From Desulfurococcales archaeon (lineage in GTDB: Archaea > Thermoproteota > Thermoprotei_A > Sulfolobales > Desulfurococcaceae): 64,000 nt of DNA. The notes below the pieces were generated by a model. It saw only the letters and a list, made by a program, of their open reading frames with translations, had not been told where the DNA came from and did not search any database. The DNA is taken from NCBI GenBank assembly GCA_027022365.1, contig JALVYU010000026.1, positions 1-64,000 of the forward strand, given 5' to 3'. The position numbers and the translations under genes were made by a program. Positions 1-64,000 of the stretch are shown here, piece after piece. Each line of letters begins with the position of its first letter. The stretch's first letter is position 1.

Positions 1-1126
1 CGTCCCTGTATATTATCTCGCCCATGCTGATAACTGTTTTAGGTTCTAGTCGTTGAAGGCTTGGAGACAAGACTATGTCGGCGAACCGGGCTGGCCCGAC
101 AACTCCAATGTGATCATCGATGTGCAGTCTTATCGCTGGTCCTATTGTTGCGAGTTGTATTGCCTTGACCGGGTCAACCCCTAACTCTACGGCTTCATTA
201 ATTATTCTATCCATATGACCTTTCTCATATAAGTCGATGACGTTTAAGTCGTCCGATACGAATCCACATAGTCTACAGTCGATCTTAGGGTTCTTAATGA
301 CTTCAACAAGAGCCTCAAGATCTTGCCATGCGCTCCCCTGCCTTATGAATAGATACATTCCCTTCCTCAACTTCTCTAGTGCTTCCCGCGGATTAGTCGA
401 TTCATGATCGCTCCATATACTTGCATCGATGTACGCGTCAAGCATTTCTCCGGTCAGTAGTGGAGCGTGTCCATTTATTACTAGGCCGAGATTATGAGCT
501 ATCCTGAGTTTTTCCAGTACATAGTCACTAGCGTTTGTCACACTGACAAAATCCATTACCTCGCCGAGACCATATACGCCTTCGAGCTCGCCTAGCTTAG
601 CGATGTCTTCAGGGCCTATTACCTTGTTTGTCGTTTCGAGGCCGAACGCCGGATCTGTTGCTGGTACACAGCTAGGTATGTCTATTAGGATTTTCATTGG
701 GAGATTCTGCGATTCTTCGATGAACAACTTGACTCCATCCACGCCTAAGACGTTTGCTATCTCGTGGGGATCCGCGACTACTGTTGTAGTACCGTGTTTA
801 AGGGCTAACATCGAGAAACCAGTGGGTGTCAGCAAGCTTGACTCGATATGTATGTGTGCGTCTATGAAACCCGGCATCGCATATTGACCATGACCATCGA
901 TAACCTTTGTTCTTAACCCTATGTATTTCTCCGGATCACCCTCTACTATGGAGGCTATGCGTCTACCGGACACAACTATGCTCATGTTCTCTAGGATCTC
1001 GCCTGTCGTGGTAGCCACGAGATCAACGTTTTTGATAACAAGGGTTGCGGGCTCTATAGCTCTTGCAGTTCGGATAAGTCTTGCTCTCTCCTCTTTCACG
1101 TAGCTGAATATCCGTGGGAGAACCAT
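1..1126 (-). CDS. ade: Adenine deaminase (runs off window start; missing from ORF track)
   Basis: Manual translation from ATG at 1126: MVLPRIFSY...PGFIDAHIHIESS...HGTTTVVADPHEIANVLG...PSCVP...GLGEVMD...GHAP...SDHE...IRQGSA...SDD...GHMD, the full Ade motif set. Confidence 0.93.
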   Translation of the reverse strand, partial: MVLPRIFSYVKEERARLIRTARAIEPATLVIKNVDLVATTTGEILENMSIVVSGRRIASIVEGDPEKYIGLRTKVIDGHGQYAMPGFIDAHIHIESSLLTPTGFSMLALKHGTTTVVADPHEIANVLGVDGVKLFIEESQNLPMKILIDIPSCVPATDPAFGLETTNKVIGPEDIAKLGELEGVYGLGEVMDFVSVTNASDYVLEKLRIAHNLGLVINGHAPLLTGEMLDAYIDASIWSDHESTNPREALEKLRKGMYLFIRQGSAWQDLEALVEVIKNPKIDCRLCGFVSDDLNVIDLYEKGHMDRIINEAVELGVDPVKAIQLATIGPAIRLHIDDHIGVVGPARFADIVLSPSLQRLEPKTVISMGEIIYRD

Positions 1127-1266
1127 TGTTTTATCCCGCCGTGAAGTGTTTTAGAATAATTTTTGTTGTCTTGCTATTAAATATTGACCCGTAAGCGTTC
1201 TCAGTATGATTATTTACTTCTATATACAGAGATTATCTCTAGAGAATACGCGGAGGTCCTATAGTA

Positions 1267-2670
1267 ATGGCTGATATATATGTGCGTGGCGGCTGGATAA
1301 TTACAATGGATTCTAAGAGGAGAATAATCAAGGACGGGGCAATCGCGATCGAGGATGGAGAGATAAGGGCTGTTGGCAAGGCCGAAGAGCTTGACAAGGA
1401 CTATAGATATCACAGTGATGTAGTTATCAACAATAATCCACACGATATCGTGATGCCTGGCCTGATAAATACGCATGTCCATCTAGCTCAAGGCCTACTC
1501 AGAGCATGCGCCGACTACCTACCACTCATTCCATGGCTTAAGGATAGGGTGTGGCCCCTACAGGGCAACTATAGGCCTGAAGAAGCCCTTGCATCGGCTA
1601 AGCTAGTAACCCTGGAAATGATAAAGACCGGTACAACAACCTTCCTCGAGACAGGGCTCGTGGGCAGATATGGCCCTGACAAAATAATCGAGTTCCTCCA
1701 CTCAAGCGGCATACGTGCAGCAGTTGCTAGACACGTTATGGATATGACGGGCTACGCACTCGAAGAAAACATTCTTCACGAGGGACTCGTAGAGCTGGGC
1801 GATAAAAGCTACAAAGACACGATCAGACTATACCACAAGTATCATGGATGGGACAACCGTATATGGATATGGTTCGGGCCAAGAACACCCGGTGCAGTCA
1901 GTGTAGAGCTGTACAGGAAAATGGCTGAGAAAGCTAAGGAGTTGAAGACTGGTATTACTATGCACCTAGCAGAGGTAAAGGCCGACGTCGAGTACACGAT
2001 GACAAAATTCGGTAAGAAGCCAGTAGAGTTCGCGCACTGGGTAGGCCTAACTGGGCCAAACGTAGTGCTAGTACACGTTGTATGGGCTACAGACGAGGAG
2101 ATAAAACTCCTAGCAGAAACCAAGACCACTGTAAGCCACAACCCATGCAGCAACATGAAGCTGGCCAGCGGAGCAGCACGTATAAGCGATATGCTGAAAG
2201 CAGGAGTAAACGTCGCTCTTGGAACAGATGGAGGGCCGAGCAACAACGACTACGACCTACTACGAGAAATGAAGCATGCCGCGCTCCTCCAGCCGCTAAG
2301 AACGCTCGATGCCAAGGTAATACGTGTCGAACAAGTCCTTGAGATGGCGACAATTAATGGTGCGAAGGCATTAATGATAGATCATATGGTCGGAAGCATC
2401 GAGCCCGGTAAGCGCGCCGATATCATTGTCGTTGACTTCAATAAGCCTCATCTAAAACCATTCAATAACCCATTATCACATCTAGTCTATAGCGCTACAG
2501 GCTATGATGTAAAGCACAGCATAATAGATGGCAAATTAGTAATGTTCAACGGCAAAGTATTGACTCTCGACGAAGAAGATATTCTGAAAGAAGCCGACAA
2601 AGCAGCTTACAGCCTCTACGAGAGAGCGGGTCTCTGCAAAGAGCCCGAGACCATCTGGCCTATTGAGTAA
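1267..2670 (+). CDS. Amidohydrolase, SsnA/MtaD-like nucleobase or nucleoside deaminase family
   Basis: PGLINTHVH, HLAE, LVHVVW, SHNPCSN, LGTDG, GSIEPGKRAD motifs; GGAGG RBS. Confidence 0.88.
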   Translation: MADIYVRGGWIITMDSKRRIIKDGAIAIEDGEIRAVGKAEELDKDYRYHSDVVINNNPHDIVMPGLINTHVHLAQGLLRACADYLPLIPWLKDRVWPLQGNYRPEEALASAKLVTLEMIKTGTTTFLETGLVGRYGPDKIIEFLHSSGIRAAVARHVMDMTGYALEENILHEGLVELGDKSYKDTIRLYHKYHGWDNRIWIWFGPRTPGAVSVELYRKMAEKAKELKTGITMHLAEVKADVEYTMTKFGKKPVEFAHWVGLTGPNVVLVHVVWATDEEIKLLAETKTTVSHNPCSNMKLASGAARISDMLKAGVNVALGTDGGPSNNDYDLLREMKHAALLQPLRTLDAKVIRVEQVLEMATINGAKALMIDHMVGSIEPGKRADIIVVDFNKPHLKPFNNPLSHLVYSATGYDVKHSIIDGKLVMFNGKVLTLDEEDILKEADKAAYSLYERAGLCKEPETIWPIE

Positions 2671-2843
2671 ATACTAGGTAATAAGCAAACCCTATACTTT
2701 TTCTTCTTTCATCCCTTCTGCTCATAATCCTGCATTATCCGTATTGATTTTCGGATACAGGTGTAATACTGAGAAATAAACTCATTAATTCTATCATCCT
2801 AATAGAAATATACGAGAGAAAAACTATGGGAGGAGTGAACTAT

Positions 2844-3899
2844 ATGAGACATCTAGTCCGTGATCTGAGTGGTAAAGACCTAATATCCACACTTGACTGG
2901 ACCGACGAGCAACTCGAGATCGCCCTCCGACTAGCTGAAGAGCTGAAATGGACAGCCCATTACTACGGCGTCGAGAAGATACCGCCTATCCTACAGAGAA
3001 AAGTGTTCTTCATGCTGTTCTTCGCACCATCAACTAGAACAAGAGCTGCATTCGAGGCAGCAATGGCTTATCTAGGCGGACACGCAGCCTACATCGAGGC
3101 AAAGACCACTAGAATGGCTTGGGGCAAGGAGGAGAAAGTAGGTGAAGCCGTTAAAGACGTAGCAGCAATGTACGACAGGTATGGCCATGGAATCGGTGTC
3201 AGAATCCTAGACAAGGCTATCGACTACATATACGGTAGAGGAAACTCCTACATTAGAGAGATCGCTAAGGCCGCGAACGTTCCAGTCATCAATATGGCCG
3301 ACGACATGTTCCACCCAACACAAGGACTAGCAGACATCTACACATTCAGAGAAAGATTCGGTAAGACTGAGGGCAAGAAATACGTCATCATGTGGGCCTA
3401 TAGTCCTGAGATCCGTGGATGGTGCAGCGTACAGGAAGACATGATACTATTCCCGAGATTCGGTGTTGATGTCGTCATCGCAAGGCCTCCGGGATTCGAT
3501 CTAGACCCCAAGCTGGTGGAGAAAGCCAAAGAGCTAGCAAAGGAGCATGGCGCGAGCCTAGAGATAACGGACAACTACAAGGAAGCACTTGAGGGAGCAC
3601 ACGCAGTATTCCCGAGGAACTGGGCTTCACCAAAACTCGTGGAACTAGGCTACAGCAAGTTCAAGGACGAAGAGTTAAAGATCTACGAGAAATACAAGGA
3701 CTGGAAAGTAACCAAGGAGCTCTTCGACATAATGGCCAAGGACGCAGTCCTAATGCACGTAATGCCTATCATGAGGAACTATGAAGCCGACGACGAGATC
3801 ATCGACGACCCCAAGAGATCAGTCCTATACGAGCAGGCAGAAAATGGTCTATGGACGAAGGCAGCGGTCTTAGCACTAACCATGTATGGAGTAAAGTAA
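2844..3899 (+). CDS. Transcarbamylase of the YgeW-like subfamily (ORF track start 2826; RBS favours 2844)
   Basis: STRT and HPTQ carbamoyl-phosphate motifs; WAYSP loop typical of YgeW; FPRNW and HVMP in place of the OTC DxWxSMG and HCLP motifs. Confidence 0.8.
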   Translation: MRHLVRDLSGKDLISTLDWTDEQLEIALRLAEELKWTAHYYGVEKIPPILQRKVFFMLFFAPSTRTRAAFEAAMAYLGGHAAYIEAKTTRMAWGKEEKVGEAVKDVAAMYDRYGHGIGVRILDKAIDYIYGRGNSYIREIAKAANVPVINMADDMFHPTQGLADIYTFRERFGKTEGKKYVIMWAYSPEIRGWCSVQEDMILFPRFGVDVVIARPPGFDLDPKLVEKAKELAKEHGASLEITDNYKEALEGAHAVFPRNWASPKLVELGYSKFKDEELKIYEKYKDWKVTKELFDIMAKDAVLMHVMPIMRNYEADDEIIDDPKRSVLYEQAENGLWTKAAVLALTMYGVK

Positions 3900-3928
3900 T
3901 ACGGTTCACACCCTATCTAAAAACATCA

Positions 3929-3952
3929 TCTTTTTCCTCTCTCCTCTTCTCT
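3929..3952 (+). terminator. Pyrimidine-rich archaeal terminator tract
   Basis: ctttttcctctctcctcttctct just after the transcarbamylase stop, facing a convergent gene. Confidence 0.45.
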
Positions 3953-3985
3953 ACAAAAATCATCTTACCGAGAACAACTATGGCT

Positions 3986-5089
3986 TTAGAATATTCTTCC
4001 CTTATCGAGTTCTGATAATAGATCATCAAACAACATCTTGCCGAATCCAACCATATAGTCGCCAGCACCATATGTTAGGAGTATATGGTCGTCAATCTTC
4101 CATGCTCCGCACGGGAATATAGTGTATGGTCTATCACCGAATATCTCGTAGGGCTGCTTGGGCTCCATTATATAGTTGGGTGTCACCGCATTAACAACCA
4201 CGTTATCCCTGTGGAACTCTAGCTCGACAGCGAATAAACGATAAACTTTGACATCTTTGTCAACGCCATGTAGAAACACAATGATCTTGTTAGAACCTAT
4301 GTTGATAGGGGGTGTTGACCATCCAACCTTATCTTCAAAGACCGGGGGCCTCATGACTTCGATATTATCTATTATCTCTATTTCTGTGATACCATCACTG
4401 CCTTTCCACTTGTTGCCCTCACTACCTATGGCTAGATAGAATTTTTCATCGCTCATATGTGGCCTGTGAAAGAAGTATCTCCTACCATTTATTTCCCAAA
4501 GGAACGCATCCTTGTTACTCACCATGTTGGATCTCAGTTCCTCGGGAAGATGATGCACATAAATTTTTCTCCAATGGCTCGCATCATTACGTCCCTCCAT
4601 AATAGCTGTAACAGGCAGTGTTCTCTCGATCCTTATTGAGGAGTTGAAGTAGTTGATTGTTCTCCCCGTGTACGTCATATAGACTTTGTCTCCAAGCTTA
4701 TATGTACGCGGATCCTCTGTACCCCATAGATCGTATCTTGTGGATGGATAGACAACTAGGCGTGCTGGGTAATAATTGAGATTAAGATTACCCGACTCAA
4801 TATCTTCTAATGGGATCGGTATCTCCACTATTGCTGAAACATACATGTAGTAACCAACGATTATTCTTGCATAAAGATATGCTGTGCCTCCATCAATAAC
4901 TAATGATGGGTTAAATAATGCTGAGGGATTGCTTATGGGGTAGTTATGGATGAATATTCTATTGGGAGATAACACTCCTATTCGATGAACGATGTCGTTG
5001 GTCTTCATTTTTCTGAGGCGGGGAACTTCTTCAAATCCTTCCGCTTTGCGGAACATGTGCTGGTATAAGTACTCAGAACGTAGTGTCAA
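3986..5089 (-). CDS. GH130 family glycoside phosphorylase/hydrolase
   Basis: LFNP, GTEDPR, NKDAFL, HRP, IFPCG, YGAGD motifs. Confidence 0.85.
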   Translation of the reverse strand: MTLRSEYLYQHMFRKAEGFEEVPRLRKMKTNDIVHRIGVLSPNRIFIHNYPISNPSALFNPSLVIDGGTAYLYARIIVGYYMYVSAIVEIPIPLEDIESGNLNLNYYPARLVVYPSTRYDLWGTEDPRTYKLGDKVYMTYTGRTINYFNSSIRIERTLPVTAIMEGRNDASHWRKIYVHHLPEELRSNMVSNKDAFLWEINGRRYFFHRPHMSDEKFYLAIGSEGNKWKGSDGITEIEIIDNIEVMRPPVFEDKVGWSTPPINIGSNKIIVFLHGVDKDVKVYRLFAVELEFHRDNVVVNAVTPNYIMEPKQPYEIFGDRPYTIFPCGAWKIDDHILLTYGAGDYMVGFGKMLFDDLLSELDKGRIF

Positions 5090-5212
5090 AGCTGAGGCCT
5101 AGCCTCCTTCCTATCTATAAATGCAGATGGAGTAATGGTTGGTTATTAAACCTTTGCTCCATATAGAGTGTTATACATATATAGAAACGGAATAGAGATA
5201 CATGAAATATCA

Positions 5213-5593
5213 TTATTCTAGATATTCCTTCATATCTACTTCCTTTCCGTGCTTAACAAACTTGATCCGTAGATCAGGTTTCACAGGGATGCCAAGCCTG
5301 TTCAGCAGAACTAGGGTGGTATAGCCATCAAGTTCTTTCAACTGCCCCTGCTGGATTAGGTATGCTAGAACGCGGATAGCGTACTCGTATCTTCCAGGAT
5401 ATAAGGCCTTGGCTTTGCGTATTAGCTCCTCCGCTTTCTCGTCTGATAACCGGCTCCATACAAGCTTCTCTGGATCAATCTGCTCATTCTTCTCGGACTG
5501 CTTGCTTTTCGCCATTGACGACATCATTTTCTTTAAAAGCTTAAGCTTAATGGATTCCGGTAGCTCATCGGCCACTGCCCTACACCTCCCCAT
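5213..5593 (-). CDS. PDCD5-like double-stranded DNA-binding protein (probable start GTG 5575)
   Basis: LSDEKAEELI...LAYLIQQGQLKELDGYTTLVLL...RIKFV pattern of the archaeal PDCD5 family. Confidence 0.6.
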   Translation of the reverse strand: MGRCRAVADELPESIKLKLLKKMMSSMAKSKQSEKNEQIDPEKLVWSRLSDEKAEELIRKAKALYPGRYEYAIRVLAYLIQQGQLKELDGYTTLVLLNRLGIPVKPDLRIKFVKHGKEVDMKEYLE

Positions 5594-5653
5594 GCCTATT
5601 TCAATCAGTATAATATGGTATCCCCTTATGAATTAATCTACGGAACTTAATGA

Positions 5654-6238
5654 TTAATGTGCGAAAGCCATTATTCCCTCACGGATCAATGCTATGGAGT
5701 ACGCGGCCAATAATATTGCCAGAACCTTACTGAGAACCATACTACCATGACGCCCCAACATGGATAGTAGTCTGCCACCGTTCTCCAGGAGTATCCAGGC
5801 TATAACCATGTTAATTGCGAGACTTGCTAATGCTATGAGGAAACCCATCGCGTACTTGATGTAGATAACGACGGTTATGGCTCCTGGCCCAGCAAGTAAC
5901 GGTGTTGCTAATGGAACTACCGCAAGGTCATCACTCGATACTTCCTCTGCTTCGGTATGACCCAGAATTCCGAGCACTGCATAAATGAAAAGTATGGAGC
6001 CTCCAGCTATCTTGAAGTCATCAACCGTTATTCCAAGATATTTGAGAACTAGATCTCCGGCTAGAATAAAGAAGAACAAAATACCTGTTGCAACGAGTAT
6101 GCTTTTCCTAATAGTCCGTATCCTCCTATCTAGCTCTAGATCCTTTGTGAAGAAGTAAAATAGCGGTGCATTGCCGGGAGCATCGATAACGACGAATAGC
6201 ATAAATGTGGCAGTAATTAGTTCTTCTAAACTCATCAT
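5654..6238 (-). CDS. MarC family membrane protein
   Basis: FVVIDAPGN, FKIAGG, VVPLATPLLAGPGAI motifs; about 6 TM segments. Confidence 0.92.
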   Translation of the reverse strand: MMSLEELITATFMLFVVIDAPGNAPLFYFFTKDLELDRRIRTIRKSILVATGILFFFILAGDLVLKYLGITVDDFKIAGGSILFIYAVLGILGHTEAEEVSSDDLAVVPLATPLLAGPGAITVVIYIKYAMGFLIALASLAINMVIAWILLENGGRLLSMLGRHGSMVLSKVLAILLAAYSIALIREGIMAFAH

Positions 6239-6267
6239 TGTTTCACCATTTTTATTCCCTCATTGTT

Positions 6268-7215
6268 TCACTTGTAGATCGTGTATGGATTGTTGTAGTT
6301 GCTTATTAACAATGTTGCTAATACAGCGACTATAATGTCCGCTGTTGATCCGGGACATATTTTTTCGCAGGCGAAGATCTGATCAAGCTTTGATACCTCT
6401 TTAACCCAATTATTACTATTAATTCTTACTATTTTTTCAAGTGTTCTTGACGCCGTCTTGGATGCTTTCAACGCAACATCGAGTCCTCTTGATCTAAGAA
6501 CCATTGTATCAATATTGTTTGACAGAATATAGAGATAGGTTTCCGAGATAGCGCGTCTAAAATCCTTATGTACGCTTAATCTGTGCTTAAAATATTCCAC
6601 AGACTTGCTAGTGATACCATATGATACTGCTTCACAAGCCACTATGTCTCTACTACACGTCTTCTCGAGAATGTATCCGAGGCCCTCACCTCTCAACAAT
6701 AATTTACTCTTATATTTTGGATCCCAGACGTTTACTTGTTCTCCAACATCATCTGTTTTCCTAATATATCCAGGCGATGCTAGTCTGACTGCTCTGTAGA
6801 ATTCTATTGCGTCATATACTGTTGAACTCATAACGGTTTCTCGTGCGATCCTGAGTATAGTATAATGTTCACCTAGATCTTTCCTCAAGCGGAGCATCCT
6901 ACCAGCTGAGTAAGCTATAGGCATGACTAGAAGTAGCGAGCCCAGACAAGTATTTGTTCCAGTCGTATCAATTACTGCACTGAGTGCTTTTCTCAGAAGA
7001 TCAGCAAAAACAGCACGTGTCCTCCATCGATAGAAACCCCTTTTAACACTCTTGGAAATATATGGTTGTATAATGGTTGATGTTAGTACGAAATCTTCAT
7101 ACGTCATATTATTACGCATACTAACATATGGATGTACATTGCCTGGTTTTAGTGCAAGAGGCTCAAGGGCGAATGCAGCGGATAATAGAGAGCTTACCTT
7201 ATCGAGTACTTTCAA
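6268..7215 (-). CDS. citG: CitG family (triphosphoribosyl-dephospho-CoA synthase-like) protein
   Basis: KPGNVH, TNTCLGSLLL, DT..LR..G, CPGSTAD motifs. Confidence 0.75.
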   Translation of the reverse strand: MKVLDKVSSLLSAAFALEPLALKPGNVHPYVSMRNNMTYEDFVLTSTIIQPYISKSVKRGFYRWRTRAVFADLLRKALSAVIDTTGTNTCLGSLLLVMPIAYSAGRMLRLRKDLGEHYTILRIARETVMSSTVYDAIEFYRAVRLASPGYIRKTDDVGEQVNVWDPKYKSKLLLRGEGLGYILEKTCSRDIVACEAVSYGITSKSVEYFKHRLSVHKDFRRAISETYLYILSNNIDTMVLRSRGLDVALKASKTASRTLEKIVRINSNNWVKEVSKLDQIFACEKICPGSTADIIVAVLATLLISNYNNPYTIYK

Positions 7216-7931
7216 AGCAGTATCGCCAGTTCAGGGTTTTCAAGCACTATGCTCTCGTCTCTAGCATTGTAGTACATCGATACGCCAGCTATTAATCCTC
7301 CGAGCCTCCGTATCTCTTTGAGAAGAGCCCTGAGCGATGGATCTATATCATCGTTAGGTGTAAAAAACTTGGTTTCCGGAATACCTGCAATAAATAATAC
7401 TCCGGCGCCGATCCCTTTCTTAATCAGCATAATTATTTCTTTTAAGTGTCTTCTTCCACGCATTGTCGGTGCATCCGGAAAGGTGGCTGTAAACTTGTCT
7501 TTGCGTTGAACGGCGCTCTTTATTTCTAGGAAAAACTCCTTATCAATGCAGGCGAGTTTGTAGTCCAGCACGCTTTCTCCAATTCTAGGATTACGTCTAA
7601 GGATCACGCATTTTCTGAAAATAGGAATGAGTCCTTGCTTTACAGCGTTTTCAAACCCCTTCATCTGTTCTCTTGTGTCTATGAGCGCATACCTATGATC
7701 CATAACACTCGGATCCTGTACGGCTATTAACCTGTACTGTGTCTTACCACCGTATTTCTCTGTACATCTGGCCAGAGCCCCCTTTCTGATAAAATCCTTT
7801 AGTCTACCTGTATTGTTGGTGTGCGCTAAGGCCTCTTGCCCATTTACCTTGATCCTGACTACGAATCTATTTAGTCTATTAATTACAACACACTCGATCG
7901 TTGGTAGAAAATATAGGGTTGAAGAGCGCAA
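7212..7931 (-). CDS. sfsA: SfsA DNA/RNA nuclease (sugar fermentation stimulation protein)
   Basis: RLNRF, HTNNTGRL, LDY, EIKS, FPDAPTMRGRRHL, DIDP. Confidence 0.92.
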   Translation of the reverse strand: MRSSTLYFLPTIECVVINRLNRFVVRIKVNGQEALAHTNNTGRLKDFIRKGALARCTEKYGGKTQYRLIAVQDPSVMDHRYALIDTREQMKGFENAVKQGLIPIFRKCVILRRNPRIGESVLDYKLACIDKEFFLEIKSAVQRKDKFTATFPDAPTMRGRRHLKEIIMLIKKGIGAGVLFIAGIPETKFFTPNDDIDPSLRALLKEIRRLGGLIAGVSMYYNARDESIVLENPELAILL

Positions 7932-7966
7932 AAGGATCAGCCGAGTAAGCGGGTTAAGCGGAAAAA

Positions 7967-8560
7967 TTAGGTCTGTTTTAAGCCCTCCTCATACCCTGCC
8001 TCGAACGCCTTCTTGTTAAGCTCTACGGCCTTGCCTTTGAACACCTTCTCTATTGCTTGTAGGAAGTGTTTTTTATCGAACAGTCTCTTCAGCCCCTCGT
8101 CAACCGCGTAGGCAAATCCTAGCATAACCATGTTCGCTGATATGACCGAGCCTACCACATCCTCGGATATCCTATTAGCGTCGATCATGTAAAGCTTTAC
8201 CCCAGTTTCTTTTATTTTGCCGATAACCTGCTCTAGGTCAGGATAGTCGACTAGAGGCGGTGGCCATAAGAACTTATTCATAGCTACCCTAGTGTTAGGA
8301 TTGGCATAGATTATCCTGCGCGCCGTCTCCAATACTTCCATTCCTATTACTAGGTCCGCAGCACCTCTGGGAATAAGGGGTGATTCTCCCTCACCAAGCC
8401 TTATCTGAACTATGAGGCTACCACCTCTCTGGGACAGGCCATGGGTCTCAGCTATTGTTGCATCTATACCCGCCAATATAGCCGCATTTCCAACTACTCT
8501 TCCTAAGGTTAGGAGACCCTGTCCTCCAACCCCCGTTACAAGTATATTATACCTGGCCAT
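7967..8560 (-). CDS. iorB: Indolepyruvate:ferredoxin oxidoreductase beta subunit
   Basis: GVGGQG, ETHGLSQRGGS, NMVMLG, LNKKAF; follows iorA. Confidence 0.93.
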   Translation of the reverse strand: MARYNILVTGVGGQGLLTLGRVVGNAAILAGIDATIAETHGLSQRGGSLIVQIRLGEGESPLIPRGAADLVIGMEVLETARRIIYANPNTRVAMNKFLWPPPLVDYPDLEQVIGKIKETGVKLYMIDANRISEDVVGSVISANMVMLGFAYAVDEGLKRLFDKKHFLQAIEKVFKGKAVELNKKAFEAGYEEGLKQT

Positions 8561-8575
8561 CAGGTTTCACCCCCA

Positions 8576-10450
8576 TTATTTCCAGGCTTCTAGCCAGTTG
8601 GGTGATCCTTCTTTAAATATCTCAATTGCATTGAATGGACATACCTGTGCACATAATCCACACCCTACACATAGTTCAGTCAGGATCTTCGGTTTCTTGG
8701 CTCCTTTCGGCACTACTATGGCTGGGCATGCAAGCAGTTTGACACAGACCATACATCCCGTACACTTGTCCTCCACTATGTGGTAGACTGGTAGTCTGAT
8801 CCCTTCTTTCCTCGCCTTGCGTACTGCCTGTAGTGCACACTTCATTCTTGATACTATTGCTACCTGTTCTCCATCCTTGTACTTCTTAAGGGCCTCGGCA
8901 ACTATGTTTATTGATTCCTTCACGTTCATTGGGTTGATGACGTATGTCTTGTACCCCATGGTCTCCAATAGCTTCTCTATAGGCACTCTCACAGCTGGCT
9001 CACCCATAGCGGTTAGCCCTGTCCCGGGGTGTGGCTGGTGACCTGTCATCGCCGTATATTGATTGTCTAAGACGAGAACAACTGCGTGTCCCTTGTTGTA
9101 GACAATGTTGATGCTCGGCGGTAACCCGGCGTGATAGAACGTAGAGTCTCCTATGACTGCTATCACGGGCTCGTCAACCACCTTGCTCAAACCATGCGCT
9201 ACACCGATGCTTCCGCCCATCTCGAGGCTGGTCATCTGGGTATAGAATGGCGGCTCATAACCCAGAGTATAGCATCCTATGTCGCCGGTGAATATCGGGT
9301 CTTTTAATCCGGCCTTGTTAGCCGCTGTCTTTACGATGTAGTAGGTGTTCCTATGCGGACATCCAGCGCACATTACCGGAGGTCTCGCTGGTATCGGTGG
9401 CTCCAGCTTCAATGGCTCTAATGGTTTCCACGGCATTATTGGTTCTCTTCCCTCGAATGACAGTATTGATCTCGCGACGCTATCTAGGTCTAGCTCACCG
9501 TTTATAGGCACAATGTCTTTTCCACAAATCTTTGTTGTTACCCCGTTGTCATAGGCTATCTTCTTTATCTGCATCTCGAGGACAGGATCTAGTTCTTCAA
9601 CCACTAGGACTTCTTGTGCCTCTTTTAGAACCCTTAGGATAGGCTTATACGGTAATGGCACTGGAAGACTTACCTTGACAACAGTGTATTCATCCTTCTT
9701 TCCGAGGAGCTCGAGAGCCTCCATTACATGGCTGTAGGCGATGCCACTTGCTATTATTGCTTTCTTCATCCCCGGATTAATTATCCGTATGAACGGCTCC
9801 ACACCTTCATCTTCGGCTACCTTCCTCCATACCTCCATCATTCTCTTCTTTTGCTTCCTACCATGCGCTGGCACTAATACCCATCGCTCAATGTCTCTGT
9901 CAAATCTCCCCTTACACTTTTTCTCCACGGGAATGTCTTGCTCGAATATCACGGGCTGCCTTGTATGGCTAATACGGGTAGTTGATCTGAATAGTACTGG
10001 GTGTTTGTATTTCTCGCTGAGCATATAGGCGGCTTTAATGAGCTTATAGGCGTCCCTAGGGCTTGATGGCTCGACAACTGGTATATGGGCGTGCATCCCG
10101 TACCATCGGTTGTCCTGCTCGTTCTGACTGCTATGCTGTCCAGGATCATCGGCCGACACTATTACGAAGCCGGCATTCACGCCGGCATAAGCACTGCTCA
10201 TAAGGATATCGGCTGCAACGTTTACTCCAACATGTTTCATTGTCGTTAAGCTTTTGACGTAGCTCATAGCCGCCGCGTAGGCGGCCTCGAACGCTACCTT
10301 CTCGTTCGTGCTCCACTCAACATATATGCCAGCATCCTTCGCCACGGAGGCTAGTGCTTCCATTATCTCGGTACTTGGTGTCCCGGGATATGCCGCGGCG
10401 AAACATATGCCTGCCTCGAGAGCTCCACGAGCTATTGCTTCGTTACCCAT
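8576..10450 (-). CDS. iorA: Indolepyruvate:ferredoxin oxidoreductase alpha subunit (reading frame extends upstream to about 10498)
   Basis: GNEAIARG, YPGTPSTE, MKHVG, SSQNEQD, CAGCPH, GDIGC, GDSTF, C-terminal 2x[4Fe-4S] ferredoxin. Confidence 0.95.
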   Translation of the reverse strand: MGNEAIARGALEAGICFAAAYPGTPSTEIMEALASVAKDAGIYVEWSTNEKVAFEAAYAAAMSYVKSLTTMKHVGVNVAADILMSSAYAGVNAGFVIVSADDPGQHSSQNEQDNRWYGMHAHIPVVEPSSPRDAYKLIKAAYMLSEKYKHPVLFRSTTRISHTRQPVIFEQDIPVEKKCKGRFDRDIERWVLVPAHGRKQKKRMMEVWRKVAEDEGVEPFIRIINPGMKKAIIASGIAYSHVMEALELLGKKDEYTVVKVSLPVPLPYKPILRVLKEAQEVLVVEELDPVLEMQIKKIAYDNGVTTKICGKDIVPINGELDLDSVARSILSFEGREPIMPWKPLEPLKLEPPIPARPPVMCAGCPHRNTYYIVKTAANKAGLKDPIFTGDIGCYTLGYEPPFYTQMTSLEMGGSIGVAHGLSKVVDEPVIAVIGDSTFYHAGLPPSINIVYNKGHAVVLVLDNQYTAMTGHQPHPGTGLTAMGEPAVRVPIEKLLETMGYKTYVINPMNVKESINIVAEALKKYKDGEQVAIVSRMKCALQAVRKARKEGIRLPVYHIVEDKCTGCMVCVKLLACPAIVVPKGAKKPKILTELCVGCGLCAQVCPFNAIEIFKEGSPNWLEAWK

Positions 10451-10656
10451 AAGAAGGACTGTGCTGCCTTTAGGTGAAAGCAGGTCTTTGCGGGTTAAGG
10501 CTGACCACCCGGCATCCTTTCTATTGTTTTGCCACGTTTATTCAATTCGTATCCCACACATATATTTCTACAAGGTTCTCAGTGGGACGGAGCATCGTTC
10601 CACGATAGAGTTTATATATTAACAGTCCCACTAGTATATAGCGAGGTGAAAAAAGT

Positions 10657-11016
10657 ATGCCCCGCGACAAGAAGATTGTTTACGAGGACGCAGAAGTAAT
10701 CGTAGCGCTAGCACCGAGGGATGAAGAACTACCGGATATGGTACTGGAAACCATTAAGGAGAAAGGCCGCCCCATGACGTTCACTGAGCTCGTCAAGGAG
10801 TTCAGTGGTATCGCTGGAGAAGACAGGCTGAGACGAGCGGTTAACCACCTACTAGCGCTTGGTAAGCTCGTTGAGTTCCCAGATGGGAGCCTTGGACTCC
10901 CCGGTATGAAATATATACCACGTAGAACCAAGCGTAGAAGAAGAAGGAGAATGCCTAGGCTAATGACCGATATAGTTGGAGAGGAGAAAGTCTACTATAG
11001 GCCACCAATGCAGTGA
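10657..11016 (+). CDS. Small winged-helix protein with poly-Arg tail
   Basis: GAGGTGA RBS; KGRPMTFTELVKEF...RLRRAVNHLLALGKLVEFPDGSLGL wHTH pattern; RRTKRRRRRR. Confidence 0.7.
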   Translation: MPRDKKIVYEDAEVIVALAPRDEELPDMVLETIKEKGRPMTFTELVKEFSGIAGEDRLRRAVNHLLALGKLVEFPDGSLGLPGMKYIPRRTKRRRRRRMPRLMTDIVGEEKVYYRPPMQ

Positions 11017-11079
11017 TTTTCGAGGATAACACCTGCATATTTCTGCTATCCTAGCACTATTCTCTAATAACTACCAAGA

Positions 11080-11934
11080 TCATAGCTTACTAGACTTACA
11101 GTTTATTTCATCATTTTTTATTATAACACCGTATCTCTCTTGAAGCTCACAGAGAAAATCATCTGGGATAATCGCGACTGCCCCTCTGCTAGTCACAAGC
11201 TTATAGGCTTTAGGCAGTAGTTTAGATATAGTTGCTTCTTCAACTATCCAATCAACATATACAGGAGTTCTCGTCGTCCTAACAAATCCTCTCTGTCTCT
11301 TAAATCCGTACTTGTCCACGTATATTTCGCCAAGTCTTCTCCCATCAGTACATTTTCCACTACTATCACATTTCAGGAATTCATCGGTTAATCCCTTGTT
11401 TAGTATCTCATCGAGAACTCTACCAGTCGGAATTATGTTTGACCGTATAATGGATTGTTTTATCTCTTCATTCTTCTTTTCACCCGTTACGACGCGTGTT
11501 TTCTCCTTCTTAGCAAAACTGGTGGCCTTCTTTTCCTCAGCCTTGGGTTTAAAGCGGTTCTCCTTACTCTTTTCCTCTAGGGGATTTGATGTTTTCTTCT
11601 TATTATAACTAGGTTTTGTAAAGTTTGAGAACAACTCATCAAGTATGTCTAGCGGGCTTTTCGACGTATCGTTCGTTTTGGAAACGCTTTCTCGTTTCTC
11701 CGTCCCCTCTTTTTGCTCCTCCTTGATACTCGATTTGTTTTCAGGCGTTATTGTCTCTCTTGGGCCGTCAGGGTTAACTTTTGTTTGTATGTGTGAAGTG
11801 GAAGAACGGATCACGTTCTTTTCCTTCTTACTTTGGGTCTTACCACTACTTTTCTTCTGTGAACACAGAAACATATCCAGCGTTATTAGCCCCTTCTTTC
11901 TCACCTGCCTCTTTCTAGCCACCAATGCTAACAC
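11080..11934 (-). CDS. Hypothetical protein: long K/E/S-rich disordered region and a Cys-containing C-terminal domain
   Basis: 284-aa ORF with TTG start, GGAGTG RBS and TTTATA promoter. Confidence 0.7.
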   Translation of the reverse strand: MLALVARKRQVRKKGLITLDMFLCSQKKSSGKTQSKKEKNVIRSSTSHIQTKVNPDGPRETITPENKSSIKEEQKEGTEKRESVSKTNDTSKSPLDILDELFSNFTKPSYNKKKTSNPLEEKSKENRFKPKAEEKKATSFAKKEKTRVVTGEKKNEEIKQSIIRSNIIPTGRVLDEILNKGLTDEFLKCDSSGKCTDGRRLGEIYVDKYGFKRQRGFVRTTRTPVYVDWIVEEATISKLLPKAYKLVTSRGAVAIIPDDFLCELQERYGVIIKNDEINCKSSKL

Positions 11935-12032
11935 TCCACAATCACTACTATATACGATCTGATATAAAGGGGATAATGACGATATGAGAACAAATTACCA
12001 AATCATTACATTGTTGAAAAACAGAGAAATTT

Positions 12033-12207
12033 AGCCCGCCCACGGGACACCGCCCCAGGTATTCCCCCAGCGGTGCCCCACCCGGGGAGCCGTCCCCGGG
12101 CATCGCCGGAGGGGGGTTCCCAGGTGCTTCTATTTGGCAGTTACCAGCCAAATATCATCTTGCACCCAGGAACCTGGCTCCGGCGATGTGGGCGGTTAGC
12201 CGCACCA
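12033..12207 (-). ncRNA. Unassigned highly structured GC-rich RNA (four-way junction with possible K-turn)
   Basis: Six helices found by eye; three pairs are G-U on the minus strand but A-C mismatches on the plus strand; TATATAA about 25-30 nt upstream; T-tract downstream. Confidence 0.75.
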
Positions 12208-12374
12208 TTTATTTATTTAGTGATTTTATTCCTTATATATTTATAATTATAATTTCATGATATAGTATGCTCGTTACTAGATAGTGTTCATTATTTTTTC
12301 ACAATATAGAAGACTATATTTATTTTTGTATATGTTATTGAAAACCTACTTAGTGACACCTAAGGTGTTGATTA

Positions 12375-13628
12375 GTGCGGATCTGTGGCTGGGTTATCAG
12401 GAGAAAAACCATTGGCAAAATAGTTATTCTTGAGATAAGCGGAGATACTTCTTCAAAGCCTCACGTTATCGCGCTTAAGAAGGAGCGTGAGCCAGAGCTG
12501 TTTGAGCTCGCGAGGGATTTACCTGTCGGAACTGCTCTTTGTTTCGAGGGAGAACTAGCACCAGTACAGAAGAGTAGAAGAGGGGTCGAGTACATAGCCA
12601 AGGAAATCAAGATATATTCCAGACCTCTAGAACCACTGCCCGTCGACACCATTGGTAAGGTTCCAGCCCTGCTGGACACGAGGATCAGGTACAGATATCT
12701 TTTGTTGAGAAACCCAGCTGAGAAGGCAATCTTCAAGATCAGAGAATCGATACTGAGAGCCGCGAGAGAATATTTCATTAAGAACGGGTTCATGGAGATT
12801 CAGACCCCAAAGATCGTTGCTGCCGGTGCAGAGGGGGGTGCAACATTATTCCCTGTAAAGTATTTCGAGTATAATGCCTATCTGAGCCAGAGCCCCCAGC
12901 TCTATAAACAAATGCTCATGTCCAGTGTACCGCGTGTATACGAGATCACACCTTATTTCAGGGCAGAGAAATTCGATACGCCTAGACACCTTAATGAATC
13001 ATGGGGTATTGATGCCGAGATAGGTTTTATCGAGTCAGAAGAAGACGTCATGAATGTTCTTGAGAACCTGATCGCCTATATTGTCGATTATATAAGAAAA
13101 AACAATGTCGAAGAACTAGAAATACTGGGTGTAGAGCTAAAGCCTTTAACGGTGCCGTTCAAGCGCATAACTTTCAAGGAGGCTGTAGACATACTTAGTT
13201 CGGAAGGTGTCGAGATACCTGAAGGCGAAGACCTAACAGAGGCTGCGGAAAAGAAGCTCGGCGAAATAATGGCATCTAAGGGGTACGACATATTCTTCAT
13301 AACTAGGTTCCCATGGGAGGCAACGGGCTTCTACTACATGAGGAACGAGGACGGAACGACCAGGAAGTTCGACCTAGACTATAAGGGATTAGAGCTATCG
13401 AGCGGCGGACAGAGAGAGCATAGATACGAGAAACTAGTAGAGGCCCTAAGAGACAAGGGATTAAACCCGGAGGGCTTCAAGTTCTACCTTGAAGCCTTCA
13501 AGTACGGTATGCCGCCTCATGGAGGATTCGGACTGGGTGTTGAACGTCTATTGGTTAAGCTATTGGGACTTAGTAATGTGAGGGAAGCAATACTGTTTGT
13601 AAGAGACAGAAATAGGCTCATCCCATAA
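12375..13628 (+). CDS. aspS: Aspartyl-tRNA synthetase, archaeal type
   Basis: LSQSPQLYKQ, FRAE...RHLNE, ELSSGGQREH, PPHGGFGLGVERL. Confidence 0.92.
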   Translation: MRICGWVIRRKTIGKIVILEISGDTSSKPHVIALKKEREPELFELARDLPVGTALCFEGELAPVQKSRRGVEYIAKEIKIYSRPLEPLPVDTIGKVPALLDTRIRYRYLLLRNPAEKAIFKIRESILRAAREYFIKNGFMEIQTPKIVAAGAEGGATLFPVKYFEYNAYLSQSPQLYKQMLMSSVPRVYEITPYFRAEKFDTPRHLNESWGIDAEIGFIESEEDVMNVLENLIAYIVDYIRKNNVEELEILGVELKPLTVPFKRITFKEAVDILSSEGVEIPEGEDLTEAAEKKLGEIMASKGYDIFFITRFPWEATGFYYMRNEDGTTRKFDLDYKGLELSSGGQREHRYEKLVEALRDKGLNPEGFKFYLEAFKYGMPPHGGFGLGVERLLVKLLGLSNVREAILFVRDRNRLIP

Positions 13629-13709
13629 TGGTTTTCCAAGAATAACACGTTTTATCCTTTAAATGCATAGTTTCACTAACAAGAAAGACCAGATTATGGG
13701 TGCTCAACA

Positions 13710-14387
13710 ATGAGGATCATACTAATTGGTCCGCCTGGAGCAGGAAAAGGAACCTATGCCAAGTATTTCAGCAAAAAATACTGTATCCCCCACATAAGCA
13801 CCGGCGATATCTTCAGAGCAGAGATAGCTAACGAGACTGAGCTAGGCAAGAAGATCAAAGAATACGTTGAGAAAGGAATGCTTGTACCCGACGAAATAGT
13901 GATCGAGGTTGTTAAGAAGAGGCTGAGCCAGCCCGACACTCAGAAGGGATTCATACTAGACGGGTTTCCACGAACTATAAAGCAGGCGGAAGCACTCGAC
14001 CAGTTCGCTAAGATCGACGCCGCCATACATATCTATATTGATATGGAAGAAGCTGTACGGAGACTGAGCAACCGCTATGTATGCCCCAAGTGCGGGAGAT
14101 CATACAATCTATTGTTCAATCCACCAAAGAATGACCTGACATGTGATGATTGTGGAACCAAACTTATCAGGAGAAAGGATGACGAACCCGACATAATCAG
14201 GAAGAGATACAAGATCTACTATGAGACATTCCAGCCCATACTTGAATACTATAAGGCGAAGAACCTCCTGATAGAGATCGATAATACGCAGGGCAGTGAC
14301 AAAGGCATACCGCTTCTCGAAAAGATACTCAAAGAGAAAGGAATACTCAAGATCAAACCATGCAATCCCGACGTCTCAATAGTGTGA
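13710..14387 (+). CDS. adk: Adenylate kinase (Zn-lid type)
   Basis: GPPGAGKGT, HISTGD, LDGFPRT, CPKC...CDDC lid. Confidence 0.95.
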   Translation: MRIILIGPPGAGKGTYAKYFSKKYCIPHISTGDIFRAEIANETELGKKIKEYVEKGMLVPDEIVIEVVKKRLSQPDTQKGFILDGFPRTIKQAEALDQFAKIDAAIHIYIDMEEAVRRLSNRYVCPKCGRSYNLLFNPPKNDLTCDDCGTKLIRRKDDEPDIIRKRYKIYYETFQPILEYYKAKNLLIEIDNTQGSDKGIPLLEKILKEKGILKIKPCNPDVSIV

Positions 14388-14406
14388 CCGGAGGAATCAC
14401 CCACTA

Positions 14407-15345
14407 TTGATACCCCGCCTCATATATCTTCAATCAAAATTTTATTCAAAAACATATATTAGACAAGTAGGTCTCGACTCTTTTTTGAATAGAAAGGCAG
14501 AACCGCTTGAACTATTGAGATACAAGGTAATACTCAATGGTATAATAATTCAAGAGACTGGAACAACTCTTCTCCATATTGCATCTATTAACGACAAGAT
14601 CATGTTCAACAAGAGTTTTAACGAATATTGTCACTGGCACAACGGTCCGCTAGATAAGAAAGATAATCCGCTTGAAAGAATATACTGTATAAAACCAATT
14701 ATGAGTGAGCTCGGTTTTTGCAGGGAGCACCTACACAGCGATAGAGCCATATACATTAGGTGTTTCGGAACAGCTGGTCTAGAGAGCCTGAGGAACTGCG
14801 TCATGCTGGACAAAAAATATGATGAGAAAATAGAGTATTCCGTGTACCTGCTCAGCTATGGACAAGAATCAATAAAAGTCGGTACTACTCGTAGCTTCAG
14901 AATCTTTGAACGTATAGCTGAGCAACCCCATGTAGTTGCAACAATACTTTCAAAAACGAGGAATGCCTATGAGGCACGAGATATCGAAATTAGAGCTGGT
15001 AAACTACCATGGTCGACCGAGCGGCCTAGAAGAAGCCTGAAAACAGTGATATCTAAGCCGCTATCACCATCTCTATATAGACTGAAAAATTTGAGGGAGA
15101 AAACAGTACACGCTCTTGGCATTAATGATTCCGACCCTATGTTCTTCCAAGTCCTTCCCGTCGACGATATCAGCTATTATCTTAAAGCAAGAGAAGCTCA
15201 TTTGGAGGATCTTGAGGGAAAGAAGCTAGAGATACTTGGTTTCTGGGGAGGCTATCTATTATTGAGCGATACATCTACGAATAATTACCACATACTAAGA
15301 GCAAAGGAGATGCTTCACAAAGACACGACCAAGATTATTTCCTAG
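14407..15345 (+). CDS. DUF2797-like protein
   Basis: Cys/His-rich segment followed by VYL...IKVGTTR...RIAEQ...AR.IE pattern. Confidence 0.65.
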   Translation: MIPRLIYLQSKFYSKTYIRQVGLDSFLNRKAEPLELLRYKVILNGIIIQETGTTLLHIASINDKIMFNKSFNEYCHWHNGPLDKKDNPLERIYCIKPIMSELGFCREHLHSDRAIYIRCFGTAGLESLRNCVMLDKKYDEKIEYSVYLLSYGQESIKVGTTRSFRIFERIAEQPHVVATILSKTRNAYEARDIEIRAGKLPWSTERPRRSLKTVISKPLSPSLYRLKNLREKTVHALGINDSDPMFFQVLPVDDISYYLKAREAHLEDLEGKKLEILGFWGGYLLLSDTSTNNYHILRAKEMLHKDTTKIIS

Positions 15346-15889
15346 AATTCCTCTTCTTTAATCTAAGGACGGGTAGACAACCACTACAAAGCTGTAGATG
15401 ACGCCATATGCAGTCTAGGCAAGACGAATCGGGGTTCTTAACCGGAATTTTGAGATCCTTCGGTAATTCACCATACTCGATCTCATAGGCTACTAAGCCG
15501 TCATTATATAGTTGCTTCATCCGTTCAATAAAGAATATAATTTCCATCTTGTTTTTACCGTAAACCATTGCCACTATGTCGTGAGAATTGTTCTTCATAA
15601 TGCCAAGCACTCTATTACACTTACTTAATAACGTCATTAGTCTTTCAGGGTTATCCACGCTAAACCTAACATATGCGGCAACATTTCCCGAGAGCTTAAT
15701 CGAGACAAGAGGTTTTATTTCGAGCAAGCCCTTATCTATTAGCCTCTGGAACCTATTACGTATACTCGTGTAGCTTAGTCCTGTTAGTTCAGATAATTTT
15801 ACGAGGCTTATTCTTCCATCTTTCGACAGTTCTTTTATCAAGATAGCATCCATACTGTCAATGCTGTTGTTCGCCATAATCGTTGGCAC
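15335..15889 (-). CDS. Lrp/AsnC family regulator with C-terminal CxxC...CxxC extension
   Basis: DSMDAILIKELSKDGRISLVKLSELTGLS..SIRNRFQRL HTH; CLDC...CSGC tail. Confidence 0.85.
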   Translation of the reverse strand: MPTIMANNSIDSMDAILIKELSKDGRISLVKLSELTGLSYTSIRNRFQRLIDKGLLEIKPLVSIKLSGNVAAYVRFSVDNPERLMTLLSKCNRVLGIMKNNSHDIVAMVYGKNKMEIIFFIERMKQLYNDGLVAYEIEYGELPKDLKIPVKNPDSSCLDCIWRHLQLCSGCLPVLRLKKRNSRK

Positions 15890-15932
15890 CGTAAAAAGTG
15901 TTTCTAATAGACCCCTTATAACTCCACGGGTT

Positions 15933-16703
15933 TCACGCTGTTCTTTTTCTCAGGCTAATATGTAGCCGTGTTCTCTGTTTACCGCTACGGGTACCAGTGA
16001 TTTCATAGTTCTCCTTTATATTCATGCCCAGTCTATAACTTAGCCTTCTCGCGAGTTTGCGAGCTGCTCCATGACTATAAAAATATATATCCACACCGTT
16101 CTTTGTCTCTATAGCCTCAATGTAGTCACGGCCCAGTCTCGGCTCTTTAACGAATTCTTCCTCAAGTATTTTCTTGAGCTCCTTTACATGTATACCACGT
16201 ATCTGTACAAGTGCTTCATATTCTCTGCTATCATACATTATACATCTTGGGCACTTGGTTGGTCTAAAGTAAATCGTTATCCTCAGAGGGACTCTGAAAT
16301 CCGCTATACCATATTTGCCGGAAACAATGATATCGATATCAGTATGCCATGAAGGCGTTGTAACATAATCGTATCCATCTATCCTTAGTTCTCTGATACC
16401 TTTAGCGGGCTTTATTTTGTCGGGAATGAAGTTGTTTATTATATAATCAATAGCTGATTCAAAATCGTTGGTATCGATCCACCTGTATCCAACCTTTAGT
16501 GACCCGCAGACCTTGCATAGATCGAAATAATAGGTGTTCTGCTCTAAACGTACAAGTTCTCCTCTTTTTATCCTGCACCTTAGACACACCGAGTCTATCA
16601 CAGGGTTCTCCGGCGTATCGTTGCTTCCGCAGTATACACAGAATCTAGCCAATACATGCACACCTATGTAGCGAAACTTGTTAGGTAATGGTAGAGCATC
16701 CAA
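15933..16703 (-). CDS. nmd3: NMD3 family protein (probable start TTG 16652)
   Basis: Four CxxC pairs, YEALVQIRG, NGVDIYF, RLHISLR. Confidence 0.85.
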   Translation of the reverse strand: MDALPLPNKFRYIGVHVLARFCVYCGSNDTPENPVIDSVCLRCRIKRGELVRLEQNTYYFDLCKVCGSLKVGYRWIDTNDFESAIDYIINNFIPDKIKPAKGIRELRIDGYDYVTTPSWHTDIDIIVSGKYGIADFRVPLRITIYFRPTKCPRCIMYDSREYEALVQIRGIHVKELKKILEEEFVKEPRLGRDYIEAIETKNGVDIYFYSHGAARKLARRLSYRLGMNIKENYEITGTRSGKQRTRLHISLRKRTA

Positions 16704-17284
16704 GATAATGTAGTAGTTGTTATAGCCGATATAAAACCAAGCGTTAATTGCATCAAATTATGTCTTCCCAGCACGTATCTGGAGTACATGATTATAAATG
16801 CTATGATGAACAGCACTATGGCGTCAATGTTTAGCCCCAGATAGTAGAGTGTTAATGCCGGGCCCACTGTACCAATTGTGTGTAGGCTTACCTTGGTCCA
16901 GAAGTTCAGCATGATCGCAACGACTCCATTCATTAGATATGCGAGACTGAGGAAGAAGGGATAATCCGGATAGTGTATCGAGAAGAATAATGTTGAAAAG
17001 AAATAGTTAAGGATCACGAGCAAGAAAGGCTTGAACCTCTGATTTTTCTCGGGATAATCCCACTCAATTCCATGACGTAACGCCCATGCAGTCGGAATGA
17101 TTAATGGAAAGATAGCCAGAGATAACACCATAACGATGAGCGTTAAATAATCTCCGCCGAGGTAAAGCCATGTTCTTATGGCGACATATAGGCCTACAAA
17201 GGGGGCCGAGAAGATCAGTGACAGATCTGTAGCAATATTCTTACTCATATCAGAGACCCGTGCCATCTCACACTTCTTGAACAC
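16664..17284 (-). CDS. Multi-pass membrane protein, PAP2-like
   Basis: About 6 TM segments; KVSLH and SRYVLGRH PAP2-type motifs. Confidence 0.65.
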   Translation of the reverse strand: MFKKCEMARVSDMSKNIATDLSLIFSAPFVGLYVAIRTWLYLGGDYLTLIVMVLSLAIFPLIIPTAWALRHGIEWDYPEKNQRFKPFLLVILNYFFSTLFFSIHYPDYPFFLSLAYLMNGVVAIMLNFWTKVSLHTIGTVGPALTLYYLGLNIDAIVLFIIAFIIMYSRYVLGRHNLMQLTLGFISAITTTTLSWMLYHYLTSFAT

Positions 17285-17295
17285 TTAGAACATAG

Positions 17296-18408
17296 TCATT
17301 TTTGTTCTTTACCGCCACCAGTACCTTTACGATACTTGTTCCTCAATATATTTCTCCTGTAAACGGCCAGAGGGTTCTTCGCACCACAATCACCCGCTAT
17401 CGGGCATAACCCTAGACTCTTCATAGTTTGGCAGCTGTAAGGCATATACTGTTTCCTGCTGCCCCGGAGTCCAGCAATATGCTCTATCTGGTATCGAGCT
17501 ATCTTCTCATTAAAGTCCGGCACATTTCTGAATAGCTCCAGTATTTCCTCGACATCCATGCCTATTCTTGCTAGAAAAGCCGTGATAGTAAAACGAGCTT
17601 GGTGTGATAGGTTCTCTCCTGCGCGGAGAGCCTCAATGATCTTAGACATGCACGGTGGAAACGCGTCGAAATCTATTATGTCTGTATCATGCACGCCTTG
17701 CTGCGCATGCCGCACTGCACGAACCCGGTGCCAATTTGCTTTATCAAGTATTTCCCGGGCTTTCTCTATTATGTGACCCATTTCTTCAGATCGTACCTGT
17801 AGTTCGTTAATCTGATTAATTATGTACATAGCTATAGCTTCTTCCAATATTCTTGGGAAAACCTCCTTGTCTAGATATACATACCCCCTATGGACTATTT
17901 GGTTTACGATCCTATACTTGGGTTCACCTGTCAGTCTAGCCGAGAATTTAAGATAGTCTTTAAAGTACATTGCAAAAGGCTTTGCGATAAAAGCAGGTGT
18001 TCCCCGTATCATTTTCACAGGTATTCTCGGCGGATTTTTTGCATGTAGTATATTTATACCTATTCTTTTGGCAATAGCTATCAATGTAGGGATATTTTCA
18101 TGTCTTAGTCTTTCATAAGCGTGTTTCGAGTACGCTATAGCTATACGGTTTATTAGTCGTCGATCTCCGAGGGTTTTGGCTATAGCTAGAACAATATAAT
18201 AGGCCGCGATCTCTTCTTCAGCGGTTAGTTGCCCCCGTCCGACATCTTTTCCCTTAACTATTCTTTCAAGTATTCCTAATGCTCTCCTACCTACGATCCC
18301 ATTAGGATCGGCGAGAGTGGCAAGTGTTGCTCCGGGCCATCGATACTCTATGATAGAATCAACATCGGCGATGAATGGGTAATAGGCATAATCAATTATT
18401 ACCGCCAT
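17296..18408 (-). CDS. priL: DNA primase large subunit
   Basis: YPF, FPPCM, NLSHQARF, PDFNEKIARYQIEHIAG, YSCQTM...C...C..KNPL Fe-S domain. Confidence 0.95.
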   Translation of the reverse strand: MAVIIDYAYYPFIADVDSIIEYRWPGATLATLADPNGIVGRRALGILERIVKGKDVGRGQLTAEEEIAAYYIVLAIAKTLGDRRLINRIAIAYSKHAYERLRHENIPTLIAIAKRIGINILHAKNPPRIPVKMIRGTPAFIAKPFAMYFKDYLKFSARLTGEPKYRIVNQIVHRGYVYLDKEVFPRILEEAIAMYIINQINELQVRSEEMGHIIEKAREILDKANWHRVRAVRHAQQGVHDTDIIDFDAFPPCMSKIIEALRAGENLSHQARFTITAFLARIGMDVEEILELFRNVPDFNEKIARYQIEHIAGLRGSRKQYMPYSCQTMKSLGLCPIAGDCGAKNPLAVYRRNILRNKYRKGTGGGKEQK

Positions 18409-18440
18409 TAGGGATTACCCTTGAGAACTCAGTATTTTAA

Positions 18441-18502
18441 GCTCAGTGGGGACGGATACCGCTCATCGCGTACGCTCGCCCGATGGCGTACACATCACTG
18501 CG
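18441..18502 (-). ncRNA. Box C/D guide sRNA
   Basis: Minus strand: C GUGAUGU - guide GUACGCCAUCGG - D' GCGA - C' GCGAUGA - guide GCGGUAUCCGUCCCCA - D CUGA; GC-rich intergenic island. Confidence 0.7.
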
Positions 18503-18550
18503 ACTAAACAATATTCTTTGATCACCAGATAAAGATTTGCAGATGTGATC

Positions 18551-18627
18551 GGCGATCAGCGCTTTGGCCCCACATCACCTTTCAGGATACCTCCCGGTTT
18601 GGGAGGTCCCCATTCATCATTTCCGCC
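18551..18627 (-). ncRNA. Box C/D guide sRNA with hairpin in the D' guide; D guide predicted to direct Um34 of tRNA-Gln(UUG)
   Basis: Terminal stem GGCG/CGCC; C AUGAUGA; D' CUGA; C' GUGAUGU; guide GGGGCCAAAGCG; D CUGA. Confidence 0.85.
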
Positions 18628-18659
18628 AGCTCATAATAAACTGATTCTAGGCCCTTAAA

Positions 18660-19184
18660 TTATTCTTTTATGTCGAAAACTATCTCCTCTCTCCCACCTA
18701 CGAGCGTTCCGGGTTTTACACGGAACCAGAGCCCTCTGCCGTTCGGGAGGATCTCGTATGGAACGCCGACCTCGGCCTTCACTACCCTAGCGTTTACAGG
18801 GAGAAACCAGTAGACAATGTATTCATACTCGGCTCTTTCCTCCTCGTAGATGTTAACATAACTATTTATTCCTTTACGTAATCTGCCGACGAACTCTATG
18901 TTGAAAACTATATAGGCGTATCTTCCCTTCTCCTTCACCCCAATATTAACGTCCACTACGCGTGGGTAAACTCTCTCATCATTGATATAGACCTCTTCCT
19001 GGTCCAGATAATACTGCATGTTTTCTCCTAGCATTTTCAGCTCTCTCGACAAGGCTACTGGTCTTCGTAGCAGACCGGCATAATATTTATCGGGGTCATA
19101 GTACTCAAAGATAACCTCTTGATCTACAAGACCAGTTTCATGCATGAAGAATAATCCATAAGCATAGATCGGTCGAGGCTCCAT
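18660..19184 (-). CDS. Conserved hypothetical beta-rich protein
   Basis: 174-aa ORF with GGTGA RBS, downstream of the membrane wHTH gene. Confidence 0.7.
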   Translation of the reverse strand: MEPRPIYAYGLFFMHETGLVDQEVIFEYYDPDKYYAGLLRRPVALSRELKMLGENMQYYLDQEEVYINDERVYPRVVDVNIGVKEKGRYAYIVFNIEFVGRLRKGINSYVNIYEEERAEYEYIVYWFLPVNARVVKAEVGVPYEILPNGRGLWFRVKPGTLVGGREEIVFDIKE

Positions 19185-19223
19185 AAGATCACCGCAAGAT
19201 TTTTACTTTAAAGCATTATCTCT

Positions 19224-20276
19224 CTACTGTTGTTTCTCCTCGTATTCCCTCTTTAGTTGTTCATAGATTTCACGTCCCTTATCGGTAAGCTTTATTATAT
19301 TATATTTACCAGCTCTAATTATCTCAACTATGCCCTCCTCCATTAATCTCTTGACCCTCCGGGATATCGTTGACTTCGGACGACCTGTAAGTGTGACTAA
19401 TCTGCTCTGCTTGATCCCTTTTTCTCCAGCGTCGCCGACGAGGAGAATTATGTGTTTCACCGTGTCATCGCTCAGTATATCGCCAGACGGCATGGTCTCT
19501 ATTTCTATTTTTCCTCCCCCTCTCCTCACATACAGAGCAACCACAGCTATTCCAAGAGCGGTAATCAATAAGCCTATAATTATACTCCACGGATTCATTC
19601 CGCCGGCACCCTGTTGTGCAACATTATTTCCATACGTAGTGCTTGTTTTTCCTGGAGAAACGACTGTGAGGCCAGGAGAAGAAGTGGTCTGTGTCGGGTA
19701 GACTATTTGCTGCGATACAAGTGTCACAACATACATCATCGGCTGATCAAGTTTTATGATTACACAATTAGTACCATTCTCAACCGATTCAGGGTTAGGA
19801 GCAACAAAGACTCTGTATTTTCCAAAAATCGTTACTGTCCCCGATAAAGAAGGTGCTGTGAAGTTCTCGAGATCTATTGTGACTGCGTAAACACCTATTG
19901 AGACTTCGTCACTTATACCTGAAACAACATACTCGATTGTAATATATGAGGTATTATAAGCCAAGACATCGAGTACTGAGTGTTTTTGGTCAAAGGTATA
20001 GGGTAATTCCTCATTGGCGCTACTCTTAACACTAACGATTGTTATGTTTTTACCCGGGATAAGAGGAGTTGTAATATTCGCCATTAATGGCCCCGTTAAT
20101 GGAGGATTCAATGTTATTGTCTCGACGACATAGGAGACATCGGTGACCGGATCTATGTTCATGGTAAAACTTATACGTGAAATATTAGTTGAAGCCGCAA
20201 AACATAGTGACGCCATCGATAAAGAGATAACCACCAATGATAACGCTATGATTGCTCGGCTTTGCATCTTCATCAC
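19224..20276 (-). CDS. Membrane-anchored regulator: signal peptide, extracellular beta domain, S/T linker, TM helix, cytoplasmic wHTH
   Basis: N-terminal hydrophobic signal; PWSIIIGLLITALGIAVVALYV TM; GIKQSRLVTLTGRPKSTISRRVKRLMEEGIVEIIRAGKYNIIKL wHTH. Confidence 0.8.
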   Translation of the reverse strand: MMKMQSRAIIALSLVVISLSMASLCFAASTNISRISFTMNIDPVTDVSYVVETITLNPPLTGPLMANITTPLIPGKNITIVSVKSSANEELPYTFDQKHSVLDVLAYNTSYITIEYVVSGISDEVSIGVYAVTIDLENFTAPSLSGTVTIFGKYRVFVAPNPESVENGTNCVIIKLDQPMMYVVTLVSQQIVYPTQTTSSPGLTVVSPGKTSTTYGNNVAQQGAGGMNPWSIIIGLLITALGIAVVALYVRRGGGKIEIETMPSGDILSDDTVKHIILLVGDAGEKGIKQSRLVTLTGRPKSTISRRVKRLMEEGIVEIIRAGKYNIIKLTDKGREIYEQLKREYEEKQQ

Positions 20277-20417
20277 TGGTTTTTACTCGTCCTACATAAA
20301 GTTTTGATCCTTTATGTGCATATTTAAGTATAATTGATTAAAATTAAATTAAAGTAACTCTGTTTATAGTTTATAGAAACTGTATTGGTATAAAATAATG
20401 ATTAATTTTTCTGGATG

Positions 20418-21659
20418 TCATCTTCTAGGATGATGGTGATGCATTAATATATGCATGACTATTGTTGTTTTGAATAGATGCATTAGATCTATATGAGCGC
20501 CAGTAGTCTTGTTTATCTCACGGCTTAGCGTCGTAAGTACGATGTCGAGCAATTTAGTGCCTGTGGCGCCTGTCTTGTTGTACAATATATTTGTTATATT
20601 TCTAACATATTCATGTAACTTGATAGGATTCATTAGGTTCTTCTGTTCTCTCCACTTCATTACTGCTCTTGCTGTATCGGGATATCCACTGGCCATGATG
20701 AGCACTCCTGTAGCTATCTTAGCTATAGTGTTTATTGATGCATGGTTTATTTTCTCAGCCACTATCCTTGCTTCTCTGTGGATCGCAATCCTGATCTCAG
20801 CTATTCTTCTTTCCCTTATCATTGCCATAATACGTTCCCTTATTATCGAGGGTAGACGATCAATAACCTTTTTGATAATCATTGAGTTAATCTCGGCTCT
20901 GCGTATTAATGTAAATAGATCTACAGGATGCTTGAAGCCCATTTTTTCCGCAACAGAAGACACTATGATCAATCCATATATTTTGACGTAAGTGTTATAG
21001 GCTTTTATCGACTCAGTAAGCGCTGCTTTGACAAATCCGTTCTTGAGCAGCTTTAGAGCAATATCCGCTTCTCCTTCAGCTATTATAGTGCTAATCTTCA
21101 TTTCGGGTGGTAGGACAATACTGAAGTTTTCCGCGATTCTCGCGGCATTGGCTACTAGTTTTCTCATCTCACCTATTAATCGTAGGACTGCTATGACTGT
21201 CTGGTTAGTCACAGTCTTGTTTTCTCCCAAGTTATCATTGATCGTTTTCTGTAGTACAATGTATGCTGTAGCGGGCGCTAATCCATAGATTAGAGCAGCC
21301 CTTATAGCGAGGTGCTTAGCAACCGTTTGGTTTGTTGATGATACTTGTTTGGCCTGTTGGAGCAGCGCATCTCCTCTTTTTATGATCACTTTGGCTAGTG
21401 TGATATTGTACGATAATGCCCATCTAAGTATGGGTATGCTCTCGTTTTTGACGAGATAAGCTATCTGTATTGCTTTACTATACGTTACGTTCTCTGAGAG
21501 CAACTTATCTATGTTATTGTGAGGAATTACATTGGGTTGAGTGTTCAATTCGTTAGAGGCCATTGTCAGGGGTGCTACGGCCGCTGTTGTAAATGACAAT
21601 GCTATTATTGCTATGATCAGTAATCCTATAGGTTTTACCATGCCTTTCATACCGACCAC
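20418..21659 (-). CDS. Secreted, largely helical hypothetical protein with His-rich C-terminus
   Basis: Signal peptide, multiple NxT/S sequons, ends MHILMHHHHPRR. Confidence 0.72.
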   Translation of the reverse strand: MVGMKGMVKPIGLLIIAIIALSFTTAAVAPLTMASNELNTQPNVIPHNNIDKLLSENVTYSKAIQIAYLVKNESIPILRWALSYNITLAKVIIKRGDALLQQAKQVSSTNQTVAKHLAIRAALIYGLAPATAYIVLQKTINDNLGENKTVTNQTVIAVLRLIGEMRKLVANAARIAENFSIVLPPEMKISTIIAEGEADIALKLLKNGFVKAALTESIKAYNTYVKIYGLIIVSSVAEKMGFKHPVDLFTLIRRAEINSMIIKKVIDRLPSIIRERIMAMIRERRIAEIRIAIHREARIVAEKINHASINTIAKIATGVLIMASGYPDTARAVMKWREQKNLMNPIKLHEYVRNITNILYNKTGATGTKLLDIVLTTLSREINKTTGAHIDLMHLFKTTIVMHILMHHHHPRR

Positions 21660-21741
21660 CAGTGGGCTTCTTTAAGTACCTGTTTATAAAAGGGATATGA
21701 TGGGACAATACATGGGTTGGTCTTTGTAACCTTGTGGAACG

Positions 21742-22389
21742 GTGGAACCATTGAATAATCTATCATATAGTTGGAGATATGACTGGCTTATTAGTTGTCC
21801 ACATGTAGTGTTTATGAGTACGGGACAATGGCACGGCCGTAGACTCTATGTAGGCATTCCTTTAATGAATTCTAGAACAAACATATTTGGGGTAAAAGGT
21901 AAAACTGTAGTCAAAGTAACTCCGTCAGTACATAGAGATCGTAAAATACTTTGTGAAAACCACTGTATGGAGATACTGAACAATTCTACTGGAATAATTG
22001 TTTCTCTCGAATCCCTCAAGATGAGTGAGGATCCAGTTATTAGAACGGCTTATTATGGCGGATATAATGTTTTCATAGATGGGGGCGAAAAAGAGATTGT
22101 GATATCAGAAATCGTGGCCGATAACATATATGTCTACCTAGATAGAGGACCAATTAGCTCATGCAAAATCATTAGCCCCGAGCTCGGCAATCTCGTTGTA
22201 CTAGCCATATCTCTGAGAAAAGGCGATCTCAGAAAGTATTGGGGAGCACCACTTGTTGGCTTAAGAGACGATATAACGGGCGAATTACTCGTTTTCAGCG
22301 AAAACATTATAGCTGGGAAGAGATTGTTTAAGGTCGACAATATCGGTATTAGACACGTAGTTAAATCAAATTTCGTTGGATGCAAGTAA
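21742..22389 (+). CDS. Hypothetical protein (true start probably near 21814)
   Basis: Long ORF filling the intergenic space, no competing long ORF. Confidence 0.55.
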   Translation: MEPLNNLSYSWRYDWLISCPHVVFMSTGQWHGRRLYVGIPLMNSRTNIFGVKGKTVVKVTPSVHRDRKILCENHCMEILNNSTGIIVSLESLKMSEDPVIRTAYYGGYNVFIDGGEKEIVISEIVADNIYVYLDRGPISSCKIISPELGNLVVLAISLRKGDLRKYWGAPLVGLRDDITGELLVFSENIIAGKRLFKVDNIGIRHVVKSNFVGCK

Positions 22390-22405
22390 TAGACATTTCT
22401 CAACG

Positions 22406-22463
22406 CCGATGATGATTCTCACAGCCATAATGGATAAGATGACAGAGGAGGTTTCGGCTGAGG
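22406..22463 (+). ncRNA. Box C/D guide sRNA (degenerate C'/D')
   Basis: C AUGAUGA 22409-22415, D CUGA 22458-22461, CC/GG closing pairs; D guide GGAGGUUUCG complementary to recalled 16S CGAAACCUCC. Confidence 0.62.
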
Positions 22464-22522
22464 ACAAGATATACTATTTCTTTTCCATACAGAACATATA
22501 TAGTATAATCAAGGGTGATTAT

Positions 22523-24034
22523 ATGGCAATAACAGTCAAGGATATGAGGATAATTGAGCTTAATACTGTTTCCCTAGGCATACCACTAATAAGGCTCATG
22601 GAGGCAGCGGGTAAAAGTGTTGCCGAGGCCATAATCTCTAGGCTGAAGCCAGGAGAGGCCGGAAGAATAGTGGTTCTCGTGGGAAGGGGTGGAAACGGTG
22701 GCGACGGAATTGTCGCTGCAAGGTACCTGGATTCTTTCGGCTATAATGTTGAAATACTTCCCGCATATAGGGAAGAGCTCATAAATCATCCTGACACCCT
22801 TGAAAACTACTCCATAGTAAAGAGACTTACCACTATCAAGATCCATAGACCAGGTAGGCTCGACGTATTAGATGGTGCTGGCGTAATTATTGATGGTCTT
22901 CTCGGCACGGGTGTAAAGGGCGAGCTACGAGATCCTATAAAATCTATTGTTGAGAAAGCAAACAAGGTAAACGCAAAATTAAAGGTAGCAATTGATACAC
23001 CTACGGGTCTGAACCCAGATACAGGAGATATTCATGGAATAGCCTTTAAAGCAGATATAACAGTCACTTTCCACGATCTAAAGCCTGGCCTTCTAAAACG
23101 CAAAGATATAGCTGGAGAGATCATAGTGGCGGACATAGGGGTTCCTCGAGACGCTACAATCTATGTAGGTCCAGGAGACATAGTCTACAATGTTCCGGAT
23201 AGACCTAAGGATGCCCATAAGGGCAGCAGTGGCAGAATACTCGTTATAGGGGGAAGCAACAAATATACCGGAGCACCGGCACTTGCTGGTCTCGCTGCTC
23301 TGGCGGCAGGATCTGATCTAGCATTCATTGCATGCCCAGAATCCATCAGGGACATCATCGCGGGATATAGCCCCGAACTAATAACAATTCCTTATCCAGG
23401 AAAATACCTCAGCATAGAATCCCTCGACCATATTCTGAAGACCATAGAGGAGTATAGGCCCCATGTAATTATTGTCGGACCTGGCCTTGGGCGTCGCCCT
23501 GAAACGCTAGAGGCTGTTAGGAGATTGCTCGACAAACTAGTAGAAGAGAACAAGAGAATCGTTATAGACGCTGACGCCCTAAAAGCCATAGATTATGATC
23601 GAATGAAATTTAAAGGAAAAGCTGTCTTAACGCCTCATCGCGGCGAGTTCAAGTCAATTACAGGAAAAACGGTTGAACAGGGCCAAGAGGGAGCAGAGAC
23701 TGTGGCCGAAGCCGCACGTCGGCTCGAAGCCACTATTCTATTGAAAGCGCCGATCGATATTATAAGTGATGGAGAACGGCTAAAATACAATAGAACAGGC
23801 AACCCGTACATGGCAATTGGTGGAACAGGCGATGTGCTGACTGGAATAGTCGCAAGCATGTACGCGTTAATAGGAGATCCCTTTGTATCAGCATCTATTG
23901 CTGCATACATTAACGGCTTGGCGGGAGACTATTTGCTAAAGAATGGCGAGAAGGTCTCGCCCACTAATATAATCAAAGTTATAGACAAGGTTATTAAAGA
24001 TCCCCTTAATATCCATATTAATACTTATACCTAA
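22523..24034 (+). CDS. nnr: Bifunctional NAD(P)H-hydrate epimerase/dehydratase
   Basis: LMEAAG, GRGGNGGDG, DGLLGTG, HKG..G, GPGLG, DADAL, TPHRGEF, GGTGDVLTG; GGTGA RBS before ATG 22523 (ORF-track N-terminal extension is spurious). Confidence 0.95.
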   Translation: MAITVKDMRIIELNTVSLGIPLIRLMEAAGKSVAEAIISRLKPGEAGRIVVLVGRGGNGGDGIVAARYLDSFGYNVEILPAYREELINHPDTLENYSIVKRLTTIKIHRPGRLDVLDGAGVIIDGLLGTGVKGELRDPIKSIVEKANKVNAKLKVAIDTPTGLNPDTGDIHGIAFKADITVTFHDLKPGLLKRKDIAGEIIVADIGVPRDATIYVGPGDIVYNVPDRPKDAHKGSSGRILVIGGSNKYTGAPALAGLAALAAGSDLAFIACPESIRDIIAGYSPELITIPYPGKYLSIESLDHILKTIEEYRPHVIIVGPGLGRRPETLEAVRRLLDKLVEENKRIVIDADALKAIDYDRMKFKGKAVLTPHRGEFKSITGKTVEQGQEGAETVAEAARRLEATILLKAPIDIISDGERLKYNRTGNPYMAIGGTGDVLTGIVASMYALIGDPFVSASIAAYINGLAGDYLLKNGEKVSPTNIIKVIDKVIKDPLNIHINTYT

Positions 24035-24103
24035 ATAGGGTGGTAGGTAAGCTAATTAAACTAATAAAGCCTTAAAGTGAGATAGTTGCTCAAGTGATAC
24101 GCT

Positions 24104-24229
24104 ATGAAGGAAAAGGATGAAAAGAAGTACTCTCTCGAAGACGAAGAAGAGCTAGACGTGGAGTTTCTCATAGACGAGTATTATTCTAGCTGTAGAATGT
24201 GCCCCTTTAGGGGCTTCTGCGGAACATAA
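24104..24229 (+). CDS. 41-aa acidic peptide with C-terminal CxxC-x5-C (not in ORF track)
   Basis: MKEKDEKKYSLEDEEELDVEFLIDEYYSSCRMCPFRGFCGT*; GTGA RBS-like element and CTTAAA TATA-like box upstream. Confidence 0.65.
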   Translation: MKEKDEKKYSLEDEEELDVEFLIDEYYSSCRMCPFRGFCGT

Positions 24230-24262
24230 TCCAACAAAATCTTCGTTGTGCGGTGAAAAGGT

Positions 24263-24841
24263 TTGTCGTCAAGATACCTGGTTGTGAGAAAAGGCGAAAA
24301 AGTGAGAGTAAAGTGCCAGAGGAGCGGCAGATGCTGTACCTCCGGCCCTAATGTAGGATTGACAGCATTCGATGTATGCCGTATTGCCAAGTATCTTGGA
24401 GTAGATTGGAAGGAGCTTAGAGGAAAATACATAATCGCTATAGTGGCTGACGTGTTCGCTATACCTGCTCTCAGAGGCGTTGGGACGGGAAGGTGCGCAT
24501 TCCTCAAGTACGAGGATAGAGTACCGGTATGCAGTATTTATCCCGTTAGACCGTTGAGGTGCCGTTTATATCCGTTCTTGCCTGCTTCTCCAAGTGTTAG
24601 AGATAAGGTTTACGTGGACACTTTCTGTCCGGGAGTTGGAAAGGGCGAGGAAATTGAGCCTCCATGGAAGCTCCTAGATATCTACTATGATGAACAACGT
24701 AAACACTACGAGAGACTATTCGAGCTGGTGTTCAGGGAAGGGTATGAGCCTCTCGAGGCACTAGAAAAACTTATCGATGAAGTATGTGAACAATATAGTA
24801 CATCAAGTAATAAAATCGTCGATAAAGACTTAAACAAATAG
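24263..24841 (+). CDS. YkgJ family (CxxCxxCC) putative Zn/Fe-S protein
   Basis: CQRSGRCC, CAFL, CSIYPVRPLRCRLYPF, CPG. Confidence 0.9.
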   Translation: MSSRYLVVRKGEKVRVKCQRSGRCCTSGPNVGLTAFDVCRIAKYLGVDWKELRGKYIIAIVADVFAIPALRGVGTGRCAFLKYEDRVPVCSIYPVRPLRCRLYPFLPASPSVRDKVYVDTFCPGVGKGEEIEPPWKLLDIYYDEQRKHYERLFELVFREGYEPLEALEKLIDEVCEQYSTSSNKIVDKDLNK

Positions 24842-25037
24842 CAGTTCAAAAAAACTTGACAAGACGCATCGCATAGCCTAATCTTTTTCCGTACCGGGCA
24901 AAACATTCATATTATCTCCAGATATAGGTAAAAGTGTCAAAGCGCCCCTTCTACTGGCAACTCCGAATTCACTTGTAAAAATAGATGGGCTTCTTGAGTA
25001 CTGGAGTTCTCGAGTCAAGGGATCAAACGATCTATCT

Positions 25038-25826
25038 CTAAGTATTCTCCTCTAACCGTTCAAGTAGTTCTTTAGCCCTATTAACGAGGATCCTTACTTT
25101 TTTCTCATCGACCGGATTATATATTATTCCATTCTTCTTCAAATATGTGCCGACGATAACACCGTCAGCAATTGATATATATGAGCCTATATTATCCATC
25201 GTTACGCCACTGCCTACAATAACGGGTATGTTCTTCATGTATTTCTTAGCCAGGAATACTTTCGAAGGATCCGTCTTCCTACCAGTGGCGTGACCGGTTA
25301 CTATTACTGCGTCTGGATGTCCCCGTGCTCTAGCGTTCTCAAGTACATCAATGAATGGCAGTATTGGTTTACTATGTTTCACATTTATATCAACGTATAT
25401 TTTAACACCGGGAGAAACCTTATTCCTTATTCTAAGAAGCGGGTGGGCTACCGGGAACAAAAGGCCTTCTGGGGCCCATACTGGCTCAATATATGCGTTT
25501 ACCCTGATAAAGTCCGCTTTACATTCAGCAGCTATCTTGAGAGCATCTATACCTGCGTTTCTCAAAACATTGACGCCGATCTCTATTTCCGGATACTTCT
25601 CCCTCAACATACAGACTATCTTCTTCATAAAATCGATCGATTCCTGTGGAGGCCTAATAGCAAAGGGGGAGTCGCCATAGTTTTCGACAATAAAACCGTC
25701 AACACCGCCCCTAACCAGTTTATCAGCATCGTAAAGAGCACGCCTCAAAATCTTATCCCGACTACCACCGTAGAGGGGCGAGCCAGGAAGCGGTAATAGA
25801 TGAACCATACCATATATTTTGAACAT
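25038..25826 (-). CDS. BtpA/SgcQ family TIM-barrel protein
   Basis: GMVHLLPLPGSP, VENYGD, GVNVLRN, DINVKH, TGHATG, VGSGV, DGVIVGT. Confidence 0.93.
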   Translation of the reverse strand: MFKIYGMVHLLPLPGSPLYGGSRDKILRRALYDADKLVRGGVDGFIVENYGDSPFAIRPPQESIDFMKKIVCMLREKYPEIEIGVNVLRNAGIDALKIAAECKADFIRVNAYIEPVWAPEGLLFPVAHPLLRIRNKVSPGVKIYVDINVKHSKPILPFIDVLENARARGHPDAVIVTGHATGRKTDPSKVFLAKKYMKNIPVIVGSGVTMDNIGSYISIADGVIVGTYLKKNGIIYNPVDEKKVRILVNRAKELLERLEENT

Positions 25827-25940
25827 TTCTACGAAACCCTCGTTTCACGGGTTCCAACACTACTTATCTTCGAAAATTATAGATTATTAACCAAACCATT
25901 ATCTGGGACAAAACAGTATGTATAGGGTGGTGCATAGTAG

Positions 25941-27047
25941 ATGAAGCGCGGGACGCTATTTATTTTGGGAGTATTTCTGTTTGTCTTGATAGTACTGTCC
26001 CCGAGAACATATAGTATACCGGAAAGAAACACCGAATACATTCCCGGAACAATAGGTGTTTCTGATCTGTCAACTTTTATCAAGAGTTTGGAAGAATTAA
26101 AAAATCTAAACGATCCAGTCGCTAATATGTACATAGAAGAGATAAAGTCCAGCATTAGTAGCGGGGACTATGACAAGGCAAACAAGCTATTAGCAGAGCT
26201 CCAGACTTATCTCAAGGAAAAGTATGGCAATAATCTCTCTGGCTTAGATCCAGAGCTCGCCAAAGATATAGCTTTCATAGAGTCCATTAAAGAAGTAAAT
26301 GAGCGGGGCACCATAGTAGATATATCAAAATACTTGAACGACCTGGCCGGTCTGATAAAGAATCCCGATGAGCTTAAGCAACTTCTTGATATTGCGAATA
26401 AGCTTGAAAATGGTTTGCCCTTATCCGATACTGAGAAAGCCTTGCTTGGAAAAATGCTTGAGGATTTCAACATCAAAGAGGCTGTTCCGAGCAATGTCTC
26501 GCTAAACGAACTAAGCAATTTATTCAATAATACAGGTGTAAATAATATAACCGTACCAAAGATATCAGTTCCATCGTCACTGAATATGTCACTACCCTCA
26601 TCTAATCCCTCAATTCCAAGCCTAGTCTCGCTGGGATCGCCAGGTAGTCTAGTACTACCTAGCATCCCGACCGAGTACCTAGCCGCTGTACTGATACCAG
26701 TTATTATAGCTTCCATGATTTATCTCGCCAGAGATCGGTTTTCAACAATAGACCTAATAATAAGAAAGAAGCTGGCCAAAGCCATAGCAACTACAATCTC
26801 TAGGATCAAACATATAGATGACCCCGTAGCTAGACTATACGGGATATGGCTAAGCCTGGCCAAGACATTCGGTTATCCACGTTATTCGTGGGAGACTCCA
26901 AGAGAACATCTGCAGAAGATCCGTGATGATATTCTTAGGAAACGGGGTTCGATTATCGTTAAGCTATACGAGATGAAATTCTATGGAATGAAGGAGCCTA
27001 GATCCGATGAAATAGAGAAGGCCAAAAAAGAACTAGAGGCGGAATAG
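25941..27047 (+). CDS. Membrane protein with C-terminal DUF4129-like domain (MoxR operon)
   Basis: Signal, S/P linker, TM; WETPREH...LYE..FYG motif. Confidence 0.75.
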   Translation: MKRGTLFILGVFLFVLIVLSPRTYSIPERNTEYIPGTIGVSDLSTFIKSLEELKNLNDPVANMYIEEIKSSISSGDYDKANKLLAELQTYLKEKYGNNLSGLDPELAKDIAFIESIKEVNERGTIVDISKYLNDLAGLIKNPDELKQLLDIANKLENGLPLSDTEKALLGKMLEDFNIKEAVPSNVSLNELSNLFNNTGVNNITVPKISVPSSLNMSLPSSNPSIPSLVSLGSPGSLVLPSIPTEYLAAVLIPVIIASMIYLARDRFSTIDLIIRKKLAKAIATTISRIKHIDDPVARLYGIWLSLAKTFGYPRYSWETPREHLQKIRDDILRKRGSIIVKLYEMKFYGMKEPRSDEIEKAKKELEAE

Positions 27048-27048
27048 A

Positions 27049-28485
27049 ATGAGGATGAAGCTAGTATTAGCGATTCTCATTATTATAGGCATAATCGCAT
27101 GTTTCTATATACCAGCCAAAGTTATAGAGTTCGCGACATCCGTGTACATGAACACAGCAAGCCCCTACTCCATGGGATGGATGGGGACTAGTATCCTCTA
27201 CAATACGCTCCAAGACGCGAACTTCACTGTTTATGTTGCTGAGGATGAGCAGCAATTTACCCAAGCACTTACTAAAGGAGGAACTGTCTTAATAATTGCA
27301 CCTGATCACCCGATACCCTATAGTCTAGCAGAACAAATTTTCAATGCATGGATTGCTGGAAAAGCAAATGTAGTGGTTTTTGATGAAAACACCACATCAA
27401 ATACGCTCCTACGTAAAATCGGCTTGTATATCGATGGGAGAGCTCTACTTTATCCCGGACTTACAAAAACACCAGGCTTTCCACCAGCAGAAATCATAGA
27501 AATCAATGGCTCGAGAATACTTGCGAGACTTAACTGGGCTAGCTTCATCGTGCCCAACAATATTACAAGCATTGTTGCAAGGTATGATTTCATCAGAAGT
27601 GCAAAAATAATCGGTGAAGCACTAGGTTCCATAGACATTAATGATAACGGAAAAATTGAACCCGGCGAAGAAAATATAGGCACGTATCCTGTTGGCGCCC
27701 TCATAACAAGCCGTGTCAATACGCTTTTCTTTGTGTTCACCGACAGCTATCCCGTCCTTAACGCAGCATTTGAGACAAATTATACTCTCTCACAAGTAAT
27801 GTTAGAATATATCGAAAAAATATCAAATAATACGAGTACAAAAACAATCATAATACCAAACTTTCTATACAACAGGGACTACTATAGACTTAAAGCACCG
27901 TTTCATCCCGCATTACTACTTGTATACGTAGCTAAATATACATCTATAGCAGACAATTATTTTGAAAGAATACTCGGCGTCTCAATCTACATCAAAACAG
28001 GTATTGCAACACTAATACTGCTCTTATCAGTTCTTGCATTTATCAGAATATTCGGGGGTATAAAGAGAGAAGACATCGAGCCGTCTCCACGCAGAGAATT
28101 AGTTTCCCTTATCGAAATACTTGGCCCGTCCTCGAAGATTCTAAAGGGGCATGAGAAAGACGTTATTGTAAGTATTTGGAAGTTTATTGATGAAGTATAT
28201 TATATGTTGTTTGATCTGCGCTTGGACGAGCTCATATATGAATCCGACAAAATACGTGATATAGCCAGTAGACTAGGCATGGATGAAAATAAGCTTAAGA
28301 CTACGCTGTACGAAATGTATAAAATATATAGAAAAGCCACTGGAGAATCCAGATTCCCAATAATAATTAATTGGAGAACAACAGTTAAGAAATTCATAAA
28401 CATGGGTGAAATACTTCTAGAACCCACAGGCTATACACTTATAGGGAGGAAAGGCTACCGTGACATCGCCTACTTTATCAAATAA
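27049..28485 (+). CDS. DUF4350-like membrane protein (MoxR operon)
   Basis: SPYSMGWMGTS.L motif, TDS..LN, two TM regions. Confidence 0.7.
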   Translation: MRMKLVLAILIIIGIIACFYIPAKVIEFATSVYMNTASPYSMGWMGTSILYNTLQDANFTVYVAEDEQQFTQALTKGGTVLIIAPDHPIPYSLAEQIFNAWIAGKANVVVFDENTTSNTLLRKIGLYIDGRALLYPGLTKTPGFPPAEIIEINGSRILARLNWASFIVPNNITSIVARYDFIRSAKIIGEALGSIDINDNGKIEPGEENIGTYPVGALITSRVNTLFFVFTDSYPVLNAAFETNYTLSQVMLEYIEKISNNTSTKTIIIPNFLYNRDYYRLKAPFHPALLLVYVAKYTSIADNYFERILGVSIYIKTGIATLILLLSVLAFIRIFGGIKREDIEPSPRRELVSLIEILGPSSKILKGHEKDVIVSIWKFIDEVYYMLFDLRLDELIYESDKIRDIASRLGMDENKLKTTLYEMYKIYRKATGESRFPIIINWRTTVKKFINMGEILLEPTGYTLIGRKGYRDIAYFIK

Positions 28486-29434
28486 TATTGATCCCGGTTT
28501 TGCCCGCTCCGTCTCCGAGAGGATATTGAAGGAAGCGGGCAAAATAGTTGTAGGTAAAACAGATGTTCTAAAACATGTCCTTATATCAATGTATGTCGGC
28601 GGACACATCCTACTTGAAGGAGTCCCGGGCGTCGCTAAAACCCTTATCGCAAAAACCATCGCGAGAACGGTCAACCTCTCTTACTCGAGAATACAGGCAA
28701 CGCCAGATCTTCTTCCAAGCGATATCATTGGAACACTCGTCTACGATCCGCGCACAAACGATTTCAAGCCCCGGAAAGGACCTATTTTTGCGAACATAGT
28801 ACTTTTCGACGAGATAAACCGTGCAAGCCCGAGAACACAATCTGCCCTCCTCGAGGCAATGCAAGAGAAACAGGTTACAATGGAGGGAATAACTTACAAG
28901 CTACCCGAACCATTCATAGTGATTGCTACTATGAACCCTATAGAGATGGAGGGAACTTTCCCTCTACCTGAGGCACAACTTGACAGATTTTTACTGAAAG
29001 TTATCGTTGATTACCCGACTAGAGAAGAGAGTAAAGAGATCCTGAGACGAATTCATCGCATCGAGGAATTCGATATAAGGCCTGTTGCCTCGGGAGCAGA
29101 CATACTTATGATTAAAAACATGATAAAACAAGTAAGGATAAGCGATGAGCTTATCACATACATAATAGACCTTGTCGAAGCCACTCGTAAACACCCCCAT
29201 GTAAGGCTCGGCGGCTCCCCGAGAGCAATGATAAGCCTACTCCTCACCAGCAAGGCGAACGCCTTAATCGAGGGAAGAGACTATGTTATACCTGACGATA
29301 TCAAGTTCGTCGCTAAACCTGTTCTAAGGCACAGGATCATATTAAAACCCGAGGCAGAATTCGAGGGGATCAAACCAGATCAGGTAATAGATAACGTATT
29401 GCAGAAAACACCAGTCCCAACACCGGGTGTATGA
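28460..29434 (+). CDS. moxR: MoxR family AAA+ ATPase
   Basis: GHILLEGVPGVAKT, TPDLLPSD, DEINRASPRTQSALLEAMQE, EGTFPLPEAQLDRF. Confidence 0.96.
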   Translation: MTSPTLSNNIDPGFARSVSERILKEAGKIVVGKTDVLKHVLISMYVGGHILLEGVPGVAKTLIAKTIARTVNLSYSRIQATPDLLPSDIIGTLVYDPRTNDFKPRKGPIFANIVLFDEINRASPRTQSALLEAMQEKQVTMEGITYKLPEPFIVIATMNPIEMEGTFPLPEAQLDRFLLKVIVDYPTREESKEILRRIHRIEEFDIRPVASGADILMIKNMIKQVRISDELITYIIDLVEATRKHPHVRLGGSPRAMISLLLTSKANALIEGRDYVIPDDIKFVAKPVLRHRIILKPEAEFEGIKPDQVIDNVLQKTPVPTPGV

Positions 29435-30783
29435 CGAAATTGGAAGAGACAGGCGTCAAAGCTACTTCGAGGTTTTTAGGTCTAATTTTCATAATGGGAT
29501 TACTCGTCTCACTTGAGCTCATATTCCATAGGAAGATATCGAACTTTACGATTTATACTATAGCAGGCATAATCGGCTATATGATGGCTATGAGAATAGT
29601 TTTGGAACTGAGCCTAAGACAAGCCTATTTGATAAAGGCTGAGAGAATTTTCTTGGATCCATTGATAGAAGGCACCAATGTAAGAACAAAGCTAGTGATC
29701 AGGAATGACGGCCCAATACCGATCTTCTATGTAACGGTCAATGATCTTTATCCAGAGCTCTTTAGAAAAGTCTCAGGCCATAGCAGGACTACGTGTATGT
29801 TAATCCCGAAGAGCAGTGTAGAGCTGAATTATGTGATTAAACCAGTGCTGGGAAAGCATAGATATAGGGGTGTAGAGCTGATAATAAGGGATCCGGCAGG
29901 CCTCTTTAATTATAAGCTAGTCCTAAAGACTAAGCATGACATTGTCAGGGTCAAGCCTAAACCGCTCCCAATACCGAAAGGCATTGCTTATCCTATAGTT
30001 TCCAGAAGCCTAGGACTAGGGCGTTCTAGGATAAGAGGCATAGGCCAGGAATTCATGAGTCTGAGAGAATATGTTCCAGGCGACGACTATAGGTTCATTG
30101 ACTGGAAAAGCTATGCGAGACTCCATAAGCTCTACGTCAAAGAATTCGAGAAAGAAGCCTCGCTGAGCCTAGTAATAATAATAGATGCGTCCAGGGAGAT
30201 GATGAAAGGCCTCATGGGAACGACCGCAATAGAGCATGTTGCCAGGGCTACAGCTGGTATAGCGAAAAACGTTCTACACAGGGGAGACTGGATAAGCGTT
30301 ACGATCAGGAGCAGTAAGAACATATCCTCGGGGTACGGAAGAGGAAGGTATCATCTCTATAGGATTCTCGAGGCTATCTCAAGCATAGAGTGGCAGGACG
30401 AGAAGCCTAGATCAAGCCTTGGCGAAATTATTTTTGACGAAATAAAACGTATACCCCGTAGAACAAAAACAATATTCATACTGTTTACGATCCTTGAAAA
30501 TGAGAAACAAGCAGAGGAAATAATATCAATAGCGAATACACTCCGCCAACAACGCCATATCTTCATGGTTATACAGCCAGTTCCAGAACTTTTCGAGATA
30601 AAGAAGTTTAGGGGGGCAGAGGCAGGACTATACCTAGCACTCATGCGGGAAAAAATAAAGAGAGCAAGAAAATTCAGTGAGCATCTTATAAGAAATGGTG
30701 TTAGAACGGTTAATGTTGGCCCTGACGATCTTTTACCTATGACGCTCAAGCTAATCGATAGCCTACGCTCAGGTGCGATGTAA
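29431..30783 (+). CDS. DUF58 family vWA-like protein
   Basis: EFMSLREYVPGDDYRFIDWKSYAR...VKEFE, IDAS..M. Confidence 0.93.
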   Translation: MTKLEETGVKATSRFLGLIFIMGLLVSLELIFHRKISNFTIYTIAGIIGYMMAMRIVLELSLRQAYLIKAERIFLDPLIEGTNVRTKLVIRNDGPIPIFYVTVNDLYPELFRKVSGHSRTTCMLIPKSSVELNYVIKPVLGKHRYRGVELIIRDPAGLFNYKLVLKTKHDIVRVKPKPLPIPKGIAYPIVSRSLGLGRSRIRGIGQEFMSLREYVPGDDYRFIDWKSYARLHKLYVKEFEKEASLSLVIIIDASREMMKGLMGTTAIEHVARATAGIAKNVLHRGDWISVTIRSSKNISSGYGRGRYHLYRILEAISSIEWQDEKPRSSLGEIIFDEIKRIPRRTKTIFILFTILENEKQAEEIISIANTLRQQRHIFMVIQPVPELFEIKKFRGAEAGLYLALMREKIKRARKFSEHLIRNGVRTVNVGPDDLLPMTLKLIDSLRSGAM

Positions 30784-32024
30784 TGTTCAGAAGACTGAAT
30801 ATATCATCGGATAAGATCTACTCTCTAAGGGTAATAGTGATTTACGCGATCATTAATATGTACCCACTATACTCATTTATGTCGTCTGAGACACTGATAC
30901 CGGACGCCTACATTAGGCTTGCCCTCATGGCTTCATCTATTGTATGGTTATTTGGAGTCCTTAAGGCTAATCCGGTCCCGCTAATAGTTTACTATGTATT
31001 TAACGGCCTGTTACTGAATACCCTAATGCCCGTACAGAAACCATATGTTATGATGACTCTAATCTATAGCCTCTTAGCAATACATACTGATTTCATCGTT
31101 AAATATGTTGCAGGGTTAGGAACTAGAAAACATCATATCAGGATACCGTATTTAGTTGTAACAATTATAATGTTCATAGTGCTCGCAGGAATATTTATAC
31201 TGTCCAGTATCGGAATATCGATGATGCTGAATAATTATGTGGAAACAATTGTTGCTTCATCCGTAAATATCTTCCAGGTTTTCTTTCGAGAAATAATAAT
31301 GACTAGGATAGGTTCGATCATTCTATTCTTCCTCATTATGGGATTACTGTATGTTCTACTAAACGATTATATCGTATCACTGATATCCGACTTAATACTA
31401 CTCAATCCTAAATTTGCCGAGGAACGTATAAGGAACATTGTTTCCTACGAAGCGCATCAATTATTAGTAGGCAAAGATCCTATTGTCAACATTTACAAGC
31501 GCTCATCCCTATTTATTATTGGTCTTCTAGTATTCGTAGGCTTAGCACCAATCTATAATATATATATCAAGTTTTTCAATAATGAGTGGTATGGCTATAT
31601 AATAAGCTTCGTCATGTGGTCGGTGCTATCATGGGGGTTCTATAAAGCCTTCACAAACTATGTTGAGGGGGCTCTTGTCCGAATTGATAAAAGGGATCCT
31701 TTTGAGGAAGCTAAGAAGTTAGCCCATGCAAGAGCAGGCTTTGTCATTTCAATAATACTGCTAGCTGGATTTTTAGCACTAGTTGTAATCATACATGGAA
31801 ACCCATTGCTAATGTTAGAGAGAACATTGCTAGCCCCTGTATCCCAGTACCTAACACCGGGTTATACTATACCTCCTACGTACATGGATAGGGTATATTA
31901 TTATACAAACCTATTATCGAGCACCCTAGTTAAATATATGTACAACTATGTAGAACAAGTAGGGCAGACGTACTTGAACTTAATGAACATGATAAAGTAT
32001 TTGATAAATATCCTATGGGGGTAG
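30783..32024 (+). CDS. Polytopic membrane protein (MoxR operon)
   Basis: About 8-9 hydrophobic segments; TAATG coupling to DUF58 gene. Confidence 0.75.
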   Translation: MFRRLNISSDKIYSLRVIVIYAIINMYPLYSFMSSETLIPDAYIRLALMASSIVWLFGVLKANPVPLIVYYVFNGLLLNTLMPVQKPYVMMTLIYSLLAIHTDFIVKYVAGLGTRKHHIRIPYLVVTIIMFIVLAGIFILSSIGISMMLNNYVETIVASSVNIFQVFFREIIMTRIGSIILFFLIMGLLYVLLNDYIVSLISDLILLNPKFAEERIRNIVSYEAHQLLVGKDPIVNIYKRSSLFIIGLLVFVGLAPIYNIYIKFFNNEWYGYIISFVMWSVLSWGFYKAFTNYVEGALVRIDKRDPFEEAKKLAHARAGFVISIILLAGFLALVVIIHGNPLLMLERTLLAPVSQYLTPGYTIPPTYMDRVYYYTNLLSSTLVKYMYNYVEQVGQTYLNLMNMIKYLINILWG

Positions 32025-32027
32025 CAA

Positions 32028-32249
32028 ATGGTAAAGGCACGGGATGTCGTTACACCCATAATAGGGTTTATACTCGTAGGTTTCAGTATCTATGTATTTC
32101 TATCGGCCATAAGACTCATGATAATCCGTGATGTCCCGAGCAGTCTACTAGCTACACTAATAGGCTTTGTATCGCTAAGTGGCGGTATTACGATGATACG
32201 CACATGGAGTCTTACAAGGTATCTTGCCGAGAAAAAAGAAGAGAAATAG
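32028..32249 (+). CDS. Small two-TM protein (MoxR operon)
   Basis: 73 aa, two hydrophobic helices, GGGGGT RBS. Confidence 0.7.
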   Translation: MVKARDVVTPIIGFILVGFSIYVFLSAIRLMIIRDVPSSLLATLIGFVSLSGGITMIRTWSLTRYLAEKKEEK

Positions 32250-32321
32250 TCAGCCAGGGGTTCACTGCGCACATCACACCCCTGTAGCGGGGTGCTCGCC
32301 AGCGGCAGGGCCTCTTCATAC
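32248..32321 (-). ncRNA. Box C/D guide sRNA with GC hairpin between D' and C'
   Basis: Minus strand: C AUGAAGA - GGCCCUGCCGCUG - D' GCGA - hairpin CACCCC/GGGGUG - C' GUGAUGU - GCGCAGUGAACCCCUGG - D CUGA. Confidence 0.72.
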
Positions 32322-32394
32322 CAGTGTAAGATATTAGTGGTGGGACTCTAATTTTTAACTCACATATTACCAGTTTAAAGTTAGGTGGAGTACA

Positions 32395-33453
32395 ATGGTT
32401 AGTGGCGAGTTACTGCAGTTCATGTCCCGAAGCATTAGCGGCGACATAATATATACTTCGACGACCCCGAATATCCGATTGGGCGGCTTCCACCCTTCTA
32501 GGGAAACTATTCCCTTAAGCCTCGTCCATCCTAAAAATGCTGAGCTAGACTGTGCACTCCTTGAGATAGGAGTTATTGTTCCGAGACCGGACGTTCACTG
32601 GAGGGTGAAGGTTAACGGCATATCTGTTACGAAGGAATTCAAACCGCATGTAACGGCCCGGCTTAAAACGGGTTTGTTTGCAAAACTTGTTTATGATATA
32701 ACCAGTATCCTGAAGACCCCGGAGGGCCTCCGTAGAAGGAGAGTCAATGTAACCTTTAAACAAGATGGTGGCGAACACATAGTAATCGATCACATAGGGA
32801 TACTGGCTCTATACAAAAGCGACGAAGCATACACGGACATCCTATACCTTAGCGGGGCACTAAGCATAGAGCCCGGAGAAGAATATTCTTCTGAACTAAG
32901 ATACCCTGGATCAACAGGTGTTTTCAGGAGCACGGTCTTCCTGCCAAGTAAATACGCTAGGGGCTCTATCGTGATCGATGATAATCTCTCAATACCTCTC
33001 GAAGGATTCCAAGGTTACGACGAGGTAGTATCTCAACTAGACGGCATAAGTCCCGGAGTCCGTGTCAAGATAATTCATGAAGAAACGTCGACTCAGTATT
33101 TCCCGAAGGAGATGAGGGTTTCGAACATACTGGTATACAACACGAGATACAAGCCCACTAAGCTGGAGCTCGTCGATGTAGCCTATAATAAGAAGGGGGC
33201 CGAGGATGTGGATTTCATCATCAAGCTCGCAAACACTGGAGAGACAAGACCTGATATGAATATGGTTGTAATAATGTATTTAGGGAATGTTGCAGCTAGG
33301 AAGATCTTCCAGCCAATCGAGCCTGGCCAAGAGCGTGAACTAAGAATATCAACTAAGCTCCCGAAAGGAGAATACGATATTGTTGTTCGCATCATATGGA
33401 GAAAATTATCAAAGACGTGGTTTGAGGATCGGAAACTACGCATAAAGGTCTGA
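32395..33453 (+). CDS. Conserved hypothetical beta-rich protein with CARDB/Ig-like C-terminus
   Basis: AGGTGG RBS; IKLANTGET...IEPGQER...GEYDIVVRI C-terminal pattern. Confidence 0.72.
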   Translation: MVSGELLQFMSRSISGDIIYTSTTPNIRLGGFHPSRETIPLSLVHPKNAELDCALLEIGVIVPRPDVHWRVKVNGISVTKEFKPHVTARLKTGLFAKLVYDITSILKTPEGLRRRRVNVTFKQDGGEHIVIDHIGILALYKSDEAYTDILYLSGALSIEPGEEYSSELRYPGSTGVFRSTVFLPSKYARGSIVIDDNLSIPLEGFQGYDEVVSQLDGISPGVRVKIIHEETSTQYFPKEMRVSNILVYNTRYKPTKLELVDVAYNKKGAEDVDFIIKLANTGETRPDMNMVVIMYLGNVAARKIFQPIEPGQERELRISTKLPKGEYDIVVRIIWRKLSKTWFEDRKLRIKV

Positions 33454-33460
33454 ATAGGTT

Positions 33461-34285
33461 TCAAACATAGTGTATCTCCAAATCCTTACCATCCACATAT
33501 TCTTCTATGAGTTTCCGATGTTCTCTTCTCGTGCCTTTCTTTTCGACAACAATGATCTCCGGTGGAGGAACTGTTTTCTCTACCATCATGTCGAGAGTTT
33601 CGAATGACAGATATGGCAATGCATACTTGGCCATGATGTGGCCATACGTATATTTTTGCTCGAGGGCTAGCCTAGTGTGTTTTCTAGGATAGTGTCCTCC
33701 GCCTATCCCAATTGCTACTCGTGTCTTTAGAGGCCCCTTCTCGAGGAATTCCACGACGGCTAGGCCAACTACTTCGTGGTTTGAGGCAAGGCTCCATTCA
33801 TCCAATGAGCTACCGATCTCGATGAAGCATAGAGGCTTCGAAACCTCTGTTGGCCCGTGATGCGTAGCTTCATAACTGACCTCGTATTCCCTACACTTAC
33901 CTTTTTCTTCACAATAATGTTTGAGGCCAAGCAATAATCTATGAGACGCTGTCGAGAAAGCTGGTGCCAGTCTGCTTGGTTTACCACCATATGGTGCTTC
34001 AGGCCCATAGTTCCCCGTATGGTGTACGGTGAAACTCTTAACTCGTTTAGCGCTTGAGTGCCGCGAGAGTATAATGTATCCATCCATGTTGCCTACCCGC
34101 TTATCCAGGAAGTCGAAGTAAATAGTGTCTTCGCTAAACCCCACTAAGACGAAGCGTTTTTCCTCAAAACATTCTTCTGCTCCAGATATCTGCTCGCTGC
34201 ATTTCCCTAGGCTAAAATAGTCTCTGATCCAGTATGCAATACCTTTCCCGGCAGGGTCTTTCAGACTATATATTAGGCCATACAT
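33461..34285 (-). CDS. dtdA: D-aminoacyl-tRNA deacylase, archaeal DTD2
   Basis: LSRHSS, TVHHTGN, EATHHGPT, FIEIGS, GGGHY, GHIMAKY. Confidence 0.94.
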   Translation of the reverse strand: MYGLIYSLKDPAGKGIAYWIRDYFSLGKCSEQISGAEECFEEKRFVLVGFSEDTIYFDFLDKRVGNMDGYIILSRHSSAKRVKSFTVHHTGNYGPEAPYGGKPSRLAPAFSTASHRLLLGLKHYCEEKGKCREYEVSYEATHHGPTEVSKPLCFIEIGSSLDEWSLASNHEVVGLAVVEFLEKGPLKTRVAIGIGGGHYPRKHTRLALEQKYTYGHIMAKYALPYLSFETLDMMVEKTVPPPEIIVVEKKGTRREHRKLIEEYVDGKDLEIHYV

Positions 34286-34388
34286 GCTCGCAGCACCATC
34301 AAGGCAATCATGTTATACCAGTGTAAGAATAGATTATGAAATAATGCTATTTAGGATATAGTGCTCGGAAAGAAGAAAGGGATTAACA

Positions 34389-35084
34389 ATGTTTAGGATT
34401 AATGAGAGTGTTTGGCGAAGACGTAAGATTGAGTTCTGGCAGAGGCTGTGGGAAGATCTCGAGATAGGGTATCTCGACGAAGATCTAATGCCGATCCTCA
34501 TACTATTCTATACAGACAAGAAAATACATACCTTAAGCAGCTGTAGTGGAAGAATAATCGTTGCCGATTCAACGTTTCCATGGAGCAGGGAAGAGACTAG
34601 TGTTGTATATAAGAAGCACTCCCCCATCAGCGTGGATGAAGTAGAGGATATCTTAGAATATTCTCCGGTGAGACGATTATGGCTTAATGTTACGGGCCCC
34701 ATAATACATGTTTCCGCCTTAGATATGGGTACTGCAGAGAAAGTCCTAGTTATTGCGAGGAACTCGGGAATGAAGCACAGTGGTATCCTCTCCTTGTCCG
34801 AGAACAAGGGAATAGTCCTCGAGCTTACAACAGGTGTTAAACTTACACATTTACTAAGAACTCCGGGAACACTGATTACTGATTTGTCTAAATTAGACAG
34901 GCTTATTGACATTGCGAACCAAGTATTATTAGAGGGTAAAAAGATTCTCTGTAGACTATATGCGGCTCTGAAAAAATATATGCCATTCATACCCGACGAC
35001 GAAATAATCAGTGATCTCAGAGGCCACGGTCTGTCTTTGGAAAAACTATCTCCTCCAAATTATTGTCAAGAACTCTTGTTATAA
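34389..35084 (+). CDS. taw3: tRNA wyosine-derivative methyltransferase Taw3
   Basis: GYLDED, TLSSCSGRI, KKH, PIIHV, SGMKHSGI. Confidence 0.9.
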   Translation: MFRINESVWRRRKIEFWQRLWEDLEIGYLDEDLMPILILFYTDKKIHTLSSCSGRIIVADSTFPWSREETSVVYKKHSPISVDEVEDILEYSPVRRLWLNVTGPIIHVSALDMGTAEKVLVIARNSGMKHSGILSLSENKGIVLELTTGVKLTHLLRTPGTLITDLSKLDRLIDIANQVLLEGKKILCRLYAALKKYMPFIPDDEIISDLRGHGLSLEKLSPPNYCQELLL

Positions 35085-36216
35085 TATGATCGATTCTTTG
35101 CAACTCTTTTGAAAGAACGGACAGTTCTTTCTCCCCTATAGATATTGTTGGGTGCGATGGCCTCAGACGGCATTTTCCAACGTCAACGTTCAGCTCGTTA
35201 AACCCCATTCTCCTACCCAGCTCGATTATCTCTAGCTTATCCATGAAAGCAACAGGTCTGTACACTGGAATAGGCGAGAGCATAGTTAGGGCGGACATAT
35301 TATTTAGAGTTTGAGATGCAACCTGCCCTATCGATTCACCCGTGACTATTCCACGACAACCTATTTTTTGGGCTAACTTGAATGCGTATCTATACATTAT
35401 TGCTTTGCAGGCAATACACCTAATACCAGCGGGAATCTTAAGCTCTAGTAGAGGCTTTGATGCGTTCTTAATGATATAGGCCTTCATATCATACCACGGC
35501 ACCCACTCATATAGTAGTTTTAACGAGCGATGAGCTCTCATAATTGCCTTCTCCCCCCAGTACGGATATAAATCAACAAATAATGGAATAATCTTGACAC
35601 CCCGCTTCATTGCTAAGACTGACGCTACCGCAGAATCTACACCACCCGATACAAGCGATATGAGGCACCCCTCTACCCCGTACGGCAACCCGCCTGGGCC
35701 TGGTATTTCTTCGGTGTAGACGTATACTTTGCGCCGCCTTATCTCAACCCTGATCTCTATATCAGGCATATCTAGATCAATTCTCAATCCCGTCCTATAA
35801 GCTACTCTATCGCTAAGCTCCTTGGCTAGGCCACGCGAGGATATCGGAGCATCTCCTCGTATGACCCTTATAGCAAAACTATCTATATCGAGGAAAGAGA
35901 TTATCTCGATGATCGAATCAAGGATCTTTCTCGGAGAAAAATCTAACTGTATTGCCGGGCTAAAACTTGAAATCCCAAATACATGTCCAAGTATATCAAA
36001 TAGTCTATTGCTAGGTTCTGGATCGATAATTACTATCCTAGGTTCGTAAGCAACTATTTTTGTATCGAAACCTTCACGGACCAATCTTTTCTCTATGCTT
36101 TCCACTAGTCTATTAAACATATATTTTCGCGACCACGAGCCCAGTCTCACCATATACTCGCCGGGCCTTACAAGCGTGGTGTTCCATAGTTCATACGACA
36201 TTATAAGCACCATCAT
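35017..36216 (-). CDS. thiI: tRNA sulfurtransferase ThiI/TtuI (THUMP + PP-loop, no rhodanese domain)
   Basis: GPGGLPYG, SGGVDS, RCIACK, TGESIGQVASQTL.N, YRP. Confidence 0.9.
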   Translation of the reverse strand: MMVLIMSYELWNTTLVRPGEYMVRLGSWSRKYMFNRLVESIEKRLVREGFDTKIVAYEPRIVIIDPEPSNRLFDILGHVFGISSFSPAIQLDFSPRKILDSIIEIISFLDIDSFAIRVIRGDAPISSRGLAKELSDRVAYRTGLRIDLDMPDIEIRVEIRRRKVYVYTEEIPGPGGLPYGVEGCLISLVSGGVDSAVASVLAMKRGVKIIPLFVDLYPYWGEKAIMRAHRSLKLLYEWVPWYDMKAYIIKNASKPLLELKIPAGIRCIACKAIMYRYAFKLAQKIGCRGIVTGESIGQVASQTLNNMSALTMLSPIPVYRPVAFMDKLEIIELGRRMGFNELNVDVGKCRLRPSHPTISIGEKELSVLSKELQRIDHIITRVLDNNLEEIVFPKTDRGL

Positions 36217-36276
36217 AGGTGTTGAGGGTAGGAGTTTTATTACTGTTTATTACTTTTTTTGTTTAGGCGATATTAT

Positions 36277-36621
36277 ATGTCAGACGAAACAAAATATGTA
36301 TCTTATGAAGAGTTCATGAAGATAGATCTTAGGGTAGGCAAAGTTATCAGTGCCGAAAGAGTCAAGGGAAGCAAAAAACTGTTAAGACTAATAGTTGATC
36401 TGGGAGAGCTCGGCAAGAGGCAGATCATTGCAGGTCTAGGCAAATGGTATGAGCCAGAATACTTTATTGGAAAGAATATCATCGTTGTCGCCAATCTACA
36501 GCCAAAGAAGATCTTCGGACTAGAGAGCCAAGGAATGTTGTTAGCCGCCGATACTCCGGAGGGAACGCCTGTGCTCTTAACAACCGATAAACCAGTAGAA
36601 CCGGGCGCCAAGGTTAGGTAA
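36277..36621 (+). CDS. Stand-alone tRNA-binding OB-fold protein (MetRS C-terminal/Trbp111-like)
   Basis: F.KIDLRVGKV, KLL.L.VDLG, RQIIAGL, NLQPKK..GLESQGMLLAA. Confidence 0.92.
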   Translation: MSDETKYVSYEEFMKIDLRVGKVISAERVKGSKKLLRLIVDLGELGKRQIIAGLGKWYEPEYFIGKNIIVVANLQPKKIFGLESQGMLLAADTPEGTPVLLTTDKPVEPGAKVR

Positions 36622-36650
36622 AAGGCCTTTGTAGTTACAAACTTTATTCA

Positions 36651-38054
36651 TTACTCGATCTTTTTCCTATATTTCATATATTTTATCATTGCTGCAAGAC
36701 TGGCGACTGCTCTTTCCGGACTGGGATAAGCTGGTATACCGTTCCTATTGAGTATCTTCATAGCTTCATACGTGTCATATCCTCCAACAAAACCAGCAAC
36801 TATTGGTTTCTGCTTGTCCTTATGCTTATTCACGACATCTATAATCGCTCTCGCCAGGTATCTCGGGTCTAGGATCGCGGTCCTACAATATAGAACAACA
36901 ATATTATCAACCTCAGGACTCTCATAAGCAGTTTCCAGTGCTTTGACATAGTTCTCAACGCCAGCCTGGCCAGTAAGGTCTACAGGGTTCTTGGGGCTAC
37001 CGAACCACGGCATAGCTTTTCTTAGTTCTTCCTTTAACTGCTCACTAGGCACTATTAGCTCGACGCCGTGCTCCTCCGCCGCATCAGTTGCTAGGACTCC
37101 GACTCCTCCACCGTTAGTTATTATTATTGTCTTCTCTCCACGAGGTATCGGTTGCTCTGCAAACGCTCTTGCCCAATCAAACATCTCCTCCACGGTCAGA
37201 GCTCTTAGGATGCCTGCTTGTTTAAATGCCGCACTATATATCTGATCGCTACCCGCGAGGCTACCAGTATGGCTTGCAGCTGCCTGGGCACCTCTCTTGC
37301 TACGGCCTGCCTTGATCACTATGACTGGTTTCTTCTTTGTGATCTTCTTCATTTCTGTTATGAATCTCTGGCCCTGTCCCGGCTTGAGTCCTTCGAGATA
37401 AATTGTTATTACGCGGGTGTTGGGGTCATCGGCTAGGAAGTGTGATACGTCTACTGGGTCTATATCGCACATATTACCCATGCTCACGATTGCCGATATC
37501 CCTATCTCCTCCATTATAGTCCAGCCCATGAGCGCTATGCCTAGGGCCCCGCTCTGAGTAATGAAGGCTATTGGGCCCGCTCTGAGGTCTTTGGGGCCAA
37601 ATGTGGCGTTCAGATTGGCTGGAGTATATGCTATACCGAATATGTTTGGCCCTAGAACCCTCATACCATATTTTCTCGCGATTTCAACGAGCTTCCTCTC
37701 AGCCTCTACATTCCCTACCTCACTGAATCCTGATGTGATTACCACTAGTACTTTTACTCCTTTCTTACCAGCCTCTTCAGCTACTTTTAGTACGACTGGC
37801 TCGGGAACAACGATTATCGCCATATCGACCTCGTCCGGTATCTCTGTAAGGGATTTATAGGCCTTCAATCCCAGGATCTGGTCGGCCTTCGGGTTTACTG
37901 GATATATCTTGCCTTTGTAACCACACTCTATGATGTTCTTGAGAATCGTATAACCTATTTTGCCGGGATGTCTGCTGGCCCCGACGACAGCTATGCTTCT
38001 CGGCTTAAAAAGAGCCTCAATATTTGGATCTACCATAAGCACCACCCAAAGCAC
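36651..38054 (-). CDS. acdA: ADP-forming acyl-CoA synthetase alpha subunit (probable start 38036)
   Basis: PRSIAVVGAS, GPNIFG, TQSGALG, SHTGSLAG (phospho-His), TNGGGVG, NPVDLTG. Confidence 0.93.
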   Translation of the reverse strand: MLWVVLMVDPNIEALFKPRSIAVVGASRHPGKIGYTILKNIIECGYKGKIYPVNPKADQILGLKAYKSLTEIPDEVDMAIIVVPEPVVLKVAEEAGKKGVKVLVVITSGFSEVGNVEAERKLVEIARKYGMRVLGPNIFGIAYTPANLNATFGPKDLRAGPIAFITQSGALGIALMGWTIMEEIGISAIVSMGNMCDIDPVDVSHFLADDPNTRVITIYLEGLKPGQGQRFITEMKKITKKKPVIVIKAGRSKRGAQAAASHTGSLAGSDQIYSAAFKQAGILRALTVEEMFDWARAFAEQPIPRGEKTIIITNGGGVGVLATDAAEEHGVELIVPSEQLKEELRKAMPWFGSPKNPVDLTGQAGVENYVKALETAYESPEVDNIVVLYCRTAILDPRYLARAIIDVVNKHKDKQKPIVAGFVGGYDTYEAMKILNRNGIPAYPSPERAVASLAAMIKYMKYRKKIE

Positions 38055-38134
38055 GTATATACGCGTGTTTTTCTACGTAGACTTCAATATACACTGATTC
38101 GGATATGTAGGTAATAAGGATTAATCTTTAAAAT

Positions 38135-38800
38135 TTACAATGAAACGCTCAGATAATTGTGAATATTCCTTAGGAACCCGATTATACTCTGATTAACACA
38201 GATATCTGCTATTTCACAGTAGGGATTATAAGAGCTATCAACAACTACGAGTCGGACATCTTTAATCTTCGGTACAACAATCATGATGTTTATGGGGCTA
38301 AGATAAGGTGATACGCCCAAAACAACTATTGTGTCTGAAGCCATTAAGTCCAGAAGCATATCTCTGTATTTTTCATAACTTAGACACGATCCTGTAGTTA
38401 TAAGCTTTTCATCTTCATCGTCGTATAAAAGACACAATACTTGTTCCCCCATGTAGCATTTTGTTAGACAATAAGGTGATACGTCGATCAAATGATCTAT
38501 AAGTCCACGATCATATAACGCCTTTATGTTCTGTAGCATCCCAGCAGCGTCTTCAACAATATCTTTACATCTATTGTTCCAGCTGAGATCAGTAGCAATG
38601 ATTTCTTCCTTATCAATAAAACTATATCTGTATGGTTGGTAGTCGTGGTAAGGGTGATATCCTAGCTCTTTATAGAAACCACTTCCAAGAACTACTGTAG
38701 TCTCGTAGTCTCGCATAAGCCTTATGATCTCTGAATAATTATTCATTCCTTTCCCCTGGCAAGAACTTCTGGAAATGCTGAACTGAAAAGGCGTTGTCAC
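38135..38800 (-). CDS. Degenerate Sir2-like fold protein (probable start ATG 38746, overlapping the helicase stop)
   Basis: VVLGSGF in place of GAGxS; C-terminal DTIVVLGVSPYLSP...LVVVD...ADICV resembles the sirtuin GTS..V.P...INxE...AD segment; no QNxD or catalytic HG. Confidence 0.55.
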   Translation of the reverse strand: MTTPFQFSISRSSCQGKGMNNYSEIIRLMRDYETTVVLGSGFYKELGYHPYHDYQPYRYSFIDKEEIIATDLSWNNRCKDIVEDAAGMLQNIKALYDRGLIDHLIDVSPYCLTKCYMGEQVLCLLYDDEDEKLITTGSCLSYEKYRDMLLDLMASDTIVVLGVSPYLSPINIMIVVPKIKDVRLVVVDSSYNPYCEIADICVNQSIIGFLRNIHNYLSVSL

Positions 38801-40529
38801 ATACTAGTTTCAATGCTTTTTCATTAAATATAGTGAAAGTATAGTTTATGTTTACTAGTTTTAGTGAGCCTATTGGGAGGGGGATCTCGAAGGTAAATGT
38901 CAATCGTTCTATTTTACCGTTTTTCTCGAGTATTTTACGGAGTTTAGAGAGTATTTTACTATAGGTTCCCGAGACAGCCCTTGATGATTTTTGGACAACA
39001 TATTTTGCTTTACCATGTAGTCTGAGATCAGGTTTTAGATATTCTTGATATTCTTCGTAGAGGATATCGATATCGTCTGGGACGGCATAGACTTTGCCTA
39101 GGTGTGTGTAAATATAGAGGATTTCCCCTCTTTCCATTAATTTTCTAAGAGCTTTAGCCACAATGTCGTAAGGCCATCCGATCGCTTCTGCGATCCATTC
39201 TAAGGGCATAGGACGGCCTTCAAGGATCGAAAGTATCTTATCACGTGTTGTTCTTCGCCACAGCCTTTCTAGAACTTCTTCATCGACTGGTATGTCGATA
39301 CCGCTCTTCTTAGCAAACTCAAGAGAATCAACAAGGCTATCCATATCCGGTGTATCAGGCGTCACAATGTATGCTACGAACTTCAGTCCCTTTCTGCCCG
39401 TTAGCCTGAGGATACGTCCATGCCGTTGAATGAATCTTAGAGGGCTTGCGACATTGCTCCAGATAACCAGAAGGTCGGCCATCGGAAGATCAAGGCCCTC
39501 CTCGCCCGCCGAAGTAGAGATTACTACTTTTGTTTGTTCACTATGTGCTCTATGCAGTACCTTTCTTACATCTTCTTTCATCTTTGCCTTGCCATATATC
39601 GCAACTGCCCCATACTGCTTAGATAATATCTTCTCGAGATACTTCGCGATAATGACTCTATCGACAAATACTATAGCTTTATTGAAATCATGGTCCCGCA
39701 GTATACGTAGTAGAGCATCTAGCTTATGTGCAGGCCTGATCCCAGGCTTATCAAGATACGGCCTTATAGGTGATAATATGAATGACAGGCGCGACTCTTT
39801 ATCTATACTTTCCTTAAGTGCTAGTGCACCGTCTCTGACAAACCATCGTATGGCTAGATTAACTAGTCCCCGATCGCGACCCGAAAGATCTAGTCTGAGA
39901 TCTTCTAGTCTCTCCAGCAAGGATTTTTCTTCATTGTTTAGCTCAGCCTCATAAATTTCTCCGATCCATGGTGGGACATATTTCTTTATTCTCTCATCGT
40001 TCCAGCTCCATCTCCTGATAGGGCCTATATATCTAGTTATCTCCGGCTCTCGAGCACGAGGTATATGGGCGGAAAGCCCCAGCCTTCTATCGAACTTCAT
40101 CTTCTTCATGAATTCTGCATATGCATCCTTGCCCGTGGTATGGTGGCACTCATCAACAACTACGACATTGTATCCGAGCGAAGCTATTATCTCGTGGTCG
40201 CTCAAAGCAGTCTCAGGGGTTGCGACAGCTATCTTTGCACGCATCCACAAGCTTTTTCTCTTATTCTTCGGATACTTACCATGAATTGGAAGCGCCTTTA
40301 CGCCTAGAACTTTATTTATATAGGACGCTACTTGTTCGACGAGAATTCTCGAAGGCTCTAGGAAAATTATTCTTCTAGCCTCACCTGTTTCCATGAGTTT
40401 CTTAGCCCAGAGAATAGCTATCAGGGTTTTACCTGAGCCCGTAGGCATAACTACGACTGCGCCCTTACGTTTTAGAGCCCATTCAGCGGCTTCTATCTGA
40501 TAGTCTCTAGGCTTTATCTTAAGCCTCAA
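38739..40529 (-). CDS. SF2 helicase, Hef/ERCC4-helicase-like, without nuclease domain, with C-terminal wHTH
   Basis: PRDYQ, PTGSGKT, VATPE, DECH, GLSA, TSAGEEGLDLP, QRHGRILR. Confidence 0.88.
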   Translation of the reverse strand: MRLKIKPRDYQIEAAEWALKRKGAVVVMPTGSGKTLIAILWAKKLMETGEARRIIFLEPSRILVEQVASYINKVLGVKALPIHGKYPKNKRKSLWMRAKIAVATPETALSDHEIIASLGYNVVVVDECHHTTGKDAYAEFMKKMKFDRRLGLSAHIPRAREPEITRYIGPIRRWSWNDERIKKYVPPWIGEIYEAELNNEEKSLLERLEDLRLDLSGRDRGLVNLAIRWFVRDGALALKESIDKESRLSFILSPIRPYLDKPGIRPAHKLDALLRILRDHDFNKAIVFVDRVIIAKYLEKILSKQYGAVAIYGKAKMKEDVRKVLHRAHSEQTKVVISTSAGEEGLDLPMADLLVIWSNVASPLRFIQRHGRILRLTGRKGLKFVAYIVTPDTPDMDSLVDSLEFAKKSGIDIPVDEEVLERLWRRTTRDKILSILEGRPMPLEWIAEAIGWPYDIVAKALRKLMERGEILYIYTHLGKVYAVPDDIDILYEEYQEYLKPDLRLHGKAKYVVQKSSRAVSGTYSKILSKLRKILEKNGKIERLTFTFEIPLPIGSLKLVNINYTFTIFNEKALKLVCDNAFSVQHFQKFLPGERNE

Positions 40530-40577
40530 TTCTATTGACCATAGAATAGTGTTGTTGATTTATGGTAAAAAATTAGA

Positions 40578-41459
40578 TTAAAGATATCGCGCCGCACGCT
40601 TCATGATCTCTGCATAGAGAGTTATTGTATCCTCGTACTTTGTCTCTGGTGGGCCAGTATATATTATATGCATTCTCAGCGAGAAACCTCTCTCCTTAAC
40701 TTCTTTAATCATGAACCGTGCTATAGCCTCCGCTAACGGGTCTAGGCTCGGGTATCCCTTGCCCAGCGGGACTCTCTTCTTCAGTAGTCTTCTGCCAAAG
40801 TACACACCGGTTACCTGGCTAAATCTCAGGCTTAGGAAACCATTGCTCAGGGTTAGTCCTCTTCTCAGTACTCTCATCCAGAAATCAACCGTTGCCTCCT
40901 TGTCCGCAGCGATGAAGTTTCCATGCTGATCTATCCTTGTCTCATACATGAACACGTTCTCGAGCTGTAGGCTCGGTATTACTCTATCGCTCCCCACAGC
41001 CTCTATGATCGCTTTTATTTCATCTAGGCTTCCGAGCTGTCTTCGTGTATAAGTCGTTTCTAGACTGATATACATGTTCTCGGGAGCAGCTTCGAGAAGC
41101 TTCTTGACTACTTCGACCACTGCATCTATATCTCTCTGATCCATGAACACCCTCCAGCCTATGTGGAGGTTGAATACCTCAGCTCCAGTAATTGCTGCCT
41201 TCTTGATGGCTGCAACTAATGCCTTCTCAATTCTTTCCTGAATATATTTCGAATCTGTCACCAGATTATAGTATGGTCCGTGAGCTACTATTGTCGTGAA
41301 CGCTTTCTTCGCAAATTCGCCGTAGGCTTCAAAGTATTCTTTTCCACGGCTCTTCCTCGAGAAATCCCATGGTGGTATCTCGGTTAGCCTCATTCCCAAT
41401 GCCGCTGCTTTTGTCGCGGTACTAAGGGCGTTATATGTTCCCCAGTCGAAGAGTATCAT
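40578..41459 (-). CDS. Endonuclease IV / xylose-isomerase-like TIM barrel with degenerate metal sites
   Basis: AHGPYYNL, NLHIG, SLET, LGSLDEI, VPLGKG retained; second-half ligands missing. Confidence 0.75.
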   Translation of the reverse strand: MILFDWGTYNALSTATKAAALGMRLTEIPPWDFSRKSRGKEYFEAYGEFAKKAFTTIVAHGPYYNLVTDSKYIQERIEKALVAAIKKAAITGAEVFNLHIGWRVFMDQRDIDAVVEVVKKLLEAAPENMYISLETTYTRRQLGSLDEIKAIIEAVGSDRVIPSLQLENVFMYETRIDQHGNFIAADKEATVDFWMRVLRRGLTLSNGFLSLRFSQVTGVYFGRRLLKKRVPLGKGYPSLDPLAEAIARFMIKEVKERGFSLRMHIIYTGPPETKYEDTITLYAEIMKRAARYL

Positions 41460-41565
41460 CGGTGTCTCACCCCATTATAGCTCATATAAATTGTATCGGT
41501 TTACTAATTATTTTCTACAATACAATACTATTTTAATTGCTAAATATAATTGTTTCTTCAATGCT

Positions 41566-42159
41566 CTACCTGTACGAGATTATTCTCAGTTTTTCAAGAT
41601 CATATTCGAGCAATATATATCCTCCACGATAACATGGCGATGGCGACAAATAGAGGATATCGTTCTTCTCAATGATGACGGGGGCCTCATAGCTCAGACC
41701 CACCACAACGAGTGAAGGAGAAGCCGACTCTACAATTTTGTCCAGGAACCCATAGCCGACACAATAGCGTCCCATGAATTTGTTTCCGAGAAGCAAAGGG
41801 GGATAATAGGTCACGAATATATCGTAGTCGTCTTCGCGGAGCCTATCCACTACTTCCTGGTTTACATTAACTCCTAGGCCTGCAAGCTTTATTCTTTCAG
41901 AACCTATGCTGAGCGCCAATGTTTTGCCGTCCAGGAGAACACCTCTCGTCTTCAACCATTTGGAAATAGAGGGATCATCGTTTTCACCTATCACTCCCAC
42001 GATATACCGTGATAAATGCGACAGGAAATCAAGGATTTCAGGCGAAGAGATATCACCTGCCGAAATAATAATGTCGGGCCGAACCCTTATCTCTGCAAAT
42101 ATACTATGGACGGTGGCCTCGTTGCACAGGCATTTCCTGATACAGAGAATCAAGGCCAA
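41566..42159 (-). CDS. Degenerate calcineurin-like metallophosphoesterase fold protein
   Basis: PDIIISAGDI, GENDD, VTYYPP, VVVG; lacks DxH, GNH and GHxH. Confidence 0.6.
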   Translation of the reverse strand: MALILCIRKCLCNEATVHSIFAEIRVRPDIIISAGDISSPEILDFLSHLSRYIVGVIGENDDPSISKWLKTRGVLLDGKTLALSIGSERIKLAGLGVNVNQEVVDRLREDDYDIFVTYYPPLLLGNKFMGRYCVGYGFLDKIVESASPSLVVVGLSYEAPVIIEKNDILYLSPSPCYRGGYILLEYDLEKLRIISYR

Positions 42160-42161
42160 CC

Positions 42162-43172
42162 CTATATCACCGGCACCAGTTTACCTCTGTGCTCATATAC
42201 ACCTAAGACGATCCTGTAATCTCCATACCACGAGCTCCTCTGAAGTAATCCTTCGACAATAGCGCATCCACCCTCATATAGAAACGGTATATATAGTGCT
42301 TCGAAAGAAGTAATTTTTCTGAGTTTATATTCCTTGCCTTGTAGAAACTCGTACTTGTTTATCAAGGCCTCCGATGGATAATTCAGGGCACTTAATTGGT
42401 GGTTATCAAAACATATTTTTACCTTAACGTATCCTGTGTTTCGCCATGGCTCCATTAAATCAAGGGATCTCGCTATACCATCATTATATATTATCGAATA
42501 ATCGATACCTTCTATCTTGCCTCGTCTCCAGGGCCTGTAAAAGTATTTACGTATAGTTTCTCTACTTATCCCTAATCGTTCTTCTAATCGTTTACTCCAT
42601 AAAGCTAGCTCATACTCATTAAACGTCCTAACAATACCCCTTCTTCCAACTGTCTCGCTGAGAGCTTCTATAACTTTTAGCGAGTCACGCCATCCGTACA
42701 CCGTAAGGTCTATATCGCTCGTGCCGGGCACATGGATGCCCACTAGAATTGAGCCGGTAATGCCTATGCTTACCTTGCCAGTATACATTTTTATAGTGTC
42801 AATTAGTTCTAGCGCAATAACTTCAAGACGATCTCTAGGATGGCAGATCAAGCTATATGTTCGTTGAATAGGGTCATATACCGCCATGATCTTATCACGA
42901 GGAATAATCGGGGATGAGCATCCATAGCTATGTATGTAAATCCTCCAGGGTGTGCTTCCATGTACCACTATGGGATCATATACAGGGACAAGTCTACGGT
43001 ACCTATATAGAGAGTCGTGCCAAGGACCAACTTGTCTCGAACCAGCACAATATTTTTGATAACCAACAACATATCCAGCTGAATGCGCATTACCAACAAC
43101 AACAGCATAACAATTATTTCTTAGCTTCAGATAATAGTGGTCAAGAACATCAATGTCTAACACATGGTTCAC
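42162..43172 (-). CDS. Archaeal nucleotidyltransferase (COG1665-like)
   Basis: GITGSILVGIH..TSDIDLTVYG Pol-beta signature; C-terminal OB-like domain. Confidence 0.82.
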   Translation of the reverse strand: MNHVLDIDVLDHYYLKLRNNCYAVVVGNAHSAGYVVGYQKYCAGSRQVGPWHDSLYRYRRLVPVYDPIVVHGSTPWRIYIHSYGCSSPIIPRDKIMAVYDPIQRTYSLICHPRDRLEVIALELIDTIKMYTGKVSIGITGSILVGIHVPGTSDIDLTVYGWRDSLKVIEALSETVGRRGIVRTFNEYELALWSKRLEERLGISRETIRKYFYRPWRRGKIEGIDYSIIYNDGIARSLDLMEPWRNTGYVKVKICFDNHQLSALNYPSEALINKYEFLQGKEYKLRKITSFEALYIPFLYEGGCAIVEGLLQRSSWYGDYRIVLGVYEHRGKLVPVI

Positions 43173-43230
43173 CGTATTGTAGGTATTACACCTACACTAA
43201 CTATGTAGTTATGTGAAGAAATAATAAGCG

Positions 43231-43917
43231 GTGATTCAAAGAATGGTGAAAATAATCTCATTCGATATTGATGGAACTCTTCTCGATAGCTATACTGGAA
43301 TACCGTTATTCTACAAGGACTTATTCATAAAGGAAAACAAATTGCTTACAAGGAGAAAAAACATAGATTTCCGAATGGTCTGTAGAGCAGAAGGTATGGC
43401 GGACGAGCTCGGGTTACTAAGAGATGAATGGTGGAGTAAAATACTTGGTATACGTGATCGAGTGCTATTTACGGAATTATTGGTCAGGTATTGGAAGTAT
43501 AGGATAGAGCATTCCAAACTACTGCCCGGCGCGCTCAAGGTATTGTTGGGCTTCAGAAGAGCCGGGTTTAAAGTTATAAGCATAAGCTACGGCGACGACA
43601 TATTAGGTCTTAAAAGATATAGGATTGCACTCTATGGACTGGAAAGATTTTTCGACGAAATAATAATAATAAATGACGACGTACCCACAAGGTCAGAAGC
43701 CATTAAGTATATTCTATGGAAGTATAGGCCTGAGAAGCTCGTCGTTGTAGATGACAAATGCAGAGTGCTTGAAAGCATTAAGTCTGAATCGGAAATTATT
43801 GAGACTGTCCACATGGTCTTTCCCTACCCCGAATGTATGGGGATACAATATAGAAGATGCGGTGATACAGAGGTCTATAATCTCTATGAGCTAAGAAAAG
43901 AATATGGTGTAATATAG
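43231..43917 (+). CDS. HAD superfamily hydrolase
   Basis: SFDIDGTLLDS, LLPGA, VVVDD. Confidence 0.85.
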   Translation: MIQRMVKIISFDIDGTLLDSYTGIPLFYKDLFIKENKLLTRRKNIDFRMVCRAEGMADELGLLRDEWWSKILGIRDRVLFTELLVRYWKYRIEHSKLLPGALKVLLGFRRAGFKVISISYGDDILGLKRYRIALYGLERFFDEIIIINDDVPTRSEAIKYILWKYRPEKLVVVDDKCRVLESIKSESEIIETVHMVFPYPECMGIQYRRCGDTEVYNLYELRKEYGVI

Positions 43918-43955
43918 TGTCAGGCTAGGGCTCGGGCCTCTACTCGTGACCGATG

Positions 43956-45158
43956 TTATACAGGTGTCGGTTCGTCAACCTCCTTGAGTTGCTCGATAAC
44001 ATATTTCCTTATCTCTTCAAGGCTGGGGAGCCGCCGGACTATATTACCGTTCTCAATATACTTGACCAGAAGGGGCTCGTAGCCCTGCGGAATACATCCT
44101 TTCTCGAATGGCTTTACTATATCGTTTAATCCGGGTCTTCTTCGAAGCAGTTGCTTGGCTCCAGGTAGCTTACCTCTCTTCGTGAATGGCACCCATTTCC
44201 CGTTTTCTTCGACCTCGACTATGTCGGCGCTGATATCGATTGAGGGCGGAAATGATACGCTTGTTCCTATTCCGAATGCGTCAACGATGTCTCTTAGTTC
44301 TACAAGGCTTTTCTCGTCAATGCCTCCGCTAACCACGATTTTTACATGTTTGTAGCCGTGGAGATCTAATGTCCATCTAACTTCTTCGACTATGGCCCTC
44401 ATATTACCTCTGCGACTACTAGGAGTGTCCAGTCTGACCCCATATAGTTTGTCTCCGAGGGTTTCAGCCGCCATGAGCGATTCTATGCGTTCATCATATA
44501 GTGTGTCGACGAGCATTATCCTTGGAACGTTTTCTTCAACTATTTCATCGAATGCTTTCCAGGCCTTCACCTGGTCTCCAAATACGAGTATGAGTGCATG
44601 GGGCATTGTACCGACTGGTCTTAACCCTAAATATTTTCGGCTTATTGTTCCAGAGACTGCGTCCATTCCCCCAATATAGGCGGCTCTATCCGCCATCGGT
44701 GCGAGGGCTGGGTGAAGAGCCCTTAGGCCGAAGAACAATAGTGTTTTATTCATTGCGAGTCTCTTCATCCTGGCTGCTTTAGAAGCTATGCTCGAATAAT
44801 GACGGAGTATTCCAAGGAGAGGAGTTTCGTAAATGGAGAAATCATCGTAATAACCTTCAATTATCATGAGGGGCTCTCCGGCTTTAAACAATGTACCCTC
44901 TAGTAAAGCATATACAGTGAGGGGTTTACCTTCAAGGAGCTTTAACGCCTCTTCCAGCCCTGCAAACACTGCCCATTCATAGCCTCTAGGCAACTTGTTC
45001 ACATGAAGTTCTATCCTGACTTTTTTCCTAAGGTTTTTTGCCCGTAGGATTTTACGTGTCCTTACAAAATAGATATCCGTTACCTCACCATCATAGATTT
45101 CCTTATCTGTCGCAATGTAGAAACGACGCATAATATTTTCTCCCATCGGTTCACTCAC
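43956..45158 (-). CDS. pncB: Nicotinate phosphoribosyltransferase
   Basis: TDIYF, ETPLLG, FGLR, GTMPH, LVDT, GVRLDT, VSGGID, FGIGT. Confidence 0.93.
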
Positions 45159-45576
45159 CCATCACCATGACTATCACATGCCTCAACGATCTCGGTCCAT
45201 CCATTTCAACAACAAATATGTTCTGCCAAGTACCCCTCACAAGCCTGCCGTTTATCACCGGGAATACTCTATCGGCTCCGATCAATGCTGAACCTATATG
45301 AGCATGTGCATTATCATCTATAATGTTGTGTCTCCACTTACTACTGCCAGGCTCGGTTAGCTCCTTGATCTTCGCCAGTATATCGGATATAAGTCCGGAT
45401 TCGTGTTCATTAGCGATTATAGCCGCAGTTGCATGGGGGGCGAATACGAGGCACATACCGTTCTTAATACTGCTCTCCTCCACGATCTGCTCAACTTCAT
45501 GAGTGATATCTATGAGCTCGAACTTGTTATGAGTGGAGATTCTTATTTCACGGTAATAGACTTTCAAAGCATGCAC
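45151..45576 (-). CDS. YjbQ/UPF0047 family protein
   Basis: [29 protein letters not shown]. Confidence 0.93.
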
Positions 45577-45618
45577 CCAAGTCTTTTTTCAAACCGAATA
45601 ATTTAGATATAAGGAAAT

Positions 45619-46290
45619 TTATACCGCTCGATACACAAGCACTACTTCGCCAGTCATATGATCTACTTGTATTGATTCCAGCTTTAGTTCAATTATTCTA
45701 TTTAGCTCAATATTTATTGAAGGTGTGCCATTGAGTCCTATTATTTTCGGGGATAAACTCACGATCAACTCATCAACTAATCCCTTGATAATAAGTTCTC
45801 CGATCAATCTTCCACCGCCCTGCACGAGTACTTTGTCTACATGGTATTTCTTGTAGAGTACCTCGAAGGCCTCGGCAAGATCAATCCTATTTGTTTCGTC
45901 AAGGGGCTCAAGAAACTCTAATAGGACATTATTTTCAAACAATTTTCTTGCTTTAGAAGTTCCTAAGAATTTTGATGACGTGAATATTATCGTTGGTAAT
46001 ATCCTTGTGTCTAATACTTTAGCGCTTAAAGGTATTGTTAGATTGCCGTCAATAATTACCCGGTATGGTTTCTTCGGGGCACTGTCCAATGGCCTGGGGG
46101 CCAGAATGGGATCATCAACCACTACTGTATTAGCCCCTATAACTACAGCATCGACATTTCTGCGAAGATAATACATTCTCTCCAAATCCCTATAAGAACT
46201 CAGGAGAGTCCTCTTCCCTCTAAATCCGATCCGACCATCAACTGTTTGTGTAACAAATACTATGATATACGGTCTAGTATAGGTCTTCAT
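45619..46290 (-). CDS. RibD C-terminal-like pyrimidine reductase
   Basis: TVDGRI, DAVVIGANTV..DDP.L, RVIID, VQGGG. Confidence 0.85.
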   Translation of the reverse strand: MKTYTRPYIIVFVTQTVDGRIGFRGKRTLLSSYRDLERMYYLRRNVDAVVIGANTVVVDDPILAPRPLDSAPKKPYRVIIDGNLTIPLSAKVLDTRILPTIIFTSSKFLGTSKARKLFENNVLLEFLEPLDETNRIDLAEAFEVLYKKYHVDKVLVQGGGRLIGELIIKGLVDELIVSLSPKIIGLNGTPSINIELNRIIELKLESIQVDHMTGEVVLVYRAV

Positions 46291-46382
46291 TATACCATTT
46301 ACACCTAAGAACCATAGTATAATTAGTGAGTTTTTACTCTATTTTGTATTGGGTATTAGAGGAACGCGTTGAGGTGATCTAT

Positions 46383-46949
46383 ATGGAGGACTGGGAGAAG
46401 AGAAGGAAGGATAGAGAGTACCGAGATATATTCAGCATGATCGACGAGTTCATCCGAGAGATCGAGAGAGAATTCTACAGGTTCTTCAATGAAATAGAGT
46501 TCTCACCATTTACACCTCTATCGCTCGGCAAAGAAGGCGAGTACAAGATCATGGGCCCCTACGTATACGGTTTCAGAATAACAATAGGTCCTGATGGGAA
46601 ACCGATAATTGAAGAGTTCGGTAATGTAAGACGAGTACGCGGAAAGCCTAAGATCAGTGAGGAGCGCGAACCACTGGTAGACGTATTTGAAAACGATGAC
46701 GAGATAATTGTGGTGGCGGAGATACCCGGCGTCGAGAAAGATAACATAAAGGTAGAGGTTTCCGACGACAGGAAAAGGCTTATCATAAGGGCAAGCGATG
46801 AGAAAAGAAAGTACTATAAAGAGGTAGAACTACCAGCAGAAGTTGACCCGGAGAGCGCTAAAGCAAACTATAAGAACGGCGTTCTCGAGGTTAGGCTCAA
46901 AAAAATCAAGAATAAACAGAAGAAAACATATGAGATCAAAGTAGAGTGA
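46383..46949 (+). CDS. hsp20: Small heat-shock protein Hsp20, archaeal type
   Basis: GPYVYGFRITIGPDGKP, EPLVDV, AEIPGV, ANYKNGVLEV, EIKVE; GAGGTGA RBS before ATG 46383. Confidence 0.95.
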   Translation: MEDWEKRRKDREYRDIFSMIDEFIREIEREFYRFFNEIEFSPFTPLSLGKEGEYKIMGPYVYGFRITIGPDGKPIIEEFGNVRRVRGKPKISEEREPLVDVFENDDEIIVVAEIPGVEKDNIKVEVSDDRKRLIIRASDEKRKYYKEVELPAEVDPESAKANYKNGVLEVRLKKIKNKQKKTYEIKVE

Positions 46950-46957
46950 TTTTTTCC
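46950..46957 (+). terminator. Oligo-T terminator
   Basis: T6 run immediately after the hsp20 stop. Confidence 0.5.
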
Positions 46958-47008
46958 ATAACAGGATAAATCTCTTCATAAAACCCAAATTAGGGGTGTT
47001 AAATATCT

Positions 47009-47536
47009 ATGCATTTGATTGTATTAAGCGATACACACGACAATATGCCTGTCATAAAGAAGCTCGTAGAAATTATTAACTCGAAGTACAAGGGCGATAA
47101 AATAATTGTGCATTTGGGTGACATGATAAGCCCCTTTGCTGCCCGCTACTTAGTTGAAAATCTTGAAGATATCGCGAGAGGTGTTTTTGTCTTTGGGAAT
47201 AATGATGGCGATAAGATATTACTGTCCAAAATACTTGGTAAAGCTGGATGGGAAGTATATAACGGTCCATCAATCATTGAAATCTTCAACAAGAAGGTAC
47301 TTGTGATGCACGGTTTTGACGGCCCAGAACATACCACGATGATCGCCGACACCCTATCACAGGCTGAGAATGTAGATGCTGTATTCTATGGTCATACACA
47401 TAGATTAGACTATAGGATCATTAAGGGAAAAATAATAGTTAATCCCGGCGAAGTATGCGGTTATCTAACAGGTAAGTCAACGTTCATGGTTCTCGACAAG
47501 GATACCTTTAAGCCGGAAATAATAGAAATACAGTAA
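47009..47536 (+). CDS. YfcE/MJ0936-type metallophosphoesterase
   Basis: SDTHD, HLGD, GNND, MHG, GHTH, NPGE. Confidence 0.92.
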   Translation: MHLIVLSDTHDNMPVIKKLVEIINSKYKGDKIIVHLGDMISPFAARYLVENLEDIARGVFVFGNNDGDKILLSKILGKAGWEVYNGPSIIEIFNKKVLVMHGFDGPEHTTMIADTLSQAENVDAVFYGHTHRLDYRIIKGKIIVNPGEVCGYLTGKSTFMVLDKDTFKPEIIEIQ

Positions 47537-47625
47537 ATCACCGTACAAACAATCAGTAGGTTTAAGAAAAACCAGGAATAGTTTATTCATAAGCACGTTT
47601 CTAAGGTTATGAATGGTGATCTATT

Positions 47626-48492
47626 ATGTTTGAGGGCAAAAAACTGAAAAGCGCGAGCATTCCCGAGGATGAATCAAAGAGACAATACCATATAATGGCT
47701 AAACCCGGTGATGTCAGCAGATATGTGCTTCTACCCGGAGACCCTGGCCGTGTGAGAAAAATCGCTTCTTACTGGGAAAAATCATGGGAGGTGGCCTCCC
47801 ACCGCGAATACCTCACATACAGCGGCTACTACAAGGGTGTATTTATCTCAGCCACTAGTACTGGAATAGGTTCTCCATCTACCGCCATTGCGGTCGAGGA
47901 ACTCGCCAGAATAGGTGCAGACACATTTATCAGAGTAGGAACAACAGGTGCTCTCAGAAAAGATGTCCGGGTAGGAGACCTGATAATATCAACCGCCGCT
48001 GTTAGACTGGAAGGAACAAGCAAGGAATACGTTATCCCAGAATACCCGGCATCAGCATCCATAGATGTCGTCATGGCCTTAATAGCCGCTGCCGAGGAGC
48101 TCGGGGTGAGATACCACCTAGGCATTACAGCCAGTACCGATAGTTTCTATGTGGGCCAAGAAAGACCTGGTTTAAGAGGTTATCTCCCACCCTTCAAGAA
48201 GGGATTGGTTGATTTCCTTCGCTCAGTAAATGTACTGAACTTCGAGATGGAGGCAGCGACGATATTCACACTAGCAAATATTTATGGGTTAAGAGCAGGG
48301 GCTGTATGCGCAGCAATAGCCAATAGGGAGACAGAAGAATTCGTTATGGAGGCTGGTGTTGAAGATGCTGTAAAGGTTGCAAACGAGGCCGTCAGGATAT
48401 TGTGCGAATGGGATGAAGAAATGGAGAAGCATGGCAAAAAGAACATAACGCCAGACATAATACGCGATTGGTTATCCAAGATAAGAGGTTGA
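47626..48492 (+). CDS. udp: Uridine phosphorylase
   Basis: QYHI, LPGDPGR, HREY, STGIGSPS, RVGTTG, DSFY.GQER, NFEME. Confidence 0.92.
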   Translation: MFEGKKLKSASIPEDESKRQYHIMAKPGDVSRYVLLPGDPGRVRKIASYWEKSWEVASHREYLTYSGYYKGVFISATSTGIGSPSTAIAVEELARIGADTFIRVGTTGALRKDVRVGDLIISTAAVRLEGTSKEYVIPEYPASASIDVVMALIAAAEELGVRYHLGITASTDSFYVGQERPGLRGYLPPFKKGLVDFLRSVNVLNFEMEAATIFTLANIYGLRAGAVCAAIANRETEEFVMEAGVEDAVKVANEAVRILCEWDEEMEKHGKKNITPDIIRDWLSKIRG

Positions 48493-49445
48493 ACGTTTTG
48501 AGGAAAAACAGACCCTTACACATAAGTGTGGGTAATCTTAACATAGACATATCTATGTATGTACAGTCTTTCCCCGGCCCGGATGAAAGCGTGATCGCAG
48601 ACGATGCGTTAATCTCCTGCGGGGGCTCAGCAACCAATTATGCTGTTGCTGTTACGTATTACGGGCACAAAGCCACCCTTATTGCGAGCACTTCGCAGAT
48701 CGGCTTCATAGATTATCTCCTAGAGGATCTAGAGAGGATAGGCGTGGATATATCATATATTAAACGTGTTCAAGGACCTCCTGGCATCGTATCAGTTATA
48801 GTTAGCAAGGATGGCGAGAAGATAATGATAAAGCACCGAGGGGCAAACGAGTTCCTAAGCCCTAACGATATACCAAGACAACTAATCAGTAGGGCAAACA
48901 TTGTTCACCTCGCAAGTATCCCTCCCTCAATAGCGGTAGAGATAGCTAAGAGAGCTAGCGGACTAGGAATACTTGTGAGCTATGACCCGGGCAATTACGC
49001 TCTATCGCTGCCAGCCGAAGTACGTGAAGTAATACCTTACCTATCCATACTCTTTGTCAACAGGAGAGAAGCTAAGGCCCTAGGAGGCACAAACATAGAT
49101 AAGATCGCTAGGCTAGGCCCTCAATACATAGTCGTTAAGAAGGGGCCTGGCGGAGCATTTGTCATAACACCAGGACGCCTCATATACTACGGTGTGACAA
49201 AACCTATTAGGCCCCCAATAGACTCTACCGGGGCAGGAGACGCGTTCGACGCATTCTTCAACGCGGTAATACTGGACTCAAAGGATCCGGGAAAAGCACT
49301 CATGTATGCTATCGCTGCAGGAGCACTGAAGACCACGTGCCGGGGAAGCAGGCTATGCTATGATAGGGCGTTGTTCAATCAACAACTATCCGAAACTAGT
49401 GTTGAAGCCCTCAAAAACCCTGAGGAATGGATCATAGAAGACTGA
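48468..49445 (+). CDS. PfkB family carbohydrate/nucleoside kinase
   Basis: GGSATN, DPG, NRREA, DSTGAGDAF. Confidence 0.9.
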   Translation: MVIQDKRLNVLRKNRPLHISVGNLNIDISMYVQSFPGPDESVIADDALISCGGSATNYAVAVTYYGHKATLIASTSQIGFIDYLLEDLERIGVDISYIKRVQGPPGIVSVIVSKDGEKIMIKHRGANEFLSPNDIPRQLISRANIVHLASIPPSIAVEIAKRASGLGILVSYDPGNYALSLPAEVREVIPYLSILFVNRREAKALGGTNIDKIARLGPQYIVVKKGPGGAFVITPGRLIYYGVTKPIRPPIDSTGAGDAFDAFFNAVILDSKDPGKALMYAIAAGALKTTCRGSRLCYDRALFNQQLSETSVEALKNPEEWIIED

Positions 49446-49451
49446 CAAGCT

Positions 49452-50144
49452 ATGAATGGATCACCGGATAGAACAGTGAAAACCATTAAAGATCACCATA
49501 GCGAAGAAAACGGTTCAACCGGTAATTATAGTAGGATATTTTTTCATCGGGAATTACTCCTTATATATCCTATAATAACAATAGATCAAGTACGCACGCT
49601 TATTCGATGCCAAGAGACATTTAAGGAAATCATTTCGAGTCTTGAGAAAGTAAAAATGCTTGTTATCATAAATGATAGAAACAAGGAGATAAACACTCTT
49701 TTAAAAATAATGTCAGCAGCAGTTGTGCGTGAACCCGAGCATTTAATCGAGATAGCCGAGAATATTTCAACTCTATTGGGATCCAGTAGCTTGAGCGAAA
49801 AAGAGCACGCTCTATACGAGCTATCATATTACAAGGAGATTTACGGCGAATTACTAATACTCGAACTGATCAAGGTTTGCAAAGACACTGGAATTCAAAC
49901 CATGCAGAAGGAAGAGACGAAGAGGCTATTCGGAGAAATATTTGCAGACAGATTAGATAAAAGGATGACTATAACGTTTATCTCTGAATATACTATCTGC
50001 AGGGACAGGGACAAATTAGTAGATATTTTAAAATGTATTGTTAGCCCGTTGAGCAAAAGATATACCATAACGTTTCTGTTACCGCAAGAACTATTGTTTC
50101 TAAAGAAACTAATTCCATGCAAACCAATTATTATACAGTGCTAA
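49452..50144 (+). CDS. Hypothetical protein
   Basis: 230-aa ORF in operon context, AT-rich, no recognised motif. Confidence 0.55.
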   Translation: MNGSPDRTVKTIKDHHSEENGSTGNYSRIFFHRELLLIYPIITIDQVRTLIRCQETFKEIISSLEKVKMLVIINDRNKEINTLLKIMSAAVVREPEHLIEIAENISTLLGSSSLSEKEHALYELSYYKEIYGELLILELIKVCKDTGIQTMQKEETKRLFGEIFADRLDKRMTITFISEYTICRDRDKLVDILKCIVSPLSKRYTITFLLPQELLFLKKLIPCKPIIIQC

Positions 50145-50165
50145 AATGTAGAAGAGGATATCATA

Positions 50166-50492
50166 ATGACTAAGAGGGAGGATCTAAAAATATATCGGAA
50201 CGAAGATGTGCTCGAGATAATCGCTGCTATACCTCGTGGGCATTACCATACGAGGTTTTTAATAAGATTTAAAGATCAGGAAATCCTATTACAAGAGGCA
50301 ACCATAGCAGCGATTGTTCGGGCTTATGCGTTGGTCTCCCTCCATCCTTTAAGAAGGGGGGTAATCCTAAGGAATAAGTCATTAAAGAAACATGAAAAGA
50401 AAATAGGCTTCGCCTACAACCAGTTAATCGAGATACCCGGTTCCGAGGAAGAAGCCTTAGACATTATTTCGTCGATCGTTGGTGATAAGTGA
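50166..50492 (+). CDS. Conserved hypothetical protein
   Basis: GAGG RBS; IPRGHYH.R, LQEATIAAIVRAY...HP. Confidence 0.72.
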   Translation: MTKREDLKIYRNEDVLEIIAAIPRGHYHTRFLIRFKDQEILLQEATIAAIVRAYALVSLHPLRRGVILRNKSLKKHEKKIGFAYNQLIEIPGSEEEALDIISSIVGDK

Positions 50493-50495
50493 GAA

Positions 50496-50912
50496 ATGGC
50501 TAGGATTAAATATGTTCCCGACCAGAAAATCAAAGAGATCGTAGATACTATAGTGTCCTCTATACCAGAATATTTTAGCCATATAGATACTGCTAGAGTG
50601 TTCGTTTACAGAAGCTACAATAGTAGGAGCGGAGTAATAGCTAGGATCCATGGTTTTCCAAGGATATGGCAACTGGCGCTTGGAAGCAGGCCAGCCTATA
50701 TTATTGAGATTATAAGTGAGAACTTCGATCTTCTCCAATGCCATGACAAGATCAGAACAATAATTCACGAGCTCCTTCACATACCTAAAACGTTCAGTGG
50801 CGGTCTTCGTCCTCATGGTAGATACGTTAATCCACAGATAATAAACAGGGCCTTCCGTATTTTGTCCAGTAGACTGGAGATAGAGGATTTATGTAATAGG
50901 TTTGGGTGTTGA
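50496..50912 (+). CDS. Putative metallopeptidase (phage-metallopeptidase-like, COG4900-type)
   Basis: IHELLHIPKTFSGGLRPH HExxH motif. Confidence 0.85.
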   Translation: MARIKYVPDQKIKEIVDTIVSSIPEYFSHIDTARVFVYRSYNSRSGVIARIHGFPRIWQLALGSRPAYIIEIISENFDLLQCHDKIRTIIHELLHIPKTFSGGLRPHGRYVNPQIINRAFRILSSRLEIEDLCNRFGC

Positions 50913-50933
50913 AATATATCTTGGTGTTAGGAA

Positions 50934-52061
50934 TTGAAGCTCTACGAGTTTGAGGCAAAGAAGATTGTTAGGGACTATGGCATACCCGTACCAGATGGAA
51001 TGCTTGCGAGGAATATCGATGAAGCTGTAGAGGCCGCGAAGAAAATCGGGGTTCCCGTCGTCCTCAAATCCCAAGTACTCGTTGGTAGGAGAGGTTTGGC
51101 AGGAGGCATCAGGATTGCTGAGACGCTAGAGGATGTTGCTAGAGAGGCGGAGAATTTGTTTAATACTAGGATAAGGGGAGAAGAAGTAAAGTACCTCCTG
51201 GTCGAGAAGAAGATCGATTTTAAGCGCGAGCTTTACTTATCTCTCACAATAGATAGGGCCGCCAGGAAATATGTGTTCCTAGCATCTCCCCTTGGCGGTG
51301 TTGAAATAGAGGAGCTGGTTAAACAGTATCCTGACAAGTTATTGAAGCTTTACATAGACCCGGCTACTGGTTATTCGCCATACATGTCTAGAACAGCCGC
51401 CAAATTCTTGGGGTTGTCTAAGGAGACGTGGAAGGACCTGCATAGTATTATGAATTCTATGTATAAATTGATGATAGAGCTCGATGCTGAACTAGTTGAG
51501 TTTAACCCATTAGCCGTTACAGACAAGGGACTTATAGCGCTCGACGCGAAGATCAGGATTGATGATAATTCTCTATATCGTCACCCGGAGCTGCAGGACA
51601 AGGCCTTAAGAGAGCTATCCCCTAGAGAACAGGTTGCTAAGAAGTATGGCTTCTCGTATGTTGAGCTAGACGGTAATATAGGGATAATATGTAATGGTGC
51701 TGGATTAACTATGGCTACAATGGATCTAGTGGCATATTATGGTGGTAAACCTGCAAACTTTCTCGATATAGGGGGAGGCGCGACAAGAGAGCGTGTCAGA
51801 GAAGCCACTAAGCTTATTCTCACGCACGAAAGAGTAAAGGTAGTTCTGATCAATATTTTTGGAGGAATTACAAGGTGCGATGAAGTGGCACGAGGGGTGA
51901 TCGAAGCCGTTGAAGAGACAGGAGCACATAAACCCATAGTGGTAAGAATGCTTGGAACAAACGAGGAGGAAGGCAGGAGAATCTTGGAGGAATACGGCTA
52001 CAAGGTTTTCTCTGAAGCAGACGAGGCTGTGAAAAAGGCCGTAGAACTTGCAAGGAGGTGA
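50934..52061 (+). CDS. sucC: Succinyl-CoA synthetase beta subunit
   Basis: [52 protein letters not shown]. Confidence 0.96.
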
Positions 52062-52067
52062 AAAAGT

Positions 52068-52940
52068 ATGGGCATACTCGTGGATAGAAACACTCGTGTA
52101 TTGATCCAAGGAATAACCGGAAGAGAGGGCTCCTTCCACACGAAGCTCATGCTGGAATATGGTACAAAGATAGTTGCAGGAGTTACCCCTGGTAAGGGCG
52201 GTCAAGTGGTACATGGGATCCCGGTATATGATACCGTCAAAGAAGCCGTTGAACACGTTGGCTCAATCGATGCATCCGTTGTCTTTGTCCCATCCCGTTT
52301 CGCCAGAGACGCTGTTCTAGAGGCGATTGATAATGGTATAAAGATCGTGGTAGTTATAACTGAGGGCATATCCGTTCACGACGAGGTCGTAATGGTTAAC
52401 CATGCAAAACATAATGGAACGATAATGATAGGGCCCAACACACCCGGCGTATTGACAGCAGGCGAAGCAAAGCTAGGGATCATGCCTGCACACGTCTTTA
52501 AGAAAGGATGCATAGGGGTTATCTCGAGGAGCGGGACTCTAACCTACGAGATAGCCAGGGAGCTAGGCAAAAAAGGATATGGCGTCTCAACAGTGGTGGG
52601 CATGGGCGGAGATCCTATTATCGGCATGAATTACATAGAACTATATGATCGCTTCGTTAGAGATCCTGAAACAAAAGCACTAGTAATCATTGGTGAAATA
52701 GGCGGTGATGCCGAGGAAAGATTCGCAAAATACTATGTGGGTACTGGGAGAGAAAAACCGATTGTAGCATATATTGCCGGAAGAACAGCGCCTCCGGGAA
52801 AGAGAATGGGGCATGCAGGTGCTATTATATCGATGGGGCTAGGAGACTATAAGTCCAAGAGAGAAGCATTAGAAAAAGCAGGCATACCTGTGGCCGATAA
52901 GCCGTCTGATGTGCCTAGGCTTCTAAGCGAAATACTATAA
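52068..52940 (+). CDS. sucD: Succinyl-CoA synthetase alpha subunit
   Basis: [39 protein letters not shown]. Confidence 0.96.
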
Positions 52941-53007
52941 ACACGGTTAGCTAATCACACAAGTTTTATTTTTCACGAGACATAACTATTCTTTCAGGTG
53001 GAATATC

Positions 53008-53427
53008 ATGTCTGCAGTAGTGAAGGAGTTCGGCTCCTTCGGGGATCTATTAAAATCGATAGACAACGAATTAGCAGCTCTCCGTCAGCAGTTAGGCGAG
53101 TATTTAAGGAGACTAGAAGACATTAGGGCAAAAAGTGAGCAGGAAAGAAAGCTTAAGGAGCTATTGAAGAACCTCACCGGTGAAGAACCCAGCGGAAAAG
53201 GCAAGATAGTTGACCTCAAAGAATGCAAACTAATCATTAACCCCGACGCTGAACAGGAAGCAAGTGTTATGGAAGAATTGATCGACAGGATAAATAAGGC
53301 GATTCAGAACCTTCAGAGTATAAGGAAGGCATTAGAGCCTCTCTCAGGCGTAGAGGTCGAAGCAAAAATAGTCGTTATATATAAAGAAGGCGTCCCAACA
53401 ACAATAATGCTGAAACTAGCGTCCTAG
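53008..53427 (+). CDS. Coiled-coil hairpin hypothetical protein
   Basis: Two long heptad helices separated by a short beta segment; CAGGTGG RBS. Confidence 0.75.
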   Translation: MSAVVKEFGSFGDLLKSIDNELAALRQQLGEYLRRLEDIRAKSEQERKLKELLKNLTGEEPSGKGKIVDLKECKLIINPDAEQEASVMEELIDRINKAIQNLQSIRKALEPLSGVEVEAKIVVIYKEGVPTTIMLKLAS

Positions 53428-53553
53428 TCTGACCACTAGCTATTGTTAATGCCATTGAATACATAAACTAGAAAGATTTTGTGGAATTCTCTTGTCAATT
53501 CTCAACAATTATTTAAATCCGCCATTATCAATACTTCTAAAAAGGTGGTCCTC

Positions 53554-54087
53554 ATGGTTCTAGATAAGCTAGGCCCTGGCAAAAAAGCACCTGAAGAAGT
53601 AAATGTATTTATCGAAATACCTATGGGTAGCAATGTAAAATATGAGCTGGACAAGGAAACGGGGCTCATAAAGGTCGATAGAATACTATTCACAGCAATG
53701 TATTATCCATTCAACTATGGATTTGTTCCAGGCACTCTCGAGGAAGACGGTGATCCCGTCGACATACTGGTGATCTGTTACACACAGCTTCATCCAGGGG
53801 TAATCCTAAAAGCTCGCCCGATCGGCGTACTCCTAACAGAAGACGAAAAAGGCAAAGATGCTAAAATAGTTGCTGTACCTGTATCCAAGATCGATCCAAC
53901 ATGGGACAAAGTTAAAGACATTAATGATCTCCCAGCAATCATAAAGGAAAAGATCGCCCACTTCTTCGAGCACTACAAGGAACTTGAGAAAGGGAAGTGG
54001 GTTAAAGTAGTCGGATGGGAAGGAAGAGAGGCCGCACTAAAAAGAATAGAGGAAGCCATCAATAGGTATAACGAGTCTAAAAAGTGA
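53554..54087 (+). CDS. ppa: Inorganic pyrophosphatase, family I
   Basis: [33 protein letters not shown]; AGGTGG RBS before ATG 53554. Confidence 0.96.
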
Positions 54088-54094
54088 TCTACAA

Positions 54095-54757
54095 ATGATT
54101 CCTACGCATACTAAACTACTTGTTTTTACCATCGTCCTGATATTATCTTCATTATCGCTAAGCACAATTAGTTATAGCTCGATCACATCTTATACTGGCA
54201 CGCTTTACTATATAGTACAATTAAGTATTAACTCAAACAACGGGTTTTCTATCCCAGTAGAATGTGTGATCAAGGCTAGTGTTGTTAGGGATGAAATAAG
54301 ATCCGTAGAGATCATTAATCTGAACTATCTCTCAACATTTAATCTACCACCCGACATCCTCAAGATAATAGAGTATAGCTTGAAATACTGGCTAGGAAAC
54401 ATTGAGTTATTCTACCACGTTAGATCCGGTACAGAGACCTACGTGAGTATTGAGGGCAAAATTGTTAGGGCATACGTTATCACTCTAGGTAGGACAATAC
54501 AGTATAGAGAAGCTAATACTGGGTTCTATCTGGGCGGAATAATTAATGATATACCCTATAGAGGCGCAACAGGGACATATAGAATAAGCCTCATATCATA
54601 CTTGTATAAACTTAGTCCAGATATTATATTGAAGCAATTCGCCGTTATAAAGCCACCACGTGAACAGGTAATAGTATTCGGAACAATAATATTGCTGATA
54701 ATTATCGGAGGAGTAATACACACGTTTTATCGTTGGAAAGATTATAGATTAACATAA
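54095..54757 (+). CDS. Secreted, C-terminally anchored hypothetical protein
   Basis: N-terminal signal and C-terminal TM helix. Confidence 0.7.
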   Translation: MIPTHTKLLVFTIVLILSSLSLSTISYSSITSYTGTLYYIVQLSINSNNGFSIPVECVIKASVVRDEIRSVEIINLNYLSTFNLPPDILKIIEYSLKYWLGNIELFYHVRSGTETYVSIEGKIVRAYVITLGRTIQYREANTGFYLGGIINDIPYRGATGTYRISLISYLYKLSPDIILKQFAVIKPPREQVIVFGTIILLIIIGGVIHTFYRWKDYRLT

Positions 54758-54760
54758 AAT

Positions 54761-54825
54761 AATCAGAACGGCTCTTCTTCATCATCCTTCTATCAGTTCA
54801 GTTTCGCAGGCGTTCCTCATCAAGT
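54761..54825 (-). ncRNA. Box C/D guide sRNA; D guide complementary to 23S PTC region
   Basis: Minus strand: C UUGAUGA - GGAACGCCUGCGAAA - D' CUGA - C' AUGAUGA - AGAAGAGCCGUU - D CUGA. Confidence 0.82.
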
Positions 54826-54853
54826 TAATAGCATTATGTGTTGAGGATAATCA

Positions 54854-56008
54854 TTATTTCTTCGATAACATATAATACACAAGCCTAGTATAGGCTGATA
54901 TTTCTTTGTGGAAACGAGTTCTGTCGAAGAATAATGAGCGTTTATGCCCATTCTGGCTAAGGGTTAACCATATATCATGGTTCATTATTACTTGTTTTAT
55001 CTTATACTTAAGATCTCGTGGTCCTTTATAGGGGAGACCTATGTTTATGTTTTTGGATAATATATCGGTCCAAGAACCACTGTTTATAGGTACGATAACC
55101 GGCGTGCCCGCAGCCATTGCCTCCACTATGCTTATTCCGAAATGTTCTCTCTCGGTGGGATGAACATATAGCATCGCCTTCCTATATAATTCTATAAGTT
55201 CTTCTCTCGAAGGATTTACGCGAATATCTAGGTAGTCCTCGACACCATATTTATCAGCGTATTCCATGAGTCTCTTCATCACTATTTTACTATACTTGCC
55301 TATGGCGCCTGCGAGTACAACCCTGTAACGGGTGAGGCCTAGTTGTTTCAGTATTTTTGCGACGAGAATAGCCTTTTCGGGCTGTTTTTCATATGATATC
55401 CTTGACACCATTAATACATAGGTATCCCTCTCCTCTCTCGGTAGAGGATTGTTTTTGAGCCCATTGAGATTAACGGGGGGATAGACTATGACTGGTCTTC
55501 TAAAGAGCATCTTTTCAACGAGCATTGCTGTGAAGCTGGAGTTAGCAAGTATTAGCTTTACTCTTTTAAGGCTGATCGGGGTGACCAACCTGTTAAAGAA
55601 TGAGTAGATATAGCCGCTTATCTTCAAAAGACCGCGTATCCCAGAGTAATAGATATCTGTTCTCAAACTGCTGGGAAAGTGAAAATAAATAATATCGGCT
55701 AGGCCGCTCAGCACATCACCACTGGTGTTGAATATTATGTCGGGATCACTGCAGTCTCCCAGACCAAACCTGAGATCCTCCAGGTGTATTCCATAGAATT
55801 TTGCCAGCCGTACAAGCTTATGTGGCGTATCGAGGGTCAAGCCGTGGAGATATACTCTAAAACCGTTCTTAGATAGAGCGATAGCGGTTTCGAGAGCCGT
55901 ATATTCCGCACCACCCATACCCATTAGCATGTATCCCGTCATATGGTGTCTAACGAGCACAAGTGGTTTTGATCGCAAGACCATGCACCGCTCATTCAAA
56001 TATGTCAT
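54854..56008 (-). CDS. GT4 family glycosyltransferase (ALG11-like)
   Basis: GGAE, YFHFP, ANSSFT, VYPP, SRISYEK, EHFGISIVEAMAAG. Confidence 0.9.
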   Translation of the reverse strand: MTYLNERCMVLRSKPLVLVRHHMTGYMLMGMGGAEYTALETAIALSKNGFRVYLHGLTLDTPHKLVRLAKFYGIHLEDLRFGLGDCSDPDIIFNTSGDVLSGLADIIYFHFPSSLRTDIYYSGIRGLLKISGYIYSFFNRLVTPISLKRVKLILANSSFTAMLVEKMLFRRPVIVYPPVNLNGLKNNPLPREERDTYVLMVSRISYEKQPEKAILVAKILKQLGLTRYRVVLAGAIGKYSKIVMKRLMEYADKYGVEDYLDIRVNPSREELIELYRKAMLYVHPTEREHFGISIVEAMAAGTPVIVPINSGSWTDILSKNINIGLPYKGPRDLKYKIKQVIMNHDIWLTLSQNGHKRSLFFDRTRFHKEISAYTRLVYYMLSKK

Positions 56009-57047
56009 CGATTACTTTTGGGCCCGGAAGCACGAGTGCTCTAAATCCTCTGGCTTTCAGCTCTGCGGCAAGCTTATACGGTTCTCCCTGACGACCAGCC
56101 TCGACAACAACCAGTTTCGGTCTTGCTCGCTCTACATACTCTACAAGCTCATCGAAATCTGCGTGATCACTTAGGGCTACCAGCCAGCTGTAGGGATCAA
56201 GTCTCTTAATCGGATCGTTAAACTCCCATCCACTCAATATTACGTAGTAGTAGTCACCATTTAGTTTCCTGTACTTCGCCCTCGACATATGTTGAAACAT
56301 GATATATCTACCGCTACTCTTGATCATATATCCCTTATTAGTTCTTAAACTATAGTATTCACCTATATCATAACCGTGTTTCTCAGCGATCCTCGTTACC
56401 CTATAGATTCTCTCAGGCATGAGGAAAGGCTCATTAACCCCATATTTTCTCAGTATTCTCATAGCCTCCTGCAATTTGCCGTGGTACCCGTATATTATGA
56501 CTGGCCCCTTGCGCAGCAGATCTGAGACCTGATCAACGAATAATTCCTCAATATCGTCCTTGAAAGGGCGACGATATTTTGGATCACCATATGTTGACTC
56601 AATAACAAGTACGTCGAGACCTCGCATTATCTCTGTTTCACCGCCAAGCTTAAAGTCTCCTGTATATCCTATCTTGTAGCCATCAACCTCAACAAGAACC
56701 TGACAGGCACCAATAATGTGTCTAGCGGGAATGAGTTTTATCTTCTCGTCCATGAACTCGACTTCTTTGTTATAGGGTAGAGGGACAACTTTGTTTTTGA
56801 AGATACTTCTATATTTTCCACGGACATATCCTAGCTCTAATAACAGATCAACTGTTGCTTGTGTGGCTATAATTGCCGATGAATGAACAATACTCTCGTT
56901 CAGCCCCACGACGTGGTCGTAATGAGCGTGTGTTATAACACGAACTAATCTCTTCCCAAACCCGTCGACCTCATATATTCTCCCAAGGAGAACAGCGCCT
57001 GTATCAAGTACGTTGACATATTTCAGCAGAGCTGCTAGCTGCGCCAC
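55992..57047 (-). CDS. MBL-fold beta-CASP-type nuclease
   Basis: THAHYDH, RHIIG, YTGDF, ESTYG, LSDHAD. Confidence 0.88.
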   Translation of the reverse strand: MAQLAALLKYVNVLDTGAVLLGRIYEVDGFGKRLVRVITHAHYDHVVGLNESIVHSSAIIATQATVDLLLELGYVRGKYRSIFKNKVVPLPYNKEVEFMDEKIKLIPARHIIGACQVLVEVDGYKIGYTGDFKLGGETEIMRGLDVLVIESTYGDPKYRRPFKDDIEELFVDQVSDLLRKGPVIIYGYHGKLQEAMRILRKYGVNEPFLMPERIYRVTRIAEKHGYDIGEYYSLRTNKGYMIKSSGRYIMFQHMSRAKYRKLNGDYYYVILSGWEFNDPIKRLDPYSWLVALSDHADFDELVEYVERARPKLVVVEAGRQGEPYKLAAELKARGFRALVLPGPKVIDDIFE

Positions 57048-57090
57048 TTCTATGACACCAAATCAGCCTCTAGGCCAGAAGATATAGTTG

Positions 57091-57807
57091 TTAGCCGATA
57101 AGACTCTTATCCACGGGTCTCCATCTCTGCTGGCTCGAGTCATAATATATTAGCCCGCTCCTCTTCAGCCTCTGAAATATCTCGTAGCCTATTGGGTCCA
57201 GAATCTTTTTGATCTCATCATCGATATTGGTACTTATCTCTTCGAATATCCTACGTTTTAGTTCAACCCAGTACTCCCTGTCTATAGCGACCCTCTCACC
57301 ATCGAGTACGATGACCTTTGCTCCTTCTCTTTCTAGATATTTGAAGAAACTATCCCTGTTCTTTAGCCCACGAAGACTGCTTTCAAACAATACTTTTTCT
57401 TCTCTGAGCCTTTCAATTCCTGATTTTCTCTGTCTCTTCGAAGGCTGTCTAGTGGGTTGATAGTACTGGTATCTCGCTGTTTGTTTGGATAACTTTGATT
57501 GTAACTCATTTATCCTGGTTTCGAGATTCTCGATTCTCTCGATCAATTCCGCATATTTTCTCTTCAGATCCTCTATGACAGAGACATACTGATTAATAAC
57601 ATCCTGCGTTATCCTAGCAACCATTGATTTTAGCTTAGCCCTATCTATTCCTTGTTGGACAGGTCTTCCTAGAGTCGAAAGCACTAGATCCCTTACATAC
57701 GAAGATAATAGTTCATATCCTTCCTCGGCGGCCTTCTCCTTCAAAGCCTCGTAGGTCTCCTCGTCAATCGTGAAAGCAACTATTCTCCTTTTCTTGGAAG
57801 ACGTAAT
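57091..57807 (-). CDS. Ribbon-helix-helix + coiled-coil + C-terminal wH protein (ORF track start 57744; extended to ATT 57807)
   Basis: In-frame ITSSKKRRIVAFTIDEETYEALKEKAAEEGYELLSSYVRDLV is a complete RHH; GGAGG 5 nt before ATT. Confidence 0.8.
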   Translation of the reverse strand: MTSSKKRRIVAFTIDEETYEALKEKAAEEGYELLSSYVRDLVLSTLGRPVQQGIDRAKLKSMVARITQDVINQYVSVIEDLKRKYAELIERIENLETRINELQSKLSKQTARYQYYQPTRQPSKRQRKSGIERLREEKVLFESSLRGLKNRDSFFKYLEREGAKVIVLDGERVAIDREYWVELKRRIFEEISTNIDDEIKKILDPIGYEIFQRLKRSGLIYYDSSQQRWRPVDKSLIG

Positions 57808-57940
57808 ACCACCCTCCTCTATGAATAAATCATATAGCCAACTATATTTGATAGTTTGGCAGGAGAAACAATATCAATGATAAGGTCCCTACCCGTTTAG
57901 CCGCTATAGGTTCCTCCATAAAGACTGGGGTGACACTGCT

Positions 57941-58789
57941 ATGCTATATAGTGATGCTCATCTTCATTCTAACCCTATATCCGGGCTTGGTGCTGAAAAA
58001 ATCGGGAAGAAAATGAGGGAAACTGGTGCATGGTTTGCATGCCTAGTTAGCCTCCCACCATACCATTATGGGTTTGGATTATCGGTAGACGATTACAGGA
58101 GATCAATAGATATGCTGGTGGGCGAGGCGAAGAAGCTTAGGGAGGCGGGGCTTAAGGTAAGAGTTCTTGCCGGGTTTCATCCGGCTGAGATAGATGAGCA
58201 TATGCGGCATGGACGTAGCCCGGAGGAGATCATAGATCTCGCGGAAAAGGTCTTCAAAATAATAGTTGAAAAGTTCAAAGAAGGAATCATCGATGGTATC
58301 GGTGAGGTTGGAAGACAGCATTACAGCACTGCTCCCAGTAGGATCGTCTTGTCGGAGCTCATAATGATCAGGGCTTTCGAGATAGCAAGAGACCATGGCA
58401 TGATCGTGCATCTTCATCTCGAACAAGGAGGATACACAACTGTTAAATCCATAGAAAGACTCGTTGATTTCATAGGGCTAAGGGAAGACACTGTTTTTCT
58501 ACATCACGTGACCTATAACGAGGCGGTGTACGCAGAGAAAACAAATATGAACTACACTGTTCCTGCAAAGTATAGATCACTCAAAAAAGTCTTCGGCTCA
58601 AACCTATCAAGGCTCCTGATAGAGTCGGACTTCATAGATGACCCTAAGAGACCCGGCGTATCATCTTATCCGTGGGATATACCTAGGAGGGTGGCCAAGC
58701 TGATCGAAGAAGGAATAATTGATGAAGAACAAGCAAACAAGGTTTTCATCGATAATACTGTGAAAGCCTATCGGGTCGAGCCTCCCTAA
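57941..58789 (+). CDS. TatD-related metal-dependent hydrolase
   Basis: DAHLH, GFHP, GIGEVG, HLHLE, LHH, IESD. Confidence 0.88.
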   Translation: MLYSDAHLHSNPISGLGAEKIGKKMRETGAWFACLVSLPPYHYGFGLSVDDYRRSIDMLVGEAKKLREAGLKVRVLAGFHPAEIDEHMRHGRSPEEIIDLAEKVFKIIVEKFKEGIIDGIGEVGRQHYSTAPSRIVLSELIMIRAFEIARDHGMIVHLHLEQGGYTTVKSIERLVDFIGLREDTVFLHHVTYNEAVYAEKTNMNYTVPAKYRSLKKVFGSNLSRLLIESDFIDDPKRPGVSSYPWDIPRRVAKLIEEGIIDEEQANKVFIDNTVKAYRVEPP

Positions 58790-58976
58790 GTAATCCGCTA
58801 AAAACAACTCCCTGATCGACATATTTTCTCTCCCGTCTCGCCAATATATGAACGTATGTCCTTAATTTTTCGTCACAGATGCTTCTTAAGGATCGGAATA
58901 TTTTATCTAGTTCCTGTATATTATCGACATCGACTATTATATCAGCACATTTCACGACTTTTATACGAAAAAACAT
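58746..58976 (-). CDS. Possible small hypothetical protein
   Basis: GGTGA RBS before ATG 58976; fills the gap between + strand genes; no motif. Confidence 0.35.
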   Translation of the reverse strand: MFFRIKVVKCADIIVDVDNIQELDKIFRSLRSICDEKLRTYVHILARRERKYVDQGVVFSGLLREARPDRLSQYYR

Positions 58977-59055
58977 ATGGCTCACCAACACCGTTTGAGT
59001 AGCCAAAATAAATTATGCATTATTGGTTATACGTTATTTTGCCGGGTGCAGAACA

Positions 59056-59340
59056 TTGGAAGCATCTAGCGACGTATGTGACATATGTGGCGAGCCTGGG
59101 GCACACCATGTTTGTAGGAGATGTGGAAGAAGAGTCTGTGATTTAGACTATGATGAAAATACGGGTTTGTGCAGAATATGTCTCGAAACTAATTGCGAGA
59201 TATGCGGTAAATACCCGGCAATCGGATACTGTATGGTTTGTGGTAGAGTAGGGTGTGAAGATTGCCTAGTCCAAATATCCACAGTTGCTTACGTCTGCAA
59301 AGAATGTATTAGGAAGGGGATGTACAGTCTTGATAAATGA
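59056..59340 (+). CDS. Multi-CxxC zinc-finger protein
   Basis: Seven CxxC-type pairs in two tandem repeats; GGGTG RBS before TTG 59056. Confidence 0.8.
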   Translation: MEASSDVCDICGEPGAHHVCRRCGRRVCDLDYDENTGLCRICLETNCEICGKYPAIGYCMVCGRVGCEDCLVQISTVAYVCKECIRKGMYSLDK

Positions 59341-60361
59341 TAAAAACTACTTATCAGAGGGTAAGCTTCCCTGGAGATTATTATCCGAGCTACTCGAACT
59401 CCTTCCCTCAGAGGACGTGGATCTAGTTATGGGGCCCCGCATCGGAGAAGATGCAGCAGTAATAAGGCTTAAAGATGGTTTTCTTGTAGCACACGCTGAC
59501 CCTATCACCACAGCTACAGCTATGATTGGCTGGCTTGCCGTACATGTCTCGGCAAATGATATCGCTGTCAGGGGTGTAAAGCCTAGATGGTTCATTCCCG
59601 TCGTTATGATCCCTGCTAAAACAAGTATTGAAACAATGAAGAAGATATTCATGGATATGGCCGAGGCTCTCAGAAGCATAGGGGGAATTGTTATAGGTGG
59701 ACATACAGAAGTTTCACCCGATCTTTCACACCCAATCATATCGATGACTGCAATAGGTTATACGCGGGGCAGAGTTATTTTTACAAGAGATGCTGAGCCT
59801 GGCGATAGGGTTATTGCCATAGGTCCCATAGGAGGTGAGGGAGCAGCCGTCATTGCAACTGATTTTGAAAAGGTTCTCATTGATAGAGGCGTCGAACCAG
59901 GTATCATCGTAGAGGCAAGAAAATATATCAAGGAGATAAGCGTAGTTGATAAAGCTTTGAGAATAAAAGACTATGTCAGCGCTATGCATGACCCGACAGA
60001 AGGCGGTGTTCTCCAGGCTTTAAGAGAAATAGCATTGGCGAGTGGGAACGACATAATTGTTGATAAGCGTAAATTCCCTATCGACAGCACGGTGAAGAAA
60101 ATCACAGATGCGCTAGGTCTTGACCCATTGAAACTATTAAGCAGTGGCGCTTTGATCGCTACTGTTCCTCCGAGATACTTGGAAAAAATAGAGAGCATCC
60201 TACAAGATCTAGGCGAGAAGTACAGTGTTGTCGGCGAAGTCGTTGAGGGTAAAGGAAGGCTGCTACTTGTAGACGATGAGGGAGAAACACTCATTGACAA
60301 TGACATCGTTGACGAGATATACATGGTCTGGAAAAACAATTTATTCCAACAACAACTCTAA
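59330..60361 (+). CDS. AIR-synthase/HypE-like (PurM superfamily) protein
   Basis: GKLP, GEDAA, DPIT, NDIA, GGHTE, HDPTEGG, LLSSG. Confidence 0.88.
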   Translation: MINDKNYLSEGKLPWRLLSELLELLPSEDVDLVMGPRIGEDAAVIRLKDGFLVAHADPITTATAMIGWLAVHVSANDIAVRGVKPRWFIPVVMIPAKTSIETMKKIFMDMAEALRSIGGIVIGGHTEVSPDLSHPIISMTAIGYTRGRVIFTRDAEPGDRVIAIGPIGGEGAAVIATDFEKVLIDRGVEPGIIVEARKYIKEISVVDKALRIKDYVSAMHDPTEGGVLQALREIALASGNDIIVDKRKFPIDSTVKKITDALGLDPLKLLSSGALIATVPPRYLEKIESILQDLGEKYSVVGEVVEGKGRLLLVDDEGETLIDNDIVDEIYMVWKNNLFQQQL

Positions 60362-60379
60362 TCTTTATGGAAACATAAG

Positions 60380-60913
60380 GTGATCGTCGTGTCCAGGAAA
60401 GATTTACTAATAGAGGCAAAGAACGTGGCTGACTTATTGGCGAAAAGAGTAGATGATCGAGTATTATCAAAAGCAGCTCAACTGAAACCATCAATAATAA
60501 GTATTGCTCAAAGAATCTATGACCTAACAACATATCTATCGGCAATATTCAATAGTCTTGCGGAAAAGCTCGGAGGAGAAGAGCGCCCTGTAACGTCAAT
60601 AGGGCCCCATCTATACCTAGTGCTCACGGATGATAAGGTAGTTCTCATTAGGAGCAGGCCATACAGTATTGTTGTATCTTATGATAAGGGTAGGGACGAG
60701 ATAACGGTCAAAACTAGAAACGGCTATGCGGTATTCTCTCCGGGAAGAGTAGTGTTACAGAAACTGAACATGAAGATAGAATTCGATCCTACAGACGTTA
60801 TCGAGATAAGTAATAAGTATCCAGAGATAAAGTATCTGCTACGATTTATTGGCAAAACAATAGAGTTCACACTAGTACCTCTTCTAGAGAAGAGGATCGG
60901 TCTTAGCATCTAA
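60380..60913 (+). CDS. Hypothetical protein
   Basis: 177-aa ORF, AGGTGA RBS. Confidence 0.7.
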   Translation: MIVVSRKDLLIEAKNVADLLAKRVDDRVLSKAAQLKPSIISIAQRIYDLTTYLSAIFNSLAEKLGGEERPVTSIGPHLYLVLTDDKVVLIRSRPYSIVVSYDKGRDEITVKTRNGYAVFSPGRVVLQKLNMKIEFDPTDVIEISNKYPEIKYLLRFIGKTIEFTLVPLLEKRIGLSI

Positions 60914-61083
60914 GAAGACCATAATATAATCGAATTTTTACATGTTTAAAACTTATTTTCCATTATATTGTTTATGGAGAATCACGATGTTGTACAAAAA
61001 TCTATTTTATTTTTCAAAAACTAATCAGCTACGTCACTATTATCTGTTTCAATGTTTTCGTATTTAATGTAATTAAAATCTAT

Positions 61084-61734
61084 TTAGGGAGAAACCTCCC
61101 CAGCTTTTTCTTCTTCAGCGCCGACATTCAGTAGTTTCGGTAATTCTGCATACTTCTCCTTCATCTTCTGCTCCGCAACAACCTTTGCTTCTTCGAATAT
61201 CTTTCTCGCCTCGCTGTCTAAGCCTACATCGAACTGTGTGCTTATATCAGCTACTCCTGCACCTAGTGATGCTTCTAGTTCTCTCATAGCATATTGGAGG
61301 TCGATCCATATATCGGGCGCTACACTCCTTAGTACTCCTACGGCTTGTTTCATGACTGCGAGTACTGGCTTTAACTCGGTTATTGCTCCACCAAATATCA
61401 TAAAGGTCTCAAGTTTTATAGCAGCGTGTTCAAGTACATACTCTACCATTAGTAGTTGTTTAGATATCTTCCTTATCTCTGAGACTTCCTTCGCATACAT
61501 TTTAGCTCTAGCTTCATCCCTCTTCATGAGGGCCTCTACTACACGCTCGAAGAGCTCTCTGTCCTTCTGGCTGAGTCTATCAATGTAGCTCCTAACGCGG
61601 CCGATAGCCGTCTTTATCCTGTAGTGAGCCATTATAGCCTTCTTCTCTAGGGGCTCCTTATCGTTTTTGAAGAAGCTCTTTATCTTCTCCCCAACAGTTG
61701 GTTCACGCGTACCAAAGAGGTCGAATTGAGCCAT
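61084..61734 (-). CDS. ESCRT-III/CdvB paralogue (CdvB1/B2-like, no C-terminal wH)
   Basis: RL..KDRELFERVV.A....DEARAKMYAKEVSEIRK...LE...IKLET Snf7 core; EARKIFEEA helix. Confidence 0.85.
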   Translation of the reverse strand: MAQFDLFGTREPTVGEKIKSFFKNDKEPLEKKAIMAHYRIKTAIGRVRSYIDRLSQKDRELFERVVEALMKRDEARAKMYAKEVSEIRKISKQLLMVEYVLEHAAIKLETFMIFGGAITELKPVLAVMKQAVGVLRSVAPDIWIDLQYAMRELEASLGAGVADISTQFDVGLDSEARKIFEEAKVVAEQKMKEKYAELPKLLNVGAEEEKAGEVSP

Positions 61735-61863
61735 TACTATTCAGCCTCCAACGATGTATGTATCCGTTCCATAGATGGCAAGTCTTCTGCTTAAAAAAGA
61801 AAGGACTATTTGGCCTGATGACATACACATTTATATTTCCAACATTGACTGATAGAAAGACAG

Positions 61864-62244
61864 GTGATTATCATGACGACCGGTAGACAAATATTCATGA
61901 TAAAAAAGATAGTGAAACGATACGGTTTAATAGGCAAAGTAGCAGCACGATATGTCGCCGCAGGCTATGATGTAACAGTTAAACCTCCTATAAAAAGTGT
62001 CGACTTCATAGCATCAGGCCAAGGAAAGAGGTACGGGGGATTCATTGTTGCTGGGAAGACAAGCATAACCGCGGAAAAGATTGAGGAATTATCGAGGATT
62101 GCAAAATCTCATGGACTAGAGCCTTTAGTGATACTTTATGGACGGGGGGTAACAATTACTGCCGAAGCTCTGGAAAAAGCCAAAGAACTAGGTGTGAAAA
62201 TTAGAAGAGTAAGGCCTAGCAGACTGAGTATCAGGATTAAGTGA
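61864..62244 (+). CDS. Mrr/restriction-endonuclease-like fold protein, probably inactive
   Basis: YVAAGYDV...VDFIA...; ITAEALEKAKELGVKI C-terminus; no ExK. Confidence 0.6.
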   Translation: MIIMTTGRQIFMIKKIVKRYGLIGKVAARYVAAGYDVTVKPPIKSVDFIASGQGKRYGGFIVAGKTSITAEKIEELSRIAKSHGLEPLVILYGRGVTITAEALEKAKELGVKIRRVRPSRLSIRIK

Positions 62245-62353
62245 TCAGGAAACACTATTTTAGCAATCTAAACACTACTTTAACGTTGTAAGAAGAATAA
62301 ACAAGAATATTTTATCAAATCTATCCACTATAGATCGGAAGAGATGACAACCA

Positions 62354-62650
62354 ATGAACAAAGAAATAATTGATCAATATATTATCTGTAGGGATAATTG
62401 CCCACTAAGATTCATTGAAGCGCTCGCTATGAATGGCTTCACAAAAGAAGCACGTGTTGAAAACTGCGATAAACCACACTATCAGAAAATCGTTGTAAGG
62501 TTAATTAATGATATGACAGTAGCTAGTGAATGTAGATTTGACGAAGAAGTAAGACAAAGCATGAAAATTATTGGTGTGTACATAGAACTGGCCCGAAAGA
62601 ATCGCGCGGCAGAACAGCTAGAAATTCTACGGAAACCAGCAATCGATTAA
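62354..62650 (+). CDS. Hypothetical protein
   Basis: 98-aa ORF, Cys-containing. Confidence 0.6.
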   Translation: MNKEIIDQYIICRDNCPLRFIEALAMNGFTKEARVENCDKPHYQKIVVRLINDMTVASECRFDEEVRQSMKIIGVYIELARKNRAAEQLEILRKPAID

Positions 62651-62763
62651 TGCAACAATGTTTTATATCAATCTCTTAGAAATATCAATACATTAATTCT
62701 AGGGTTCCTAAGATAAAAACTTGAAGGTAAAGCTTGAAAACAATGAATAAAGAATACTAATTT

Positions 62764-62825
62764 TAGTGATGAATGGTATTACCGGCGACCAATTAAAGGG
62801 ATGAGCGGGCCCCATTTACTGAATA
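62764..62825 (+). ncRNA. Box C/D guide sRNA; D' guide complementary to 16S 530 loop
   Basis: C GUGAUGA 62766-62772 - AUGGUAUUACCG - D' GCGA - C' GGGAUGA - GCGGGCCCCAUUUA - D CUGA 62819-62822. Confidence 0.8.
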
Positions 62826-62867
62826 AAGTGTCCATAAAACATGCAATAATCAAGAAATTTTGTACTG

Positions 62868-64000
62868 GTGATTGGCCTGCGTACCCTTACTGCTGGTATG
62901 ATGTTCATTATTCTTGTAGCATTTTTACTCAATACGAGCCTAAATTATGCAGTTGGTCATGAATCTATAGCTATCCATGTAGAACTACTTGATGGTACAC
63001 CATTACCGAATGCAACTATATCGCTTATTCCCAGTAGTGATATTATGCATATCTACACAAACACTACCAATGCATCTGGTGTCTCAGTCTTCAATATACC
63101 GTCACCATTATCGGGTAACCTCAAGATCCATTTAACGATAGAATATAATGTATATGGGATCATCTATGACGGCGAGAAGACTATCGATACTATAACGCAA
63201 AGTAAACATATCATCAATATCATCCTCCCATACACAGTACTTAGCAAGGAAATAAGAATTACTGATGAGTACGGTGAAAACGTATCTGGCCATATAGCTC
63301 TATTATTTAATCATGTACGATTACTTAACGTAAACTTCAGTAATGGCGTAGCATTGATAAGTGGTAGAATGGGTAAACATGTACTCTTATGGTCGAACAA
63401 TACATTGTTTCAGAAAAGATATATGTTATATGTTACTGTCGGCAATACCTCAACAGGCTTTGAAGGAATACCCAGCAATATACATATCGATATAAGGCCT
63501 CCGAGAATTAAGGTGCTAGGAACCACGGGGAGATATTATCCTTCGCTCGGGATAATCCATGTGGAGCTTAAGCTGATTATCAGGGATGGGGTGACAACGT
63601 CTAAGGATACGGTTAAGGCAATAGTATTGTTGAAGCATTGTAGCATGGATGAATGCATATTTAAACCGGGAATCAAAACCTCGTTGGGTGGTCATTATTA
63701 TTCACAGTATATGAACGTCACCATATGGTACAATATTCAGCAAGCATACTTCGCAGGGGAAAAAGTGGCTAACATTAGCTTTATAGTATCAGTAGAGGAT
63801 CCGGGTAATCACTGTGTAGACATCGTTAGACATATTGTTGTACCTTTAAATATGGCTACGTCATCAAATACTTTAAGCTCAGCGAGTCCCCCAATGAGCA
63901 TTCAGAATGGCTCGGCTACTATCATAAGAACAATTAGTGGAGAAAAAGGAACTATAGCTAGTAATGCCAATCTTCTAAACTGGATTATCAGGAACACAGG
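62868..64000 (+). CDS. Secreted/cell-surface beta-rich glycoprotein (runs off window end; not in ORF track)
   Basis: Open frame VIGLRTLTAGMMFIILVAFLL...DGTPLPNATISL...TTNASGVSVF (carboxypeptidase-regulatory-like), many NxS/T sequons. Confidence 0.72.
   Translation, partial: MIGLRTLTAGMMFIILVAFLLNTSLNYAVGHESIAIHVELLDGTPLPNATISLIPSSDIMHIYTNTTNASGVSVFNIPSPLSGNLKIHLTIEYNVYGIIYDGEKTIDTITQSKHIINIILPYTVLSKEIRITDEYGENVSGHIALLFNHVRLLNVNFSNGVALISGRMGKHVLLWSNNTLFQKRYMLYVTVGNTSTGFEGIPSNIHIDIRPPRIKVLGTTGRYYPSLGIIHVELKLIIRDGVTTSKDTVKAIVLLKHCSMDECIFKPGIKTSLGGHYYSQYMNVTIWYNIQQAYFAGEKVANISFIVSVEDPGNHCVDIVRHIVVPLNMATSSNTLSSASPPMSIQNGSATIIRTISGEKGTIASNANLLNWIIRNT

Follow-up and report, generated by a model that had tools for sequence, protein, structure and literature searches.

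The window, that is, the whole 64,000-nucleotide stretch of DNA analyzed, probably holds a stand-alone minus-strand gene for a family-specific structured ribonucleoprotein (RNP) RNA that is circularized by EndA and RtcB, a reading to which a probability of roughly 0.6 is assigned. The initial annotation had proposed a structured ncRNA, possibly undescribed, that stands alone and has a promoter of its own, and this core claim is borne out by the Rfam search, the single copy in the genome, covariation among homologs, and the conserved promoter and synteny.

Homologs and Range

In all, 21 homologs were collected; they represent 13 genera, all in the family to which the window belongs, the named records being Desulfurococcales and Staphylothermus MAGs; BLAST reached same-genus homologs only, and the wider set needed covariance models. 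A whole-genome covariance-model search found the RNA in 15 of the 63 family genomes, to which a second model added three. Scoring of the aspS flank with filters off then revealed the RNA in four of five family genomes that had earlier been negative; as the first-look filter of the whole-genome search had missed four of the five family genomes carrying the RNA beside aspS, negatives from that search are weak. Outside the family, the RNA was not found by covariance-model search in 132 genomes of 12 sister families, nor with filters off in five aspS flanks of five sister families. In genome G024, it was found neither beside aspS nor beside the gene for the downstream protein described below. Within the genomes searched, sequence comparison thus places the RNA only in one family of heat-loving archaea.

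Fold and Covariation

The RNA is confirmed to be a real, tightly folded structured RNA, and its fold (Table 1) is supported by covariation. Across 12 homologs, pairing extends to 95.6% of cells, and compensatory (two-sided) change is seen in 46 of 64 pairs, a level matched by none of 500 shuffles, and slid-alignment controls pair merely 38–52% of cells; such strong covariation among aspS-adjacent homologs is what the initial annotation had proposed to look for. The helices that it listed are all present, displaced by at most 1 nt. The closing stem P1 amounts to 8 bp, including C12195, once the bulge-helix-bulge (BHB) motif at the ends of the RNA is resolved, and the upper-stem helix of the long arm, with compensatory change in 8 of 13 pairs, includes extra GGUU/AACC pairing. 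The four-way junction by which the RNA had been described is present in the window and is not defining, as hairpin 2 is absent from 8 of the 21 homologs, which form three-way junctions.

Table 1. Coordinates of the RNA gene, its predicted elements, and its neighbors in the window.
Feature	Position	Strand	Remarks
RNA gene	~12210 to 12020	-	GC-rich, single-copy
TATA-box promoter element, TTATAAATATATAAGG region	12232..12246	-	Invariant in 4/4 same-genus sequences
TATATAA	12239-12233	-	Within the TATA-box element
5' leader of primary transcript	12202..12212	-	Start site predicted from TATA-to-start spacing
BHB central helix, 5' strand GGCU	12198..12201	-	Pairs with 12036-12033; would be discarded with leader
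5' bulge AAC (3 nt), predicted 5' cut site	12195..12197	-	A(A/G)N at same position in homologs
Predicted mature circular RNA, 165 nt	12031..12195	-	Junction in contig X1
Closing stem P1, 5' strand	12188..12194	-	5/7 pairs with compensatory change; 100% of cells paired; full stem 12195-12188 / 12043-12036
Long arm lower stem, 5' strand	12178..12187	-	Pairs with 12111-12102; compensatory change in 8/10 pairs
Internal-loop (pocket) 5' strand CCAGGUU	12171..12177	-	Predicted to pair with 3' half of hairpin 3 loop (PK1)
Long arm upper stem, 5' strand	12162..12170	-	Pairs with 12127-12119
K-turn-like loop, long strand AAGAUGA (box-C-like)	12155..12161	-	Opposite GAA; invariant within genus
Distal hairpin of long arm, 8 bp, 8-nt loop	12131..12154	-	Stem 12154-12147 / 12138-12131; compensatory change in 7/8 pairs; loop letters vary among homologs
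K-turn-like loop, short strand GAA	12128..12130	-	Faces AAGAUGA
Internal-loop (pocket) 3' strand AACCCCC	12112..12118	-	Predicted to pair with 5' half of hairpin 3 loop (PK2)
Hairpin 2, 8 bp, 6-nt loop	12080..12101	-	Optional arm; stem 12101-12094 / 12087-12080; compensatory change in 7/8 pairs
Hairpin 3, 11 bp, 14-nt loop (12068-12055)	12044..12079	-	Stem 12079-12069 / 12054-12044; compensatory change in 10/11 pairs
Closing stem P1, 3' strand	12037..12043	-	Pairs with P1 5' strand
BHB central helix, 3' strand GGCU	12033..12036	-	Would stay in circle
3' "bulge" AAA (3 nt), predicted 3' cut site	12030..12032	-	Begins with A in 21/21 homologs
T-rich tract UUUCUCUGUUUUU	12017..12029	-	Likely transcription terminator
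aspS, class II Asp-tRNA synthetase	12375..13628	+	Divergent neighbor; Pfam tRNA-synt_2, E 1.4e-86
Downstream family-specific protein gene	11080..11934	-	Four-cysteine basic protein

A double pseudoknot, missed in the initial annotation, is also part of the fold: as judged from complementarity, the loop of hairpin 3 is paired with both strands of an internal loop (the pocket) of the long arm. The predicted PK1 duplex comprises 6 bp (−8.9 kcal/mol) and PK2 5 bp (−10.2 kcal/mol), and both are present in 17 of 17 sequences tested. The pseudoknots were assessed by duplex energies with permutation, alignment columns being prone to one-base register shifts in A4; the cognate pocket-loop pairing was the best in 10 of 10 lineages, and neither 2000 loop permutations nor 1000 letter shuffles gave a single case as good. 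The double pseudoknot also occurs in L049 and L050, and the pocket and the docking loop have both been lost from L053. Insertion of the hairpin 3 loop would lock the long arm and hairpin 3 side by side, and the resulting topology is, by analogy, that of an H/ACA pocket with its substrate, formed here within one molecule.

Above the upper stem, the K-turn-like loop with tandem G-A pairs described in the initial annotation is seen in the window and, by eye, in 12 of the 21 homologs; it is missing or unclear in the other nine, one G-A pair being replaced in three and the motif unrecognizable in six. The loop of the window is noncanonical, its G-A pairs being separated from the stem by 5 nt on one side against 1 nt on the other. 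Set against the box consensus, its long strand is A-rich and GAUGA-like and its short strand (C/U)AGA-like. L7Ae-family genes are encoded in the genome, and L7Ae would bind the predicted K-turn in those lineages that keep the GA/GA motif.

Strand, Promoter, and Transcription Unit

The RNA region is present once in the 1.74 Mb of the genome. No other GC island in the window is as strong: its GC content climbs to 0.79 over 135 nt, whereas the window averages 0.43. Its minus strand folds at −117.4 kcal/mol, compared with −80.5 ± 4.6 for 200 shuffles, none of which was as good (z −8.0); the plus strand reaches −102.5 (z −6.4). The RNA is assigned to the minus strand because same-genus substitutions give G-U or U-G pairs there and C-A mismatches on the opposite strand, because covariance-model scores are 184–219 bits in the forward direction and 39–46 bits on the reverse strand, and because of the sides on which the TATA box and the T-tract lie. 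The initial annotation had chosen the same orientation, and the TATATAA and U-tract that it reported on either side of the RNA are both present, the promoter being conserved among homologs.

By regular expression, 17 of the 21 homologs have a TATA-like box, located 24–48 nt ahead of the GGCY helix, and a TTTAAGG-type box was recognized by eye in three more, the remaining locus beginning at a contig end. The leader start is predicted from the usual archaeal spacing from TATA box to start, and the T-rich tract is presumably an archaeal terminator; most homologs likewise have T-rich 3' flanks. The ORF that comes next at loci L023 and L024 runs in the opposite direction to the RNA. Judged from these sequence features (the conserved TATA box, the T-rich 3' flank, and the opposed ORFs), the RNA gene is its own transcription unit, and its primary transcript would be ~190 nt long, starting ~8–14 nt upstream of the conserved GGCY and ending in the T-tract.

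Ends of the RNA and the Probable Circular Form

The ends of this transcript would pair as a relaxed BHB, GGCU against GGCU, with AAC beside the closing stem and AAA on the trailer side. The arrangement GGCY[A(A/G)N]-P1...P1-GGCY[ANN] recurs at a fixed position across homologs, and the 4-bp helix and both bulges are retained in 13 genera as the adjoining leader and trailer vary; in 12 of 12 sequences, every pair of the helix is standard (100% paired), and two-sided covariation is zero. By eye, the motif is found in 21 of 21 homologs, with a 4-nt bulge in L016 and a 5-bp P1 in L050 and L025. A strict scan passes 19 of the 21, although the pass of L025 is spurious, lying at another position, which leaves 18 at the homologous position. 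The generic BHB scan is unspecific, passing 936 of 4200 shuffles (22%) and 12 of 21 reverse complements, so the evidential value of the motif lies solely in its constant position and its conserved letters. Leader and trailer form no convincing outer helix, and P1 supplies a single helix, short of the strict hBHBh' form; since the outer helix is weak or absent, the BHB is a relaxed one, requiring an enzyme of broad specificity. The BHB definition and the relaxed forms in α2β2 species follow PMC4090602. The 5' mini-hairpin GCGG-CUAA-CCGC (12203-12192), from which two conformers had been postulated in the initial annotation, is present and is better explained as half of the relaxed BHB.

The RNA itself appears in vent metatranscriptomes, in two runs from two studies, each yielding one adapter-flanked contig wholly inside the RNA. 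Both contigs cover the RNA without its flanks and are uninformative on flanks, strand, ends, and abundance; in a comparison with the window, every difference falls in a loop or preserves a pair. One contig, X1, derives from a relative that is 95–99% alike and a different organism from that of the window, and in it 15 nt identical to 12181-12195 are joined directly to 12031, the position of the join being ambiguous within a repeated hexamer. The joined 15-mer occurs in none of the 63 family genomes, and the six metagenome matches to a 21-mer are unrelated plain hairpins, with no covariance-model match. Circularization, a check recommended in the initial annotation, is backed by a junction at the predicted place in one RNA contig and not by the contig of the second run, which spans 12058-12186 and shows no junction.

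Two genes of the EndA family and two for RtcB are present in the genome. A broad-specificity splicing endonuclease (EndA) would cut in both bulges, and RtcB would join the resulting ends, 12195 to 12031, into a 165-nt circle. The conserved motif, taken together with the single junction contig, suggests that the RNA is probably cut out and ring-closed by tRNA-splicing enzymes.

A linear mature form of the same RNA and fold, the junction then being either a rare by-product or an artifact of the library, for instance through template switching at the terminal repeat of 6 nt, is the foremost alternative, if an unlikely one. X1 comes from a single run, has a word depth of 9.2, is adapter-flanked, and possibly represents copies of a single cDNA; a linear form would also account for the junction-free second contig and sits easily with the missing outer helix and the unspecific scan. 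There is precedent in Sulfolobus, where RNase P RNA and 7S RNA have circular forms that are only minor species (PMC3326292). Assembly of the junction nevertheless needs spanning words, so at least one molecule had it, and the position of the join is exactly the one expected if both conserved bulges, each starting with A, were cut symmetrically. Retention of the 4-bp helix and bulges in 13 genera, despite the variable leader and trailer, likewise argues against linearity.

The Downstream Gene

The protein gene that follows the RNA has a homolog on the same strand, 30–400 nt downstream, in 11 loci, and likewise in G010 and G014. The C-terminal domain of the protein is encoded in 31 of 31 family genomes and in none of 189 genomes of other families, so that RNA and protein share a family-only range. 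The protein matches no Pfam family, and the three names given among its 43 homologs are all "hypothetical protein"; its best Atlas match scores 0.87 (a lead only), the PDB sequence profile reaches E 0.33, Foldseek returned no match at E ≤ 0.001, and the best VIA-align Z is 4.1.

This neighbor raises the possibility that the protein gene has a BHB intron in its 5' UTR and that the RNA is that intron, excision of which would give a circle and a spliced mRNA, as in Haloferax HVO_1309; precedent for such a 5' UTR intron is found in PMC7714728. That reading is improbable, as the T-tract comes right after the RNA, TATA-like boxes lie ~20–30 nt before the likely protein start (inspected loci, by eye), and the next ORF at L023 and L024 is opposed. 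Moreover, the protein gene is located away from the RNA in genomes g13, g7, g8, and g20, and the RNA was found beside the displaced gene in none of these four loci at E ≤ 0.01 (best E 0.084). A leader-trailer splice fusing an ORF to the downstream gene was considered and rejected: although 165 nt is divisible by three, a hand count puts the leader AUG in a different frame from the ORF. The connection between the downstream protein and the RNA is one of adjacency only.

Known RNA Classes

In keeping with the claim that the RNA belongs to no Rfam family, none of the Rfam 15 families reached its gathering threshold in the 64-kb window, a search that a permuted relative could escape. The best match obtained with permissive filters (11900-12350) was HgcG, which scored 16.7 bits where its cut-off is 77; identity with HgcG/Pab40 was rejected on account of this low score and of an alignment made up largely of AT-rich promoter letters. 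The initial annotation had also seen no tRNA, 5S, SRP, or RNase P RNA here, and indeed full-length RNase P, SRP, and 5S RNAs lie elsewhere on the contig (165.3, 125, and 55.9 bits, respectively) and ARAGORN made no predictions. A tRNA or permuted tRNA is further contradicted by the order and sizes of the arms and by a post-ligation loop without a U33-type anticodon loop. Two other candidates were discarded, namely an RNase P S-domain-like cruciform (arm order mirrored, real RNase P RNA elsewhere) and a box C/D sRNA (a single C/D-like loop, buried in a helix, without a single-stranded guide). Literature searches found no description of this RNA, although supplementary tables of circRNAs might list related circles in other species.

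The RNA does contain an H/ACA-like hairpin, consisting of a 10-bp lower stem, a 7+7-nt loop, and a 9-bp upper stem, both stems of which covary. Together with the K-turn-like motif above it, a Cbf5-type TruB_N gene and the L7Ae genes in the genome, and the fact that the sole Rfam match with E below 1 belongs to an H/ACA family (HgcG), this hairpin could be read as an atypical H/ACA-type pseudouridylation guide whose pocket opens for rRNA or tRNA, with hairpin 3 as its lid. Such a guide is highly doubtful. A box ACA 3' of the lower stem was seen by eye in 0 of the 21 homologs, in agreement with the initial annotation, its place being taken by hairpin 2 or an A-rich linker, and the weak HgcG alignment has much of its length in the promoter. 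The sequence of the pocket strands changes from genus to genus, covarying with a loop in cis, which is unexpected for a guide to conserved rRNA; between the PK duplexes, 0–4 nt are unpaired, and of 15 distinct pocket-loop sets only 8 have a U there.

The Divergent aspS Gene

All 13 loci with flank have aspS upstream of the RNA in divergent orientation, as do four further positive loci found via aspS. This invariable arrangement might point to regulation of aspS by the RNA, in cis or in trans, or to an RNA that senses a ligand in the manner of a riboswitch, and the combination of junction, K-turn, and pseudoknot may resemble some riboswitch aptamers; nevertheless, the RNA is transcribed away from aspS across a gap of ~165 nt without overlap, no tRNA-Asp-like loop was seen, and no expression platform faces a regulated gene. 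As the neighborhood within a single family is possibly inherited synteny, regulation of aspS or ligand sensing is very hard to credit. A MITE or a chance GC-rich inverted repeat, suggested by the GC content and the long inverted repeats (the MITE being among the outcomes that, according to the initial annotation, would undo its proposal), may be counted as already refuted by the single genomic copy, synteny in 13 genera, and the 46 compensated pairs.

Proposed Role and Significance

We infer that the circularized RNA is most likely a very stable, exonuclease-resistant, protein-binding scaffold. In a more speculative and rather doubtful extension, an undescribed RNP, confined to this family, would have the ring as its RNA core and would possess a catalytic or ligand- or protein-sensing activity of its own, rather than being a guide; the pocket, permanently filled in cis, would make a rigid platform to which L7Ae, and perhaps the equally family-restricted four-cysteine protein, would hold.

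To our knowledge, intricately folded structured ncRNAs are few, with almost none in Crenarchaeota beyond the universal ones. The present RNA combines strong covariation, a probable circular mature form, and a previously undescribed fold element, in which an internal loop would be clamped by a hairpin loop via two helices. If the circular form is confirmed, the substrates of the archaeal splicing endonuclease would extend past tRNA, rRNA, two mRNAs, and permuted SRP RNA to a stand-alone RNA gene with the excised ring as its only product, and a well-defined object would be at hand for the roles of circular RNA in hyperthermophiles. The family has cultured relatives, and Staphylothermus-type complete genomes carry the RNA, making direct testing possible.

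Comparison with Known Systems

The permuted, circular SRP RNA of Thermoproteus tenax, as described by Plagens et al. (2015; PMC4731332), is likewise a highly structured RNP RNA from a stand-alone gene. It is, however, a universal RNA with a permuted gene, whereas here a normal SRP RNA lies elsewhere, no family is matched, and there is no sign of permutation.

With the K-turn or box C/D motif bound by L7Ae, as presented in PMC2094053 and PMC5539422, the RNA shares an asymmetric loop with tandem G-A pairs. Its loop lengths are atypical (5–7 nt against 1–2 nt), and unlike box C/D RNAs it has one motif, absent or unclear in 9 of 21 homologs, and no guide region. Archaeal H/ACA guides such as Pf9 (PMC2094053) resemble it in having a two-stranded, target-pairing loop between a lower and an upper stem, with a K-turn farther up. 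By contrast, the RNA has neither a box ACA nor a conserved unpaired uridine; its "target" would be the loop of its own third hairpin, which covaries with the pocket; and its K-turn-like loop is followed by an 8–10 bp helix instead of standing beside the apical loop, the upper stem being 7–9 bp.

The closest parallels for the ends are the BHB stems of pre-16S and pre-23S rRNA and the introns of tRNA, cbf5 mRNA, and the HVO_1309 5' UTR, which, according to PMC7714728 and PMC4090602, have the same 4-bp helix and two 3-nt bulges. In those systems, as proposed here, a long closing stem accompanies the motif and the excised piece is circularized. The outer helix, in contrast, is weak or absent here, giving the relaxed form, and the host is a tiny transcript with a ~10-nt leader and a short trailer, from which the excised piece would itself be the product.

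Fold and transcription unit

The structured RNA gene on the minus strand at about 12210 to 12020 represents a real, new family of archaeal RNA, with firm support from covariation for its secondary structure and for an unusual double pseudoknot; splicing-type processing probably matures it into a circle. For the whole explanation, a structured stand-alone RNA circularised by such processing, the probability is put at roughly 0.6. The strongest GC island of the window is the plus-strand stretch 12016-12150 (GC up to 0.79, against a window mean of 0.43 and flanks of 0.22-0.45). The minus strand of 12215-12025 has a folding energy of -117.4 kcal/mol versus -80.5 +/- 4.6 for 200 dinucleotide shuffles (z -8.0; none of the 200 as good), and the plus-strand fold of the same region reaches -102.5 kcal/mol (z -6.4). 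Changes within the genus are one-sided and yield G-U or U-G pairs when read on the minus strand, which assigns the RNA to that strand, as the initial annotation had read from G-U pairs. All helices it described were recovered at most one base off, together with its AAGAUGA/GAA loop in the long arm, its TATATAA box, and its U-tract.

A TATA-like box lies 24-48 nt upstream of a conserved GGCY in 17 of 21 homologues (regular expression) and was seen by eye in three further ones, the last locus starting at a contig end. Most homologues have T-rich tracts 3' of the RNA, and at two loci (L023 and L024) the next ORF lies on the opposite strand. On the strength of this promoter-like box, the T-rich 3' tracts, and the opposite-strand ORFs, the RNA is a transcription unit of its own, which bears out the proposal of a stand-alone RNA with its own promoter. 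One homologous locus (L022:1-38, the start of G036:C182) opens with sequence resembling a transposase-library adapter immediately before the RNA, apparently an assembly artefact, and accordingly has no promoter on record.

Features of the RNA locus and its surroundings
Feature	Position	Strand	Remark
TATATAA box	12239-12233	minus	
BHB central helix	GGCU 12201-12198 with GGCU 12036-12033	minus	can pair, 4 bp
5' bulge	AAC 12197-12195	minus	3 nt, next to 7-bp closing stem
3' bulge	AAA 12032-12030	minus	trailer side
T-tract	12029-12017	minus	
aspS (AspRS gene)	12375-13628	plus	divergent neighbour
Downstream orphan ORF	11934-11080	minus	
119-aa ORF	10657-11016	plus	

Homologues, covariation, and distribution

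BLAST located the RNA in four of the five other genomes of the genus (91-96% identity), and a covariance model built on these four sequences matched 15 of 63 genomes of the family (9 of 22 genera); the L026 match is treated as spurious because it has no promoter and its flanks are GC-rich. A second model, applied to 151 genomes of the order, matched 6 of 18 further family genomes and none of 132 genomes of 12 sister families, with only 17 candidates per genome scored. When the aspS flanks of five previously negative family genomes were searched with filters off, the RNA emerged in four, so the whole-genome search is insensitive; in the fifth (G024) a coding gene occupies its place. In the aspS flanks of five genomes of five sister families, likewise with filters off, the best match reached 7.9 bits (E 0.9) and no GC island was present. 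The total stands at 21 homologues in 13 genera. Homologues adjoining aspS, which the initial annotation had suggested collecting, proved to be the rule: aspS is upstream and divergent in all 13 loci with flank sequence and in the four positive loci reached via aspS. Among named public records, the conserved ends occur in "Desulfurococcales archaeon" MAGs and one "Staphylothermus sp." MAG; six bacterial records in the same end-motif list were dismissed as chance matches to the end motifs. Five family genomes (G008, G010, G014, G024, and G027) each have another class-II synthetase match, 37-39% identical to the AspRS of the window and distant from the aspS-RNA locus; it is presumably an Asn or other D/K/N-class enzyme.

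Covariation, which the initial annotation had also suggested testing, favours the fold: in a model-based alignment of 12 sequences, standard pairs fill 95.6% of cells and two-sided changes occur at 46 of 64 pairs, values reached by none of 500 shuffles, and sliding the 3' partners by 1-3 columns lowers pairing to 38-52%. Fitting the alignment to the covariance model biases it in favour of structure, but the compensatory changes are too many for this bias to account for. The proposed four-way junction holds for the window and is perfect in 13 sequences of 7 genera; hairpin 2 is nevertheless optional, and in 8 sequences of 6 genera a short A-rich linker replaces it, giving a three-way junction (predicted circles of 113-141 nt).

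A double pseudoknot between the long arm and hairpin 3

The internal loop of the long arm, or pocket, pairs on both strands with the loop of hairpin 3: its 5' strand with the 3' half of that loop (CCAGGU with ACCUGG in the window) and its 3' strand with the 5' half (CCCCC with GGGGG). These sequences vary by genus and change together (CCAGA/UCUGG, CCCGGGC/GCCUGGG, CCUCGCA/UGCGAGG, ACUCC/GGAGU, GGCCC/GGGCC). The cognate combination ranks first in summed duplex energy in 10 of 10 lineages, and the observed sum was reached by none of 2000 permutations of loops among these lineages, for either helix, and by none of 1000 letter shuffles; both helices recur in two further lineages by script and in one more by eye. 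The unpaired stretch between them measures 0-4 nt, and only 8 of the 15 distinct pocket-loop sets have a U there. The internal loop is more than a simple hinge. A reduced homologue of genus g10 (L053; G014:C1, ~856804-856932, minus; 129 nt) retains two arms, the closing stem, and ends of BHB-like form; the pocket and the K-turn-like motif are gone, and a tetraloop has taken the place of the docking loop.

The long-arm loop likened to an L7Ae-binding K-turn keeps tandem GA/GA in 12 of 21 sequences (6 genera), with one pair replaced in 3 and the motif unrecognisable in 6, all as judged by eye; with the G-A pairs stacked on the distal hairpin and a bulged strand of 5-7 versus 1-2 nt, it departs from the canonical form. 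The genome has two L7Ae-family genes, and L7Ae binding would be plausible only in lineages that keep the GA/GA motif.

Termini, processing, and circularisation

The termini are the most conserved letters of the RNA family, with GGCY-A(A/G)N preceding the closing stem at the 5' end and GGCY followed by A-N-N after it at the 3' end. A bulge-helix-bulge (BHB) consists of a 4-bp helix between two 3-nt bulges (PMC4090602); the termini share this layout but lack a convincing outer helix, and would therefore be a relaxed BHB, a type that the alpha2beta2 enzymes of Crenarchaeota cleave (PMC4090602). Every pair of the central helix forms in 12 of 12 sequences, the changes being one-sided only. A generic BHB motif scan is unspecific, as 936 of 4200 shuffles and 12 of 21 reverse complements pass it too; what supports the site is its fixed position and its conservation. 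The genome has genes for two EndA-family proteins and two RtcB ligases; outside the window, in the region G000:C26:388867-392081, the weaker EndA-family gene (40.6 bits) lies ~1.7 kb from one RtcB gene on the same strand, with which it may form a splicing-enzyme gene cluster.

Hydrothermal-vent metatranscriptomes (two runs of two studies) each yielded one short adapter-flanked contig wholly inside the RNA (12031-12158 and 12058-12186), 95-99% alike to the window; by our comparison, the differences either lie in a loop (that of hairpin 2 or the distal one) or replace C-G by U-G. The first contig carries, directly before 12031, letters identical to 12181-12195, so that 12195 is joined to 12031, at a position ambiguous within a hexamer repeated at both ends. 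Symmetric cuts in both bulges followed by ligation would give a 165-nt circle that matches this join exactly. The joined 15-mer occurs in none of 63 family genomes; six occurrences of the joined 21-mer in metagenome contigs were rejected, being plain hairpins within GC-rich DNA that is unrelated and has no covariance-model match. Circularisation appears rather likely on thin evidence, the junction resting on one contig of a relative, possibly one cDNA, which gives neither strand nor ends.

A neighbouring orphan protein

The downstream ORF encodes a protein whose N-terminal part is disordered and rich in Lys and Glu, and whose conserved C-terminal domain (~110 residues) has four invariant cysteines and a basic G-F-x-R-Q-R-G...T-T-R motif (GF(K/R)RQRG...TTR). 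It matched no Pfam family, and its 43 homologues are nearly all without names, the three names given being "hypothetical protein". The domain is present in 31 of 31 family genomes and in none of 189 genomes of other families, the same family range as the RNA. Its gene lies 3' of the RNA in 8 genera and elsewhere in the genome in at least four; no RNA copy was found beside the gene at any of four such loci (E<=0.01). The domain is predicted to be beta-rich (pLDDT 80-92), with no Foldseek match at E<=0.001 and a best VIA-align Z of 4.1. A functional link between protein and RNA is possible. In several genera the orphan protein gene has the conserved 119-aa ORF next to it (74-97% identity), and the sole family match of this ORF is a weak, sub-threshold DUF4777.

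Comparison with known systems

The Rfam 15 covariance search that had been recommended gave no match at gathering threshold across the whole window. Under permissive filters, HgcG, an H/ACA family, was the sole match with E below 1, at 16.7 bits versus a cut-off of 77 and with much of the alignment in the AT-rich promoter. Box ACA is found in 0 of 21 homologues, the pocket target lies in cis and covaries, and the Rfam score is below cut-off; H/ACA membership is accordingly rejected, and the initial annotation was right that an ACA signature is lacking. Its exclusion of tRNA, 5S, SRP, and RNase P RNA also agrees with our results, as ARAGORN found no tRNA and the genome's RNase P RNA, SRP RNA, and 5S rRNA lie elsewhere on the same contig (165, 125, and 56 bits). 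The 1.74-Mb assembly contains one copy of the element, which is therefore not a dispersed repeat; this disposes of a MITE. No published description emerged from the full texts of papers searched, nor from the available part of a Sulfolobus circRNA survey (PMC3326292).

In maturation, this new family comes closest to the circular SRP RNA of Thermoproteus and to the BHB stems of pre-rRNA; the known endonuclease substrates listed in PMC7714728 are tRNA, rRNA, cbf5 mRNA, and one 5' UTR. The closest parallel in fold is the H/ACA pocket, which the initial annotation had not seen: that pocket pairs both strands with its substrate (PMC2094053), and the long-arm internal loop adopts the same topology within one molecule.
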